From Aulosira sp. ZfuVER01 (GTDB lineage Bacteria > Cyanobacteriota > Cyanobacteriia > Cyanobacteriales > Nostocaceae): a DNA stretch of 64,000 nt. The translations under genes and the position numbers were made by a program. Below the pieces are notes generated by a model. The model was not told the origin of the DNA and made no database searches. It saw nothing but the letters and a program-made list of their open reading frames with translations. The stretch spans positions 1 to 64,000 of the forward strand of contig JAVRCV020000049.1 in the NCBI GenBank assembly GCA_034530615.2. Reading direction: 5' to 3'. Of the stretch, positions 1 through 64,000 are shown in pieces; positions within the stretch are counted from its first letter, which is position 1; every line of letters starts with the position of its first letter.

Positions 1-33
1 ACGCTTACACTCAACAAATTTGGGCTTTACCTC

Positions 34-70
34 CTTAAGTTGACACCAATGAACATTGTTGTGCCCCTAC
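34..70. mobile_element. Right end of a MITE (TTAAGTTGACACCAATG) followed by the right half of a GTAG-type REP-like palindrome
   Basis: Same terminal sequence as the element at 4844-5040, followed by aacattgtt-gtgcccctac; the left end lies outside the window. Confidence 0.6.
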
Positions 71-111
71 CCGTGCTGTCAATTCTCCAATAGGATCTAA
101 TCCAAATACTT

Positions 112-1026
112 CTATGATAATGCTGGCGCTGTTCCTAAAAGACCGATGACTCCCAATAACATCGCCATCCGTTCCCAAAAAACAAATCCTTCGTAAGCAC
201 TCACACTACTTTGCTGTTGATAGCGTGCTAGTGCGATCGCCACAATCAGCATCATCGCTGTGGAGAAGACTAAAAACATGAGGGGATGTGCCATTGGCAA
301 TAGTAGAATTGCTATTGGAATTGACACAATCAACATCCCAATTAATCCCCAAGCAATCCAAAAAGCTGTTTCCTTTCCCCAAGTATTGGGAATGGTGACA
401 ATTCCCTGACTGCGATCGCCTGCTGTATCATGTAAATCCCAGATAATTTCCTTAGCTAAGGTATAGAAAAATAGGAAACAGATGGGGTAAAGCATCGCTA
501 AAGGTCGATCTACGACCAAACTACCTAGCAAAATTACCGCAGCTGTGATTGTAGACACAATGAAATTCGCCAAGACACCGCTTTGCAGTAGTATGTGGGA
601 GTAATACCAAAGCAAAATGGAACTCACAATTACTAAAATCAAGCAAGAGATTCCTAGAGGAATAGCTGCAACAACCGCGCCGATAAATAAAATCAAAGCC
701 GCCCACCAAACTTGTTCAGGTGAAAGGCGACCAGATGGGAGTGGTCTTTCTGGATGATCGATGCGGTCTTTATCTACATCCCAATAGTCATTAATTGCAC
801 AGGCCGCAGAGTGCATAAAAACTAAAATAGTTGCTGTTAATAAATATTGCTGTAAAGTCGCTGCCGAATTCAATGCATAGATTGTGGCACAGCCTGCTAA
901 AGCAGCAACAATAGCAACTGGTAGTCGGAAAAGTTGGGCAAAATCACGAATCAAATTGATTTGATTATTCTCTTCAGCAGAAAGGGAAGCATTAGCTGTT
1001 TTGTTAATATGCAGTTGTTCGCTCAT
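112..1026 (-). CDS. UbiA-family prenyltransferase, DGGGP-synthase-like
   Basis: Motifs INDYWDVDKDRIDHPERPLPSG and KEIIWDLHDTAGD; multiple TM helices; start placed at MSEQL (ORF open to 1068). Confidence 0.85.
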   Translation of the reverse strand: MSEQLHINKTANASLSAEENNQINLIRDFAQLFRLPVAIVAALAGCATIYALNSAATLQQYLLTATILVFMHSAACAINDYWDVDKDRIDHPERPLPSGRLSPEQVWWAALILFIGAVVAAIPLGISCLILVIVSSILLWYYSHILLQSGVLANFIVSTITAAVILLGSLVVDRPLAMLYPICFLFFYTLAKEIIWDLHDTAGDRSQGIVTIPNTWGKETAFWIAWGLIGMLIVSIPIAILLLPMAHPLMFLVFSTAMMLIVAIALARYQQQSSVSAYEGFVFWERMAMLLGVIGLLGTAPALS

Positions 1027-1307
1027 GGCTAACCTCACATATTTAATGTGGGTAATCAGAAACACCATTTTGTCTCCATAGCCATGACTCCTGACACCTG
1101 AAGAAAATGTCTGCTTTTACTCGTTCAGGTCAGGGATCGGCTATAGGGTATTCAATATAGGCGAAAACAAATTTTAGATATTTATTAGTTTGTTTTATTG
1201 CCACCTACTTACTTAGTCTATCTCATGGATATCTATGTGGAAATTTTGTCAAGGTATTTGTAAAAAAAATCTGCAATTTTCTATATCTGCTAGCAATACA
1301 ACACTTG

Positions 1308-2576
1308 TTATTGCGTTCTACCACGATGTTCGGTTTTAACCCAACGCGATCGCTGTTTTTGCACGCACATTCTTAAAGTTACTACCATCATCACCGGAAC
1401 CCAATGCGCCATGTAAAGGGAACCTTGAATAGTTGCCCACAGCAAAGGCAATCCGCGCAAACCTTGATATTTTCCAAGTCCAGCAACGAAAGCCACTGTC
1501 AAAATCATGCTGAGTATTGTCTGGAGTGGCAGCAGAACCGGGCGATCGCTATAAAATATTGTCCAGAGTAAGTCAGGAATCAGCCCAATGGGGAGCAGAA
1601 ATTGCAAGATAAAAAATAAGATTAAATCTATTTCTTTAGTCCAGCCTAGAGTCAGAATTTGGGGAAAGTAATCCAGGTAACGCTGATACCCACCTTCAGC
1701 CCAACGATAATGTTGATGCCAAAGCTGTCTCCAGGTTGTCACACCTTCTTCTAGAATTGCAGGAACTGTAACAAACTCAATTTCTGTACCTAGCAGATAA
1801 AGCTTAAAGCACAGATCCAAATCATCGGTGACAGTATTTTCATTCCAACCTTGACACTTTTCTAGCAGTTCCCGGCGAACTAACATCCCATTCCCCCGTA
1901 ACTCAGTCATTCCGCCAACAGCAATGCGATGGGTTTGCAAAAAGCTATCGCAGATCATTTCCATCTGCTGACAACGAGTCAAGAAATTGGTATCTGCATT
2001 GGCTATCGCTTTTCGTACTTGCACCGCACCTATGGCTTTCTTCTCAAATAGAGGTATTGTTTGCCAGAGAAAATTGCTTGGAAGCAGCGCATCAGCATCG
2101 CAGATTAGAAGAATTTCTCCTTGAGTGAAGGGAAAAACTGCATTCAGTGCGCCTGACTTACCACCTGTTGATTTCCGTTGATGAACTTGTAACGCCGGAT
2201 ATTGAGTTTGTAATTTACTCAAAATCTCAGGAGTTTCATCAGTGCTACCATCATCCACGATCCAAATATCTAGGCGATCGCTAGGATATTTCAAATTAAA
2301 TAGGTTGTGAACTAAATCGGCTAAGACTGCACTTTCATTTTTAGCCGGAACTAAAATTGAGACTGGCGGTAAATAAAGATCGCTCTCAATTACCAAGGTA
2401 GCTGGTTTTGACAGCAACATTCGTAGCGTTTGCACAGTCAACAAGACCGTTAATGCTATGAGAAACCACCGTGTTTCTGGTCGCCAATGTAGCAAACTCA
2501 CGCAACCCCAAGTCATGATAACTATTAAGGTTGCTTTGAGACGGCGATAGCTTGGCTGATAGCTGCTTTTTCCCAC
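1308..2576 (-). CDS. GT2 glycosyltransferase, MgdA (monoglucosyldiacylglycerol synthase)-like
   Basis: PAKNE, DDGSTD, GGKSGALN, DAD, TDD and QHYRWAEGGYQRYLDY motifs; N- and C-terminal TM segments. Confidence 0.85.
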   Translation of the reverse strand: MGKSSYQPSYRRLKATLIVIMTWGCVSLLHWRPETRWFLIALTVLLTVQTLRMLLSKPATLVIESDLYLPPVSILVPAKNESAVLADLVHNLFNLKYPSDRLDIWIVDDGSTDETPEILSKLQTQYPALQVHQRKSTGGKSGALNAVFPFTQGEILLICDADALLPSNFLWQTIPLFEKKAIGAVQVRKAIANADTNFLTRCQQMEMICDSFLQTHRIAVGGMTELRGNGMLVRRELLEKCQGWNENTVTDDLDLCFKLYLLGTEIEFVTVPAILEEGVTTWRQLWHQHYRWAEGGYQRYLDYFPQILTLGWTKEIDLILFFILQFLLPIGLIPDLLWTIFYSDRPVLLPLQTILSMILTVAFVAGLGKYQGLRGLPLLWATIQGSLYMAHWVPVMMVVTLRMCVQKQRSRWVKTEHRGRTQ

Positions 2577-2584
2577 TGTAGTTG

Positions 2585-3223
2585 CTATGCTTTCTCAGTT
2601 TCTTGCTGAGGTAGACGACGTAATAGCAGTATTGCGATCGCTCCTAGTAAAAAGCCGCCTATCCCTGCTGCAACACCTACAATCCATCTCATTCGTTGAG
2701 CAGCATTTAATACCGGATTATCTAGAAGGTTAGAGGAGAAATGCAGCGATTGAATTGTCCATCTGTCTTGCAACTTTTGTAGTACGGCTGTCCATCGCAT
2801 CGCCATATCAGCAGCGTTACCATCTTTAAAAGAGAAAGTTGCGATCGCATCTCCAGAAGAAACAACTGTCTCTGGAGAGAGAAACGTTCTGAGAATATCT
2901 CCTTTGAGAGCCATTTTGATATCTTGGATCGTATCGGAGAACTGCTGATTCCAATATTTCTCAAACTCAGGTACTTTGTGAAAAACTTGGTTATCTACTG
3001 TTGTGATTGTGAAAGTTGGATGTAAATAAGGTGCAATTTTGGAAAAATCACGACTGTTCAGCGCTTGCAAAGCAATTTCTCGCGTGCGGATAATAGAGTC
3101 GATTTCTTGTTGGTTGACATCCGCCAGAGCATATTGAGGTATATTCCAAATTACCACCGCCAGTAAAACACTCAAAAGTAGCTGAGTGCATCTGTGTGCA
3201 TTTACCCATCTCTGTTTCATCAT
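2585..3223 (-). CDS. Exported, C-terminally anchored NTF2/SnoaL-like (DUF4440-type) protein
   Basis: Signal peptide ending ALA, NTF2-like core ending RWTAVLQK..WTIQSLHFS, C-terminal TM helix. Confidence 0.7.
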   Translation of the reverse strand: MMKQRWVNAHRCTQLLLSVLLAVVIWNIPQYALADVNQQEIDSIIRTREIALQALNSRDFSKIAPYLHPTFTITTVDNQVFHKVPEFEKYWNQQFSDTIQDIKMALKGDILRTFLSPETVVSSGDAIATFSFKDGNAADMAMRWTAVLQKLQDRWTIQSLHFSSNLLDNPVLNAAQRMRWIVGVAAGIGGFLLGAIAILLLRRLPQQETEKA

Positions 3224-3361
3224 GTCAAAAACCTTTACATTGGTTTACATTTACGCATGATTTATCAACGCTATTAAACAGAATGTACTTGAATGGTCAT
3301 CTAGTCAACGTTTTTGGGATTAAATGACCGATAAACACCGATAAAATATCTGTATGTATAA

Positions 3362-3523
3362 GAGGATGTTTGAAAAGTCCCTAATGATGTATCAAATACT
3401 TTTAGATCCCCCTAAATCCCCCTTAAAAAGGGGGACTTTGATTCAGTTTTCCCCCTTTTTAAAAGGGGTAGGGGGGATCAATTAGTATCTAAAATCACAG
3501 CTAACCACTTTTAAAACAACCTC
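3362..3523. mobile_element. MITE with GAGG..CCTC terminal inverted repeats, IS5/IS1031-like ends
   Basis: TIR GAGGATGTTTGAAAAGT / ACTTTTAAAACAACCTC with TAA on both flanks; inverted sister copy at 43321-43472. Confidence 0.75.
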
Positions 3524-3667
3524 TAAGTGTTTATCTGTGGTTCCTTTTTTACCGATTTGTATTTTTACAATAAATCTCAAAGAATTACTACATCAGTTGG
3601 ATGTGGCTACTGCTGTTTTCGAGATAAATTCTTCAGAAATATATGTAGAAGTACGAAAAATCACAAA

Positions 3668-4684
3668 ATGACATTAAGCATTCAGACTACAGCAGAAATT
3701 CTTGAGCAAGTTCAGCAGTCAGAATCCACCCTTGGACTGAGGAACGAAGCCTGTCGTTCAAAATTCTTTATTCATCCCCACACTACATCAAAAGTTTGTC
3801 TGTTTTTGCATGGGTTCACCGCAGGCCCTTACCAGTTTGAACCAATTGGCAAAGCTTTCTTCAACAAAGGATACAACGTTTTGATTCCCTTACAACCCGG
3901 TCATGGACTCGTCGGTGAGTGGAAGCGTCAAAACCCGCCGCCACTGTCAACAGACATTCAAACTTATCAAGAATTTGTGCTGAATTGGTTGCAAATTGCC
4001 AAAACCCTAGGTCAAGAAGTTGTAGTTGGTGGATTATCAACAGGTGGCACATTAGCAGGTTGGTTAGCTTTAGAACATCCCCAACTGATCGATCGCGCAT
4101 TATTATTTGCACCTTATTTAGGTAGTCATAATTCGTTATTTGATGGGCTAATTAAAACCTTACCAATTTACTTTGAATGGTTCAACAAAGATGCATCCGG
4201 CAATTTTGGCTATAAAGGTTTTCGGATTCCAGCATTACGGATATTTTTAGAATTGGGAGAAAAGCTGTTAGAACAAGCTAAAACTCGTGTTTCTGCTCCT
4301 ATGTTAATGGTTTGTAGTGAGGGCGATCGCGCTGTTAGTCTGTCAAAACAACAGGATTTTTTCCGCAGGATACTCAAGCAGCAACCACAATCTTGGTACT
4401 ACTGCTTTGATGATTCGCTGCATATTGAACACCGAATGATGACAAAAATCGAAGACAATGATTATGAGGAACTAGTAATTACTATTGCTAAAGCATTTGT
4501 GGAAAATGATTTAACTTGGATGCAGTTTCAGCAAATGGCAAAACGAATAGTCCAGGGGGAAACCTATGACAAAATCAAGCAAGAATTGAATCTGGATAGT
4601 CAAGCTTCTCAACAGCTATCCGCAATGATGACTCAACATTTTGGTTGCGATCGTCTTAAGTGTATTAATCCATCTAATATATAA
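3668..4684 (+). CDS. Alpha/beta hydrolase (carboxylesterase/lysophospholipase-like)
   Basis: HGFTA oxyanion motif and GLSTGG nucleophile elbow; start placed at MTLSIQ because the longer ORF begins in repeat DNA. Confidence 0.85.
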   Translation: MTLSIQTTAEILEQVQQSESTLGLRNEACRSKFFIHPHTTSKVCLFLHGFTAGPYQFEPIGKAFFNKGYNVLIPLQPGHGLVGEWKRQNPPPLSTDIQTYQEFVLNWLQIAKTLGQEVVVGGLSTGGTLAGWLALEHPQLIDRALLFAPYLGSHNSLFDGLIKTLPIYFEWFNKDASGNFGYKGFRIPALRIFLELGEKLLEQAKTRVSAPMLMVCSEGDRAVSLSKQQDFFRRILKQQPQSWYYCFDDSLHIEHRMMTKIEDNDYEELVITIAKAFVENDLTWMQFQQMAKRIVQGETYDKIKQELNLDSQASQQLSAMMTQHFGCDRLKCINPSNI

Positions 4685-4843
4685 GCCAATAGGGTTCAGC
4701 ACCAAAGCTTTTGCGTGGTGCGTTACTCACACACTGCACAAATTAATCATTGTATGGATTTAGCGAAATCAGAAGTTTCAGGCTTCGATTAATCATGACT
4801 TTGATCGTAAATAAATCCGCGCTATGGAGGGTTTAGCACTGCT

Positions 4844-5040
4844 CACCTGTGTCAACTTAAGCTTAGATGTATACAGCGTAAGTCTTTGAGGTTATCTCTC
4901 TTAGCACCATAAACTTTTGATCCCCCCTAACCCCCCTTTTTTAAGGGGGGAAAAGAATCAAAGTCCCCCTTAAAAAGGGGGATTTAGGGGGATCAAATAT
5001 CTTGAGCAACAAAGCCTTTCACGTTAAGTTGACACCAATG
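4844..5040. mobile_element. 197-bp MITE with a 9-bp target duplication, inserted in a REP-like palindrome
   Basis: Ends CACCTGTGTCAACTTAA / TTAAGTTGACACCAATG; AGCACTGCT repeated at 4835-4843 and 5041-5049. Confidence 0.8.
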
Positions 5041-5066
5041 AGCACTGCTAAACCCCTACACAAACT

Positions 5067-6308
5067 TTATTTTGATACTTTTTCAATTTGTTGAGTAAAG
5101 TAGCTTTCATCATACTTGAGTTGCTGTGCTAACTCTAATCCTTTTTGAAACGCTGCTAATGCTTGAGGATTCTGTTTGCGTTCTACATAAATTTGTCCGA
5201 TTTGGTCGTAGGCTTGCATTAGCCCATAAAAATTGACAGCTTGCGTTTGCGCTTCTATTAAAATTTGGCTAGTTTGCAAAGCATCATCTAGTTGTCCCTG
5301 AGAACGGTAAAGTGCAATTAACTGCTGTAAAGCTTCACCAGCATTAATATACTGCTGCAATTCCCAAGCAGTAGTATAAGCTTCTTGATACTTTTTAAAG
5401 GCTTCTGCTTGTAAACTTGGATTTTCCTTAGCTAAAGATTGATAATTTGAAGCGATCGCCAGTTTTAATTTTGGTAATGGAGTTGTATTATTTTCACTGG
5501 CGTAAATTTCTACCAGCTTACTCAATATATTTATTGATTGTTGGGGTTGTTTTGCCTGTTCGTAAATATAAGCTAGCTGTTGCAAGTACGCTACCTGATT
5601 TAAGCTATCGCCTCTGCTAGTAGCTAAACCCAATAATTCTTCGTAGGTGGCTGCGGCTTTGGGATAATCGAACCAAGCCAAATTTAATTCCCCCATCGTT
5701 GTGAGAGTATCTACAAGTGCTGTGGTATTTTTTTGCTGTCGTACTCTTGCCAAAACTCGATCGTAAACTTCCAGTGCTAGTTTAGGCGATCGCACTTTTT
5801 GATACGCTTCACCTAGCGATCGCAATAGTTCTAAATCAATGAGGTTTTGAGATAGTACCTGCTTTTGAATAGCTTGCAAGCGTTGAGTAATGTAATATAT
5901 CTGTTCGCGATTATTTTGATTAAAAGCGATCGCACCCACTCGTGACAACGCCTGCACCTCAGTTAATGAACCGTACAAGCGACGTAAACGCAGTTCCCGA
6001 TTCCAAAGTTCAAACGCAGCTTCCCGATCTCCAACTTCTAACTTAGCCGCCGCTGTTTCATTTAACCGATCTATTTGCGGTTCTAATTGTTGCAGTTGTG
6101 CAGGAGTTAACTTTTGTGGATTGCCCAACGGTGATAGTAAGGGATCGGGAATAATTTTCTCTAATGGACTAGGAGGAAATTTATCTGGCTGTTGTGGCTT
6201 TTGGCTCTGCGCCAACGTCAAAGAACTGCTAAACTGCCAGATGATAGCGGCAGTAATCATGACACTTAAGCGACGTAGCATAGGTACTTTACTGTGAGTC
6301 AGTTGCAT
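5067..6308 (-). CDS. Secreted tetratricopeptide-repeat protein
   Basis: Signal peptide, Pro-rich linker, TPR-like helical repeats (LGEAYQ.., LAYIYEQ.., IGQIYVE..). Confidence 0.8.
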   Translation of the reverse strand: MQLTHSKVPMLRRLSVMITAAIIWQFSSSLTLAQSQKPQQPDKFPPSPLEKIIPDPLLSPLGNPQKLTPAQLQQLEPQIDRLNETAAAKLEVGDREAAFELWNRELRLRRLYGSLTEVQALSRVGAIAFNQNNREQIYYITQRLQAIQKQVLSQNLIDLELLRSLGEAYQKVRSPKLALEVYDRVLARVRQQKNTTALVDTLTTMGELNLAWFDYPKAAATYEELLGLATSRGDSLNQVAYLQQLAYIYEQAKQPQQSINILSKLVEIYASENNTTPLPKLKLAIASNYQSLAKENPSLQAEAFKKYQEAYTTAWELQQYINAGEALQQLIALYRSQGQLDDALQTSQILIEAQTQAVNFYGLMQAYDQIGQIYVERKQNPQALAAFQKGLELAQQLKYDESYFTQQIEKVSK

Positions 6309-6383
6309 GGGCGGTCATTAGGCAATAAAATTTCTTAGACGCATAAAACAATGGTAATTATCCCTGGACAGGTGAGGAAGATG

Positions 6384-6489
6384 AGGGAGTGTGGGGAGTG
6401 TGGGGGGACAAGGGGGATAAGGGAGACAAGAGAGAAATAACCAATGCCCAAAAACTTAATTTTGAATTTTGAATTTTGAATTTTGAATT
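6384..6489. repeat. Short tandem repeat tract (GGGGAGTGT/GGGGACAA and TTTTGAA heptamers)
   Basis: Directly visible tandem units upstream of cpcT. Confidence 0.7.
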
Positions 6490-6503
6490 CGGAGCGAAGC
6501 GAC

Positions 6504-7094
6504 GTGACTCATTCTACAGATATTGCTACCTTAGCTCGCTGGATGGCAGCTGATTTTAGCAATCAAGAACAAGCTTTTGAAAATCCGCCTTTTTATGCTC
6601 ATATTCGCGTGTGTATGCGTCCCCTCCCCTTAGAACTTTTATCAGGGGTGAGTTTGTTTTTGGAACAAGCTTATGACTATGCACTCAATCAACCTTATCG
6701 TTTGCGAGTATTGAAGTTCGTTGAAGTAGGCGATCGCATTTACCTCGAAAATTACACCGTGAAGGAAGAACAAAATTTTTACGGTGCTTCCCGCAATCTA
6801 CAAAAACTCGCTACCTTAAATACTGATGACGTAGAAAAGATGTCAGGGTGTGACATGATTGTAGAATGGACTGGCAACAGCTTTAAAGGTAGGATAGAAC
6901 CAGGAAAAGGCTGTATCGTCGTTCGCAACGGGCAAAAAACCTATCTCGATAATGAATTTGAAATTAACGAAGAGAAATTACTCAGCCTTGACCGAGGACG
7001 AGATCTAGAAACCGATGAACATCTTTGGGGATCGGTGGCTGGGCCATTTCACTTTGTCCGGTGGAACAGTTTTGCTGATGAAGTGAAAGTATAA
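6504..7094 (+). CDS. cpcT: Phycobiliprotein chromophore lyase CpcT/CpeT family
   Basis: MTHSTDIATLARWMAADFSNQEQAFENPPFYAHIRVCMRPLP..EQAYDY..PYRLR..DRG..WGS; GTG start after GGAG. Confidence 0.9.
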   Translation: MTHSTDIATLARWMAADFSNQEQAFENPPFYAHIRVCMRPLPLELLSGVSLFLEQAYDYALNQPYRLRVLKFVEVGDRIYLENYTVKEEQNFYGASRNLQKLATLNTDDVEKMSGCDMIVEWTGNSFKGRIEPGKGCIVVRNGQKTYLDNEFEINEEKLLSLDRGRDLETDEHLWGSVAGPFHFVRWNSFADEVKV

Positions 7095-7298
7095 AAAATC
7101 TGAATTATTTTGCAGTCAGACGCGATCGCTCGTAGCTATTTTTCGCTAACTCAGCAACTTTTGCAGATAGCAACTACTGCGATCGCGCTCAGTACAAAGA
7201 CTTAATTTCCCTCTGAAGAAGTCAAAAATCAGAAATTTCTCCAGATAGAGGATGTATTTTTGCCGGAAATTTTGCTAATGTAGTAAAGGACAAAACGC

Positions 7299-7370
<72 letters not shown>

Positions 7371-7521
7371 TAAAAAAATCAAGTATTTCAGAGGCTTTGA
7401 GCCTCTTTTTTATTGGACTTTAAAGGGCTTATTTTCCCAGGGTTCAGAAATTTTTGGGGTTATTTGGGGTAGTTTGGGTAAAGAACTGGGGTAAAACTGG
7501 GGTAAAGTGGAAAGATAAAAT

Positions 7522-8018
7522 TCAGGCTCTAGCATCATAAATACTTCCTTGTCCAGAGTAATTCTCATAAATGTGTTGGTAAACTTCCTGACACTTCTGT
7601 TCATACAGTTCATTAGAATAACTCTGAGGTAATCGATCCAAAATATCCTTAATCACCACTTCTACCGATGCTCTAGTTTGCTGTCTCTTCTTCCAATCTA
7701 AAACTAACTTCTCTTGTTTGAGAGTTTTCAGTAAAACTTTTGCAACTTGTTTAACTTCCTGTTCCTCTTGCTTAGTCAGTTGAATTTCTGGTTGAGTCAG
7801 TCAGTCAAAAATTGCTAGTTCTTCTTCAGCGAGATTTTTGGCGATCGCTCTTTTATCTTCAGCACCCAATTCCTGAGCAAAGTTAATCAAATCATTGAAG
7901 AACATCTGCACGTTCGTGAGTCAGCATTTTACTCTGCAATCATCTGCTGGAATTTCTCTAGGTAGCCCATGCGAGTTTTATTTAACTCCACCATCTGCTG
8001 GAGTTTTTGGGCGATCGC
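7522..8018 (-). pseudogene. hsdR: C-terminal remnant of type I restriction subunit HsdR (DUF3387-like region)
   Basis: Manual translation QKLQQMVELNKTRMGYLEKFQQMIAE*NADS/NVQMFFNDLINFAQEL..EEELAIFD*LTQPE..KQEKLVLDWKKRQQTRASVEVVIKDILDRLP..YEQKCQEVYQHIYENY; two stops and one frameshift. Confidence 0.8.
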
Positions 8019-8037
8019 ACCTAGGAAAAATGTCAGA

Positions 8038-8240
8038 GCCACTATTGAGTTGAGGAAAGCCACTATTGGGTTGAGGAAAGCCACTATTGAATTGAGGAAA
8101 GCCGCTATTGAATTGAGGAAAGCCGCTATTGGGTTGAGGAAAGCCACTATTGAATTGAGGAAAGCCGCTATTGAGTTGAAGAAAGCTGCTATTGAGTTGA
8201 GGAAAGGCACTATTGAATTGAGGAAAGCCGCTATTGGGTT
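8038..8240. repeat. 21-bp tandem repeat, 9 full copies plus a partial one
   Basis: Unit GCC(A/G)CTATTG(A/G)(A/G)TTGAGGAAA, head to tail with no spacers. Confidence 0.95.
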
Positions 8241-8282
8241 AACGATAGCGGCTTCTGTTGTTTGTTGGCGAGTTTGTTAGGA

Positions 8283-8561
8283 AAGGCAGAGGGCAGGAGG
8301 CAGAAGGCAGAAGGGAATTCTGGTTCCTGCCACGCCACTCTGCACAAGTCGGGAAACCCGCCCATGCAGGTGGCTCCTCTGCTCGTGATCTGGGGGAACA
8401 AGCGAAAAGTGCAGTCTTGGGCTTTGCCCAAGTAGAGCAACTTTTCAAGACAGGGTTTAAGACCCCCACTGAACTCTTGTTCAGTGGCTCCAAGTCAGGA
8501 GGGGTTTTAATCCTCTTCTGACTTGATCCTTCTGCCCTCTGCCGTCTGCCTTCTGCCTTCT
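8283..8561. repeat. Composite dispersed repeat bounded by inverted AGGCAGA heptamer tracts
   Basis: (AGGCAGA)n left, (TCTGCCT)n right, internal hairpins such as CCACTGAA..TTCAGTGG and TTGGGC..GCCCAA. Confidence 0.65.
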
Positions 8562-9176
8562 TCAATCCCACAACCGACGCAAATTCAGGACAAAACCTGG
8601 TAACACCGCTTCACCGGACAACTCGGATGGATTCTCTAACACTTCCACTGCTAATTCTGGTCGATAAATTTCCACCTGTCGCTGTTGCGGATTGATTAAC
8701 CAGCCTAGCCGAGCGCCATTATTAATATATTCTTTCATTTTAGTTTGTAGGGACTCAAGCCGATCTGAGCTAGAGCGTAACTCAACAACAAAATCGGGAC
8801 AGATATTAGCAAAAGTTCCTTTTTGTTCGGGAGTCAATGCTTGCCAACGTTCTCGGCTAACCCAAGAGGCATCGGGAGAGCGAGTTGCACCATTGGGTAA
8901 AATAAAGCCAGTAGAAGAGTCAAAGGCTTTACCTAAATCTTCGTTTTCTTCGTACCAGCGATAGAGTTGTCCGGTGAGACTGCTGTTGCGTTCTCCAGTT
9001 TCCCAGCCTGTTGGTGGGTTCACAATTAACTCTCCTTGTGCGGTTCTTTCTAGTCTCAAGTCTGGGTTAGCTGCTGCTAAGGCTGCAAACTGTTCTTGAG
9101 TGACGTACAACCCAATTGTTAAAGGTATCTCCATCGACAGGGTTTCGGTTTCTGGGCTGGTAGGAGTCTGTACCAT
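8562..9176 (-). CDS. Uma2 family (DUF820) PD-(D/E)xK endonuclease
   Basis: LERTAQGELIVNPP, FDSSTGF, RSPDASW, CPDFVVELRS, NGARLGWLINP. Confidence 0.92.
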   Translation of the reverse strand: MVQTPTSPETETLSMEIPLTIGLYVTQEQFAALAAANPDLRLERTAQGELIVNPPTGWETGERNSSLTGQLYRWYEENEDLGKAFDSSTGFILPNGATRSPDASWVSRERWQALTPEQKGTFANICPDFVVELRSSSDRLESLQTKMKEYINNGARLGWLINPQQRQVEIYRPELAVEVLENPSELSGEAVLPGFVLNLRRLWD

Positions 9177-9385
9177 CTTGACCTCTTACACAATAGGGAT
9201 GCGGTGAAAGATGCTGCCCTATTAACTAACATATTGTATGTGCTGTCTGGGCGTAGGCGTAGCCCGTCGTAGACATCGCTTGTCGAATAACGGTAGACAG
9301 AAGCGTTGGTTAAAGATGCAGGCGATCGCTATGCCAACATTAAAATTGGCTATCTCTGGCTGAGTTTTTTCTCATCCTCTTAAAG

Positions 9386-10243
9386 TTACTTTAAGTAAAA
9401 CAATAATCCAATCCCAGCGATCGCTATGCCTACACCTGCGATCGCTCTGGGACTCACTTTTTCTCCCATACTCATAGCGATGGGAATTACAAACAATGGA
9501 CTAGTCTGCAACAGCGTTGAGGCAATTCCCACAGATGTGAATTTAATTGCTGTTTGTTGTAACCAAATTCCTAAAAAGGTTCCACAAAAGGCAGCAAAGA
9601 AACTTGCTAAAATTACTTGCCTAGATTGCCAGTAAGGAGCGGAAAATGTCATCTGCTGGCGCTGTGAAAAGCATACCCACACCAAAATCGCCAACACTCC
9701 GGCACTTAAGCGCAACAAAGCAGCCCACAAGGGAGAAATACTTGCACTCGCAAATGCTGCGCGGGAGAGGATAGAGCCAATGGCATTTGTGATTGCTGCT
9801 AACAAACCAAAGCCGATTCCTTGCCATAGGTGCGTTAAGTTAACCTCGCTTGTACCAGGGACTCGTTCTGTTACTACCCAGGCGACTCCCAAAATTGTCA
9901 GCAAAATCCCACACCAAGCGCTGACATTGAGCTTTTCTTGCAGAAATATTGTAGCCGCGATCGCTGTCATTGGTGGAGAAAGAGTTCCCAAAAGCAAAAC
10001 CCGTCGCGCCCCCAAGTAATTGATCGCAGCGAGGAAGGCGGTATCACCCCAACCAATACCTACCGCACCACTGAGCAGGAGTAAGCATACAGGCACAACA
10101 GAAAGCTGCGGTAAAAATTCACCAGTAAGCAAAATCGTCAGCAGGAGAAGAGCGATCGCAATTATCCCTTTAATCAAGTTCAGCTGTATTGGCGGAATGC
10201 GTTGCCCTAGAAGGCCATATACCACCGAAGCCATAGCCCACAA
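9386..10243 (-). CDS. EamA/DMT family transporter
   Basis: Two EamA repeats, about 10 TM helices; frame stays open upstream to 10318 (KGEVAALAAAGLW), so the true start is uncertain. Confidence 0.85.
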   Translation of the reverse strand: MWAMASVVYGLLGQRIPPIQLNLIKGIIAIALLLLTILLTGEFLPQLSVVPVCLLLLSGAVGIGWGDTAFLAAINYLGARRVLLLGTLSPPMTAIAATIFLQEKLNVSAWCGILLTILGVAWVVTERVPGTSEVNLTHLWQGIGFGLLAAITNAIGSILSRAAFASASISPLWAALLRLSAGVLAILVWVCFSQRQQMTFSAPYWQSRQVILASFFAAFCGTFLGIWLQQTAIKFTSVGIASTLLQTSPLFVIPIAMSMGEKVSPRAIAGVGIAIAGIGLLFYLK

Positions 10244-10545
10244 ACCAGCAGCAGCTAAAGCCGCAACTTCACCCTTCCCATCTGTAAACGAGATAATTAA
10301 AAAATTATTAAAAATAATCTACACCCATGAAATAATGCCTGAAACTTTTTAATAATACACTACTTTCTTTTCTCAAAATTAGCACTCAAAGGTTGCAAGT
10401 GCTAACTTGTTACTGAACTTTAATACTTATGACATAAGCAAAAATTCTACTTTTTATGGATGCCAGTTAAACAAAAATAAATTCATAATTATTGCCATCA
10501 AAACTAAAACTTGAATATAATTGATTAACAAGTCGGAGGACTGGA

Positions 10546-10893
10546 ATGAAATACACTTTTGACATTGTAGGAGTATCTCCAGTTTTACAGTTTTTTAATC
10601 ATCAACAGCAGAGCATCAAAAAACCACAGGCTAAAGGGGTGGAATACTTAGGAACGCATATTTGTACTTTAGATGCGTTCTTAGAATCTATCGAAACAGT
10701 TCCAGCAAAATGGGGTTGGAACCTGGATCAAGTAGTAGATACTGTAATTCAGTTCTGGTTAAATAATTCCGAAAGTGTTCACTATTGGAAAAGCCGTTTA
10801 AGTGATGCAGGTAGAGATAATTTATTGGTAGCCAGAGTAGCAGATTTCACAGCTTTACAAGCTGAGTTTGAATCTCTACTAGGCGAAAATTAA
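10546..10893 (+). CDS. Conserved cyanobacterial hypothetical protein
   Basis: 115-aa ORF with GGAGG RBS. Confidence 0.7.
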   Translation: MKYTFDIVGVSPVLQFFNHQQQSIKKPQAKGVEYLGTHICTLDAFLESIETVPAKWGWNLDQVVDTVIQFWLNNSESVHYWKSRLSDAGRDNLLVARVADFTALQAEFESLLGEN

Positions 10894-11653
10894 TTAAAGA
10901 TGGTAGTGGCAATTAAATTTGCAATTCTAAATTTAGAAAATAAAGCAGAGGAGCAACTGCCTCAGGAGTAAATACCGTGCATTGTATCCTGACTTGAGCG
11001 TAGACGCTTGTAGGACAGCTTTTCGTAGAGTGCTGGCGTTGCCTTATGGACGAATAACGCACCGAAAATCTCGGATAGTGCTGTACCCTCAGGAATAACA
11101 CAACGCCAGTTGCTACAACATAGGGAACCCGAGGACAGTTGCCTCAACACAGCACTGTCTTTGCAAAGCATTGACTCCCCAATGCCCCATTTTCAAATTA
11201 GGTAGAAGTTTACGCAATTTTTTCTTAAATCAAACCGGATTTATATATATACAGATTGAATAGCTATAAAGCTGATTCATAAAGAATTAGTGTGGCAATT
11301 AACTGCTTAGTAGCTGCTTTTTATACTAGTAAATCTAAAATACTGACTTAATATTTTCTTGCTAAAACTAGATATAAGGCTTAAAATCCTAGTATTTAAG
11401 AGTATTAGACAGACTTTATCCGAACTTTATATATTAATGTATCATTTTTATGAAGTCTTTATAAAAATTTAGGGTAAATACTTAGATAATGAAAATATCT
11501 GCGACAATAAGGTTAACCCTTCCTTCTGATTGCTGGTAAAAGCAAACACAAATAAGGAAGTGAATGTTTACTAACTCCTGAAGTGCTAAAGTTTGCAACT
11601 CATGAGGAAAGTTTGCAGATAGCAAAAATCTAGTAATTCTGGATGAGAAAATC

Positions 11654-12319
11654 ATGAATTTCAAATCAATAGGCTTAGGAATCGCTTTGTCTTGCGGCAC
11701 ATTTGCCGTAGGTAGCACAGTAGGTTTATCACAGGCTCAAGCAGCCACAATAGGAAATGCAGATTTTGCAGGACTTGTAAGTTTTCAGAATAAATCTCAA
11801 GTTAACCCACTTACGGAAACACTCAATTTCAAGAATCCAGGAACAGTTTTGGATGCTAGCGGTATATTTACTGGTGCAACTGAAGTTGTCATAGGAAGTG
11901 GCAACCCTTATAGCCTTTTATTAAACAAAATTTCTGGTTCCGAATCCGGCACATCCGCCTTGTACAAAGTAGCAGACTTCAATTCAGTCCCGACAACATT
12001 CCTAAGTTTTAATAACGGGTTAAAGTTTGAGGTGACTAGCATCTCTAACTTTCTGAGAACGACAAACTTGAACTCGACCACCATTGATGGCTTCTCAATC
12101 GCTGGAAAATTCTACAATGGGAGTGTAAATGCCATAGCCGATGGAGCTATCACTGCACAAGTAAAGAAAGGTGCTTATGGCAGTTATTCCTACAGCATAG
12201 TTGCTACAGATGTTCCTGAACCTTTAACTATCTTAGGTTCAGCAACAGCTTTAGGGTTTGGCACTATGTTGAAGAAGAAATACTCTAAAAAGCAGAGTAA
12301 AGAAAAAGCAATAGCTTAA
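11654..12319 (+). CDS. PEP-CTERM sorting-domain surface protein
   Basis: Signal peptide (AQA) and C-terminal VPEPLTILGSATALGFG followed by a basic tail. Confidence 0.92.
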   Translation: MNFKSIGLGIALSCGTFAVGSTVGLSQAQAATIGNADFAGLVSFQNKSQVNPLTETLNFKNPGTVLDASGIFTGATEVVIGSGNPYSLLLNKISGSESGTSALYKVADFNSVPTTFLSFNNGLKFEVTSISNFLRTTNLNSTTIDGFSIAGKFYNGSVNAIADGAITAQVKKGAYGSYSYSIVATDVPEPLTILGSATALGFGTMLKKKYSKKQSKEKAIA

Positions 12320-12699
12320 TCACCTTTTTCAGAACTTTAATTGAGAGTAATTGAAGTCGGTAAGCTGCTGAAACGCTGGTTGATTCTCTATCATTTCTAC
12401 TTGTTGCATCTAACCAAACAGAATAATATTCTTACTCTTGCAAGAGAGTTTAAGAATGACGGTATGCAATTACTATCTAGTATTAGTACAAAATTTCTCC
12501 AATTTATTATATTGTTATCAGGTTCCTCCAAGCTTTGCCAGCGAATAATTTAATTCTTCACAAATGTGAAATATTGTACTAAACCATCATTCGATAGACG
12601 TTGAAGTACAAGGTGCAATTTCTTTAAACTTATTCACTCCTACCAAAAATTAACTCAAGCCCAGAGGAGTTGAAAAATTAATCTACTCTCATTCTTAGC

Positions 12700-12907
12700 A
12701 ATCGGATTTGATTCGGAGAAAATACTCTTCGAGCGAGAGAACAGGAAAGAAGTATATTTAAGGTGTAATACCATTTCACTTTTCACTTTAAAAATGTTAG
12801 AAATACATGGTAGAGGGTTTAGCAATGCTAAACCCCTACGAAAAATCTATCTGTATCAGAATTTTCGTGAATTAGTATAAGCATTTTTTCAAAAATCAAA
12901 TCTGATT
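12700..12907. repeat. Nested repeat: outer inverted repeat, inner inverted repeat, central GTAG REP-like palindrome
   Basis: AATCGGATTTGATT/AATCAAATCTGATT; ATACCATTTCAC/GTGAATTAGTAT; GTAGAGGGTTTAGCAATGCTAAACCCCTAC at 12810-12839. Confidence 0.65.
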
Positions 12908-13043
12908 TATCTAATAAAAGAAATTAATAATAGTATCCACCTAAATCGAGGCGGATACTATATCTTTTTATTTAATTTCAGGGAGAAATAATATCTACAG
13001 GAACTCCCTGAAGTTTACTAATAATTAATTCACAATCTAATTT

Positions 13044-13316
13044 TTAGACAGCACGACTTCCAGTTAAGAAATTCCACAGGAAAACGGCAATAATTGCGCC
13101 AAGAACCGCAATTATAATACCAGTAATGCTGAGAGTAGGAGCAGTTAATGCCAAAGTTCCCGTAGTAAAGAATACGCCTAAACTACCGCCAATAAAAGCA
13201 CCGATGATTCCCAGCAAAATGGTTCCGAGAAATCCACCACCTTGATGACCTGGATAAATAGCTTTAGCGATCGCACCAGCGATTAAACCTAAAAGAAGCC
13301 AAGCAATAATATTCAT
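13044..13316 (-). CDS. GlsB/YeaQ/YmgE family stress-response membrane protein
   Basis: MNIIAWLLLGLIAGAIAKAIYPG..LGIIGAFIGG pattern, 3 TM helices. Confidence 0.9.
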   Translation of the reverse strand: MNIIAWLLLGLIAGAIAKAIYPGHQGGGFLGTILLGIIGAFIGGSLGVFFTTGTLALTAPTLSITGIIIAVLGAIIAVFLWNFLTGSRAV

Positions 13317-14084
13317 TGTTGTGATTGAGTAACGTTTTTATTTGATAGCTAAAGCTTATCAATTGACTGCTCAATGACGAATCTGCCATTAGCATTATTT
13401 ATGCATATATCCAAGGAGTAATATAAACACTACTCTATCCTTAGATATATGTCTTAAATTAGATGAATAAAAATTTGAAGAAAAAGCTCCTAGTAGGTCT
13501 ACGACTAGGGGCTTATAAAATTATTGCTTGGTAATAGTAGTATATGTATTTATGGTTACGTCTCTCCTCTACTTTAAGAATTAAGCTGTTGTATTTCAAA
13601 AGTATTGTTAACTTGGCGATCGCTAAAATTAAAGTAGGTATTTTTAAGTTAAAAATCTCATCATAATGCTCTTAAGCATTTATAAGACCGTTGCTTATCA
13701 AAACGAGTTTCTACCTTGGGAGAGAGGTTTATTTGTTTTGTCTTCATGAGAATTTAAATTAGTATTTTACATTACTTTAGCATTTAATGTACTTCAGTTA
13801 AGTAAGTCGGCGCACCTGAGGAAAACAAGCTACAGACTTTGCATTGTGTTATCGATAGTTAGTAAGAGATTCAAGTGTGTTTGCATTTTGCAACTTAGTT
13901 CTATTGATTATCAACGACTTACTGAAAATCAACTCAAATCATTAATTATCAAGCTTTTTATCTAATTTAAGCAGCAGATGGTAATTTAACTTGAATTTGA
14001 TTTAGCATTAAATCTTTATTACTTTAAACCTGTAGTGTTTAGCATTGTCAACGTTAACTAAAAAAAATGTTCAAGGAGCAAAAA

Positions 14085-14558
14085 ATGGCTATAAATCAAG
14101 CACAAAATATTCTTTCTTTGATTGAAGCAGAGCATCGTCAAGTTGAAAAATTGTTTGCAGAGATTGAAAAAGCTGATTCCAATGAACTATATGAATGCTT
14201 TAACGAAATATATAAAGCATTGACATTACACGCCAAGTCGGAAGAACTAGTATTCTATCCAGCAATGCGAGAGTATGAGGAGACTGAACAATATATTGAA
14301 GAAGCTGAAGCCGAACATGAAGAGGCGAAAATTCTGCTAGAGGAAATTAAATCGCTGAAACCGACAGATTCAGAGTTTAAAACAAAAATTAATTCACTAA
14401 AAAAAGCAGTTCAACATCATGTGAAAGAGGAAGAAATCGAAATTTTTTCAGCTATATCTGAGTGTATGAGCGAACAGCAACTCAGCGAACTGGGTAAGGA
14501 ATTTCAAAAAACCAAAGCTAAATTAGAGGAAGAAGTAAAAACAGCTATGACAACATAA
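14085..14558 (+). CDS. Hemerythrin (HHE cation-binding) domain protein
   Basis: EH..VEKLF, H..SEELVFYP, EH, HHVKEEE motifs; AAGGAG RBS. Confidence 0.9.
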   Translation: MAINQAQNILSLIEAEHRQVEKLFAEIEKADSNELYECFNEIYKALTLHAKSEELVFYPAMREYEETEQYIEEAEAEHEEAKILLEEIKSLKPTDSEFKTKINSLKKAVQHHVKEEEIEIFSAISECMSEQQLSELGKEFQKTKAKLEEEVKTAMTT

Positions 14559-14640
14559 CAGGATTCTTAAAAATAACTTGTCGCTCGGATGATTAATCTT
14601 GAAGCATTTACGCAAAAGCTAAAGCTCTAATTTATGAAAT

Positions 14641-14685
14641 TTAGGGAAATTTTTGATATTATTTAGATATCAAAAATCTCCCTAA
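14641..14685. terminator. Long hairpin between convergent genes, probable bidirectional terminator
   Basis: TTAGGGAAATTTTTGATAT / ATATCAAAAATCTCCCTAA. Confidence 0.55.
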
Positions 14686-14764
14686 ATATTTGTAAATTGG
14701 CAATCAGCTACATCAACTAGATTTAGTGGTATTTTTAGGATTTGCCATAATTTAGATGTTCATT

Positions 14765-15472
14765 TTATTGAGTAGATAATACTTCAGGACTGCTAACTGC
14801 AGATTTTTCTAAAATTACTGTCTTGGCTTCCAGGGTATGAGGACTCTTGAATGCAAGTTGCGCATTAGATTCTTGACAAGCAACCATAGTCTTCACGTGC
14901 TCCATCTCATCATCTCTGATTGCTACAAACACATCATAGAGATTGTCAATTACAGGGCGGCGTTCGGCTGGAGCATGAGCTGTTTGAAATTCATCAAACA
15001 TATAAAGGTCTCCCTCACGGTAGTAACCTATTGCTACCGCAGGTGCAGCTTGTGTCTTCAACTCGGCCTCATGGGCTGTGAGGAATTTGTGATAGCTGCT
15101 GTAAGCGTGGTTTTCCACCAATTCCATAAAGTAATAGGCAGAACGAGGTGAAACTATATACAATGCCACAATTATCCAGTAGTAAATCAGTGCAGTTGTT
15201 TTTGCTAAAAAGCGATCGCCCCAAAACGCTGAACCTCCCAAAAATTCCATAATCAATAAGTGATGTAATTCATTCCAAGATTCTGCAAAGTGAACCTTGA
15301 GCCAATCGGATTTCCGCCAAAGACCTAGAGTTTCATAGAGGTGTAAAACTGAGAGGTAAGAAAAGTAAGGTACTCGCGCAACAGTTTCCAATACATAGAA
15401 GCGAGGATAAGGGCGATCGCGGTAAATTGTATTGATGACAAAGACTAGAACCCCGACAAGTATGCGAATCAT
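14765..15472 (-). CDS. ptox: Plastoquinol terminal oxidase (PTOX, alternative oxidase family)
   Basis: RFYVLETVARVPYF, ESWNELHHL, VENHA and RDDEMEH di-iron motifs. Confidence 0.93.
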   Translation of the reverse strand: MIRILVGVLVFVINTIYRDRPYPRFYVLETVARVPYFSYLSVLHLYETLGLWRKSDWLKVHFAESWNELHHLLIMEFLGGSAFWGDRFLAKTTALIYYWIIVALYIVSPRSAYYFMELVENHAYSSYHKFLTAHEAELKTQAAPAVAIGYYREGDLYMFDEFQTAHAPAERRPVIDNLYDVFVAIRDDEMEHVKTMVACQESNAQLAFKSPHTLEAKTVILEKSAVSSPEVLSTQ

Positions 15473-15872
15473 AGCAACTCTCCATAAATTATGGTTGTCA
15501 TGTGAATTAAGCTGAAATCAAGGAGATTCGTACATCCGTGGCTTCGGCGCATCACTTTATACGCTGTTATAAAGGTAAAAGTTGAGGATCTTGTGAGGAA
15601 TACTGGTAATGTCAGCAAAAATAAATACGCTAAGTGTTTAGTATTTGGAAGCTATGTTACTGTCCATTAAAAATATCTTCATCTTTCTTAAGATATTGCT
15701 TGGCTATGACTGTGGGTATTCTCAGCAGGAATTCGCGACAAACTATTTCTCACTGTTATGAGCCTTCAGAGACTAGAATTTTGATTAAAGCTAAGTTATT
15801 GACTCCACAATTTGCTAAACTCCAACTTCTGGAGAGCAAATAGAGCATTGGGAATGCGGAGGGGTTCGCAAA

Positions 15873-17105
15873 GTGGCTCAAGAGGAACGTGCAGGAAACA
15901 TAGAACAGATCGATCCAAAGGACTTTTCATGGTTCTTTTGGTTTACATTGCCACTCTACCCATACGGCAGAAGGCAAACAATCCGCAAAGAAGTAGTTAA
16001 GGACACAGTCTGGACTTTTGACCAAATGCAGGGCATCTTCTATGTTGTTGTGCCCATTCGGATGACCGTTGTCACACTAGATGCAGGGGGTCTGCTGGTT
16101 TACGCTCCTGTTGCACCAACCCAAGAGTGTATTCAGTTAGTCAATGAGTTGGTTGGAGAACACGGTGAAGTCAAATACATTATTCTGCCAACTATCTCAG
16201 GGCTAGAACATAAAGTTTTCGTTGGCCCCTTTGCCAGATATTTTCCTCAAGCACAGGTTTATGTTGCTCCTAGCCAGTGGAGTTTTCCATTGAATCTGCC
16301 ACTTAGCTGGCTGGGTTTACCTGCTAAAAGAACTAAAATACTTCCAGAAGATAGCAAGAGAACACCGTTTGCTGATGAGTTTGACTATGCAATCCTCGGC
16401 CCCATCGACTTAGGCCCGGGGAAATTTGCAGAAGTGGCATTCTTCCACAAGCAATCGCATACATTATTAGTCACAGACTCAGTAATTTCTGTACCAGAAG
16501 AACCGCCTGCGATCGTTCAATTAGATCCATATCCTTTACTATTCCATGCCAAGGAGAATGCTTGCGAAATCATTGCAGACAACCAGGCAAACCGCCGTAA
16601 AGGATGGCAACGTATCGCCCTATTTGCTTTCTACTTTCAGCCAAGCGTGCTGGAGGTGATTGGATTAGCTCAAGTATTGCGGGATGCTATGAAAGCACCA
16701 GAACGCTCGAAAAAAGCTTATTTTGGATTGTACCCCTTCAAATGGCAACCAGATTGGCAGCGATCGTTTGATGCTCTCCGCGGTGATGGACGTTTATTTG
16801 TAGCGCCCATATTACAGACTCTCATTCTCAACCGCGCACCAAAGGAAACCATCGATTGGGCTAATCAAATAGCCAGTTGGGACTTTCAGTGGATTATTCC
16901 TTGTCACTTTGACTCACCAATCAAAGCTGAACCATATCAGTTTCGCCAAGCATTTTCTTTTTTAGAACAGCAACCAGCTGTGAGTGCAGGCTTATTTAAC
17001 AGTAGTGCCTATCCTTTACCACCAGAAGATTTCAAAGTCCTCAAAGAAATCGATCGAAGCTTAAACAAGTTTGGGATTGTACCGCCAGCTAAGGGTAAGG
17101 TGTAA
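15873..17105 (+). CDS. DUF4336 domain protein (metallo-beta-lactamase-like fold)
   Basis: PLYPYGRRQT, PIRMTVV, SGLEHK, IIPCHF. Confidence 0.85.
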   Translation: MAQEERAGNIEQIDPKDFSWFFWFTLPLYPYGRRQTIRKEVVKDTVWTFDQMQGIFYVVVPIRMTVVTLDAGGLLVYAPVAPTQECIQLVNELVGEHGEVKYIILPTISGLEHKVFVGPFARYFPQAQVYVAPSQWSFPLNLPLSWLGLPAKRTKILPEDSKRTPFADEFDYAILGPIDLGPGKFAEVAFFHKQSHTLLVTDSVISVPEEPPAIVQLDPYPLLFHAKENACEIIADNQANRRKGWQRIALFAFYFQPSVLEVIGLAQVLRDAMKAPERSKKAYFGLYPFKWQPDWQRSFDALRGDGRLFVAPILQTLILNRAPKETIDWANQIASWDFQWIIPCHFDSPIKAEPYQFRQAFSFLEQQPAVSAGLFNSSAYPLPPEDFKVLKEIDRSLNKFGIVPPAKGKV

Positions 17106-17251
17106 TGATAGACTCTTCAATATAAAAATTTTTCTTACAATTAGCTATCTAAGTGTGAGAATTTTTCATCTAACCGCAGTCTAACGAAACAATAACTCAG
17201 ATATTGCCTATATCTGCCCACCCATCCTTTGCTAACACCGAAGAAGTAAAT

Positions 17252-18427
17252 ATGGTAAAAGTTAATGCCTATCCAGTGACATCTACCGCAGATTTATTTC
17301 AGCGTGTCGCTGTCCTAGCTGCTGACTTTTCTACTCGCGCTGCATCTCACGATCGCAATGGTTCTTTCCCCTTTGAGAACTTTGCTGCCCTCCAGCAAGC
17401 GCAACTATTAAATCTCACTATTCCTCAAGAGTTTGGTGGTCAAGGTTTAGGATATGCTGCTGTCAGTCGAGTTATTGAAACCATAGCTAGTGGAGATGCT
17501 GCTACTGCCTTAGTATTGACGATGCACTATCTCCAACACGTTAATGCTGCCCGTACACGTCGCTGGAATCCGGCGATTTACGAACGGTTGTGTCGTGAAT
17601 CGGTAGAAGGTATTGCCCTGTTGAATGCTGCCCGTGTGGAACCAGAATTAGGTACGCCAGCCAGAGGCGGACTACCTGCAACCACTGCCCAATATACTGC
17701 TAAAGGTTGGCTGTTGAATGGTCGTAAAATCTACACTACAGGTAGCCCAATTTTGCGTTACTTCATTGTTTGGGCGCGAACCACAGAAGCCGAACCGCGA
17801 GTGGGTAATTTTCTTGTACCTCGTAATCTTCCTGGTGTCTGCATTGACGAAACTTGGGATCATTTGGGAATGCGAGCAACTGGTAGCCACGATTTAATTT
17901 TAGAAAATGTCTTAATTCCTTGGGAGTATGCTTTGGATGTTCGCCCATTAACAGCTTTCTCATCTGCCGATCCGCTGCAATTAGCTGGCAATAGCCTCTG
18001 GTTGAGTGCATTGTATCAAGGTGTAGCCAAAGCGGCGCGAGATTGGCTAGTGAGTTATTTAAATGAGCGATCGCCTACTAATTTAGGAGCTAGTTTAGCA
18101 ACTTTACCCCGGTTTCAAACAGCTATAGGTGAAATCGAAGCTTTAATATATGCAAGCGATCGTCTAATCTACAGTTTAGCCAACGATATCGATCGCGCTG
18201 AGTATGACAGCAACGTGGGTTTAGAAGCGCAAACAGTGAAATATCTCACCACAAGTAACGCCATTCGCGCCATTGAAAAAGGGCTAGAACTTATTGGTAA
18301 TCCTGGTTTATCACGCCATAATCCTTTAGAAAGACACTATCGTGATGTTCTTTGTAGCCGCATCCATACCCCACAAAATGATGCAATTTGCTTGTCTTTA
18401 GGAAAACAAGCCTTGAGTTTAAATTAA
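17252..18427 (+). CDS. Acyl-CoA dehydrogenase family flavoprotein
   Basis: HDRNGSFP, LNGRKIYTTGS, WDHLGMRATGSH, LERHYRD. Confidence 0.88.
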   Translation: MVKVNAYPVTSTADLFQRVAVLAADFSTRAASHDRNGSFPFENFAALQQAQLLNLTIPQEFGGQGLGYAAVSRVIETIASGDAATALVLTMHYLQHVNAARTRRWNPAIYERLCRESVEGIALLNAARVEPELGTPARGGLPATTAQYTAKGWLLNGRKIYTTGSPILRYFIVWARTTEAEPRVGNFLVPRNLPGVCIDETWDHLGMRATGSHDLILENVLIPWEYALDVRPLTAFSSADPLQLAGNSLWLSALYQGVAKAARDWLVSYLNERSPTNLGASLATLPRFQTAIGEIEALIYASDRLIYSLANDIDRAEYDSNVGLEAQTVKYLTTSNAIRAIEKGLELIGNPGLSRHNPLERHYRDVLCSRIHTPQNDAICLSLGKQALSLN

Positions 18428-18430
18428 ACG

Positions 18431-19111
18431 CTATTTAGCAGTGGCTACTGGCTTTATATAGAAATTAAAGGTATGCCTCATTGCGGTTTCGGGTGTGAGA
18501 TACTGTGCAGTAGATAAAGGCGGGAAAAAATATGAATCAAATTTTTGCAAATTCCCACACTCTTCAAGAACCGGAAAAGGTTTAGCGTCTGGAATATCAT
18601 TCCAGCCAAATACTAAAATACCCTCTTCACGTAAGTATTGAAAACACTGCTGAAATGATGTTTCTGTATCCTCCTTAGTATTCACTCCCCATCCAAAAAC
18701 TCCATTGAAAATAATCAAATCGAAATAGTTATTTTCAACATATTTACCAAGATTTTGGATGCCATCATTAATATGATTTTTAGCACCATATTTACTTTGC
18801 TCTTTATCGATTTCGATTGTCCAATATTCTTTGCCTTTAAAGTACGTTTGATAATGTTTTGTGTACCAATCGCAACCTACAAAGAGAATTTTTTTAAACT
18901 CACTTCGAGATGCAAAATAAGGTAGAATTATATCCTCCATGACAATGCGATCGGGAAAATTATATCTTAACTGTCGAACTAATCCAGGCAACCATGTTTT
19001 TACGAGAATATAAACCCAATGTTGAATTTCTTTAAAGCTTTTATAAAAAATCGAGTTTGAATTCATAGCTATTGAGCTAAACCAAGATTTTGTTTGATTT
19101 GTCATTTTCAT
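18431..19111 (-). CDS. Class I SAM-dependent methyltransferase
   Basis: ILFVGC, FDLIIFNGVFGWG, LREEGILVFG. Confidence 0.75.
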   Translation of the reverse strand: MKMTNQTKSWFSSIAMNSNSIFYKSFKEIQHWVYILVKTWLPGLVRQLRYNFPDRIVMEDIILPYFASRSEFKKILFVGCDWYTKHYQTYFKGKEYWTIEIDKEQSKYGAKNHINDGIQNLGKYVENNYFDLIIFNGVFGWGVNTKEDTETSFQQCFQYLREEGILVFGWNDIPDAKPFPVLEECGNLQKFDSYFFPPLSTAQYLTPETAMRHTFNFYIKPVATAK

Positions 19112-19233
19112 AATCTACTCTCTATCTTGTAATTGGGACAAAGAAAAAAATGCATCAATATTCGTGGAAGATTTGACTTAATAAATTATTTTCTCAATAG
19201 TAAAAACAATACATCAGTTTAAACGTGGACTAA

Positions 19234-20028
19234 TTATTTAGATTTAAAAAAGATTTCATGTGAGCCTAGAAATTGCTGAATAAAGCCATTATTGAGAGTA
19301 TGAAGTTGAGAACGATATGAGGAAATTGCCTTGCTTTTCTTCTCTTGTGTTGCTGAAATTGAAATAAAGTAGGCCGCTGCTAGATCCTGCAAATTCAGCA
19401 TAATGAATATTGGTGCTTTCCAGAATAACCAAATTGGATACTGAAGAATTTCTACGATAATTTCCGATTTCTTAATTGCTTCTTTAACTAATTCATAAGT
19501 TGCTTCATGATCTCTATGGCAATCTTTGCAGTGAGGTACATATACTTCTTCTGGTTGATAAGTTTTTAATAGTTCACCTATACGTTCAATTGTTGGTTGT
19601 CTCTCGTGAGGTGCTAAGTCAGATAACTGCCCATCTGCCCGATCTAAAAAGTAAATTTTTGATGGCTCAACTCCTAAAATTGTTAATGCTTTGACTGCCT
19701 CTTCTTTGCGAATTGTGACAAGTTTATTTTGAGAGTTGTTACCTGAACTACCTGATAACTGTCCATCTGTCAGAAAAACTACGGTTACTGACACACCATG
19801 TTCTCGTTTGAGAGCAATCATTCCACCACAGCCAAAAGTTTCATCATCTTGATGAGGAGAAAATACCATCACTGATTTCTGGTTAAATGCTAGTAATTTA
19901 CTTCTATTATTTAAAATCCACTGAATTACTACACTTGATTGCATATATTGCATCTGCTCAATCCATGACTTAGGAAATATTTTTTTAATTATTTTTTTTG
20001 ATTTATATAAATGAGTTTTGATATCCAT
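19234..20028 (-). CDS. PIG-L/LmbE family de-N-acetylase
   Basis: SPHQDDETFGCGG, RKEEA, HRDH, YRSQ. Confidence 0.9.
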   Translation of the reverse strand: MDIKTHLYKSKKIIKKIFPKSWIEQMQYMQSSVVIQWILNNRSKLLAFNQKSVMVFSPHQDDETFGCGGMIALKREHGVSVTVVFLTDGQLSGSSGNNSQNKLVTIRKEEAVKALTILGVEPSKIYFLDRADGQLSDLAPHERQPTIERIGELLKTYQPEEVYVPHCKDCHRDHEATYELVKEAIKKSEIIVEILQYPIWLFWKAPIFIMLNLQDLAAAYFISISATQEKKSKAISSYRSQLHTLNNGFIQQFLGSHEIFFKSK

Positions 20029-20090
20029 AATGATGGCTCCAGTTAATTACAATTAGTAGTGAAATATCGAGAATTACAAAACACATTTTA

Positions 20091-21236
20091 TTAAGTACTA
20101 GCTGTCAATTCTAGGAGTGAGTTTTGAGTTTGAAGTACATCTTTGTAAAGTGCTAAATATTGTGAGGCTACTTTATAGGGCTGAAAATTTTCTTGAGCAT
20201 AAGACTTTCCTTGCTTTGACCAATACCATAGCAGATCGGGCTTTTGTAGAATCTCTGTCAGGTAATCTGCGGCTTCTTGCGGATTAGATGGCAATACGAG
20301 ACCAAGATTTTGCTCTCTAAATAAATCAGCAATATTAAGTGTATTGGCTACAGCACAGGGTAATCCAAGATGCATAGCATTGGCAATCGAAAGACCAAAT
20401 ACTTCACTACGAGAAGTTTGAATATAAAGACTGGCTTCAGAAAGTACCTGAGCTTTTTCAACGCCATAAACTGGAGGATGGAAGTAAATATTTGCCGGAG
20501 GTTTGAGGCAAAATTTTTTGAGATTTTTGGTAAATTTTTCATTGATTAGCCCATATAAATGGACTTCTATATCTTGTGGTAAGCAACAAGCAATTTCTAT
20601 CAGAATATCTATTCCTTTAGCTATAAAGTCAAAACGTCCTAAATAAACAAGCCTTTTTTTATCTAGATTACCTTTCCAAGGTTTTTCATTAGTTCCCGCA
20701 TCTACTGGATTTGTAATTAAACGCAATTCTCCAGAAAAGTTAGGTAATAAATCTCGTAGTAATTTTCCCTCTCTTGGCGTCATGAATGTTATCGCCGCAG
20801 CCTGAGCTAATCTTGGCTTTTCTAAAAATAAAAAATAAATATATTTTTTTAACCAATTTCTTTTAAGATGTGGAGGAAATAGCATAGCATGAGGAGTAAC
20901 AACATAGGGAATTTTTTTCTTCACTAGCTTTTTAGATAGTGAAGCTTGTTTAGGATTAAATATTGAATGTAGATGAACAATATCCGGTCGATTATCATCA
21001 AGCAATTTCCTCAAATATTCTTCCTCATAATCCCATTTACGTATGGGAATATGTATTAGCTTAATACCTAATTTTTCGGCAATAGAGATGACAGCTTGCT
21101 TTGGTGCCTCCTCAACTAAAAGCATAACCTGATATCCTAAGCTAGATTGTATCTTAGCTACAGACCAAATAACATTATTCACACCAGAAACTGCTTCAGG
21201 AGAAGCTTCTGCTCCTATATGCAAAATTTTTGTCAT
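20091..21236 (-). CDS. GT4 family glycosyltransferase
   Basis: PDIVHLHS, TPH, YLGRFD..KGID, SRSEVFGLSIANAM. Confidence 0.9.
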   Translation of the reverse strand: MTKILHIGAEASPEAVSGVNNVIWSVAKIQSSLGYQVMLLVEEAPKQAVISIAEKLGIKLIHIPIRKWDYEEEYLRKLLDDNRPDIVHLHSIFNPKQASLSKKLVKKKIPYVVTPHAMLFPPHLKRNWLKKYIYFLFLEKPRLAQAAAITFMTPREGKLLRDLLPNFSGELRLITNPVDAGTNEKPWKGNLDKKRLVYLGRFDFIAKGIDILIEIACCLPQDIEVHLYGLINEKFTKNLKKFCLKPPANIYFHPPVYGVEKAQVLSEASLYIQTSRSEVFGLSIANAMHLGLPCAVANTLNIADLFREQNLGLVLPSNPQEAADYLTEILQKPDLLWYWSKQGKSYAQENFQPYKVASQYLALYKDVLQTQNSLLELTAST

Positions 21237-22390
21237 GATTTTTACTCAATAATTATGACTAAGAAATTGACAGAAGTTTGACTTTATTTAGATTCCAGCT
21301 TAATTTCTGTTTGAGATGTTATAAGACACAATCACGAGCTACCCTACAAGATAAATTTCTCTGGACTTTATACCAGTGTTAACTTCAATATTTGGCTTGG
21401 ACAATTCCAACTAGCTAAAGGTGCAAATGACACCTAAAAAATTGTGTTATTTTTACTTAATTTGGTTTTCAAATCAAGCGCTCAATATCACGAGAATGTA
21501 GGATAAATTCTGCAATGAATTTATTTCAATACATGATGATTTTATCTTTACAAAAACTAACCAATTTTTTAGCTAGCTTCAGATTGTGAGAGAACTTATT
21601 GATGACTGTTTAATGTCAACTCTAAGTATTTTCTACTATTGATATGTGCTTGAATTTGTAAATTTTTCTTAGCAGAAAAAGGTATTGGTACAATAATGCA
21701 ATTAACTTTCTAACTCTTTGCCAGTCCTAATCATGTACAGCCAGAGTATTTTGATTCCGTCAGTTAAAATTATGTGATTATCCAAATTCCATTTGGCTGT
21801 AGATGAGTAAGTAGTGGCACTTATAGCCTAACCTACTGATCTAGACAACATAGGTTTTATTCGTCTTTCCAAATCTTTGTGAATTAGCGTTCGCCTACTA
21901 CTGTCCTTTCACTGCTGCAACTCTTGTCTACCTTGTTTAAACCTGAAATCCTCATAGATACAGCCAATTGAAATCACAATGGTAGAAATGCACAAATCAA
22001 GATAACTAGAACCTAACTTTTTGACAAAAAGTTGTTGATATTAAGTTCAAGCGTTGCTTTTAGTCGTTTTAGGATGTATGACTTCGCCCCTATGAGAATT
22101 TTTATTTCCAAAATCCCACGGTATATATATAAAATGAAGAAATTCTGAGGATTGAATCAAAGTTTATTTATAAAAACTTGCTAATCTTGCAATTTAGTCT
22201 ATGATTAGTGAAATTTGATTACAAAAATTCGGCGCTAGATTGTCTACTCTTTTTAGGTGTGAGATGAGCTGAAGTAAGCATCGCGCCTCTTTCAAGGCTC
22301 ATACCATTTGCTACAAGCAAACCTTGCCTAAGAATTCGTAGTATGTGTTTCAGTACATAAAAATCAGGGAGTAAAGTCCTGACTACGAAA

Positions 22391-23122
22391 TTATTCTGGT
22401 TTACGTGCAATGAACGCTGTATGAGCTTTTGGCAAAGAATATCCATCATAACTATCCATCGTCTGAACGTCAAAACCAACTTGGTGGAGTTGATTGACAA
22501 TATCTGCCGCTTTGTATAACTGCTGGTAATGGACTTCGTCATCCCGTCTGTAGTGTTCTCCAATTTTGCGAAAGCTGATAATCCGCCGGGTTAAAATGTT
22601 TTTCTCCTGATTTTCCTCTTTTTCAACGAGTACTACCCAATCTTTGCCTTCAGTAAATCCTTTAGTTATTCCTGGTGTTACCTGCCCTGGTTCTGCAATG
22701 TCGAAGATGAAGACACCCCCAGGAGTTAAGCTGCTATATATGCGTTGAAAGAGATTAATGAGAGTTTGGCGATCGCTCTTTCGATCGAACATATAGTTAA
22801 GACATTCACCAATTGATGTCACAGCATGACACTGCGGAATCTCAACCTGAAACAGCGAGCCGATGCGAAACTCAGCATTGGGTACTCTGGCGCGGGCGAT
22901 CGCAATCATCGACTCAGAGATATCCACTCCCAAAACATCATAACTAGCTTTTGTAAACTCTTGCGCCGATAAACCGCTGCCACAACCTAAGTCTACTATC
23001 AGTCCTTCTCGGATGTTGTGTCGAGCCAGAATTTTTAATATGCCAGGAGCAGACTTGAGAGCATAATCGTGAAAACCGACATCATGAATAAAAGCGAGGT
23101 CTTCTTTGTAGTACTCTTGCAT
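22391..23122 (-). CDS. Class I SAM-dependent methyltransferase
   Basis: VDLGCGSG, GVDISESM, LTPGGVFIFD. Confidence 0.9.
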   Translation of the reverse strand: MQEYYKEDLAFIHDVGFHDYALKSAPGILKILARHNIREGLIVDLGCGSGLSAQEFTKASYDVLGVDISESMIAIARARVPNAEFRIGSLFQVEIPQCHAVTSIGECLNYMFDRKSDRQTLINLFQRIYSSLTPGGVFIFDIAEPGQVTPGITKGFTEGKDWVVLVEKEENQEKNILTRRIISFRKIGEHYRRDDEVHYQQLYKAADIVNQLHQVGFDVQTMDSYDGYSLPKAHTAFIARKPE

Positions 23123-23237
23123 AATTTTAAGATGGCACTTTGTTTACAGCTCATTTATAACGTAGGGTGTTTAATAGGTTTGACTGTTATCTGTGGACGA
23201 CTTTACCCACGGGTAGCGATGTAATCAGGAGAAAAAA

Positions 23238-23702
23238 ATGCCCAAGCTCGGAAAACCCACTGAAGAATGTGCCGCGAGAGTAATGGAAACAGTTCCTTTA
23301 CTGATGCGGTTTATCCGAGCAGATATGCGCAGTCACAATGCTGAATCTCTATCCATACCTCAGTTGCGATCGCTAGCATTTCTCAACCGCAATCCCGGTG
23401 CATCATTATCTGCGGTAGCAGAGCATTTAGGTGTCACTTGTGCTACAGCATCAACAACAATAGAACGGTTAGTACAACGCAGTCTGGTGCAACGTACCGA
23501 TCATCCTCAAGAACGGCGGCGAATTGTTCTCAATTTAACTGAAGAAGGAAAGCTGCTGTTAAAGCAATCCCAAGATAAAACTCGCACTCACATTGCCGAT
23601 ATTCTAGAGAGTCTCACACCAGAAGAAGTATCACATGTTGAAGAAGGCTTGGCTCTACTAAAAAATGTCTTTGAGCGAACAGAAGTTAAAAAAGCTCCTT
23701 GA
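23238..23702 (+). CDS. MarR family transcriptional regulator
   Basis: Winged HTH LSAVAEHLGVTCATASTTIERLV, then ERRR..LTEEG. Confidence 0.92.
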   Translation: MPKLGKPTEECAARVMETVPLLMRFIRADMRSHNAESLSIPQLRSLAFLNRNPGASLSAVAEHLGVTCATASTTIERLVQRSLVQRTDHPQERRRIVLNLTEEGKLLLKQSQDKTRTHIADILESLTPEEVSHVEEGLALLKNVFERTEVKKAP

Positions 23703-23860
23703 GGCTGATAGGTTATGACTCAGGCTGAAATGAACGAGAAGCTTTGTATCTGAAATAGCTCACGAATCAGCACATAATGTCTCTGCCTCTGTTACATTTG
23801 GATGCTGATAGTCTGAAATTCTTGATTATTCAGTACACTTAAATCTGGATCAAGAATTAT

Positions 23861-24613
23861 ATGGATATTCCGGCTTCTATTCACAGCATTATTCAGCAAC
23901 AGCCTTACCGACTTTTATTTACCAGTATTAGTGGTTCTCATTTATATGGCTTTCCGTCTATCGATTCTGATTATGACTTGCGTGGTGTACATATTTTGCC
24001 ACTAGCAGAAGTAGTTGGCTTAAATACTGGATCTGAAACTATTGAAATATCAGAAATACGCAACTCTATACAAATTGATTTAGTAACTCATGATATTAAA
24101 AAGTTCTTCTTACTACTTCTCAAAAAGAATGGCTATGTTTTAGAGCAGTTATATTCACCTTTGGTATTAAATAAATTACCAGAGTATGAAGAGTTAAAAG
24201 TTATTGCTAAAGATTGCATTACTCGTCATCACAGTTACCATTATTTGGGGTTTGCAGCAACTCAATGGAAACTTTTGGAAAAAGAGCAGCCACATCGAGT
24301 TAAACCATTACTTTATGTATATCGCGTGCTGTTAACTGGGATTTATTTAATGCAAACAGGGATAGTTGAAGCGAATTTAATCAAGCTCAATGAAGTGTTC
24401 AATCTTCCCTACATTCCTGATTTGATTTCCCAAAAGCTAGCAGGTGGGGAACATTCTTATTTATCAGATGTTGATTTAGCTTTTCATCAGAAAGAATATC
24501 AGCAATTGCGCGATCGCTTGCAGGATGCTTGCGCAGCTAGCCAACTACCTGAAGTACCTACGGCGAAGGCGGCTTTACACGATTTATTGTTACGCCTAAG
24601 AATTAGGAGTTAG
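23861..24613 (+). CDS. Pol-beta superfamily nucleotidyltransferase (YcgL/RlaP-like)
   Basis: SGSHLYGFPSIDSDYDLRG, HYLGFA, KPLLYVYR. Confidence 0.85.
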   Translation: MDIPASIHSIIQQQPYRLLFTSISGSHLYGFPSIDSDYDLRGVHILPLAEVVGLNTGSETIEISEIRNSIQIDLVTHDIKKFFLLLLKKNGYVLEQLYSPLVLNKLPEYEELKVIAKDCITRHHSYHYLGFAATQWKLLEKEQPHRVKPLLYVYRVLLTGIYLMQTGIVEANLIKLNEVFNLPYIPDLISQKLAGGEHSYLSDVDLAFHQKEYQQLRDRLQDACAASQLPEVPTAKAALHDLLLRLRIRS

Positions 24614-24649
24614 AAATGGCTAACTTTTCATCTCTAACTCCTAACTCTT

Positions 24650-25030
24650 TTAAAATTTTAAACTCCAAGCGGCAAAGGCTAAAGCACCCCAACCAGCTAG
24701 AAAGGCTGCACCTCCCAATGGTGCGATCGCTCCCAAAGATTTAACACCAGTTAAGCTAAGGGCGTACAAACTCCCTGAAAAAATAGCAATACCAATAATA
24801 AATAGCCAACCACTTGCTATTAGGGTAGATGGGGGTGAATCGGTACGACTAAGCAGTAGTGCTACTACTAAAAGCGCTAGAGCGTGGTACATTTGGTAAC
24901 GAGCGCCAGTCTCAAAAATTTCTAGCGATCTCTCAGTTATTCTTTCCCGTAAAGCATGGGAAGCAAAAGCACCAGCGGCAACAGATAAACCGCCTAAAAC
25001 AGCTGCTATGCTTAAAAAAAGCTGCGTCAT
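24650..25030 (-). CDS. DUF423 (YgdD/TMEM256) membrane protein
   Basis: GAFASHAL, YQMYHAL, FSGSLY, APLGG. Confidence 0.92.
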   Translation of the reverse strand: MTQLFLSIAAVLGGLSVAAGAFASHALRERITERSLEIFETGARYQMYHALALLVVALLLSRTDSPPSTLIASGWLFIIGIAIFSGSLYALSLTGVKSLGAIAPLGGAAFLAGWGALAFAAWSLKF

Positions 25031-25097
25031 GAGACCTAGCCTAAATGGGTGTAAAATTTAGCGGGTTAGAAGTATTAATCGCTAATTGAGATTTAAG

Positions 25098-25589
25098 TTA
25101 AACCTCAAAGTGATATGATATAGCGCCGTCTTCGCTCACCTTAAAATTGGCATTGAATTCTTTAGCTTTTTCATCTAAATATTGTCTGGCAGCGATTGCA
25201 GGTAGTTCAGACTTAATTGCAAAGCCGACAAGAGTCATTCTCCCTTTATTTTCTTGTAGCATTTGATAAAAAATTGATTGCAGGCGATCGTTCATTTGTT
25301 GATTTATTGCTTTTTTCTCTTGCCTGCTTTGTTGATACAATCCTAAACTTAGCCATCCCCCTAAAATTAAAGTCGGAACGCCAAAAATTAGACTTTGCCT
25401 AGCAGTAGCATCAAGAAAATTAAGAGCATCTTTATTGGGAAAATCTTGTGCAGATTCTTCATCCTCTATTGGGGATTGGATGGGTTTCAAGATATTATGT
25501 TTCTCAATTCCTGCTGAGACTGATAGCGTTAAAAACATGAATCCGAGTGTGAGTAGCCAACCTGCGGCTAATTTTTCAGCAGTCTTCAT
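25098..25589 (-). CDS. Conserved cyanobacterial membrane protein
   Basis: Two hydrophobic segments; C-terminal YLDEKAKEFNANF..GAISYHF. Confidence 0.7.
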   Translation of the reverse strand: MKTAEKLAAGWLLTLGFMFLTLSVSAGIEKHNILKPIQSPIEDEESAQDFPNKDALNFLDATARQSLIFGVPTLILGGWLSLGLYQQSRQEKKAINQQMNDRLQSIFYQMLQENKGRMTLVGFAIKSELPAIAARQYLDEKAKEFNANFKVSEDGAISYHFEV

Positions 25590-25804
25590 AGTTCCATCTC
25601 AGATTTGAACCTTGTTTGCGATTCTAACCTTACTTTGGCTGAGGTTTCATCAATTGCAAAAATCTAGCGATAATTTTGTTAAGAAAGTATAAAATTTTGG
25701 TGAGGATGGATGAGGGACAAGGAGGACAGGAGGACAAGGGAGAGATGATAAATGACAAATGAATATTGCCTGTTGCCTTATTTCCCATGCCCCATGCCCA
25801 TTTT

Positions 25805-26491
25805 TCAACTACGTGTAGCTTCCAGCAGGCGGGAAAAGTAGAAGCGAGTTTTAGTTAGCGCTTTTCGTTGAATGGCGAAACCGTTGCTTTCGAGAATTTT
25901 GATGACATCTGCTTCGCGGTGTAGATAAGCGCGAGTTGTCTTACTTGGCCCGGGAAAGAAACTACCAATCTTCTTGAGTATAGTTAAAGCGCAGGTTTTG
26001 GGTGCAAAACTGAGAATGATTCGTGACTGTGCTAATGAACACAGGTGAGAAATCATTTCGTCTGCTTTTTCTTGGGGATAGTGAATGAGAACATCCAAGC
26101 AAATTACAGTGTGGTAGCTACCATTTAAAGATTCTAAATCTTGCACTGCAAAAGTGGGATTTTCAGCGTTTCCTAGGGTTTGTAAGGCTCTTTCTTTGCC
26201 CTCTGTCACCATTTTTTCGGAAATATCGCTGGCATAGACTTTAGCACCTTCTGTCGCCAAAGGAATGCTGAGACTACCTACACCACACCCAGCATCGCAG
26301 ATTGACAAGGTGGCTAAATTGTTATCAGCTTTTAACCAGCCGATTACTGTATCCACAGTTTGTTGATGTCCATTGCGGATGTCTAGCTGGACTTTGTTAA
26401 CTTCACCATCGCCGTAAATCCGCTTCCATCGGTCAAACCCTGTGGAATTAAAATACTCACGAACAATCGTTTTATCGTCGGCTGCGTTCAT
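25805..26491 (-). CDS. chlM: Mg-protoporphyrin IX methyltransferase
   Basis: YFNSTGFDRWKRIYG..VNKVQLDIRNGHQQT, CDAGCGVG, CLDVLIHYP, FAPKT. Confidence 0.96.
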   Translation of the reverse strand: MNAADDKTIVREYFNSTGFDRWKRIYGDGEVNKVQLDIRNGHQQTVDTVIGWLKADNNLATLSICDAGCGVGSLSIPLATEGAKVYASDISEKMVTEGKERALQTLGNAENPTFAVQDLESLNGSYHTVICLDVLIHYPQEKADEMISHLCSLAQSRIILSFAPKTCALTILKKIGSFFPGPSKTTRAYLHREADVIKILESNGFAIQRKALTKTRFYFSRLLEATRS

Positions 26492-27023
26492 AAAGTTTGA
26501 TTTCTAAGGGTTCCCAATGCTTACAAATTATCATTGATGGGAACCACAAAGTACGCTCGTTTTTACAGATTTTTCGTAATGTGTCTGATTCCAAGGCTAA
26601 AATGCGATCGCTTATTCTTGACTAAGGATACAAGAAGAGCCACTGCGATTAGTGCAGCTATCAGTAGCATAGCTGAGAAATCATAGCAAAAGCCATGTCT
26701 CACCGCATTTCCCAAAACGGTATGTGTTTAGTGAGAGTAAAGTTCCCTCAGCAACGCTAATTCCTCTTTTTTCTTAGCCGTTTGCACAGACAGTAAAAGC
26801 ACCCAATTTTCCCTCAGGAGAAATGAGTGCTAATAAATAACAACATTACAAAAATCATCCATCTGCCTTGATAGACCGAAGTAGCTATAACAGTAACAAA
26901 CATTCAGTAAATAAACTGCAAGCGAAGTTACAAATGTTTTGTCAATAATGCTACTTCTTGTAATATACAAGGTTTGTTTTAGCCGACAATAGTGATTTGA
27001 TTTTCGGCTGCGATATCTCAATT

Positions 27024-28664
27024 TTAAATGCGGACACCAGTCTGAGAAGCATCAGGATAAACTCGCCATTCGTAAATCTTATCGCCATCAAAACGATAGA
27101 TATCAACGCAAGGCACTTGAACGAATCGTTTGTCCAGTTTATGAATATAATTAGCATCCATTTCTAAAATAATGGTATTGCCAATTTCCCACATTCCTCG
27201 TGTATTGTGAGTGGTAAGTTTGAGAGTTTTATAGATATGAGTTAACAAATCTCGACAGGCTTCTGCCCCAATTACCGGGTCGTTTGCACCAATTTTGTAA
27301 AGTAAATTGGGAGAAAAGAATGTGACAAACTCATCCCAATTTTCAGCGTGTAAAGCTTCATACATTTTCTCCAGTTTTTTTGTCAATGAACCGTCAGAAG
27401 CAGCAGCTTTAGGTTGTGGTTTATCATTATCAAAGACGAATACCGGATCAATATTCATATAAATTCGTAGTTCCTGTACTTTATCGCCTTTGAAGACAAT
27501 TGTGTCGCAGCAAGGAAGAGTAAACACTTTACCGTCATGGCGAATGTAAGTAACATCCATTTCACAGATAACTGTGTCTCCTACTTCCCACATATTCTTA
27601 ATGTGGTGATAAACCTTAGCAACTGTTGCTAGGAAATCAACAGAAGATTCTCTAATACCTTGCGGGCCATAAACAACTGGAAAGTTGCTGAATTGATACA
27701 GTGCGTCTTCGGTGTAGAACTTGACAAAATTTTCCACATTCATCGATTCGCCTGCTTGAAACATCTGCCGGACAATTTCATATTTTGTACTCACAGATGT
27801 TTGTGGATATGTCAATGTCATTGTATTGCTCTCGCGATCGTTTCTGCTTTCAATGAGATTTTGCCTTTCCAAGTAAGCATTAACAGGAGTAGTGTATGTA
27901 GAGTATGCTCTTTGAACATTTGATTCTAGCTTTTGGGAATTTAAAAACCAGTAATTTGTCCCATTAGCTTGGTTATATTCCGCTTCTGCTCTAGTAAAGT
28001 TTTCTTTAGCTTTGTGAGTAACTTGATTGAACTCCAGCTGTTCGCCGTTTGGCCCTTTGCAATACAATAGTGCCCACCCGTCAAAATCGCCACTAAAATC
28101 TGTCTTGGCAAATTTAGGGGCAAGTTTTCTGATTTCTTCTGGCGAATTTGCTCGAATAATGCGGTTAACAACTACTTCAGTCAAACCCCGTCTTTGACAT
28201 TCCTCTTCTAATTTTTTCGCAAAGACATCAATATCTACATCATCTTTCACATAGAAGGAAATGTGCGGTGCATTGGTATAACCAACGGAGGAAGGTATTT
28301 TTTCAAAAGCATTCGGTGCAGCAGATGTTAATTTAGCATCTCGGAAATGAATAATTTCAACTACTGTGTTGCCAAAAGAAATGAATCTGACATCTAAAGC
28401 CATGTCTGTACCATCTCTAACGTTAGCAACGCCTACAGACTTTGGATCGATTCCTTTTTCAAGAGCCTCCACTTCCTCTTTTTGAAAGAGCAAATTGTGT
28501 AAAGATTCACCGTAAAATCCATCTCCACCAATAGCAACTTTACCTCCCAATACTTCAAGGTAAAATTCTAGAGATTTTGGCAGATCGTAAACTGTGAGTC
28601 CAAAGTGTTGTACACCTTGGAGATAATGTCCTAATCCCGATTTACCATTTTGATTGCTGTTCAT
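27024..28664 (-). CDS. VOC/glyoxalase domain fused to two SnoaL/NTF2-like domains
   Basis: QHFGLTV..FYLEVLG, HISF and KGPNGEQLE (VOC); two repeats of the FF/FY..NM/GMWE.G.T.I.EMD..Y..PC.D...F.GDK pattern. Confidence 0.75.
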   Translation of the reverse strand: MNSNQNGKSGLGHYLQGVQHFGLTVYDLPKSLEFYLEVLGGKVAIGGDGFYGESLHNLLFQKEEVEALEKGIDPKSVGVANVRDGTDMALDVRFISFGNTVVEIIHFRDAKLTSAAPNAFEKIPSSVGYTNAPHISFYVKDDVDIDVFAKKLEEECQRRGLTEVVVNRIIRANSPEEIRKLAPKFAKTDFSGDFDGWALLYCKGPNGEQLEFNQVTHKAKENFTRAEAEYNQANGTNYWFLNSQKLESNVQRAYSTYTTPVNAYLERQNLIESRNDRESNTMTLTYPQTSVSTKYEIVRQMFQAGESMNVENFVKFYTEDALYQFSNFPVVYGPQGIRESSVDFLATVAKVYHHIKNMWEVGDTVICEMDVTYIRHDGKVFTLPCCDTIVFKGDKVQELRIYMNIDPVFVFDNDKPQPKAAASDGSLTKKLEKMYEALHAENWDEFVTFFSPNLLYKIGANDPVIGAEACRDLLTHIYKTLKLTTHNTRGMWEIGNTIILEMDANYIHKLDKRFVQVPCVDIYRFDGDKIYEWRVYPDASQTGVRI

Positions 28665-28713
28665 GAGAGTAACTATCCGTTTCTGAAGTTCATGTTCTAG
28701 GATTTCTTTGTTT

Positions 28714-28759
28714 GTAGTTGCGCTTTAGCGCTGCGTCTATAGCGCTAAAGTGCAACTAC
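28714..28759. repeat. GTAG-type REP-like palindrome
   Basis: GTAGTTGCGCTTTAGCGCT..AGCGCTAAAGTGCAACTAC. Confidence 0.7.
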
Positions 28760-28837
28760 GAGCTAAATCCAAAGATTTTACTTTTCGTCATTTGTTTGAG
28801 ACCGATATTCAAATGTGTTGAAAAAGAATGTATTTAA

Positions 28838-30103
28838 TCAATTAATGGCAGCAACTCTACAGCGATTAAGTTGTTGTATTGCTGCTTGCTGAAGTTGCAT
28901 AGCTTCGGCTGGTGAAGTTTCTGGATCTAAATAGGTACAGGTGAAAAACATTTGGTTTTCTACAGTAGCAACTCCGATAAAACGCTCATTTTTGAGGTGT
29001 GTCACCACAGCAGGCCCGTAAATTGCCTGTAGTCGGATGTTGCCATACTCTTGAGGAATATTTAAACGCCCAAGATTAGAAACCAAAACTTCATGAGTAT
29101 AAGCATCATCAAAGGCTTGCTTAACTTGAGCAGGACTAGGATTCGTCTGCAAGAAAGCTTGACTGGCGATAATTCTTTCAGCTACTTGATCTAGCGTGAT
29201 TTGTGGATGAAGTTGAGATTTGAGCGATCGCGCAATATCCCACAATGTTAAATCAGGGGTAATGTCATGTGTCGTCATTCCCACCGAAGCATAATAGCCA
29301 CAATCTTCGACAATCAAAGGCGCAAGGTGTTGGCGGATATCAATAGGAGATACACACTTAAGATTGGACTGTTGACCGCTTTCTTGAGCAACTGCTAACA
29401 GAAAAGCCGCACATATCGCAGCATGAACCGAAGTTTTCTCTTGACGACACCGAGAGATGAGCGAAGCAGTTTCTTCTGACGATAATGACCAAGTTAGTAA
29501 GCGAACAGTTTGATTTTCGGGTAATATCTCTGCCTTTATCCTCTGAGAATCGTTAACACGATCGCTATTTTCTAAACTTGGCAAAATGCCTATTTTTCCA
29601 GCCTTCTCCAGAATTAACTCTTCATAACCCGGACGCAAAGGTAAAATTTGCTGTTCGCTATCGGGTATACCAACAGCTTGCAAAATATCTCGTAGTAGGT
29701 AAACAGACGATAATCCATCTCCAATTGAATGTTGAGTAGTCACAATTATTTCTGAAACCTCAGGAGAATGAACAAGTACCACCCGCAATAGAGGCGCTTG
29801 ACTCCAATCAAAAGGTTGAGAAAGTTCTTGTTCAACTTCTCGTTGCCAATCTTGCTCTCCCAAACGCTGTACAACCCGCAAAGGAATTTTAGCTGCATCT
29901 TCTTTAAACCAAGGTTGTCCAGATGCATCAGTCACAATACAAACTCGTAATAATGGATGTCGTTGCTGAAGCTTAATAAGTGCCTTTTCTAATTGACTAA
30001 CACTAAATTCTCCAGTTATTTGTGCAGTGACGACAAAATGAAAAGGTGCTACCTGGTCATATAACCAAAAACTATGTTCTCCTGTACTTAGAGGGCGATG
30101 CAT
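28838..30103 (-). CDS. Stand-alone condensation-domain / PapA5-like CoA-dependent acyltransferase
   Basis: RHPLLR, QHSIGDG (HxxxDG), CRQEKTSVHAA, SNLGR. Confidence 0.85.
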   Translation of the reverse strand: MHRPLSTGEHSFWLYDQVAPFHFVVTAQITGEFSVSQLEKALIKLQQRHPLLRVCIVTDASGQPWFKEDAAKIPLRVVQRLGEQDWQREVEQELSQPFDWSQAPLLRVVLVHSPEVSEIIVTTQHSIGDGLSSVYLLRDILQAVGIPDSEQQILPLRPGYEELILEKAGKIGILPSLENSDRVNDSQRIKAEILPENQTVRLLTWSLSSEETASLISRCRQEKTSVHAAICAAFLLAVAQESGQQSNLKCVSPIDIRQHLAPLIVEDCGYYASVGMTTHDITPDLTLWDIARSLKSQLHPQITLDQVAERIIASQAFLQTNPSPAQVKQAFDDAYTHEVLVSNLGRLNIPQEYGNIRLQAIYGPAVVTHLKNERFIGVATVENQMFFTCTYLDPETSPAEAMQLQQAAIQQLNRCRVAAIN

Positions 30104-30562
30104 AAGTAAATAAACTCCATATATAAATTAAGTAATTATTAGGCTTAGTTAAATTTCTACCTGAGATGCTAATAAATAACTAGAGAATCTGTATTCAATA
30201 AAAGTATTAATTTAACTAGCCAACAAAGTTCATTTTCAAAGTAAATAACTCAATTCGATTTCATGACCAAATTTGGAATTAGCTTTTAATTAAGCATGAA
30301 TAATCTTGATATTTATAAATATATTTAGTTTGTATATGGGTGTCATTACAGTAATTGTCTGGAATTTACAAGATGAAAAAGTCAGTCAATGTCAGATATT
30401 TATTTGTAAAATTTAAAAACTTATAAAATAAGGCTTAAGCACTAATTTCACATTATTTTTTTAAACATTTAAATCTACCAGAACAGAATTTACCTCCTCG
30501 CAACTTTAAAAGTGTCTGGAAAAGTCAGGTATGATTACCAAGTAGGAGTCAGATGTAAAAAG

Positions 30563-33500
30563 ATGAGCTTGGAACTCAAGGTCTCTGTTGTAAATGCTGC
30601 ATTATTTGAGCGTTTTGGTAGATATCTAAATGATGTCGAAACGTCAATTATTGTCGGTTCGCTGCAAAAGCAGACTTATGAAGAGATTGCACAAAGTTCT
30701 GGTTATTCTGAAAGTTATGTCAGGCGTGATGTTGGGCCAAAGCTTTGGAAGGTGCTATCAGAAGCATTGGGGGAGGAAGTCAGCAAAAATAACTTGCAAG
30801 CAGCATTAGAGCGAAGGTTGCAGTCGCAACAGCGCATGGGAAAAAGTTATGATTCCAACTCTGGGATTGCAAGTTCAGAACTTAAAATTCAAGACTTACC
30901 TAAATCGCGTCAAGATTGGGGTGAAGCGGTTGATGTTTCATTTTTCTATGGTCGTCAAAGTGAACTTGCAACCCTCAAACAGTGGATTGTACAAGACCAA
31001 TGTCGATTGGTTGCACTGTTAGGTATGGGTGGAATTGGTAAGAGTGCTTGTAGCGTGAAGCTAGCTCAACTTCTGCAAGCAGAGTTCGAGTTGATTATCT
31101 GGCGCAGTCTACGTAATGCACCCCCTTTAGAAACTTTGTTAACTGATTTAATAGCGTTTTTATCCCACCAACAGGAAACCAAAGCAGATATAGGACGGCT
31201 GATTCATTACTTGCGTAGTCAGCGTTGTCTGGTGATTTTAGACAATATGGAAACGATTTTGGATGCACAGCAAGCTGGACAGTATCGCTCAGGTTATGAG
31301 GGATATAGCGAACTGCTGCGCTTGGTCGGAGAAACTAAACACCAAAGTTGTCTAATATTTACCAGTCGAGAAAAGCCTAGCGAAATCGCTACTTTAGAAG
31401 GGGAAGAACTAGCAGTGCGATCGCTAAAATTGGAAGGTTCGCCGGAAGTAGCACAGTCCTTATTGCAGGCGAAAAGATTGGTGGGGAATGAAGCACAGAA
31501 ACAGACATTGTGCGATCGCTACGGTAACAGTCCTCTAGCCATCAAGATAGTTGCTACCTCAATTCAAGAATTATTTGATGGTGACATCGGTGAATTCCAA
31601 AAACAAGACACTATTATTTTTAACGGCATTCGGCGTCTGTTGGATCGACAGTTTGAGAGGCTATCGCCATTAGAACAAACCATTATGTATTGGTTAGCAA
31701 TCAATCGCGAGTGGACAACGATCGCCGAATTAGAAGCAGACATTGTTGGGGCGATGCCCAAAAGCAGGATATTGGAGGGCTTGGAGTCTTTAAATGGGCG
31801 ATCGCTTCTAGAAAAGAAATCTGGTAGCTACACTCAACAACCTGTGGTCATGGAATATGTCACTGACCGATTGATTGAGCAGATTGTTAACGAATTAATT
31901 ACAAAAAACCTCTCATTATTCCTTAGCCATGCCTTAATCAAGACCACAGTCAAAGATTACGTGCGCTCAAGTCAAGTTCGACTGATTTTACAACCCGTTG
32001 CTGAATTATTTAAGAGAGTATTTAACTCAACTTTCATTCTCAAACAACAACTTCAAGCAATTACACAGTTACTGCGACAGCCAGAAAACAGGCTATCTGG
32101 TTGTGGTGGCGGAAATCTAATCAATCTTTGCCGTTATTTGCAAATCGATTTAACAAACTCTGATTTTTCTGATCTAACAATTTGGCACGCCGATCTGCAA
32201 GGAGTAGATTTACATCGAGTCAGCTTTGCCCGTTCCGATCTAGCTAAGTCTACTTTTACTCAAGCCTTTAGCGTTGCTACAACTGTAGCCTTTAGCCCAA
32301 ATGGGGAAATTTTAGCGATCGGAGATGGTACAGGGAAAATTAACCTCTGGCAAATTCTCGGCAGCAAGGGACTGACAGTAGAAATAGGTCAACCACTTTT
32401 CACTCTCAAAGAACACCAAGCTTGGATTTGGTCAGTTAGCTTCAGTCCAGATGGAAAGACAATCGCTAGCGCCAGTGAAGATTGCACCGTTAGGCTTTGG
32501 AATGTAAAAACAGGTGAGAGCTTAAGAATTTTACATGGTCATACTGGGATGGTATCGTCAGTTACCTTTAGCCCCGATGGTCAGATAGTTGCAAGTGGCA
32601 GTGCCGATTTAACGATTAGGTTATGGGATGTCAACACAGGTGAATGTTTAAAAATTCTCTGCGGACATAACCATCAAGTACGCACAATCGCCTTTAGCCC
32701 TGATGGTCAAACAATTGCTAGTGCTAGTGATGACCAAACGATCGGGCTTTGGCAAGTCAGCACAGGTCAAGTTTTGACAGTTTTAGAAGGACATACCAGT
32801 CCGGTATGGGCAGTTGCTTTTCACCCTAATGGCAAGATGCTTGCTAGTGGTAGCCACGACCAAACTGTTAAGTTCTGGGATACTCACACGGGTAAATGCC
32901 GGAAAACTTTACAGGGACACGACAGTATGGTGTGGTCAGTCGCCTTTCACCCCAATAGACAAATCCTGGCGAGTGGCAGTGGAGATGCAACTGTCAGACT
33001 CTGGAATACTGACACAGGCCAATGTGTGAAAATTTTGCAGGAACACAACAGCATGGTATGGTCAGTTGCTTTCCACCCCAATGGGCAAATCCTGGCGAGT
33101 GGTAGTGAAGATCGCACTGTAAAACTCTGGGATTTGCAAAGCAACCAAGCTTTAAGAACATTTCAAGGCTATGCCAATCAGATTTGGTCAGTTGCCTTTA
33201 GTCCTAACGAACAAATCCTTGCTAGTGGCGGTACTAATTCTTTAAGGCTCTGGGATACTGATACAGGTGAATGTCTAAAAACATTACAGGGACATACCAG
33301 TTGGGTGACATCTGTTGCCTTTAGTCTCGATGGACAAACCCTTGCTAGTAGCAGTTGCGATCGCACGATTCGCATCTGGGCTGTAGGTACGGGCGAATGT
33401 CTCAAAACATTACAGGGGCATACTAGTTGGGCATCAGGAGTCGCCTTCAGCCCTGTGGAACCAATTCTTGCTAGCGGTGGTTTCGACAAAACTATTAAGA

Positions 33501-34144
33501 TCTGGAGTATCCATGACGGTAGATGCATTAATACTTTGCAAGGACATACAAGTTTCGTATGGTCAACCGCTTTTAGTCCCAATGGGCAAACTCTTGCTAG
33601 TAGTAGCTTTGATAAAACTATCAGACTGTGGGACATCAACGATGGTAAGTGTTTGAAAGTTTTACAAGGACATAATAATTGGGTTTGGTCAGTAGCTTAT
33701 AGTCCTGATGGGCAAACTTTGGCGAGTAGCAGTGCTGACCACAGCATTAAATTGTGGGATGCTAACACAGGTGAATGCTTGAAAACTCTACAAGAGCATA
33801 CCAATCAAGTTTTTCAAGTCAAGTTTAGCCCAGACAATCAAACACTTGTCAGTTGCAGTACTGACCAAACAATCAAACTATGGAATGTTAATTCCGGTCA
33901 ATGTCTTGCAACTTTAAAAGGACATACAAATCAGATTCGTTGTGTTGCTTTTAATGGCAATGGACAAATCGTTGCTAGTGGTAGCGCTGATGATACTGTT
34001 AAAATCTGGGATTGGAAAAAGGGTGAATGTCTGAAAACCCTCAAAGCTGAACTACCCTATCAAGATATGAATATTACGAATATTATAGGTTTAACCGCAG
34101 CCCAAAAAGCCACTTTGAAAGCTTTAGGAGCGATTGAGCAATAG
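30563..34144 (+). CDS. STAND NTPase: N-terminal HTH, NB-ARC, pentapeptide segment and 14 WD40 repeats
   Basis: TYEEIAQSSGYS (HTH), DWGEA, GMGGIGKS (Walker A), LVILDN (Walker B), TSRE, GH..W..V.FSPDG..LASGS.D.T..LWD repeats. Confidence 0.93.
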   Translation: MSLELKVSVVNAALFERFGRYLNDVETSIIVGSLQKQTYEEIAQSSGYSESYVRRDVGPKLWKVLSEALGEEVSKNNLQAALERRLQSQQRMGKSYDSNSGIASSELKIQDLPKSRQDWGEAVDVSFFYGRQSELATLKQWIVQDQCRLVALLGMGGIGKSACSVKLAQLLQAEFELIIWRSLRNAPPLETLLTDLIAFLSHQQETKADIGRLIHYLRSQRCLVILDNMETILDAQQAGQYRSGYEGYSELLRLVGETKHQSCLIFTSREKPSEIATLEGEELAVRSLKLEGSPEVAQSLLQAKRLVGNEAQKQTLCDRYGNSPLAIKIVATSIQELFDGDIGEFQKQDTIIFNGIRRLLDRQFERLSPLEQTIMYWLAINREWTTIAELEADIVGAMPKSRILEGLESLNGRSLLEKKSGSYTQQPVVMEYVTDRLIEQIVNELITKNLSLFLSHALIKTTVKDYVRSSQVRLILQPVAELFKRVFNSTFILKQQLQAITQLLRQPENRLSGCGGGNLINLCRYLQIDLTNSDFSDLTIWHADLQGVDLHRVSFARSDLAKSTFTQAFSVATTVAFSPNGEILAIGDGTGKINLWQILGSKGLTVEIGQPLFTLKEHQAWIWSVSFSPDGKTIASASEDCTVRLWNVKTGESLRILHGHTGMVSSVTFSPDGQIVASGSADLTIRLWDVNTGECLKILCGHNHQVRTIAFSPDGQTIASASDDQTIGLWQVSTGQVLTVLEGHTSPVWAVAFHPNGKMLASGSHDQTVKFWDTHTGKCRKTLQGHDSMVWSVAFHPNRQILASGSGDATVRLWNTDTGQCVKILQEHNSMVWSVAFHPNGQILASGSEDRTVKLWDLQSNQALRTFQGYANQIWSVAFSPNEQILASGGTNSLRLWDTDTGECLKTLQGHTSWVTSVAFSLDGQTLASSSCDRTIRIWAVGTGECLKTLQGHTSWASGVAFSPVEPILASGGFDKTIKIWSIHDGRCINTLQGHTSFVWSTAFSPNGQTLASSSFDKTIRLWDINDGKCLKVLQGHNNWVWSVAYSPDGQTLASSSADHSIKLWDANTGECLKTLQEHTNQVFQVKFSPDNQTLVSCSTDQTIKLWNVNSGQCLATLKGHTNQIRCVAFNGNGQIVASGSADDTVKIWDWKKGECLKTLKAELPYQDMNITNIIGLTAAQKATLKALGAIEQ

Positions 34145-34154
34145 GCGATCGCAT

Positions 34155-34505
34155 TTATGAATCCTGAATGTCCATTCGTCGGATTAGACCATTATCGATA
34201 GTGTAAATATGCTGAACCATTTTATCTATTATTAAGTTTCCGTCTAAATCGCGTACAACTTGATGAACATCAACCACGATTTGTCCGCCTTGATCGAGTT
34301 GAAATTTTTGGGGTTCAACATGAGGATTAATCAATTGCCATTGGCGAGTCCAATAATTACGTACTGCCTCATGTCCGCGAACATACCCGCCTTCCATGCC
34401 ATTTGCCCACTCTACATCAGAGTGCATCAACGCGAGAACGGAATCAATATCACGAGCGTTAAAGGCAGCATACGCTTTTGTGAGTAAATCTTGCTGTATT
34501 TGCAT
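34155..34505 (-). CDS. SnoaL-like / NTF2 family protein
   Basis: AYAAFNARDID, DVEWANG..GHEAVRNYW, VDVHQVVRD. Confidence 0.88.
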   Translation of the reverse strand: MQIQQDLLTKAYAAFNARDIDSVLALMHSDVEWANGMEGGYVRGHEAVRNYWTRQWQLINPHVEPQKFQLDQGGQIVVDVHQVVRDLDGNLIIDKMVQHIYTIDNGLIRRMDIQDS

Positions 34506-35005
34506 CAGGGTTTGCCACTCCACTGTTATTTTCTCTATAGCTTTGCCATCGATATAATCCTTTTAACATTTGCAACCCAAACCATGCACAAGGATTTCTC
34601 TCGCCATCACAACATAGAAGTTTAATTTGATATCTCTCCAGATTTATAGAGCTTTTTCAATCAAAACTAGCCCTATATTTTTGCATATTTGCTACTGAAT
34701 AAGCATTGTTACACAAATTTTTATTATTGAGGAGGTTGATTTTCTTAATAAAATGATTAATTATATCATGATTTTACGCTTGCTATATTGGCATGAGTAT
34801 TTATTGGATGACTGGTACTTAATATAGATAGAATAACTAACTTAAGATAGAAGCATAAATGCGATCGCAACATTTATCCTGTTAAGGATTTAAATTTTCA
34901 TAGCCAAGGCAGCTACAGTCAACTTAAATATTTAGCCAGTTCAACTGGAAATATAAAAATATTTATTTAACACTTAGTTCTACCCTCTAATTTAATTCCT
35001 AAACA

Positions 35006-37087
35006 ATGGCATTAAACTCGCTCGTAGATAGTCCAATCATTGCATTTACAATTCTCCTGGCAGTAATCTTTACTGTGCCCCCTTTATTTGAGCGACTGCG
35101 ACTACCTGGATTAGTAGGTTTACTAGTAGCAGGTGTCATCTTAGGGCAAAATGGGTTAAAGCTGTTAAACTCGGAATCCGAAACTATTAAATTGCTCTCG
35201 GATATCGGCAAGATTTACTTGATGTTCGTGGCAGGTTTAGAAATCGATTTAGAACAGTTTCGTAAAACAAAAAATCGTTCAATTGGTTTTGGAACTTTTA
35301 CATTTTTAGTTCCGCTAATTGCTGGCATTATTGCCGGACGTTTATTTAACTTTAGTTGGAATTCTTCGGTTTTAATTGGTTCTTTACTTGCCTCTCATAC
35401 TCTCTTGGCGTATCCAATTGTCAGCCGTTTAGGAGTTGTAACCAATGAAGCGGTGACAGTTACAATTGGTGCCACTATTTTTACAGACACAGGTGCTTTG
35501 CTCGTATTAGCAATTTGTGTAGGCATTCATGGTGGGGATTTTTCTGCCCTCAGTTTAGTAACTTTGTTGGGTGGATTGGCAATTTATTCTGTTGTAGTTT
35601 TATTCGGCTTTGATTGGGCAGGAAAACAGTTCTTTCGCCGTTCTGGAGATGAACAAAGTAACCAGTTTATCTTTATCTTACTGGCATTATTTTTAGCCTC
35701 AGTCGGAGCGCAAGTAATTGGAGTTGAAAAAATTGTTGGGGCATTTCTAGCAGGTTTAGCAGTCAACGATGTTCTAGGACGCAGCCCAGTCAAAGAAAAA
35801 GTAGAATTTATTGGCAGTGCTTTGTTTATCCCTTGTTTCTTTGTGGACATGGGATTATTAATTAATATTCCAGCATTTCTGAAAACTCTCAGTTCAATTT
35901 GGCTGACTGTAGTTATTGTAGGGGCTTTAATTGGCAGTAAATTTATAGCAGCATTATTAGCCAAACTATTTTACCGTTACAACTGGGCAGAAATGTTAAC
36001 GATGTGGTCATTGTCTTTACCACAGGTAGCAGCGACACTAGCCGCAACATTGGTTGCTTATCAAACTGTAAATCCAGCAGGCGAACGACTAATCAATGAA
36101 GGTGTATTAAATAGCGTGATTGTGCTGATGCTAGTTACTGCTATTCTCGGCCCGGTAATTACAGCCAGAACTGCTACTTTGTTGCAGGTTTCTCAGTCAG
36201 ATTTACAAACAGATAAACTGACAACTTGGTGGGAAAATGCTGATGAGCAACTGGTAGAGGAAACACAAGAGCCATTCACCATCATAGTACCAATATACAA
36301 CCCCCAAACCCAACGCTATCTGATAGAAATGGCAGCTTTGATAAGTCGTCATGAATCAGGAAGGATTGTGCCTTTAGCTATTACCAAAGCTCATATCCAG
36401 ATGGACGATCCACAATTAGTAGTAGCGCTAGAAGAAAGTAAAAAACGATTAAATTTAACCAGAGAAATCAGTCAAGAATTTGGTGTAGAAGTGTCACCTG
36501 CAATTCGGATTGATGACGATCCAGCTTTAGGAATTAGCCGCACTAGTCGAGAACAAAACGCTAGTTTAGTGGTGATGGGTTGGTCGCGGACAACAGGCTT
36601 ACGTGCCCGTTTATTTGGTAATGTGATTGATAGCGTTTTTTGGTCATCTCACTGTCCGGTAGCAGTAACACGCCTGTTGAGTAGTCCCGCGACTATCCAA
36701 AGAATTCTTGTACCAGTTGGCGACTTAACACGGCAAACCATAGGCGCTGTCAGGTTTGCGCAAATTTTAGCTGATGTCAATCAAGCAGAAGTAGTACTTT
36801 TACACGTGAGCGATCGCAAAACGCCTCAAAACATAGTAGATAAATTTGCCTTGCAAATGTCTGAAATTGCCGATCAAAGCCAGTTACAAATCAAGACCAA
36901 CATTCAAACAATTAGGGGTGATGATATTGCTAGAAACATCATTCGAGAAGCTGAGAAATTTGATTTAGCCGTGTTGCGTTCTGTTCGTTATCGCACAGCA
37001 GGTGGATTAGCCGTTAGCCATGTGACAACCCAAGTAATTAGAGAATTAAAATGCTCAATTGTGTTGTTAGGAGAACCTAACTCATGA
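35006..37087 (+). CDS. CPA2 cation:proton antiporter with C-terminal universal-stress domains
   Basis: LMFVAGLE, SHTL..YP, GAFLAGL, FIPCFF; USP-like C-terminus. Confidence 0.9.
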   Translation: MALNSLVDSPIIAFTILLAVIFTVPPLFERLRLPGLVGLLVAGVILGQNGLKLLNSESETIKLLSDIGKIYLMFVAGLEIDLEQFRKTKNRSIGFGTFTFLVPLIAGIIAGRLFNFSWNSSVLIGSLLASHTLLAYPIVSRLGVVTNEAVTVTIGATIFTDTGALLVLAICVGIHGGDFSALSLVTLLGGLAIYSVVVLFGFDWAGKQFFRRSGDEQSNQFIFILLALFLASVGAQVIGVEKIVGAFLAGLAVNDVLGRSPVKEKVEFIGSALFIPCFFVDMGLLINIPAFLKTLSSIWLTVVIVGALIGSKFIAALLAKLFYRYNWAEMLTMWSLSLPQVAATLAATLVAYQTVNPAGERLINEGVLNSVIVLMLVTAILGPVITARTATLLQVSQSDLQTDKLTTWWENADEQLVEETQEPFTIIVPIYNPQTQRYLIEMAALISRHESGRIVPLAITKAHIQMDDPQLVVALEESKKRLNLTREISQEFGVEVSPAIRIDDDPALGISRTSREQNASLVVMGWSRTTGLRARLFGNVIDSVFWSSHCPVAVTRLLSSPATIQRILVPVGDLTRQTIGAVRFAQILADVNQAEVVLLHVSDRKTPQNIVDKFALQMSEIADQSQLQIKTNIQTIRGDDIARNIIREAEKFDLAVLRSVRYRTAGGLAVSHVTTQVIRELKCSIVLLGEPNS

Positions 37088-37159
37088 GCAAAGATTAAAC
37101 GGAAGCAGGGAACGGGCGACAGAGAATTAAAATAAGTAGTATCTGTCGCTTTTACACTT

Positions 37160-37867
37160 GTGTTTAACCAGCCTCAAAAGTTAACAGAAAACCACCTGCT
37201 GGCTAACTTTCCACCGCAGGAGCTAAAACGCTTGCATCCTCATCTGGAGCTAGTTTCGCTCTCATTAGGAGAATCTATTATCTTGCCTAATGAGCCTATA
37301 TCTTTTATCTATTTTCCTGTTAACTCATTACTCTCTCTCGTGACAGTGATGGAGGATGGCTCAACGGTGGAATCTGGGTGTGTTGGACGTGAGGGAATGG
37401 CAGGTTTGCCAATTCTTTTGGATGCAACTACAACGCCGATGCAAACGTTGGTACAAATTGTAGGTTTGGCAGTGCGTGTTAAAGCTCAGATCCTCAAAGA
37501 GGCGTTTGATAGAGGCGGCGCACTACAAAAGCTTCTCCACCGTTACATACATACAGTTATTGTTTTAGGTTCCCAAAGTACTGCCTGCAACGCTCTTCAT
37601 CATTTAGAAGCAAGGCTGTGTCGCTGGTTGCTAATGAGCAGTGACGGTGTGAATTCAGAGTCACTTGCCTTGACTCAGGAATTTCTGTCCACGATGCTTG
37701 GTGTTAGGCGTTCTGGAGTTAGCGAAGCTGCTAGTAAACTTCAGAGTAGAGACTTAATTCGTTATCAACGTGGACTTATTCAGATTCTTGACAGAAAAGG
37801 CTTGGAAAAATCTGCCTGTGAATGTTACGGCATCGCCAAAGCAGAATATCAGCGCTTGTTTGGCTGA
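37160..37867 (+). CDS. Crp/Fnr family transcriptional regulator
   Basis: cNMP domain GREG, RLCRWLL, HTH LTQEFLSTMLGVRRSGV. Confidence 0.9.
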   Translation: MFNQPQKLTENHLLANFPPQELKRLHPHLELVSLSLGESIILPNEPISFIYFPVNSLLSLVTVMEDGSTVESGCVGREGMAGLPILLDATTTPMQTLVQIVGLAVRVKAQILKEAFDRGGALQKLLHRYIHTVIVLGSQSTACNALHHLEARLCRWLLMSSDGVNSESLALTQEFLSTMLGVRRSGVSEAASKLQSRDLIRYQRGLIQILDRKGLEKSACECYGIAKAEYQRLFG

Positions 37868-37897
37868 AGCTGTAACATCACTTTTTGTTGTCTCTAT

Positions 37898-38656
37898 CTA
37901 AGCAAATTTACTCGCAGTTGCAAATCGGTTGTTAATCTCATCCCAATTAACCACATTCCACCAAGCTTCTAAATAATCGGCGCGGCGGTTTTGGTAGTTA
38001 AGATAATATGCGTGTTCCCAAACATCATTACCTAAAATAGGATATTTACCTGCACTGATGGGACTGTCTTGGTTAGCTGTTGTAGTTACTTCTAGCTTGC
38101 CATCTTTGTTACGGACAAGCCAAACCCAACCACTACCAAACTGGGCTGCACCAGCTGCGTTAAATTGTTTTTTAAAGGCAGCAAAATCACCAAAATTTTG
38201 ATTGATTGCAGATGCGATCGCTCCTGTGGGTTCGCCACCACCTTGGGGTTTCATAATTTGCCAAAACATTGAGTGATTCACGTGCCCACCGCCATTATTA
38301 CGTATCGTTTTGCGAACATCTGCGGGCACAGTGTCAAGTTTAAGTAACAGTTCTTCAACAGTTTTGCTTTTAAGCTGTGGATATTTCTCTAAAGCTGCAT
38401 TCAGGTTTTTCACATAAGTTGCATGATGCTTATCGTGATGAAACTGCATTGTTTTAGCATCAATGTGTGGTTCCAGTGCTTCGTAAGGATATGGCAAAAG
38501 TGGTAATTGAATCGCCCCTTTATTAGTATCTGGTGTTGGTTCAGGACTGGTTTGGTTGCCACTTGGAGATTGCTCTGCTAAGGTACAACCTTCAAATGCA
38601 AAAGTACCCGTACCTGCTGCGAGTAAAAACAAGAAATGGCGTCGATTAATAGTCAT
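37898..38656 (-). CDS. sodA: Mn-type superoxide dismutase with twin-arginine leader
   Basis: [42 protein letters not shown] leader. Confidence 0.92.
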
Positions 38657-38810
38657 AAAAATTTTTACAGCCAATCAATTGAATATCTTGATAGCTTTTA
38701 TTTTCTTCGATTCAGGTTGCAAAAAATCAAGAAATAGGGAATGGGGCATGGGGCATTGGTAATTGTTATTTTCCCCTTGTCCCCTTGTTCCCCTTTTCCC
38801 CAATCTCTAA

Positions 38811-40232
38811 TTAACCAAAATGCTGAATAATTGCTTCGGCAAATTCAGAACACTTGAGGGGTTCTACAGGTGGTTCTAGCAACCGTGCTAAGTCGTAGGT
38901 GACTTGACGATTGGCGATCGCATCCCCTAAACCTTTCTTAACGAGGTCTGCGGCTTCTTGCCAGCCCAGATACTCAAGCATCATCACACCAGACAAAATC
39001 ACTGAACCGGGATTAATCCGGTCTAAGCCGGCGTGTTTGGGTGCAGTACCGTGGGTAGCTTCAAAGATGGCGCAGGCATCGCCAATATTCGCCCCTGGCC
39101 CCATTCCTAAGCCGCCAACAATGGCAGCCGCCGCATCAGATAGGTAATCGCCATTCAAGTTCATCGTCGCCAGAATCGAATATTCATCGGGTCTGGTTTG
39201 GATTTGTTGAAAAATACTATCGGCAATTCGGTCATTGACCATGATTTTTTCTTTCCACTTGCCGTTGCCGTGGCTATCCCAAATTGTGTTAAGAACAGTT
39301 TCAACTTCCTTGACAATTTGCGCCTTTTTCTCTGGAGTTAAGGAATCAAATCCAGGGTCAACTTGATGGGCGTTTTCTTCTAAGGAAATATTTGGGTTTT
39401 TCTCCTTATTGCTCAAAATCCAAGATTCTCGTTCGGTGATGCACTCAGCACGAAATTCGCTGGTAGCCAGTTCGTAACCCCAATCGCGGAAAGCGCCTTC
39501 GGTGTACTTCATGATGTTGCCCTTATGCACCAAAGTCACCTGTTGCTTGTTTTTGGGCAATGTTAGGGCATGTTTGATGGCACGGCGTACCAAGCGCTGG
39601 GAACCTTTTTTGCTGATGGGTTTGATGCCAATACCAGCATCCAAGGGAATTTGCTTTTTGCCGTGTTCGGGGGTGGCGGGGATGAGATCCTCGTTGAGAA
39701 TTTTAATGAGGCGATCGCCGATTTCGCTGCCTTGTCGCCACTCAATCCCCAAATAAATATCTTCTGTGTTTTCCCGATAAACAATTACATCTAGTTTTTC
39801 AGGGCTTTTGTGGGGTGAGGGTGTACCGGCATAGTAGCGACAAGGACGTACGCAAGCATATAAGTCAAAAATTTGTCTTAGTGCCACATTCAAGGAACGA
39901 ATGCCACCCCCAACAGGAGTTGTTAATGGCCCTTTGATAGCAACACCATATTCTTCAATTGCAGTTAGTGTATCTTGTGGTAAATACTGGTATGTGCCGT
40001 ATAAATCGCAGGCTTCATCCCCAGCATAAACCTTAAACCAACTAATTTGACGCTTACCGCTATATGCCTTTGCTACCGCAGCATCAAGTACTTTTTGGGC
40101 AGCAGGCCAGATATCTATACCCGTTCCATCTCCCCGAATAAAGGGGATAATGGGGTTGTCAGGCACAACCGGTTCACCATTTTTGAAGGTAATTTTTGCT
40201 CCAGTTGTTGGGGGGGTAATCTTTTCGTACAT
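38811..40232 (-). CDS. icd: NADP-dependent isocitrate dehydrogenase
   Basis: [47 protein letters not shown]. Confidence 0.98.
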
Positions 40233-40274
40233 AAATCACACATTCCTGATCGATTGGCCATTGGCGTTGAGTAT

Positions 40275-40360
40275 TGGGTATGGGGCATGGGGCATTGGGC
40301 ATGGGGCATTGGGCATTTTATCTTCCCCTGCTTCCTTGTTCCCCTCATCTCCCTCATCCC
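40275..40360. repeat. STRR-type heptamer tandem repeats (GGGCATT/GGGCATG)
   Basis: Visible units; similar tracts at about 25710-25800, 38735-38800, 41380-41415 and 56375-56500. Confidence 0.8.
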
Positions 40361-40553
40361 TAGCTCCTGAAGCGCAGATTTTCCCCTTAATCACCTTGTA
40401 CCTTATTTGGGACTTAAGGTATGGGATTGAGTGAAACGATCGCTATTTTGTACGATCAAAAATAGTAAACTACTTTTCGCTATCAGTCTTTCATCTTTGA
40501 AAACACCCGCATAGCGATCGCTGTTTCACAATCCCGCTAAAACGAGTAATGGC

Positions 40554-41267
40554 ATGACAGACCCAATGATTGTATCAGGCCCTGCTAGTGACATCGACTC
40601 CCTCCGCCTCCAGTTAATCGCTGGGTCTCTTCAAGTCCAACAACAGATAATCCCACAATTAGCTGAATTGGGTAATGAGGGATTGGATGTATTGATGGAA
40701 TTTTTACTGAAACGTTCTGACACCCCAGCAACTTGGCTTGATGGCAAAGCCTACCAAGTACTCTACAACTCTGATGCACCTAAAGCCAAAGAATTTCTAC
40801 AAACAAATTTTCCTGAGGGCATTGTACCTCTAAAATCAGAGTGCGGGATTAATTACAATCCCTTGCAACAGCTACTTGCTGCCCAAGACTTCCAAGCCGC
40901 CGATCGCCTAACCATCCAAAAAATGTGTGAATTAGCAGGACCCACGGCATTACAACGCAAATGGTTGTATTTTACTGAAGTGGATAATTTCCCCTCGGTT
41001 GACTTGCAAACCATTAATCATCTTTGGTTAGTCCACTCTGAAGGCAAATTTGGTTTTTCCGTACAGCGCGAAATTTGGTTAGGCTTGGGAAAAAATTGGG
41101 ATAACTTCTGGACAAAAATTGGTTGGAAAAATGGTAATAACTGGACGCGATATCCTAATGAGTTTATCTGGGATTTGAGCGCTCCTAAAGGTCATTTACC
41201 TCTCTCTAACCAACTACGCGGAGTACGAGTTATTGCTTCTTTATTTGCTCATCCTACTTGGAAGTAG
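40554..41267 (+). CDS. gun4: GUN4 (Ycf53) Mg-chelatase cofactor
   Basis: DFQAADRLT, RKWLYFTEV, SEGKFGFSVQ, WTRYP..APKGHLPLSNQLRG. Confidence 0.93.
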   Translation: MTDPMIVSGPASDIDSLRLQLIAGSLQVQQQIIPQLAELGNEGLDVLMEFLLKRSDTPATWLDGKAYQVLYNSDAPKAKEFLQTNFPEGIVPLKSECGINYNPLQQLLAAQDFQAADRLTIQKMCELAGPTALQRKWLYFTEVDNFPSVDLQTINHLWLVHSEGKFGFSVQREIWLGLGKNWDNFWTKIGWKNGNNWTRYPNEFIWDLSAPKGHLPLSNQLRGVRVIASLFAHPTWK

Positions 41268-41423
41268 TCATCATACCAATTTTAGATTGTGGATGAAAAA
41301 TCCTGACCATCAGATAGTTCTAGAAATCTCAAACCATACCAGTTTGGTATCAGTCATGAGTCCTGAGTTATTAAAAGAAAGGACAAATGACCAAGGACAA
41401 ATGACAGAGGACAAAATCGGATA

Positions 41424-42515
41424 ATGGCAAACGTTAAGCTAGAAGACATTAAGCGTAGATTCAACAACGTGACTGCGATCGAGGATATTTCTTTTGAAAT
41501 TCCTGATGGTGAGTTTTGGGTTTTGGTGGGGCCATCTGGTTGTGGTAAATCTACAATTTTACGCACGATCGCCGGTTTAGAGACAGCCACATCTGGCAAA
41601 CTCTTTATTGGCGATCGCTTGATGAATAATATCCCAGCCAGACAGCGTGATGTGGCGATGGTGTTTCAAAACTATGCGCTTTATCCGCACATGACGGTGG
41701 CGCAAAACATCGCTTTTGGGTTGCAAATGCGGAAAGTTGACTCGAAAGTGATTCAAGATAGAGTCAGTACGGTGGCGCGATCGCTTTCTTTGGACAAGTT
41801 GCTAGATCGCAAACCCAAACAACTTTCTGGGGGACAACAACAACGGGTAGCATTAGGAAGAGCGATCGCCCGTCAGCCACAAGTCTTTTTACTAGACGAA
41901 CCTTTGTCTAATTTAGACGCGCAATTACGCGATGATACTAGGGCTGAGTTGAAACAGTTACATCACAATTTGGGAATTACGACCATATACGTCACCCACG
42001 ATCAAGTTGAGGCGATGACTTTAGCGGATAAGATTGTGGTGCTAAATGGCGGTAGAATTCAACAAATCGGCGATCCTCAAACTATTTATGAGCGTCCCGC
42101 TAATCAAATGGTGGCATCTTTTTTAGGTAATCCACCAATGAATATTTTGCCTGCAATCTATCAGCGTGAGGGTTTTGATGTTAGTGGACAGTTATTAGAA
42201 ATTCCGCCAAGTTTACTGGAGAATTTGCAGATGCGTCAGGGACAAAGTGTAGATTTAGGGATTAGGCCGGAGCATATTTATATTAACGAACCACAGAGAG
42301 AAGCAGAGGGAGAATTGGTAGTTGAGGTGAAGGTGGTGGAACCTTTGGGAAGGGAAACATTGATTCGCGTTAGTTTACCTGATTCATCCGCTTTGCTGAA
42401 TGTACAGGTGGGTGGTGGTGTACGTTTGCGTCCAGGCGATCGCCTTTCTCTACAACTAGATTTGAGCCAGTTGTTTGTGTTTGACCCTAATACTGGTGAC
42501 AGAATTTTGCCCTAA
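41424..42515 (+). CDS. Sugar ABC transporter ATP-binding subunit (MalK/MsmX family)
   Basis: GPSGCGKST, VFQNYALYPHM, LSGGQ, DEPLSNLDA, TOBE tail. Confidence 0.93.
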   Translation: MANVKLEDIKRRFNNVTAIEDISFEIPDGEFWVLVGPSGCGKSTILRTIAGLETATSGKLFIGDRLMNNIPARQRDVAMVFQNYALYPHMTVAQNIAFGLQMRKVDSKVIQDRVSTVARSLSLDKLLDRKPKQLSGGQQQRVALGRAIARQPQVFLLDEPLSNLDAQLRDDTRAELKQLHHNLGITTIYVTHDQVEAMTLADKIVVLNGGRIQQIGDPQTIYERPANQMVASFLGNPPMNILPAIYQREGFDVSGQLLEIPPSLLENLQMRQGQSVDLGIRPEHIYINEPQREAEGELVVEVKVVEPLGRETLIRVSLPDSSALLNVQVGGGVRLRPGDRLSLQLDLSQLFVFDPNTGDRILP

Positions 42516-42558
42516 AAATGACTATAATTTGATTATCAAGACAATTAATTAAAACTTA

Positions 42559-42975
42559 ATGCCTGCTAAGGATATTTACCATGATGCAGTTAAGTTATCT
42601 TTAGTAAAAGATGGATGGACAATTACTAACGATCCACTTTTACTGCAATATGGTGCAAAAGATTTGTTTGTTGATTTAGGAGCCGAAAAAATCCTAGCTG
42701 CGGAGAAAAGCGGAGATAAAATTGCAGTTGAAATCAAAAGCTTTATTAGTCCTTCTCCCATGAACGATTTAGAAAAAGCTATTGGACAGTATATTCTTTA
42801 TAAAAACATCCTTGAAGAAATCGAAACCGATAGATTACTATATTTAGCTGTTACTAACATAGCTTATAAAGATATCTTTGCTGAACCTCTTGGTCAGTTA
42901 GTGATGAATAAAAATCATTTACGATTAATGGTATTTAATTCTAGTAAACAGGAAATAGAACAATGGATAAACTAG
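42559..42975 (+). CDS. xisH: XisH family protein
   Basis: MPAKDIYHDAVK..KDGWTITNDP..DLGAE..IAVEIKSF. Confidence 0.93.
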   Translation: MPAKDIYHDAVKLSLVKDGWTITNDPLLLQYGAKDLFVDLGAEKILAAEKSGDKIAVEIKSFISPSPMNDLEKAIGQYILYKNILEEIETDRLLYLAVTNIAYKDIFAEPLGQLVMNKNHLRLMVFNSSKQEIEQWIN

Positions 42976-43298
42976 AAAAATATCGAGAAGTTATAGTTAA
43001 ATCACTTCAAGAATACGCTAAAATACCTTACTCCTATGGCAATTTAGAAAGAAGATTTATTATTAGCGAAGACCACAGTAATTATTTATTAATTACATTA
43101 GGCTGGCAAAATGACCAAAGAGTTCATGGTTGTCTAATTCATATAGAAATTATTAATAATAAAGTTTGGATTCATCGAGATGGAACAGAAGACGGAATTA
43201 CAAACGATTTAGTAGCCGCCGGAATTCCTAAAGCAGATATTGTCCTAGGATTTCATCACCCAGAAATTCGCCAATATACAGAATATGCTATTAATTGA
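42963..43298 (+). CDS. xisI: XisI family protein
   Basis: GWQ..RVHG..KVWIHRDGTEDGI..AGIPKADIVLGFH; overlaps xisH. Confidence 0.93.
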   Translation: MDKLEKYREVIVKSLQEYAKIPYSYGNLERRFIISEDHSNYLLITLGWQNDQRVHGCLIHIEIINNKVWIHRDGTEDGITNDLVAAGIPKADIVLGFHHPEIRQYTEYAIN

Positions 43299-43320
43299 GC
43301 AGTTAAATAAACTTCCCTTA

Positions 43321-43472
43321 GAGGTTGTTTTAAAAGTACTGGGCTGTGATTTGAGGCACTTATTGATCCCCTGAAAAAGCAGTAAGTTAGAATCAAAGTC
43401 CCCCTTACAAAGGGGGATTTAGGGGGATCTAAAAGTATTTGATACATTACTAATGACTTTTAAAACATCCTC
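43321..43472. mobile_element. MITE, inverted sister of 3362-3523
   Basis: GAGGTTGTTTTAAAAGT / ACTTTTAAAACATCCTC with TTA on both flanks. Confidence 0.75.
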
Positions 43473-43558
43473 TTAATAATTAGAGCATTACTCAAAAAAT
43501 TCATAATATTCTAATTTTGTAAACCCTTAGTGTTGGAGTACTAGATACTCCAAATTGG

Positions 43559-44023
43559 TCATTTTTGAATCTCCATTTTTGAAATTAAAGATTCTTTTTT
43601 TGTTTTCCCGCAAGGTTCTGCACTTTGACAATCACTCACTGACTCGATTTTATAATCTAAACTAACTTTCTTGTTTAACAAAGTTTCGGGTTTCTCGCAA
43701 ACCTCAAATGTTGCACCTAAATTATGTTTAATTCCCTTTTCATCGACTAGGGTAACGTAGCATTTGAGATCGCCATTAACTACCTCTTTAACTGTGCCAA
43801 TTTTTGGTTGTCCTGTGGCTGATGTCTGAGTTTTATCAGTATTGGCTTTGCTGTTAGATGGTTTTTTGGTAGCTACTGTTTTACTTTGGGTATTTGTAGA
43901 GGTTTGTGGCTGAGATTGCGTTTTTGTGGAAGTTTCTTTTGCAGTATCAGTTTGGGAGTTACTGCAACTGGTAATCCAGATAGAACAAATAATTAACGCA
44001 ATTGTTGGAGCTAACTTTTTCAT
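43559..44023 (-). CDS. Lipoprotein with Thr/Ser/Lys-rich linker and a small Cys-containing domain
   Basis: Lipobox ITSC; GDLKCY and SDCQSAEPCG. Confidence 0.75.
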   Translation of the reverse strand: MKKLAPTIALIICSIWITSCSNSQTDTAKETSTKTQSQPQTSTNTQSKTVATKKPSNSKANTDKTQTSATGQPKIGTVKEVVNGDLKCYVTLVDEKGIKHNLGATFEVCEKPETLLNKKVSLDYKIESVSDCQSAEPCGKTKKESLISKMEIQK

Positions 44024-44188
44024 TAATGTATTTTTGAAACCTAAAAATTAGGTTAGTTTCACTACTATCAAAAATTTAAAATGAATTTCTCAATAGTGTG
44101 AAATACTAAACCTAGATAAACTACACTTGTCTAGCAAAAGTTTTACCCAAAAACAGCTATAGTACATAAGATTTAATATCCACAGATT

Positions 44189-45250
44189 TTAAACCATTTG
44201 CTTTACCTGAGATTTTGCTAATTCACTAGGAGCAAATGCACCATTTTCTGTGATGATAGCTGTAATCAACTCTGCTGGGGTGACATCAAAAGCTGGATTA
44301 TAAAAGTCAACACCTTCAGGTGTCAAAATGGTATCGCCTACTTGATAAATTTCTGTGGGATTACGCTCTTCAATGGGAATTTGGCTACCATCGGATAGTT
44401 CAAAATCAACGGTAGATAGGGGTGCAGCGACAAAGAAAGGAATATTATGTGCTTTGGCTGCGATCGCTACACTATAAGTACCAATTTTGTTGGCAGTATC
44501 GCCGTTAGCCGCAATTCGATCGGCACCAACAACAACGGCATGAATTAATCCTTGCTTCATGCAGTGAGCAGCCATATTATCAGTGATGAGTGTAACAGGA
44601 ATGCCTTCTTGAACGCATTCCCAAGCAGTGAGTTTTGCACCTTGTAAGCGGGGACGAGTTTCGTCGGCAAATACACGCGCTAAACGTCCTTCTCTCCATG
44701 CGGAACGCACCACACCCAAAGCAGTACCATACCCAGCAGTTGCTAGTGCGCCAGCGTTGCAATGAGTCAGAATTGTTAGCTTAGCTGGGTTTTTAGGTAA
44801 GACTGTCAAGCCATTGTCACCGATCGCTTGACAAGTTTGCAAATCTTCAGCATTGATTGCTTGGGCAGTTTGGAAGAGAGTTTGTTTGAGTTCTGCTACT
44901 GTTCCCAAACTTTCATAGGCAGTTTTCATCATGCGGCTAATTGCCCAAAATAAATTTACCGCTGTCGGGCGTGTAGAACGCAACAATTGGGCAACTTGTT
45001 CTAAGTGTTGTAAAAATTCATTGCGATCGCTGGTTTCAATCTCCCTCGCCCCAAGATAGATTCCATAAGCTGCGGCTACACCAATTGCTGGCGCACCTCG
45101 GACAATCATTGTTGTAATTGCCCTTGCCATATCTTCGCTGCGGTGAATCTCGACAAACGCATACTCGTTAGGTAAGCGGGTTTGGTCAATTAGTGATACC
45201 GAGTCGTTATGCCAAATAACTGGGTAAACTTGGTTGGGGGAATGTGTCAT
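44189..45250 (-). CDS. mtnA: S-methyl-5-thioribose-1-phosphate isomerase
   Basis: [41 protein letters not shown]. Confidence 0.96.
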
Positions 45251-45419
45251 AGAAAGTGAGAATTATTTTAAGAAGGCATTAAATACTAATACCAATTCTG
45301 TATGAAAATGCGCTGACGCGCAAGAAATAAAAACGAACCACGAAGGGCGCAAAGAACGCGAAGATAGGAGATATAGATAGAATTTGAACCTGGTTCACAA
45401 ACAAACGGTATCAATAGCC

Positions 45420-45857
45420 ATGACGGCAGAAAATAAAAGATTGGAAAAGCTGATCGGCAGGCTCCATAGTAGAAGTTTACCTGAAGACGTTTCTCACCAA
45501 ATAATCAAACTTGGTAAGCCAGCATATAATTACTTATTCCAGAAAATAGACGAGCCGACGCTTACAGAATGTCAAGTTATTAATATAATTCGTGTTTTAT
45601 ACGCTATGCGGTGTCATGGCGACATACAAATATTTATTAACAAACTGTTATTGCTTACCAAAAATGAAAGAATATCAGTCCGCTCTGTCGCATCACATTT
45701 GTCAATTTGCTTGGTTCTTATGGCTGAGGCTTTTGAAGAATTAAATATTCCTTTACAACGAGAAATGCTAAAACCATTATTACAAAATGCTTTTGTTATG
45801 GGATTAAACCCTGGGGTTGCAGAATTTACAAAACATTTTCTGAGTAATACAAATTAG
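45420..45857 (+). CDS. Hypothetical helical (HEAT-like) protein
   Basis: 145-aa ORF wedged between two minus-strand genes; no family recognised. Confidence 0.5.
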   Translation: MTAENKRLEKLIGRLHSRSLPEDVSHQIIKLGKPAYNYLFQKIDEPTLTECQVINIIRVLYAMRCHGDIQIFINKLLLLTKNERISVRSVASHLSICLVLMAEAFEELNIPLQREMLKPLLQNAFVMGLNPGVAEFTKHFLSNTN

Positions 45858-46561
45858 TCTTCAAGTGATATTTCACCCGAGGCGATCGCATCTAATTTCT
45901 TCATATCAAGTATCGTTATCTTACCTCCGCGGCTATAAGCAATTATCGACTTCAGGCTTTTAATTAAACGCAGGCATTCCTCGTAAGAAATGCCAATACT
46001 CCGAGCCATGTGATAGTAAGATAATTTAACTTTTAAACATTCGCCTTCTGGCGTTGATTCAGTTCCAGATTCGGCGGCATAATATTGAATTAACCTCGCA
46101 AGCCTGACAATTGCTCTTTCAGAAACTAATCCATGAACTGTTTCATGCAATTGCTGAATCCGATTGTTAAAAACCATCAACATCCGTAAAGCAATCTCCG
46201 GATTTTGTTGGATAGCTTTTAATAAAGCATCTCGTTCTACAGTGAGAATTTCGCAATCAGATTCAGCAGTTACAGTTGCAGGAGAAATGCCATTTCCTAA
46301 CAAAGCAGGTGCAGCAAAAATTTCTCCATTAGCTAAGGTACGCAGAATCGTTTCTTTGCCTGTAGTTGCTGTTTTGGTAACTTGAATGGCACCACTGACA
46401 ACAGCATATAATTTGGCTGGTAAGCGATCGCCTTCATGCAGAATAATCTCTCCTTTGCTATAGCGTTGTACCTGGGTTTGCGGTTGCAGGCTTACCTTGT
46501 CTGCTGTGTCTAAATCTGCAAACACGGTAATTTGCGAGAGTTGTTCTATAGAGGCTTGCAT
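45854..46561 (-). CDS. Crp/Fnr family transcriptional regulator
   Basis: cNMP-binding domain plus C-terminal HTH; ATG overlaps the amidase stop (TAATG). Confidence 0.88.
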   Translation of the reverse strand: MQASIEQLSQITVFADLDTADKVSLQPQTQVQRYSKGEIILHEGDRLPAKLYAVVSGAIQVTKTATTGKETILRTLANGEIFAAPALLGNGISPATVTAESDCEILTVERDALLKAIQQNPEIALRMLMVFNNRIQQLHETVHGLVSERAIVRLARLIQYYAAESGTESTPEGECLKVKLSYYHMARSIGISYEECLRLIKSLKSIIAYSRGGKITILDMKKLDAIASGEISLED

Positions 46562-47958
46562 TATGTCGCCAAGGCTGGACGATGCTGAAGCCAAGGATTA
46601 GCAGCTTCTAGTTGTGCGGCTAGGCTGATGAGTGTTTCTTCCGCACCAGGTTTACCAACTAACTGCACGCTAATGGGTACACCATTACTATCAAAACCTA
46701 CAGGAAGTGCGATCGCAGGTTGTCCCGTCGCATTTGCTGGGGGACAGGGTGCTACCCAGTTAATAATATTTTGGAATGTCTCTTCTGGACTTAAGTCAGC
46801 CCATTCTCCCACCCGAATCGGTGAATGCAGATACACTGGCAATACCAACACATCAACTTCATGGAAAAATGCCACGATTTGCCGTGATACCATCTGCATC
46901 TGTGCTACTGCTTGCAAATATTCCGCCGCAGAACCCGATCGCATCAACAGAAAACGATTGAATGGTTGCAAAATTTCCGCCGGAATTCCCGCAGCACCTA
47001 CCCCAGCTTGCCAGACGATTTGAAATGGTTCGACTAAGCCGCTAAAATCTGGGCATTTCTCTTCAACTTTATGACCAAGTTGTTCCAATAACTTAACTGT
47101 TTGCAAAACTCCTTGCTCGCAGTTAGCATCTGCTTCACCCAAGGGAGGAACGATAGTGCTAAAAGCGATGCGTAATTCTCCCAGTTGTGTTTGAGTAGCG
47201 GCGAGAAATGATGGCTGTGGATCTGCTAACCAGTAAGGATCGCCTGGAAAATAACCAGACATTGTATCTAAAAGTGCAGCCGCATCCGCAACAGTACGGC
47301 CAAGCGGCCCGTTAGTGGCAAGTCCAGAAAGGCGATCGCCTACAGGCGCATGAGTTACTCTTCCCCGTGATGGCTTAATTCCGACAACACCGCAACAAGC
47401 CGCAGGCCCGCGAATCGAACCACCGCCATCAGAACCTTGAGCGATCGCACACAATCCTGCTGCTACTGATGCAGCTGCACCACCACTAGAACCGCCAGGA
47501 GTGTAATCTAAATTCCACGGATTTCTCGCTGGGGGGAATCCCGTAGGTTCGCTGTAAGGAAAAGAACCTAATTCCGAAGTTGCAGTTTTACCCAGCAGCA
47601 CAAATCCCGCTTGTCTAATGCGAGTTACTACCCCATCATCATAGTTCAGGATATTGTTCATTAATGCTGGATTGCCGTAAGTACAAGGTACACCAGCTAC
47701 AGCGTTGAGGTCTTTGATAGAAATTGGGACGCCAAAAAATGGTGGTAACTCTCTTGTATTGGCGAGTACTTCTGTTTTGGCTTGAGCGTCTGCGATCGCC
47801 AAATCCGCCATCACTGTAAAATAACTTCCTAATTGGGGATTTAAGCGCTCAATTCGTTCTAAATAAATATTTACCAACTCTAGCGGCGACACTTCCCGGC
47901 GACGGATTAATTGCGCCAACTCCAGTGCTGGGGTAAAAGCTAAATCAGTTTCATTCAT
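46561..47958 (-). CDS. Amidase signature family protein
   Basis: GVPISIKD, PGGSSGG, GSDGGGSIRGPA. Confidence 0.93.
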   Translation of the reverse strand: MNETDLAFTPALELAQLIRRREVSPLELVNIYLERIERLNPQLGSYFTVMADLAIADAQAKTEVLANTRELPPFFGVPISIKDLNAVAGVPCTYGNPALMNNILNYDDGVVTRIRQAGFVLLGKTATSELGSFPYSEPTGFPPARNPWNLDYTPGGSSGGAAASVAAGLCAIAQGSDGGGSIRGPAACCGVVGIKPSRGRVTHAPVGDRLSGLATNGPLGRTVADAAALLDTMSGYFPGDPYWLADPQPSFLAATQTQLGELRIAFSTIVPPLGEADANCEQGVLQTVKLLEQLGHKVEEKCPDFSGLVEPFQIVWQAGVGAAGIPAEILQPFNRFLLMRSGSAAEYLQAVAQMQMVSRQIVAFFHEVDVLVLPVYLHSPIRVGEWADLSPEETFQNIINWVAPCPPANATGQPAIALPVGFDSNGVPISVQLVGKPGAEETLISLAAQLEAANPWLQHRPALAT

Positions 47959-48172
47959 GCCTTAGCTAAGGGGTACTGTGAGCTTTTCTGAAAATCTTTA
48001 AATTCCAGTGTTACTTTAGCAGGATTTCTGGGAACTATATAGCAATCTTATTTGATTTGTGAACTTACTCGTGGAGGAAGGCAATAGGCAATAGATATTT
48101 TTGCTCTCACCTTGCTTCACAGCCATTTTAATTGTTTCATATACACTTTCGACCAATCCCCAAGGGATATTT

Positions 48173-49636
48173 ATGGATAACCTAGACAAGCTTCTACATG
48201 AACTGACAAAACTTGTTGAGAGTCTGAGGCTGACTGTTGGTGATTCTCATACAATTAAGCAAGAAATCATCCGGCTAAATTTTGTTCAGGAACAACTCCG
48301 CAATCTCCAAGGTGCGATCGCTCAAGAAATAGCTGTTGCAAAAATTAATAATCCAGCAGTTAGTGTACTTTCTTTGGGTACAGAAAGCACTATATTTCCT
48401 TCTCACAGCCGTTTAGTAGATCCATTGCTGACAACTGGAGAAAGATTTATCGCTCACAAATTTGGTAATGAACCAACCAAAGTATCTTTAAATGAATTAG
48501 AATCTCAAATTTCCCGTTGGCTGGAATGGGGTGAACTGCTTCAGACAATAGCTGAAGATATTGTAAGCAATTCTCAATTTATTAATCAACTGAATTCTAA
48601 TATCAACTATCCTAGTTTACCAAGTAAGTTACAAGAGCTTGAAGGAAAACTCAAGATTGACTTAGTTTATAATAAAGCGAAAGTTTTACAGCAGCAAATT
48701 CAGCAAATAGGCAAATACCAAGAGGAATTGTTGCAAGTACAGGAAAAGTCTAGCAAAGTATTTGATAGGATTAAAAATACCCAAAATATTCTATTAATAT
48801 TACTGAATTTATCAGCTTTTTGTGGCAGTTCCGGCTTGGAATTAGAATGGTTTGATGATGAATATGGATTCATAATATCTAGTGGTGACAAATGTCAAGC
48901 CTTGGCAGATATTATCTATGATTGCGAATTATTTCAAGAAGAAATTGATGCCTTAGTTGGCGATACTAACAATTTGTTAGAACAGGCAGAAATAGCTATG
49001 AGCAATCTTCCTCAGAGTAAAAATCTGGAACAAATAACAAAATTATTATCACAAAATATAGTACATTCGGCTTTATTTATTAGCTCAAGTTTATTAGTAT
49101 TAGGTTTTGGTACTTGCATAGTTAAAGATAAAATTGTCACTATGCAGCAAACTCAAAATATCAAACAAGAAAAAATTGCCCTAGCTAACTTGAAATCTGC
49201 TAAAAGTCTGGGTATGGAAGCTGCTGTTATCGTTCAAAAAACACCATTGCCACTAAAAGATTGGCAGCAAGCCGAGAGCAAATGGCAAAAAGCAGTAAGC
49301 TTGCTAGAGGCTATTCCTAAAGATACATCTATTTCTCCACAAACCAATAAACAACTAGTTAAGTATCGTGCCTACCATACTGCTATTAGTCAAAGAGTTG
49401 CTTTGGAAAAGAAAGCAGTATCAAACTTAGAAGCTGCCGAAAAGTTAGCATTAGAGGCTGAGTTTATTATTAAAAATGCGCCTGAAAAATCGGCAATTTT
49501 ACAGCAAGCCAAAGATAAATTACAAGAAGCAATTAATTTATTAGAACCTATTTCTGAAAGTACTTTCGTCTCTAAACAAGTGCAAGAAAAACTTGCGAGT
49601 TATAAAAATAAATATGAGGCGATTAAGACAAAATAA
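48173..49636 (+). CDS. Membrane-anchored coiled-coil protein with C-terminal TPR-like helical repeats
   Basis: Single TM helix; duplicated A.KL..EA..WQQA..KWQ.A..LL..I pattern. Confidence 0.7.
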   Translation: MDNLDKLLHELTKLVESLRLTVGDSHTIKQEIIRLNFVQEQLRNLQGAIAQEIAVAKINNPAVSVLSLGTESTIFPSHSRLVDPLLTTGERFIAHKFGNEPTKVSLNELESQISRWLEWGELLQTIAEDIVSNSQFINQLNSNINYPSLPSKLQELEGKLKIDLVYNKAKVLQQQIQQIGKYQEELLQVQEKSSKVFDRIKNTQNILLILLNLSAFCGSSGLELEWFDDEYGFIISSGDKCQALADIIYDCELFQEEIDALVGDTNNLLEQAEIAMSNLPQSKNLEQITKLLSQNIVHSALFISSSLLVLGFGTCIVKDKIVTMQQTQNIKQEKIALANLKSAKSLGMEAAVIVQKTPLPLKDWQQAESKWQKAVSLLEAIPKDTSISPQTNKQLVKYRAYHTAISQRVALEKKAVSNLEAAEKLALEAEFIIKNAPEKSAILQQAKDKLQEAINLLEPISESTFVSKQVQEKLASYKNKYEAIKTK

Positions 49637-49769
49637 AAAATTGCTCGGGGAGATAAATAATTTCTCTTGATTAGGCCTCTTGCATAAGTCGAGGTTTTTG
49701 ATATTGGATCGCAGATAAACACCGATAAATAAATATCAGTGTTTATCTGTGGTTTTTTATTCTTAAAAT

Positions 49770-50045
49770 ATACTTTATATTCTCGTTTGTTGCGATCTAA
49801 GTCAGCTTGTGCAGATGCGATCGCTTGCTGCATTAAATTCGACTCAGCCGCAATTTGAGTTTGTAGTGCATTCAGTTGAGCAGCGATTTGTCTAAGTTGT
49901 AACTTATTCTGCTGGATATTATCTGCAATTTGTTTTTTTTGGTTCATCTCACCAAAATCTTTTTAACAGCACCTTCTCCGGCTGACTGCACTAACCGTAT
50001 ATCTCCGTCAGGATGGATTGTAGCGGGTGCTTTCACAGTGACATC
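49770..50045 (-). pseudogene. hlyD: Fragment of HlyD-family membrane fusion protein
   Basis: DVTVKAPATIHPDGDIRLVQSAGEGAVK, then after a break QIADNIQQNKLQLRQIAAQLNALQTQIAAESNLMQQAIASAQADLDRNKREY; lacks the TM anchor and the C-terminal half. Confidence 0.75.
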
Positions 50046-50063
50046 ACTTAACAAATGGCTCAC

Positions 50064-50101
50064 AAAAAAACCTGGAGAGGTAATTTAAAGCACTCTCCAG
50101 G
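50064..50101 (-). terminator. Intrinsic terminator downstream of the peptide genes
   Basis: Minus strand CCTGGAGAG-loop-CTCTCCAGG followed by T7. Confidence 0.75.
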
Positions 50102-50177
50102 CTGTCATTGTGAATATTAAGCTACATTACACAGAGTTACCGTAATTTAAACCCTGTAGTTCTAGATTTTGCCTTTA

Positions 50178-50306
50178 TCAGTCCAACGCGGGCATCCCAT
50201 AACCACCAGAAACGTTAGACATTTCCTTTTCATCCAGGCGTACAACTGGTAAAGTTCCTGAGTTAGGATTTTTGGTGTCTTTTTTAGCTTGTTTTTTGAA
50301 CAACAT
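50178..50306 (-). CDS. Double-glycine leader peptide precursor 2 (42 aa; predicted core YGMPALD)
   Basis: Manual translation MLFKKQAKKDTKNPNSGTLPVVRLDEKEMSNVSGG-YGMPALD*; AAGGA RBS; paralogue alongside. Confidence 0.85.
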   Translation of the reverse strand: MLFKKQAKKDTKNPNSGTLPVVRLDEKEMSNVSGGYGMPALD

Positions 50307-50420
50307 AAGTCATCCTTGGGTTTTTTGTGAGTGATTTTAAGCTTTTAATACTGTCAATTAAGACTTATATCCGACAAGAGTTTACAAGCTAACACTAGAG
50401 GTCAAAAATTTCCTTTTCAT

Positions 50421-50543
50421 TCAAAGGTAAGCAGGAGGTCCACCACAAACGTTAGACATTTCCTTTTCATTCAAGCGCACAATTGGTAAAGATCCTAAGT
50501 TATGATTTTTGGTATCCTTTTTAGCTTGTTTTTTGAACAACAT
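50421..50543 (-). CDS. Double-glycine leader peptide precursor 1 (40 aa; predicted core PPAYL)
   Basis: Manual translation MLFKKQAKKDTKNHNLGSLPIVRLNEKEMSNVCGG-PPAYL*; GAGGA RBS. Confidence 0.8.
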   Translation of the reverse strand: MLFKKQAKKDTKNHNLGSLPIVRLNEKEMSNVCGGPPAYL

Positions 50544-50815
50544 AAGTAATCCTCGGATTCTGTTTTGCTAATTTTGAACTTTTAATGTTGTCAATGAAGG
50601 CTTGTAGCCTAATTTACAATTTGAATTTAATTCAGCAGTGTTTGCTATAAACAACACTGCGTTACTTAACTTCATAACTCAAAAAATATTTAAGCGTCAC
50701 TACCTTGAAGAAAACTTTATTCCCAGATTATAATTTAAGTATTTATACGTAATTACTAGTTAATATATACATAGTTATGATTTAGCAGATGTATCCTTCC
50801 AGCTAATTCTGCAAA

Positions 50816-52981
50816 ATGGTCAGATTTGCTAAATATCCATGTGTTTTGCAACTTGCCGAATCCGACTGTGGAGCAGCATCCTTAGCCACTGTTGCAAAAT
50901 TCTACGGTCGTACCCTAACGATGAGTTACATCCGGGAAGTTGTAGGGACTGGGCAACAGGGAACTACTTTATTAGGGCTGAGGAGAGGAGCCGAGGCACT
51001 GGGTTTCAACGCCCAAGGTGTGAAAGCTACACCAGAAATTCTTGAGCAAATCGATATTATGCCTCTACCTGCGATTATTCACTGGTTGGGCTATCACTGG
51101 GTGGTTCTATATGGCAAACGAGGCAACAAGTATGTCATTGCCGACCCAGATCCAGCTATTGGTGTGCGTTATTTATCTCGTGAAGAACTAACCAAAGGCT
51201 GGCAAAACTACATCATGCTGTTACTAGAGGTAGATCAAGTAAGGTTTGAACAACAACAAGACGAGCAAGTTCATGGTTTAGGACACTTTTTGCGCCGTAT
51301 TTTACCTTATAGGCTAATTCTGGCTGAAGCACTGTTGCTTAACTTTGTTCTCGGTCTAATTGCCCTGACTTCTCCCTTCTTCATTCAAATCTTGACTGAT
51401 GATGTGCTAGTTAGGCAAGATACTCGGCTACTCAATGCTGTAGTAATTGCTGTTGCGGTGATGAGCCTTATCAGTAGCAGTCTCAGACTGGTGCAGTCTA
51501 ACTTAATAGCACATTTTGCTCAACGACTGGAGTTAGGTTTAGTTTTGGAATTTGTGCGCCAAATCTTGACACTGCCCCTGACTTATTATGAAACCCATCG
51601 TAGTGGAGAAATTATCAGTCGGCTGTATGATATTCAACGCATTAGAAATGTGATTTCCCAGCTATTTGTTAGTTTACCCAGTGAATTTTTTATTGCTGTC
51701 GCTTCTTTGGGATTACTACTATTTTATAGTTGGAAGTTAATGTTAGCTGTTACCTTCATTATTATTTTAATGATGATATCAACTATTGCAATTTTCCCAC
51801 ATTTGCGGCAAAAAACTAAACATATATTAGCTCAAGAAGGTGAAAAACAAGCAATTTTAGTTGAAACCTTTAAAGGGGCAATTACTCTCAAAACGACCAC
51901 AGCAGCGCCACAACTTTGGGAGGAACTTCAAATTCGCTCTAGCAGTGTAGCAAACTTAACATTTCGTGCTATCCAATTAGCAATTACAAACCAAACCTTC
52001 TCTGATACTACTTCGGTTCTTGGTAGCGTCGGCATACTTTGGTTTGGTAGCCAATTAGTGTTTGCTAAAGAACTTAGTATTGGTCAATTAGTAGCTTCCT
52101 ATAGTTTGACTCAAAATGTGATTCGCTTAATGACTGATTTAGTAGCGATTATTAATCAAATTATTTGGATACGAACAGCTGCTGAACGTCTGAATGAAGT
52201 GATTGATGCTAATCCTGAAGTCCAAAAAGAAGATTATCAAAAACCCTTTGTCAAGATAACTGCTGATGCTGATATAGTTTGCTCAAAAATTAATTTTAAC
52301 TATCCCGGTCAACTTGACTTATTAGAAGACTTTTCCCTGACTATTCCAGGTGGTCGTGTAGTTGCTTTAATTGGTGAATCTGGCTGTGGCAAAAGTACGC
52401 TTTCTAAACTCATAGCCGGACTTTATAACTTGGAATCTGGTAATATCCGTTTTGGTATTTATAACCGCCAAGACCTCTCTCTTGATTGTCTGCGCCAGCA
52501 AGTGATTTTAATTCCCCAAGAACCTCACTTTTGGAGTCGTTCAATTATTGCTAACTTTCGCTTGGGTGCGCCCCACGTGACTTTTGAAGAAATTGTCACA
52601 GCTTGTCAGCTAACAAAAGCAGATGAATTTATTAGTAAACTACCAGACAAATATCAAACTGTTTTGGGAGAATTTGGTGCAAGTATTTCTGGAGGACAGA
52701 GACAAAGATTGGCAATAGCAAGAGCAATTGTTACCGATCCATCAATCCTAATTTTAGATGAATCAACTGCTAATCTCGATCCTGTAACTGAGACTTATGT
52801 TTTGGATAAGCTGTTATTTTATCGCCAAAGCAAGACCACAATTCTAATCAGTCACCGTCCCAGAGTCATCAATCGCGCTGATTGGATTGTGCTATTAGAA
52901 CAGGGTAAAGTAAAAATGCAAGGTACTCCAGAACAGTTGCGCTCAAAATCAGGCGCTCATTTGGATTTTTTAACTCCTTAG
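50816..52981 (+). CDS. Peptidase C39-containing ABC transporter (PCAT, SunT/HlyB family)
   Basis: QLAESDCGAA (Cys), HWVVL (His), ADP (Asp); TMD; GESGCGKST, ISGGQ, ILDE. Confidence 0.95.
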   Translation: MVRFAKYPCVLQLAESDCGAASLATVAKFYGRTLTMSYIREVVGTGQQGTTLLGLRRGAEALGFNAQGVKATPEILEQIDIMPLPAIIHWLGYHWVVLYGKRGNKYVIADPDPAIGVRYLSREELTKGWQNYIMLLLEVDQVRFEQQQDEQVHGLGHFLRRILPYRLILAEALLLNFVLGLIALTSPFFIQILTDDVLVRQDTRLLNAVVIAVAVMSLISSSLRLVQSNLIAHFAQRLELGLVLEFVRQILTLPLTYYETHRSGEIISRLYDIQRIRNVISQLFVSLPSEFFIAVASLGLLLFYSWKLMLAVTFIIILMMISTIAIFPHLRQKTKHILAQEGEKQAILVETFKGAITLKTTTAAPQLWEELQIRSSSVANLTFRAIQLAITNQTFSDTTSVLGSVGILWFGSQLVFAKELSIGQLVASYSLTQNVIRLMTDLVAIINQIIWIRTAAERLNEVIDANPEVQKEDYQKPFVKITADADIVCSKINFNYPGQLDLLEDFSLTIPGGRVVALIGESGCGKSTLSKLIAGLYNLESGNIRFGIYNRQDLSLDCLRQQVILIPQEPHFWSRSIIANFRLGAPHVTFEEIVTACQLTKADEFISKLPDKYQTVLGEFGASISGGQRQRLAIARAIVTDPSILILDESTANLDPVTETYVLDKLLFYRQSKTTILISHRPRVINRADWIVLLEQGKVKMQGTPEQLRSKSGAHLDFLTP

Positions 52982-53042
52982 CTGTAGGAGGCACCTTGAA
53001 TTGGAAGAAGCAATAACTAATGGTCATTGATGCTTGACAAAG

Positions 53043-53831
53043 CTAATTGTTAAAACTCACAATCCCAGACCACTGAACTTTTTTCTGCTGCGATCGGCGA
53101 TAAGAAAAGAAATGCTCTGGAGTTTGGTAAGTACAATAAGGAGCGATCGCAACTTGTTCGCCGCTAATTCCTAGGCTTTCTATCTGTAAAGCATTTACCC
53201 GTCGCACATCCACTCGGACTTTACCTGGGTCAGGGTCGGTAATTAAAGGAGAATTGGGTAGTTCATGTAAAGCATCGACAATCTTTTGTTCGTCTTCATG
53301 TGGCACAATACTAGAGCCAATTTCCGCAGCCACATCTACTGAGACTTGGTACACTTCCCCAGCGATCGCGGGACCCATCGCAATCCGCAAATCTTCAAGC
53401 TTGCTACCTTGTGCTTTCAAACGGGCGATCGCTTGCGGGACAATTTTCTTAGATGTACCCCGCCAGCCTGCATGAATTGCGGCTACCTGTCCGGTTTTCA
53501 CATCGCCAATCAGCACAGGCGTACAATCAGCGCTAGCAACCCACACTGCTTGCAAAGCCTTTTCACTCACTAAACCATCTGCTGATGCTAAAGCCGAATC
53601 ATCATCCCCGCCTGTGCTTAACTTGCTATCAATTTCTTGTGGGGTGAGAACAGTATTGCCATGAACCTGTTTCAAGCGATAAACTGATGCCTCTGGGTGC
53701 AGCACCTGTGTTAACTCTTGTGGTGAACGTGGCCAAAACGGATGGGTAAAGAAGCCGTGTTGCCAAGGTTCTAGGAGACTACAAGTAAGGTAGGGCATTC
53801 CTTGCCAATTGCGCCAGTGCCAAATGTGCAT
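53043..53831 (-). CDS. pgeF: PgeF/YfiH purine nucleoside phosphorylase-like protein
   Basis: QVHG, ADG, ADCTPV, HAGWRG, FFSYRR. Confidence 0.93.
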   Translation of the reverse strand: MHIWHWRNWQGMPYLTCSLLEPWQHGFFTHPFWPRSPQELTQVLHPEASVYRLKQVHGNTVLTPQEIDSKLSTGGDDDSALASADGLVSEKALQAVWVASADCTPVLIGDVKTGQVAAIHAGWRGTSKKIVPQAIARLKAQGSKLEDLRIAMGPAIAGEVYQVSVDVAAEIGSSIVPHEDEQKIVDALHELPNSPLITDPDPGKVRVDVRRVNALQIESLGISGEQVAIAPYCTYQTPEHFFSYRRSQQKKVQWSGIVSFNN

Positions 53832-53908
53832 CTTAAACCAAACCTAAACAGAAAATCAGAATCAGCCAATTAATGCTAACTTGTACAACGGGATTTGGGT
53901 TAATTTAA

Positions 53909-54721
53909 GTGGGATTTAATCTGCAATATTTGTCAGATGCCCTGAAAGCAGGGTGTCAGTATTCATATTTACCATTTTCTTTACACATTTTTGATAGTGT
54001 AGCTTCAACGAATCAAACTCTCTGGAACTTGCTGAACCAGGGAGCGAAACCAGGATGTGTAGTAATTGCCACACAGCAGACGGCTGGGCGCGGTCAATGG
54101 GGTCGTCAGTGGATTTCGGCGGCTGGGGGATTATATGTTTCGGTAGCAATTAACCCCAAACTCGAGGCTACTGACAGTTACCAACTCACTTTCGCTAGTG
54201 CTTGGGGAATTGCCTCACAATTGCGAAAATGTGGTGTCAACGTAGGAATTAAATGGCCTAACGATTTAGTTTTAGAAGGTCGCAAGCTAGGCGGTATCTT
54301 GACTGAAACCAAAGTAAAGCAAGGAAAGATCGCTCAAGCCGTCATTGGTGTGGGCATTAACTGGGCAAATCCAGTACCAGAAACAGGGATTAACTTGGAA
54401 TCTTGGCAAGCTTCCCAACCCGTCAAACCCATTTCTTGTCTAGAAATGTTAACCTCGAAGATTTTATTGGGAATAGAATCCGGTATTGAGTGCCTTTGTG
54501 AAGAAGGAGTAAACATACTCTTGACTCACTATCTAGATTTACTGACGAATATGGGCGATCGCATACAAGTCAATAATCTTACGGGTACTGTAGTTGGAGT
54601 AACCTCTCAGGGTAATTTACGAGTTAATGTAGAAGCTTATAATACAAAGGAAGTAATAACACCAGAAATTTACATTGAACCCGGTACAATCAGTTTGGGG
54701 TACCAAAAATCTTCGGTTTAA
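53909..54721 (+). CDS. birA: Biotin--acetyl-CoA-carboxylase ligase
   Basis: STN, QTAGRGQWGRQW, KWPND, KLGGIL, GVGIN. Confidence 0.95.
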   Translation: MGFNLQYLSDALKAGCQYSYLPFSLHIFDSVASTNQTLWNLLNQGAKPGCVVIATQQTAGRGQWGRQWISAAGGLYVSVAINPKLEATDSYQLTFASAWGIASQLRKCGVNVGIKWPNDLVLEGRKLGGILTETKVKQGKIAQAVIGVGINWANPVPETGINLESWQASQPVKPISCLEMLTSKILLGIESGIECLCEEGVNILLTHYLDLLTNMGDRIQVNNLTGTVVGVTSQGNLRVNVEAYNTKEVITPEIYIEPGTISLGYQKSSV

Positions 54722-54813
54722 CTTTTAGGTTTGTTCACAATTTCGCTCTTTGGGCAAGACAAACCACCGGCATCATTCTGTTTAGACTATTTACACAAAA
54801 TTTGAGAGAACAA

Positions 54814-56373
54814 ATGACGCAGCCCAATCACTCTGCCCATAAACGTTTGACAGTGACATCAAAACGCTTTGCTTCTACGCTACCAGCACAGAGCCTCTGT
54901 TGGCTCAGTAGCTTTAGCCTCCTAGGTAACGGCTTGGTGTTAGCTCAAACGGAAACATCTATAGATAACATCGTTCCTACTATTGAAAATTCTCAGCCGA
55001 CTACAGTAATAAATCCCGTTAAAAAAGATACTGTAACACCAGCGGTAACTCAACCACAGGTAGAGTTTTCCGAACGGCGAACCAGACTCAAAAAGAGATT
55101 GCAAAGGGAAAATGTCTCCCAATCATCCCAGCCAGTTAGACAGTCGAAACCGAAAATTGAAGCTGCTGAACCTGTTGTAATTAGACGTTCAAAACCTCAA
55201 GTAGAAACTTCGCAGGTTGCACCAGCTAGGATCAACGAAGAAAAACCCACACCTGCGCCGTTACGCACTTTACCTGAGAAACTCCCAGAAGTTGCTCAAC
55301 CCACCAACAATTCCAATAGCCCTGTCGGTAGCACGGAAGTCAAACCGAAAGATTACAATAACGCCTATATTGACCCCAACGATTATCAAGTTGGTGGTAC
55401 TTATCAAGCACCCAATTCTGTAGTCATCACCGAACGCTCTAGTGGTTGTCGAGCGACTTTGCCCACAGGACAAGCTATATCAGCCAGTCTTTGTGCCAAA
55501 CCTAGTGGTAATCAGCGTGTAGCTGATGGTAATAGTAAAACATCACCCAGTTGGTTGAGAAGAAGCCAAAACGCTAAGTTAGCGACTGTTCCAGTCGTTA
55601 GACCCATCGCAACTACTGGTAACACCAGCAGATGGCGTAGTCCCCAAGTCCCTCCTGATAATGTTGCGACTCGCATTGCTGCTAGTGTCACCAAGAGCGA
55701 ATATCATCCGAATCGGTTTATTCCTAACCCCAGCGAATTCTCTACCACAAAAGTAAGTGCAACTCCAATTGCACCGAGTGGTGGTACTTTGCCAGCACCA
55801 ATGGCAGATGGTAATTTTGCACCCCGTCCTAGCACTGTTGCTTACGACTTTCCACTAGCGTCAACCTTACCGCAAATTCCCTATGTAGGCAGAGTTGCTT
55901 ATAGTGGTCAGGGAATGATGTTTCCCCTGACTATCCCGGCACCAATCACCTCATTGTTTGGCTGGCGAGTTCATCCCATCACAGGCGATCGCCGCTTCCA
56001 CGCCGGTACAGATTTAGGTGCGCCGATGGGTACGCCAGTTTTAGCCGCTGCCAAAGGTCAAGTAGAGACTGCTGACTGGATGGGAGGCTATGGTTTAGCT
56101 GTTACCATTAACCACAGTTCTGCTCAACAAACTCTCTACGGTCACATGTCACAAATCTTTGTGCGACCAGGCCAGTGGGTAGAACCGGGAACTGTAATTG
56201 GACAAGTTGGTAGCACTGGTGCCTCTACAGGCCCTCACCTGCACTTTGAAGTTCGCCACCTAACTGCAAATGGCTGGGTAGCAGTTGACCCAGGTGTAGA
56301 ACTCAATATCGCCTTAAGTCAGTTGGTTCAAGGCTTACAGACAGCTCAGTCAATCAAGCAACCAGGCAGTTAA
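54814..56373 (+). CDS. M23 family metallopeptidase with long low-complexity N-terminus
   Basis: HAGTD, YGHMS, STGPHLHFE. Confidence 0.92.
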   Translation: MTQPNHSAHKRLTVTSKRFASTLPAQSLCWLSSFSLLGNGLVLAQTETSIDNIVPTIENSQPTTVINPVKKDTVTPAVTQPQVEFSERRTRLKKRLQRENVSQSSQPVRQSKPKIEAAEPVVIRRSKPQVETSQVAPARINEEKPTPAPLRTLPEKLPEVAQPTNNSNSPVGSTEVKPKDYNNAYIDPNDYQVGGTYQAPNSVVITERSSGCRATLPTGQAISASLCAKPSGNQRVADGNSKTSPSWLRRSQNAKLATVPVVRPIATTGNTSRWRSPQVPPDNVATRIAASVTKSEYHPNRFIPNPSEFSTTKVSATPIAPSGGTLPAPMADGNFAPRPSTVAYDFPLASTLPQIPYVGRVAYSGQGMMFPLTIPAPITSLFGWRVHPITGDRRFHAGTDLGAPMGTPVLAAAKGQVETADWMGGYGLAVTINHSSAQQTLYGHMSQIFVRPGQWVEPGTVIGQVGSTGASTGPHLHFEVRHLTANGWVAVDPGVELNIALSQLVQGLQTAQSIKQPGS

Positions 56374-56505
56374 GTTGGGGATTGGGGGATAAGGAGGACA
56401 AGAGGGACAAGGAGGACATGGGGGACATGGGGGACATGGGGGATAATTCTTGGCTCTTGACCAATGCCCAATGCCCAATGCCCCATGCCCCATGCCCATT
56501 TTCAA

Positions 56506-57186
56506 TTAAACATAGCCATGTTCTGCTAGGAATTCGGGTGTAATTCGATCGGAAGTAGAATTTTCCCCAGCTTTAGGGTTTTGTTTGCCAGAATAAAGGA
56601 ATTTTTCGACATATTTGCCAAGAATATCTCCTTCGAGATTTACCAAACTGCCAGGAACCAAATAGCGGAGATTGGTTTCGGCATAGGTGAGGGGAATTAC
56701 CGCCACTGTAAATTGGGAGAGTTCTGGCTGATATGTGGCTACTGTGAGGCTAATACCATTAATGGCAATACTACCCTTGGGAACAATGTACCGCGCGATC
56801 GCCTCAGATGCCGTAAAGGTCATTTCCCAAGAAGTTGCTGTTTGTTCTGCTGTCACCATCCGACCAACGCCGTCTACATGACCCATGACAAAATGACCGC
56901 CGACTTTGCTTCCTACCCGCAACGAAGCTTCTAGGTTGACATATTTCTGTGCTGTTTCTTCATCTCCTAAAGTCGTGCGGCGCAACGTTTCTGGTGATGC
57001 GGTGGCAATAAAACCGTCCTTTAAAACTTCTTCCACTGTCAGACAAACGCCATCGACTGCAATACTATCGCCGTAAGCCAAATCTTGCATAATTAAATTA
57101 GATGACTGACTTACAAAAGTAATCTGCCAAGAATCTCCCCCTAAGGGTTTCATGGTTCCTAACGCCTGGATCAATCCTGTAAACAC
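56506..57186 (-). CDS. ribE: Riboflavin synthase (alpha chain)
   Basis: MFTGL, GDSIAVDGVCLT, GGHFVMGHVDG, KGSIAINGISLT. Confidence 0.96.
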   Translation of the reverse strand: MFTGLIQALGTMKPLGGDSWQITFVSQSSNLIMQDLAYGDSIAVDGVCLTVEEVLKDGFIATASPETLRRTTLGDEETAQKYVNLEASLRVGSKVGGHFVMGHVDGVGRMVTAEQTATSWEMTFTASEAIARYIVPKGSIAINGISLTVATYQPELSQFTVAVIPLTYAETNLRYLVPGSLVNLEGDILGKYVEKFLYSGKQNPKAGENSTSDRITPEFLAEHGYV

Positions 57187-57527
57187 AGCTTTTTTGCCAA
57201 ATTAACTCTATTTATTGCCTAATTTTGCCTAAAATTCACTCGTAATTTCCTCCATAAATGCAGCCAAATTGGAGTATATTTTCTGACGTTATTTAAGATA
57301 GGGATATTATCACATTAACATCATGGACAAGGCATACTTGGGTAAGAGAGATATTGTCTAAGTAGACCACTTTGACTTACTCTGGTGTTCACATCAAGTT
57401 CGGAGTTTAATAGAAGCAATTATAGAGAACAAATGCCTATGTTTATTTCTGTCCCGAGCTTAACCCATCGAGGGTATTATTTGTTACTTATTAACCAAGT
57501 ACTCCAAGGAGCGTAGAGGCTTAGCCA

Positions 57528-58025
57528 ATGATTGAAATGAGAGTCGCTGGCATAGCATTAGATGCCATAACCCGCAGCCCAATTGTTCTTTTGAAAGATG
57601 CTTCCGATCGCCGTGCATTACCAATTTATATCGGTCAGGAACAGGCTAGGGCAATTGCGGGCGCAATAGAAAGTCAAAAGCCTCCACGGCCTTTAACTCA
57701 CGATTTAATTGTGAATATTCTAGAGACGTGGAACTTGACTCTAGAGAAAGTGATTATTCATTCCTTGCAAAAAGATACATTTTATGCAGCGTTAGTTGTT
57801 AAGCAAGGTGAGACTACAAAAGAAATCGATGCGCGTCCTAGTGATGCGATCGCCATTGCCCTTCGCACCAATGCCCCCATTTGGGTAATGGAAGAAGTCA
57901 TTGCCGATGCTTCTATCCCTGTCGATCGCGATGCTGATGAAGCAGAACAACAAGCCTTCCGTGAATTTATTTCTAATCTCCGTCCTGAGGATTTAATTAA
58001 GCGCTTTGGTAATGGCGAAAGTTAG
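57528..58025 (+). CDS. Bifunctional nuclease family protein (DUF151)
   Basis: LPIYIG, RPLTHDL, DARPSDAIAIA. Confidence 0.93.
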   Translation: MIEMRVAGIALDAITRSPIVLLKDASDRRALPIYIGQEQARAIAGAIESQKPPRPLTHDLIVNILETWNLTLEKVIIHSLQKDTFYAALVVKQGETTKEIDARPSDAIAIALRTNAPIWVMEEVIADASIPVDRDADEAEQQAFREFISNLRPEDLIKRFGNGES

Positions 58026-58086
58026 AAAATTACTGAAGTGCTAAGTACTGAGCTAAAAAGAATCAACAAATTAAACAATAAAGAAC

Positions 58087-58137
58087 TAAGAAGAAAAAGT
58101 AAAGAAAAGCACACAATTTCTTTACTTTTTCTTCTTA
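58087..58137. terminator. Perfect 21-bp-stem hairpin
   Basis: TAAGAAGAAAAAGTAAAGAAA / TTTCTTTACTTTTTCTTCTTA. Confidence 0.55.
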
Positions 58138-58285
58138 AATTTTCACTCGCTTTGCGTGTCATTTGTTATTAGTCAAAAGTCCACACTCAACAGTCCATAG
58201 TCTAGAATTTTTTGACCATTGGCAACCCTCTCCTGCCGGAGACGCTACGCGAACATTAGTATTTTCAGTGTGCCAACCTACTTTT

Positions 58286-59410
58286 ATGCAATATCGACGC
58301 TTTGGCAAAACTAATCTACACTTGTCTGTTTTTTCCTTAGGAACAATGCGCTACCTAGCTGATGCAGAAAATGCCCAGCAAACTATCGAAAAAGCCTTAG
58401 CGTTAGGAATTAATCATATAGAAACTGCCAGAGGTTACGGCAAAAGTGAGGAGTTTTTTGGCAAAGCACTCAAAGCTGGTTTATCTGTACCCCGTTCTCA
58501 ACTTCACATCACTACTAAAATTCCGCCTACAGCCGATGTTGACACCATGCGTCGCTATATTGATGAATCCCTAGAAAGATTGCAGCTAGATTATCTAGAC
58601 TGCTTAGGAATTCATGGCTTAAACACTTGGGAACATCTGGAGTTGGTGCAAGCTGGTTGTATTGAAGCTGTACAGGAAGCGATCGCAGATGGTCGGGTGC
58701 GTCATGTTGGTTTCTCCACCCACGGATCGTTAGATTTAATTCTGGCGGCAATCAAAACAGACTTATTTGAATTTGCCAATCTGCATTATTACTATTTTTT
58801 CCAACGCCATGCACCAGCCATTCAGCTAGCGGCGGAGAAAGACATGGGAATTTTTATTATTTCTCCTGCTGATAAGGGAGGTCGCCTTTACACACCACCC
58901 CAAACCTTGAAAAATTTGTGTCATCCATTTTCACCTTTAGAGTTAAATTATCGCTTTTTACTCAGTGACTCCCGCATTACTACCTTGAGTGTAGGGCCAG
59001 CAAACCCACAGGAATTAATTGAACCTTTGCGAGTTGCTGACAGTGTTAATGAACTCAAACCAGAAGAAATTGCGGCTTTCCAGCGTTTAGAAAATCAACA
59101 AAAAACTACCTTGCAAACTGATAAGTGTAGCCAGTGCTATGCTTGTTTACCCTGTCCAGAAAAGATAAATATTCCAGAGGTATTGCGGTTACGTAATCTA
59201 GCTGTGGCTTATGATATGACCGACTACGGCAAATATCGCTACGGAATGTTTGAAAATGCAGGTCACTGGTTTGGGGGAATGAAAGCCAATCGTTGTACAG
59301 AATGCGGTGACTGTTTACCAATGTGTCCTGAACAGTTAGATATTCCTGCTTTATTAGAAGATACCCACGAAAGATTAAATGGCAAAGCAGGAAGAAGATT
59401 GTGGGGATAA
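58286..59410 (+). CDS. Aldo/keto reductase with C-terminal 4Fe-4S dicluster
   Basis: MQYRRFGKT, ETARGYG, GFSTH, CSQCYACLPCP, CTECGDCLPMCP. Confidence 0.92.
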   Translation: MQYRRFGKTNLHLSVFSLGTMRYLADAENAQQTIEKALALGINHIETARGYGKSEEFFGKALKAGLSVPRSQLHITTKIPPTADVDTMRRYIDESLERLQLDYLDCLGIHGLNTWEHLELVQAGCIEAVQEAIADGRVRHVGFSTHGSLDLILAAIKTDLFEFANLHYYYFFQRHAPAIQLAAEKDMGIFIISPADKGGRLYTPPQTLKNLCHPFSPLELNYRFLLSDSRITTLSVGPANPQELIEPLRVADSVNELKPEEIAAFQRLENQQKTTLQTDKCSQCYACLPCPEKINIPEVLRLRNLAVAYDMTDYGKYRYGMFENAGHWFGGMKANRCTECGDCLPMCPEQLDIPALLEDTHERLNGKAGRRLWG

Positions 59411-59453
59411 GCACGTTACACTGTTCGTGAAATGCGATCGCCCTAACAAAATT

Positions 59454-60065
59454 ATGCAAGTCACACATCAGCGATACTACACGCCAGAGGAATATTTGGA
59501 AATAGAGGAAGCTGCTGAGTACAAAAGTGAATATATTGATGGGCACATAATTCCAATGGCGCATGAATCTGTCAATCATAATATGATTGGGGGAAATTTT
59601 GCGGCTGCGCTAAATTTTGCATTTAAAAAACTAGATTACCAAGTTTTTATTTTTCAGTTGTGTTTGTGGATACCTCAAAAGCGGATCTATACATATCCAG
59701 ATGTGATGATTGTGGCAGGTGAAGTAGAGTGCTACAAAAACCGTACAGATGTCATTTTGAATCCACAGGTAATTATTGAAGTATTGTCTAAATCTACCAA
59801 AGCCTATGACCGCCACGATAAATTTGAGGCTTACCGGACAATTTCTACCTTTCAAGAATATTTATTAATCGATCAAAACCGGATTCATGTAGAGCAATAT
59901 TCCAAAACTGGTAAAAAGCAATGGGCGTTGCGTGAATACGATGAAGAAGATGAAGCGATCGCACTTGTAACCGTACCTTTTGAAATTTCCTTGCAAGATT
60001 TATACAACAAGGTGCAGTTTGAGCTTGTGGAGTCAGAGGTCGAAAGTCCTGATATGGAAGGATGA
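59454..60065 (+). CDS. Uma2 family endonuclease
   Basis: YTPEEYL, YPDVM, IEVLSKST, EYLLIDQ. Confidence 0.9.
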   Translation: MQVTHQRYYTPEEYLEIEEAAEYKSEYIDGHIIPMAHESVNHNMIGGNFAAALNFAFKKLDYQVFIFQLCLWIPQKRIYTYPDVMIVAGEVECYKNRTDVILNPQVIIEVLSKSTKAYDRHDKFEAYRTISTFQEYLLIDQNRIHVEQYSKTGKKQWALREYDEEDEAIALVTVPFEISLQDLYNKVQFELVESEVESPDMEG

Positions 60066-60276
60066 GTTAAAGCGAGATCCCCCAGTATTACAAATTCAGT
60101 TATTTACTCTATGTTATGACAGTTACTCACCCAATTTAAATTATTTGTTAAATAATAAGATCTAAAATAATTTATGCCACCACTGCAATTTATGGAAAAT
60201 CACTTGATTTTAAGTCTTACTAATGATAAGACTTACTTACAATAATAGGCATTTACTACAATCTCCAATAAAAAAA

Positions 60277-61722
60277 ATGAAAGACTTACTAAAACAATTT
60301 GTTCTCACAATTCAATCGGTTATTCAGTCTTCGTCTATAAATTTAGAAGTATCTGAAACTATCTACTGTCGTGATAAAATCCTAGAATTCAATTATATTG
60401 ATGATACTCCAACTTGGCAATCACAAAATCAATATATTACTAAAAAAAATTATATTCCTTCAGCAGAAGTTATCAATCTTATTAAAGATTCTACTTATTA
60501 TAAATTAATTTTAGAAGAGACAATAAAGGATGATAGTAAAATAGATAGTATATCATTAGATAGCTTGATAGACTTTTTTACAAATTTCATTTTAAATAAT
60601 AGTGACTTTCATGAAAATCAAATAGATTTATTTATAGAGCAATTTTTAAGTGATATTAATCAAGAACCATTTAAGTGTAGTGCAAATATTGAGCTTTCTG
60701 GAATAATTATAAAGGCTGCACCGATTGAATTCAGTATTAATGGGTTCAAAATTATATTAAGGGAGATTAGAATTCAAGATTTAGAGGAAGACCATATTAT
60801 TTATCCTTACTTAAATCTATCACCCGTAAAAAGTAGTCCTACCTGTGTACCTTCAGCTATTCTAAATATAGAATCATATATACTTGAAAAGTGGAAGCTT
60901 CAACTTGAAATTGAGAAAATAATAGCAATATTAAGGCTTTTTAAAGTATGTAGTGCTAGATATATTTCTTACAAACTAGATTCCGAAGCTATTCTATGGC
61001 AACGCAGAATCGGGGGAACAATTACTAGCTTAAAATATTTAAATGTTGTTCCATATAAGAAGATTAAGATAACCGAGCAAGATGTAGCAAATCTCATCTA
61101 TTTTTATAGGAAAATAGTAAATTATATACCAGAATGCCTATATGAATCTAATATCGAAAATAAAGGAATGGTTCATTTAGCTATTGCTTACAGACATTAT
61201 TGTGAAGCCATACTTAATAATACTACATTAGAGGAAAAGATTACAAATGCAGTAATTGGTTTAGAAGCTCTAATTTTATCTGAAAATCAAGAAATAGCAT
61301 TTCGGTTTTGTATACGTGGAGCAAAGATACTCAGCTTATTTAATTATTCTGCTATTGAAGTCAAAAAAAAGCTGAAAGCTGCTTATAACATCAGAAGTAC
61401 TTTTGTTCATGGTGATGATATTGAGTTGGAGAAAGAGGTAAGAAAACTAGACCAAAATTATCAATCTCAAGATTTCTTGATAGAAATTCTAGATTATCTT
61501 CGGGTATTGATAATTATAATCATTTTCTTATCAAAACAAAATGAATTTGTTAACTCAAAGAGAGGAGTAAATAATTTTGAGAAGAGAAAGTTTCTAGATA
61601 TAGTAGATGATTCTTTAATTGATAAACAACAAGAAAATAAGCTAAATAATATTTTAGAAGAGGTAAAATATTTAATAGATTTATTAATGACTTTCAACCC
61701 AGAAAAAAACTTAAGAACATAG
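60277..61722 (+). CDS. HEPN domain protein (ApeA/MAE_28990-like architecture)
   Basis: IGLEAL..AYNIRSTFVHG (RxxxxH); visibly AT-rich. Confidence 0.75.
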   Translation: MKDLLKQFVLTIQSVIQSSSINLEVSETIYCRDKILEFNYIDDTPTWQSQNQYITKKNYIPSAEVINLIKDSTYYKLILEETIKDDSKIDSISLDSLIDFFTNFILNNSDFHENQIDLFIEQFLSDINQEPFKCSANIELSGIIIKAAPIEFSINGFKIILREIRIQDLEEDHIIYPYLNLSPVKSSPTCVPSAILNIESYILEKWKLQLEIEKIIAILRLFKVCSARYISYKLDSEAILWQRRIGGTITSLKYLNVVPYKKIKITEQDVANLIYFYRKIVNYIPECLYESNIENKGMVHLAIAYRHYCEAILNNTTLEEKITNAVIGLEALILSENQEIAFRFCIRGAKILSLFNYSAIEVKKKLKAAYNIRSTFVHGDDIELEKEVRKLDQNYQSQDFLIEILDYLRVLIIIIIFLSKQNEFVNSKRGVNNFEKRKFLDIVDDSLIDKQQENKLNNILEEVKYLIDLLMTFNPEKNLRT

Positions 61723-61775
61723 TTTATTTATAAATTATTTAACTTAAAAATAAATAATTCTATCTTGCCCCGCTA

Positions 61776-62060
61776 TCACTTACCATACTTCTCTCTATAC
61801 TTGTGAATAGCAGATTTGAGTTTTCCTTTCAATTCTGGCGGATTTTCCATCACGGACATAAATAAATCTCGATCGCGATTGGATAGTACTAACCTTTCAT
61901 TAGCATCTATATCTTGTTTAGCAGCGGGTAAAACATGAATAAGTGTATACGCACTCAAAGAAATTCCTTTGAGACTCGCAGCACGTTCTAATATTTCTTT
62001 TTGTTCTTGGGTAACTCGTAAATCTATGCGGCAATCTTTTGCAGATGATGGTTCTGACAT
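61776..62060 (-). CDS. DUF1778 (TacA/AtaR-type) RHH antitoxin
   Basis: RIDLRVTQEQKEILERAA..SLSAY..LSNRDRDLF..ENPP. Confidence 0.9.
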   Translation of the reverse strand: MSEPSSAKDCRIDLRVTQEQKEILERAASLKGISLSAYTLIHVLPAAKQDIDANERLVLSNRDRDLFMSVMENPPELKGKLKSAIHKYREKYGK

Positions 62061-62253
62061 GGCTATTTCCTACTTTTAGCTGAGTCTTTATTAACAGCAT
62101 AGCTAATCGTAGCGGAGAATGTACACACAATAATTTGATAAGAATCTCTAGTTTTTGTCCTTACCTGGGAAATAGCGATCGCTCTTTTCACCCACAATCT
62201 CTAACTAACTTCGATAAGATCGCTATGGTGCTACTTAAACCTTCCCTAGCCTG

Positions 62254-64000
62254 ATGAAAAGCGATCGCTCTCACTCTCCTCAAGCCACCTCATCCACTCT
62301 GCAACGTCCTGAAATCCTCGCACCAGCAGGTAATTGGGAATGTGCCAAAGCTGCTGTCGAAAATGGGGCAGATGCAATTTACTTTGGTTTGGATCGATTC
62401 AACGCCAGAATGCGAGCGCAAAATTTTACTGAGGCGGATTTACCCGAATTGATGGCATTTCTCCACCTGCGGGGTGTGAAGGGCTACGTCACAGTCAATA
62501 CACTCATCTTTCCCCAGGAACTAGCAGAAGTAGAACAATATCTGCGTTCAATTATTAGCGCAGGTGTGGATGCGGTGATTGTTCAGGATGTGGGGATATG
62601 TCGGCTCATCCGTCACCTATCGCCCGATTTTCCGATCCATGCTTCTACTCAGATGACTATCACCAGTGCCGCTGGTGTGGAATTTGCCAAGTCCCTCGGC
62701 TGTCAATTGGTAGTACTTGCCCGTGAATGTTCCCTGAAAGAAATCAATAAAATTCAGCAGCAGATTGGGCAGAAGGAGACTTCTTTGCCTTTAGAAGTGT
62801 TTGTTCACGGTGCTTTGTGCGTCGCTTATTCCGGTCAGTGCTTAACTAGCGAAGCTTTAGGTGGACGTTCTGCTAATCGTGGCGAATGTGCCCAAGCTTG
62901 CCGAATGCCCTACGAGTTAATCGCAGATGGGGAAGTTGTGAATTTGGGGGAACGCAAATATCTCCTCAGCCCCCAAGACTTAGCAGGGCTAGAAGTACTG
63001 CCCGATTTGGTGAAGTCAGGGGTGACTTCTTTAAAAATTGAAGGTCGTCTAAAAACACCAGAGTATGTTGCTAATGTCACCCGCGTTTATCGGGAAGCTT
63101 TAGATCGGGTGATGGAGGGATTAGAAAAGGACGCGGGGACGCGGGGACGCAAAGACCCGGGGAAAGTAACAAAAAACTCGGAGGCTTCTGGGGAACGCTA
63201 CAACTTGGAAATGGCATTTTCTCGCGGTATCTACACGGGCTGGTTTAAAGGAATTAATAATCAAGAATTAGTTCATGCCCGTTTTGGTAAGAAGCGTGGG
63301 GTTTATCTGGGCGAAGTCACCCGCATTAATAATGAACAGGTGGCAATTACGCTAGAAGCACCAGTTAAACCAGGGGATGGAATTGTTTTCGACTCCGGTC
63401 ATCCAGAGGCTAAGGAAGAAGGAGGTCGAGTTTATGCAGTCACGCCCAAGGGTCGAGAAACCTTGCTGACTTTTGGTCGTAGTGACCTAAACTTCCGCCG
63501 TGTGCATGTAGGCGATCGCGTTTGGAAAACTAGCGATCCAGAACTTGATAAACAATTGCGTCAGAGTTTTGCAGGCGAAAATCCGCAATTTCAGCGTCCG
63601 ATTCATCTAGAGATTTATGGCGAAGTCGATCAACCACTAACTGCGATCGCTCGCGATCAACAAGGTCATGTCGTCCAGGTGGATTCTACAATATCACTGG
63701 TGGAAGCGCACACCAAACCCCTGACTACAGAACGATTGCAAGAACAATTGGGTCGGCTGGGTAATACTCCCTTCTGTTTAGGAAGACTAACCAATCACCT
63801 CAGTGGCGCGGTGATGATACCCGTGAGTGAGTTAAACAGAATACGGCGAGATATAGTAGCGAAGTTAGAAGAGTTACGCAGTCAGCCCCAACGCTGGGAA
63901 TTACGTTCTCATTTTTCTTTTAAAGACCTACTCCCCACCTCATCCCTCTTATCTTCCTCATCTCCCTCACTCATCGTCCTAGTACGTAACCTCAAGCAAC
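62254..64000 (+). CDS. U32 peptidase-family protein with DUF3656 (RlhA-like RNA hydroxylase), truncated by the window edge
   Basis: Manual translation PEILAPAG..ENGADAIYFG..FNAR..HASTQ..EVFVHGALCVAYSGQC..RSANRGECAQACR..LKIEGR. Confidence 0.92.
   Translation, partial: MKSDRSHSPQATSSTLQRPEILAPAGNWECAKAAVENGADAIYFGLDRFNARMRAQNFTEADLPELMAFLHLRGVKGYVTVNTLIFPQELAEVEQYLRSIISAGVDAVIVQDVGICRLIRHLSPDFPIHASTQMTITSAAGVEFAKSLGCQLVVLARECSLKEINKIQQQIGQKETSLPLEVFVHGALCVAYSGQCLTSEALGGRSANRGECAQACRMPYELIADGEVVNLGERKYLLSPQDLAGLEVLPDLVKSGVTSLKIEGRLKTPEYVANVTRVYREALDRVMEGLEKDAGTRGRKDPGKVTKNSEASGERYNLEMAFSRGIYTGWFKGINNQELVHARFGKKRGVYLGEVTRINNEQVAITLEAPVKPGDGIVFDSGHPEAKEEGGRVYAVTPKGRETLLTFGRSDLNFRRVHVGDRVWKTSDPELDKQLRQSFAGENPQFQRPIHLEIYGEVDQPLTAIARDQQGHVVQVDSTISLVEAHTKPLTTERLQEQLGRLGNTPFCLGRLTNHLSGAVMIPVSELNRIRRDIVAKLEELRSQPQRWELRSHFSFKDLLPTSSLLSSSSPSLIVLVRNLKQ

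Follow-up and report, generated by a model that had tools for sequence, protein, structure and literature searches.

Two short open reading frames, p1 and p2, lie divergently from a gene for a short-type PCAT exporter in the stretch of Aulosira sp. ZfuVER01 DNA studied here (64,000 nucleotides, hereafter the window; Table 1). Each is preceded by an AGGA/GAGG ribosome-binding site, as the sequence-only reading had noted. Their 35-residue leaders, described there as near-identical, share 83% identity and both end in L-[DN]-E-K-E-M-S-N-V-[SC]-G-G. A search of the entire genome (8.0 Mb) for this combination of leader and short core returned p1 and p2 only. Next to the two genes we found neither a modifying enzyme nor an immunity gene nor a two-component pair, in agreement with what had been claimed.

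Table 1. Features of the precursor and exporter locus, in window positions
Feature	Position	Strand	Size or basis
Short dispersed repeat at the island's left edge, where the hlyD remnant ends	49670-49765	.	sequence matches
hlyD (membrane fusion protein) pseudogene remnant	49774-50045	-	residues 50-82 + 102-159 of 444; startless; frameshifted
Hairpin + U7, intrinsic terminator-like, between precursors and hlyD	50064-50103	-	folding
Precursor p1 (35-aa leader + core YGMPALD)	50178-50306	-	42 aa
17-nt repeat of leader L-N-E-K-E-M codons across the p2 stop	50408-50424	-	seen in sequence
Precursor p2 (35-aa double-glycine leader + core PPAYL)	50421-50543	-	40 aa
Divergent intergenic region	50544-50815	.	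hairpin at about 50630-50660
Short-type PCAT, C39 + TMD + NBD	50816-52981	+	721 aa; domain matches, motifs

The terminator proposed after the precursors was recovered by folding (z -2.4, with 8 of 200 shuffles equally good), and similar hairpins occupy the same place in all five relatives folded (z -2.5 to -4.8). A consensus terminator scan with a loop limit of 8 found none and overlooked this hairpin. A scan for sigma-70 sites gave 10 where chance predicts 9.0, and the divergent regions of 11 family loci yielded no conserved motif. The 17-nt repeat appears to be the scar of a partial third precursor copy; at locus L015 a longer remnant lies in the same place. The dispersed repeat has many matches in genomes G000, G711 and G712. 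The broken hlyD falls inside the region covered by the sequence-only reading and was not mentioned there.

The exporter is intact, as had been stated: C39, ABC_membrane and ABC_tran domains are all present, together with residues Q12, C18, H94 and D110 and every ABC motif. Among solved structures, its C39 domain is nearest to ComA. Two extra residues (DP) that follow the catalytic Asp were considered as a possible defect and rejected as such, since ComA carries the same DPDP. PCATs of the loci with such precursors form a single clade (99/98), separate from four close paralogues. Precursors of this type occur at 14 of the 15 loci of the clade, the remaining one beginning at a contig edge, so the suggested linkage between leader and PCAT clade holds. 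In the predicted complex, the p1 leader docks on the C39 domain with a score of 0.67 (best control 0.02), 92% contact agreement between runs and partner pLDDT of at least 59. The pass mark lets through 116 of 157 solved pairs and 2 of 215 mismatched ones, and passing it shows likeness only, because a like complex (6MPZ) has already been solved. Leader conservation, clade linkage and the predicted complex support the view that p1 and p2 are double-glycine PCAT substrates.

Both genes are members of a double-glycine precursor family with a 35-residue leader and one to eight copies per locus, accompanied by the dedicated PCAT clade and HlyD. Scanning 28 loci gave 104 matches, spread over 27 of them; these counts overstate independence because 10 of the 27 are metagenome arrays nearly identical to one another. 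The family was not found in any HMM library or paper searched, and in the ESM Atlas only unnamed clusters matched above 0.9. The leader is exactly 35 residues long in 85 of 89 ATG-started genes, 78 of the 89 having an RBS-like site. Its consensus is a basic N-terminal half followed by LP[IV]V-x-L-x-[ED]-K-[DE]-M-S-x-V-x-GG. The hydrophobic residues noted before the double glycine recur in at least 95% of 101 leaders (V-4 95%, M-7 100%, L-12 98%), although the extraction pattern itself demanded G-2, M/L-7 and V/I-4. The same three residues fit the pockets of LahT (PMC6363468). The C39-binding half of the leader, with pN/pS of 0.20 versus 0.58 for residues 2-18, appears to be under purifying selection.

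The leader had been judged unlike those of Nif11, NHLP, cyanobactin and microviridin precursors, and indeed none of 46 members matched such models in NCBIfam or Pfam at E up to 0.1; we take both libraries to contain them. Nor did any of the 46 match the CTB family bacteriocin model NF038167; as a positive control, that model recognised two precursors at a different PCAT locus in this genome. Weak matches to TIGR01847 were obtained for 34 of the 46.

After leaving out P0066 (1342 aa) and P0083 (without the motif), we counted 121 distinct cores, of which 109 have 4-10 residues and 12 have 14-48. Short cores are thus the rule across the family rather than truncations, and the refuting condition set in the sequence-only reading, that all homologues carry long cores, does not hold. 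Several cores persist while their genes diverge. GRRWS and GRSWS each recur in different genera with 7 and 5 of 15 bases changed, respectively, all synonymously, and GQLNAI is kept between leaders merely 42% identical. PPAYL belongs to the core type PSQYL/PSKWL and is found in P0006, P0085 and P0086. It is also identical in G712, where the leader differs by three synonymous changes and one non-synonymous change. We therefore regard PPAYL as the conserved core and p2 as the conserved copy.

YGMPALD, on the other hand, is not borne out as a conserved product. A p1-type leader in P0084 is followed by AWFRVGP, from which YGMPALD probably arose by a recent frameshift; it is possibly an unselected variant, and p1 would then be a case of a new core born by frameshift. 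This strain carries the AWFRVGP-type gene in frameshifted form and P0084 in a read-through form, and G712 lacks it. YGMPALD and PPAYL bear no relation to one another, as had been noted, yet each has a relative within the family.

Could the locus be a decaying relic that yields no useful product in this strain, with the family functional elsewhere? The broken hlyD, shared with G712, and the alteration or loss of the AWFRVGP-type gene in three members of the lineage point that way. The decay of hlyD, however, is old, because the remnants differ by 25.7 non-synonymous changes in 91 codons versus 9 between two intact copies. PPAYL is unaltered in G712, and the PCAT shows 3 non-synonymous versus 10 synonymous private changes over 721 codons. 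Its omega against G712 (0.17) equals that between relatives with intact hlyD. The exporter is thus still under purifying selection after the loss of hlyD, and we consider a relic decidedly unlikely. Full HlyD genes are present at 16 of 27 family loci, a further 3 being cut by contig ends. The nearest intact relatives of the lost HlyD lie elsewhere in this genome (74% and 64% identity) and in G712 (73%).

The cassette is scattered among soil and terrestrial cyanobacteria. At E below 1e-10, 2 of the 15 genomes from the genus gave a match, as did 11 of the 389 from the taxonomic family; the latter search matched 28 genomes in all, 17 of them at E above 1e-10. Among these weak matches, G905, G887, G961, G793 and G839 hold long cores or fragments and no cassette, and in G1014 both PCAT and HlyD are broken. 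Two weak matches from another search, G438 and G321, were rejected as family members. Cassettes were gained at variable chromosomal sites, and neither plasmids (one query) nor viral contigs gave a match. The cassette appears to be mobile and to move without enzymes.

This distribution bears on the comparison with PatS and HetC, in which the peptides would be developmental morphogens of heterocysts or hormogonia. Cassette loci also occur in Microcoleus, Aliterella and Chroococcidiopsidaceae, which we take to lack heterocysts, and it is mainly the patchiness and these hosts that make such a role very improbable. Moreover, RG(S/T)GR is absent among 111 short cores, the PCAT is of the short type and most relatives retain HlyD. 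The comparison does draw on peptide size, equal to that of the RGSGR pentapeptide (PMC7761841), and on the possibility that a PCAT without its own HlyD exports to the periplasm, a route put forward for HetC (PMC10986499).

The composition of the cores raises the question of whether they are RiPP precursors modified in trans before export, for example by Trp/Tyr prenylation as in ComX-like pheromones. Trp occurs in 55 of 109 short cores and in 49 of these falls among the last three residues (shuffle control: mean 27.7, maximum 42, with kin that are not independent). In ComX it is third or fourth from the end (PMC5331326). This genome encodes a LynF/TruF-type prenyltransferase, the leader exceeds what C39 needs, and at L025, from a subgroup whose cores are of the VYVCG type, a heme-oxygenase-like enzyme is encoded in cis. 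Nevertheless, no prenyltransferase lies in cis at cassette loci, and only 4 of 16 genomes with the cassette have an F-family enzyme that scores above the cut-off. The search did not find one in G712, a 100% complete genome that encodes the same PPAYL. The L025 enzyme is likewise unmatched in this genome, the cassette travels enzyme-free, and the p1 and p2 cores hold no Cys, Ser, Thr or Trp. Trans-modification is therefore an unlikely explanation here. Some cores ending in W-x-G may resemble amidated animal neuropeptides; this does not apply to those of p1 and p2.

Up to eight different cores at one locus, gain at variable sites and the lack of a linked receptor would also suit a diversifying library of inhibitory or deterrent peptides directed at other organisms, acting through entry by oligopeptide permeases, jamming of peptide signalling or effects on grazers. 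NCBI names two homologues 'bacteriocin'; the name most likely derives from TIGR01847, a generic leader model. Many cores are neutral, cores of 4-10 residues are too short for pore formation, and among 88 neighbours of cassette loci we saw no recurrent family of modifying enzymes, immunity proteins or receptors. We hold an inhibitory role to be improbable, and the statement that these are not classical bacteriocins stands: the cores are short and no immunity gene is present.

The peptide signal put forward in the sequence-only reading is still the most probable explanation, without its developmental part. We give about an even chance to the reading in which the cassette products are secreted, unmodified linear oligopeptide signals with receptors encoded elsewhere. 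In this scheme, a mobile three-part cassette of PCAT, tandem double-glycine precursors and HlyD would deliver linear chemical messages of about 5-8 residues. To judge from the layout, the precursors would be transcribed away from the PCAT, most transcripts ending at the terminator before hlyD. Leader residues 18-35 would dock on C39, and Cys18, His94 and Asp110 would cut after Gly-Gly, as conservation and the predicted complex suggest; such cleavage is established for this enzyme class. Cyclic products, which had also been considered, are rejected because by the established protease mechanism the acyl-enzyme carries the leader rather than the core. The freed core would normally leave via HlyD and a TolC-type channel; TolC-type and oligopeptide-binding proteins are encoded in this genome. 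With its own hlyD lost, the PCAT of this strain may borrow the 74%-identical HlyD or free the peptide, here maintained as PPAYL, into the periplasm. The sequence of the core would then determine its action on a receptor or other target encoded outside the cassette, either in kin of the producer or in microbes nearby.

Several observations count against a signal: no receptor is linked to the cassette, up to eight cores per genome suit a chemical library better than a single self-signal, the lineage shows decay (dead hlyD, altered or missing AWFRVGP-type gene), and the family includes long cores and the L025 enzymes. No RNPP_C match was found in this genome with the one model searched.

The fuller picture we propose only tentatively: an enzyme-free code of PCAT-exported linear peptides of 4-10 residues and conserved types, carried by a mobile cassette, with Microcoleus-like libraries of up to eight. 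The receptors would lie outside the cassette and be the producer's own or its neighbours' (e.g., of peptide-sensing Gram-positive bacteria), and the exporter here would work without its own HlyD.

To our knowledge, these cores would be shorter than any PCAT cargo. The genes fall below usual gene-calling limits, and the family offers over 100 exact candidate peptides, cheap to synthesise and searchable by mass, as candidate messages between cells in cyanobacteria, for which hardly any such signals are known. For the plain linear forms the calculated MH+ is 560.308 for PPAYL, 766.344 for YGMPALD, 832.446 for AWFRVGP and 607.309 for PSQYL. In Microcoleus, which we take to be a soil-crust builder, the arrays make a role in crust community behaviour directly testable. 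Whether a PCAT can function with a HlyD taken from another locus, or without any, is a question for which this strain provides a natural test. Roles of PCATs beyond toxin export in Gram-negative bacteria have been called probable but lack evidence, the substrate of HetC being unknown (PMC10986499).

PatS/PatX and HetC resemble this system in peptide size and, in this strain only, in a PCAT gene that has no membrane fusion protein gene beside it. They differ in the RG(S/T)GR core, absent here, and in the patchy distribution of the cassette, and HetC has no double-glycine substrate nearby (PMC10986499).

Like this family, ComX and the RRNPP peptides (Phr, PapR, SHP, AimP) yield small mature peptides from short precursors (5-10 residues when mature), and half of the cores carry Trp near the C-terminus, as ComX does. 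RRNPP propeptides, however, use Sec or PptAB and adjoin a TPR receptor gene (PMC10075063), whereas here the leader is of the PCAT type, export would be by the PCAT and neither a receptor nor an enzyme is linked. TPR neighbours stand at only three of the loci scanned and are 647-1288 aa long, two being TPR-CHAT proteins, compared with 250-500 aa for an RRNPP receptor. ComX also requires prenylation by ComQ (PMC5331326).

ComC/ComAB-type pheromones and Gram-positive class II bacteriocins are close in the ComA-like C39 domain and the weak TIGR01847 matches. They are exported at about 17 residues or more, and their genes are linked to that of a two-component receptor or to an immunity gene; this locus has neither. 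The family likewise lacks the core of tens of residues and linked immunity gene that mark class II bacteriocins and microcins.

EbfG1-4, exported by PteB in Synechococcus elongatus (PMC4997328), are unmodified double-glycine PCAT cargo with a non-antibiotic role in biofilm, though mature EbfG measures 6-7 kDa versus 0.5-0.9 kDa for these cores. The closest known gene set is that of the group III cyanobacterial 'bacteriocin' clusters (Wang et al. 2011, PMC3140520): short PCAT, HlyD and tandem double-glycine precursors with variable cores, a set that the family shares and of which hlyD is a remnant in this strain. The precursors of this group tabulated there are 29-129 aa long and given without sequences, and the 35-residue leader with cores of 4-10 residues would set the present family apart.

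The two small ORFs that the sequence-only reading had proposed as double-glycine precursors, p1 and p2, are both present, and their 35-aa leaders share 83% identity. A pattern search of the 8.0 Mb genome for ORFs combining this type of leader end with a core of 3-10 residues returned these two only. The divergent C39-peptidase-bearing ABC exporter (PCAT) is as intact as had been claimed, with all C39 and ABC motifs in place (Gln12, Cys18, His94, Asp110, Walker A and B, signature, Q-, D- and H-loops); its nearest solved relative is streptococcal ComA. The proposed terminator was also found, although a consensus scan did not pick up the hairpin because its loop is long. What the earlier picture of the locus had overlooked is a remnant of hlyD, the gene for a membrane fusion protein. 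The locus unit therefore consists of PCAT, precursors and hlyD. In the window hlyD is dead, and this copy of the cassette is partly decayed.

Features of the cassette in the window
Feature	Position	Strand	Description
p1 precursor, 42 aa	50178-50306	(-)	35-aa leader + core YGMPALD
p2 precursor, 40 aa	50421-50543	(-)	35-aa leader + core PPAYL
PCAT, 721 aa	50816-52981	(+)	C39, ABC_membrane and ABC_tran domains; divergent from p1/p2
Hairpin + U7	50064-50103		3' of p1; RNA folding
hlyD remnant	49774-50045	(-)	two out-of-frame pieces, residues 50-82 and 102-159 of 444, without start

When p1 and alignments served as queries, relatives turned up in 3 of 400 other genomes of the order; at family level, with E < 1e-10, they were present in 11 of 389 genomes, ZfuVER01 included. 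The PCAT peptidase domain, used as query, retrieved 16 loci, with titles including Nostoc, Stigonema, Microcoleus, Aliterella, Microcystis and Chroococcidiopsidaceae (top locus, Nostoc sp. 106C, L014, 98% identity), and metagenomes yielded 10 loci whose arrays resemble those of the Microcoleus loci L017 and L018; these searches share some contigs, and their counts are not additive. In 28 non-redundant loci, a profile search made 104 precursor matches, spread over 27 of them. The leader is exactly 35 aa long in 85 of 89 ATG-started genes, and 78 of the 89 are preceded by an RBS-like site. Among 121 distinct cores from loci and database proteins, 109 are of 10 aa or less, mostly 5-8; the remaining 12 (14-48 aa) come from weaker matches whose gene context is not known. 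Short cores are therefore the rule in the family, and the sequence-only reading's concern that all homologues might be long-cored falls away. Distantly related leaders with long cores opening NVVWGGNG occur at L082:8393-8614 and L083:8248-8445, with no PCAT near either.

The 16 PCAT rows from family loci form one clade (99/98), and four paralogues in ZfuVER01, 59-62% identical, fall outside it. Of 15 clade loci from the peptidase-domain scan, 14 hold precursors (L025 weakly) and the other begins at a contig edge. HlyD is full-length in 16 of 27 loci, cut by a contig end in three, interrupted by a stop in one and reduced to remnants in two (the window and the same-genus genome G712); the five without it are an orphan precursor pair next to PCAT fragments in genome G879, one contig edge and three weak matches. 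Gene order differs between loci. Among 88 neighbouring proteins, no family of modifying enzymes, receptors or immunity proteins is seen repeatedly in unrelated loci. The single exception is a candidate modified-peptide cluster (L025:1537-8695), in which a related, VYVCG-type precursor (core KKVYVCG) is followed by genes for a heme-oxygenase-like/TenA enzyme, DJ-1, aldo-keto reductase, ABM, PCAT and HlyD; the heme-oxygenase-like enzyme has no match in ZfuVER01, and similar cores occur in the database precursors P0052, P0061, P0087 and P0088.

Signs of selection, and of translation, are seen in both parts of the precursor. Over 93 genes, pN/pS falls from 0.58 in leader residues 2-18 to 0.20 in residues 19-35, the pairs not being independent. 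In the predicted C39-p1 complex, p1 residues 18-24, 26 and 29-38 touch the C39 domain and reach its Cys18 and His94; the score is 0.67 against 0.02 for the best control (runs agree 92%; partner pLDDT at least 59). The score mark that it passed is one that 116 of 157 solved pairs attain, as do 2 of 215 mismatched pairs, and the prediction indicates likeness rather than binding, because a like complex has already been solved. V, M and L at -4, -7 and -12, which had been read as the hydrophobic recognition positions, match the LahT pockets (PMC6363468). Core types are retained across genera: GRRWS differs at 7 of 15 bases between L019 and G382, and GRSWS at 5 of 15 between L019 and G1015, without amino-acid change, and GQLNAI is common to G857 and two loci from metagenomes despite a leader identity of 42%. 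The core sequence is thus itself selected, and this speaks against the leader as sole product.

PPAYL is the conserved core, identical in G712, P0006, P0085 and P0086 and related to PSQYL and PSKWL. YGMPALD was found in the window alone. The nearest relatives carry AWFRVGP, in P0084 this core follows a leader of the p1 type, and the p1 position is the site of an AWFRVGP-like remnant in L015. With a two-base shift in frame, the YGMPALD codons align with those of AWFRVGP; p is 0.001 with the G614 copy and 0.015 with the G879 copy, but rises to 0.096 when the best of all cores is taken. These comparisons make a frameshift of AWFRVGP the probable origin of YGMPALD, which is either a new signal or a scar.

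The cassette sits in an island of ~3.4 kb (about 49640-53055). In G716, of the same genus, the flanking genes are directly adjacent, and other genus members with both flanks together have different inserts there. The gap between the 511-aa gene (48101-49636; no Pfam/NCBIfam match, conserved beside pgeF across the genus) and pgeF is an insertion hotspot, with inserts of 0 to about 7 kb. Among 14 genus members only G712 has the cassette, at a different site; its hlyD is likewise lost, but there the piece kept is residues 1-50, followed by a stop. Over 91 codons the window remnants show 25.7 non-synonymous differences from an intact copy, whereas two intact copies differ from each other by 9; hlyD has therefore been decaying for some time. 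PCAT omega is 0.167 between the window and G712 and 0.169 between the hlyD-intact relatives G879 and G614, and private changes in the window PCAT number 3 non-synonymous against 10 synonymous. The exporter is thus still selected without its own HlyD, and that the cassette is a mere relic in ZfuVER01 seems distinctly unlikely.

It is plausible from gene content that this PCAT borrows HlyD from another locus. Contig C52 carries two intact HlyD genes, 74% and 64% identical to the lost one and its nearest relatives in the HlyD tree, and is the best candidate source; TolC-type genes are present in the genome, and G712 has an HlyD 73% identical to the lost one. The C52 PCAT locus (C52:234610-243061) also contains two enzyme-like ORFs and a Lys/Ser-rich double-glycine precursor (236699-236878). 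Alternatively, the core might be released to the periplasm without HlyD, as proposed for HetC (PMC10986499). A PatS-like morphogen, the other half of the earlier comparison, is most unlikely.

Cleavage after GG and export are established for this enzyme class. The sequence itself shows the genes, the motifs, the linkage and the selection. In the proposed mechanism C39 would cut the precursor after GG and the core would be exported; the products would be linear and unmodified, and the peptides may act as signals. Size, sequence-specific conservation and the lack of immunity gene and enzymes speak for a signal. A simple self-signal is disfavoured by up to 8 different cores per locus and by the missing linked receptor, which RRNPP systems have (PMC10075063). 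Targets are therefore expected outside the cassette, and we consider signals to kin or neighbours about evenly balanced against all else. Modification in trans would fit the position of Trp, which in 49 of the 55 cores that contain it falls within the last three residues, much as ComX has Trp near its C-terminus (PMC5331326); however, only 4 of the 16 genomes with the cassette, G712 not among them, have an F-family prenyltransferase that passes the cut-off, and we regard modification in trans as unlikely. ZfuVER01 encodes a LynF/TruF-family prenyltransferase (C22:83352-84236); the 24 kb listed there contain no obvious gene for a cyanobactin protease or precursor. Inhibitors or deterrents are similarly improbable; NCBI names two homologues 'bacteriocin', and no immunity gene accompanies the cassette.

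Arrays of 4-8 precursors in L017, L018 and L030-L039, with the recurring core types GQ[IL]NAI, RIG[ML]PGG[DE], x-Y-x-x-WAG, TQR[VI]W[SG]G and [TS]SHHG, suggest a maintained peptide panel. The G879 orphan pair (L074, C12:44278-44601; cores GKIGSL and GKIGTL) lies beside IS1 and could be exported in trans, that genome holding an intact cassette elsewhere. What would be odd PCAT cargo is encoded at C16:43518-44786 of ZfuVER01 (L122), where a double-glycine-type leader precedes a Peptidase_S74 (endosialidase chaperone) domain in each of two proteins. Bordering the two are a YcaO cyclodehydratase, a TPS/haemagglutinin-like protein and a PCAT without HlyD beside it.

No family-specific model fits the 46 members examined; generic leader models alone match, weakly (TIGR01847 in 34 of 46; p1 15.6 bits against a cut-off of 15.7). 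The CTB model matches none of the 46 and does match other ZfuVER01 precursors. Six leader/core strings gave no full-text match, and topic searches, mostly of abstracts, gave no description of the family; both covered the text of openly accessible papers. The family thus appears undescribed, and a member could stand among the entries of Table S3 of PMC3140520, which are listed without sequences. Its exact peptides are cheap to test and bear on an open question.

This is a real family within a known kind of export system: the same gene set (PCAT, HlyD, precursors) is what Wang et al. 2011 (PMC3140520) class as group III, and the introduction of that paper cites a 2004 screen of Gram-negative double-glycine peptides. 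It is unusual for its very short, enzyme-free cargo. EbfG1-4/PteB illustrates a non-antibiotic role for cyanobacterial double-glycine cargo, although that cargo, at 6-7 kDa, is unlike the family's very short cores (PMC4997328).
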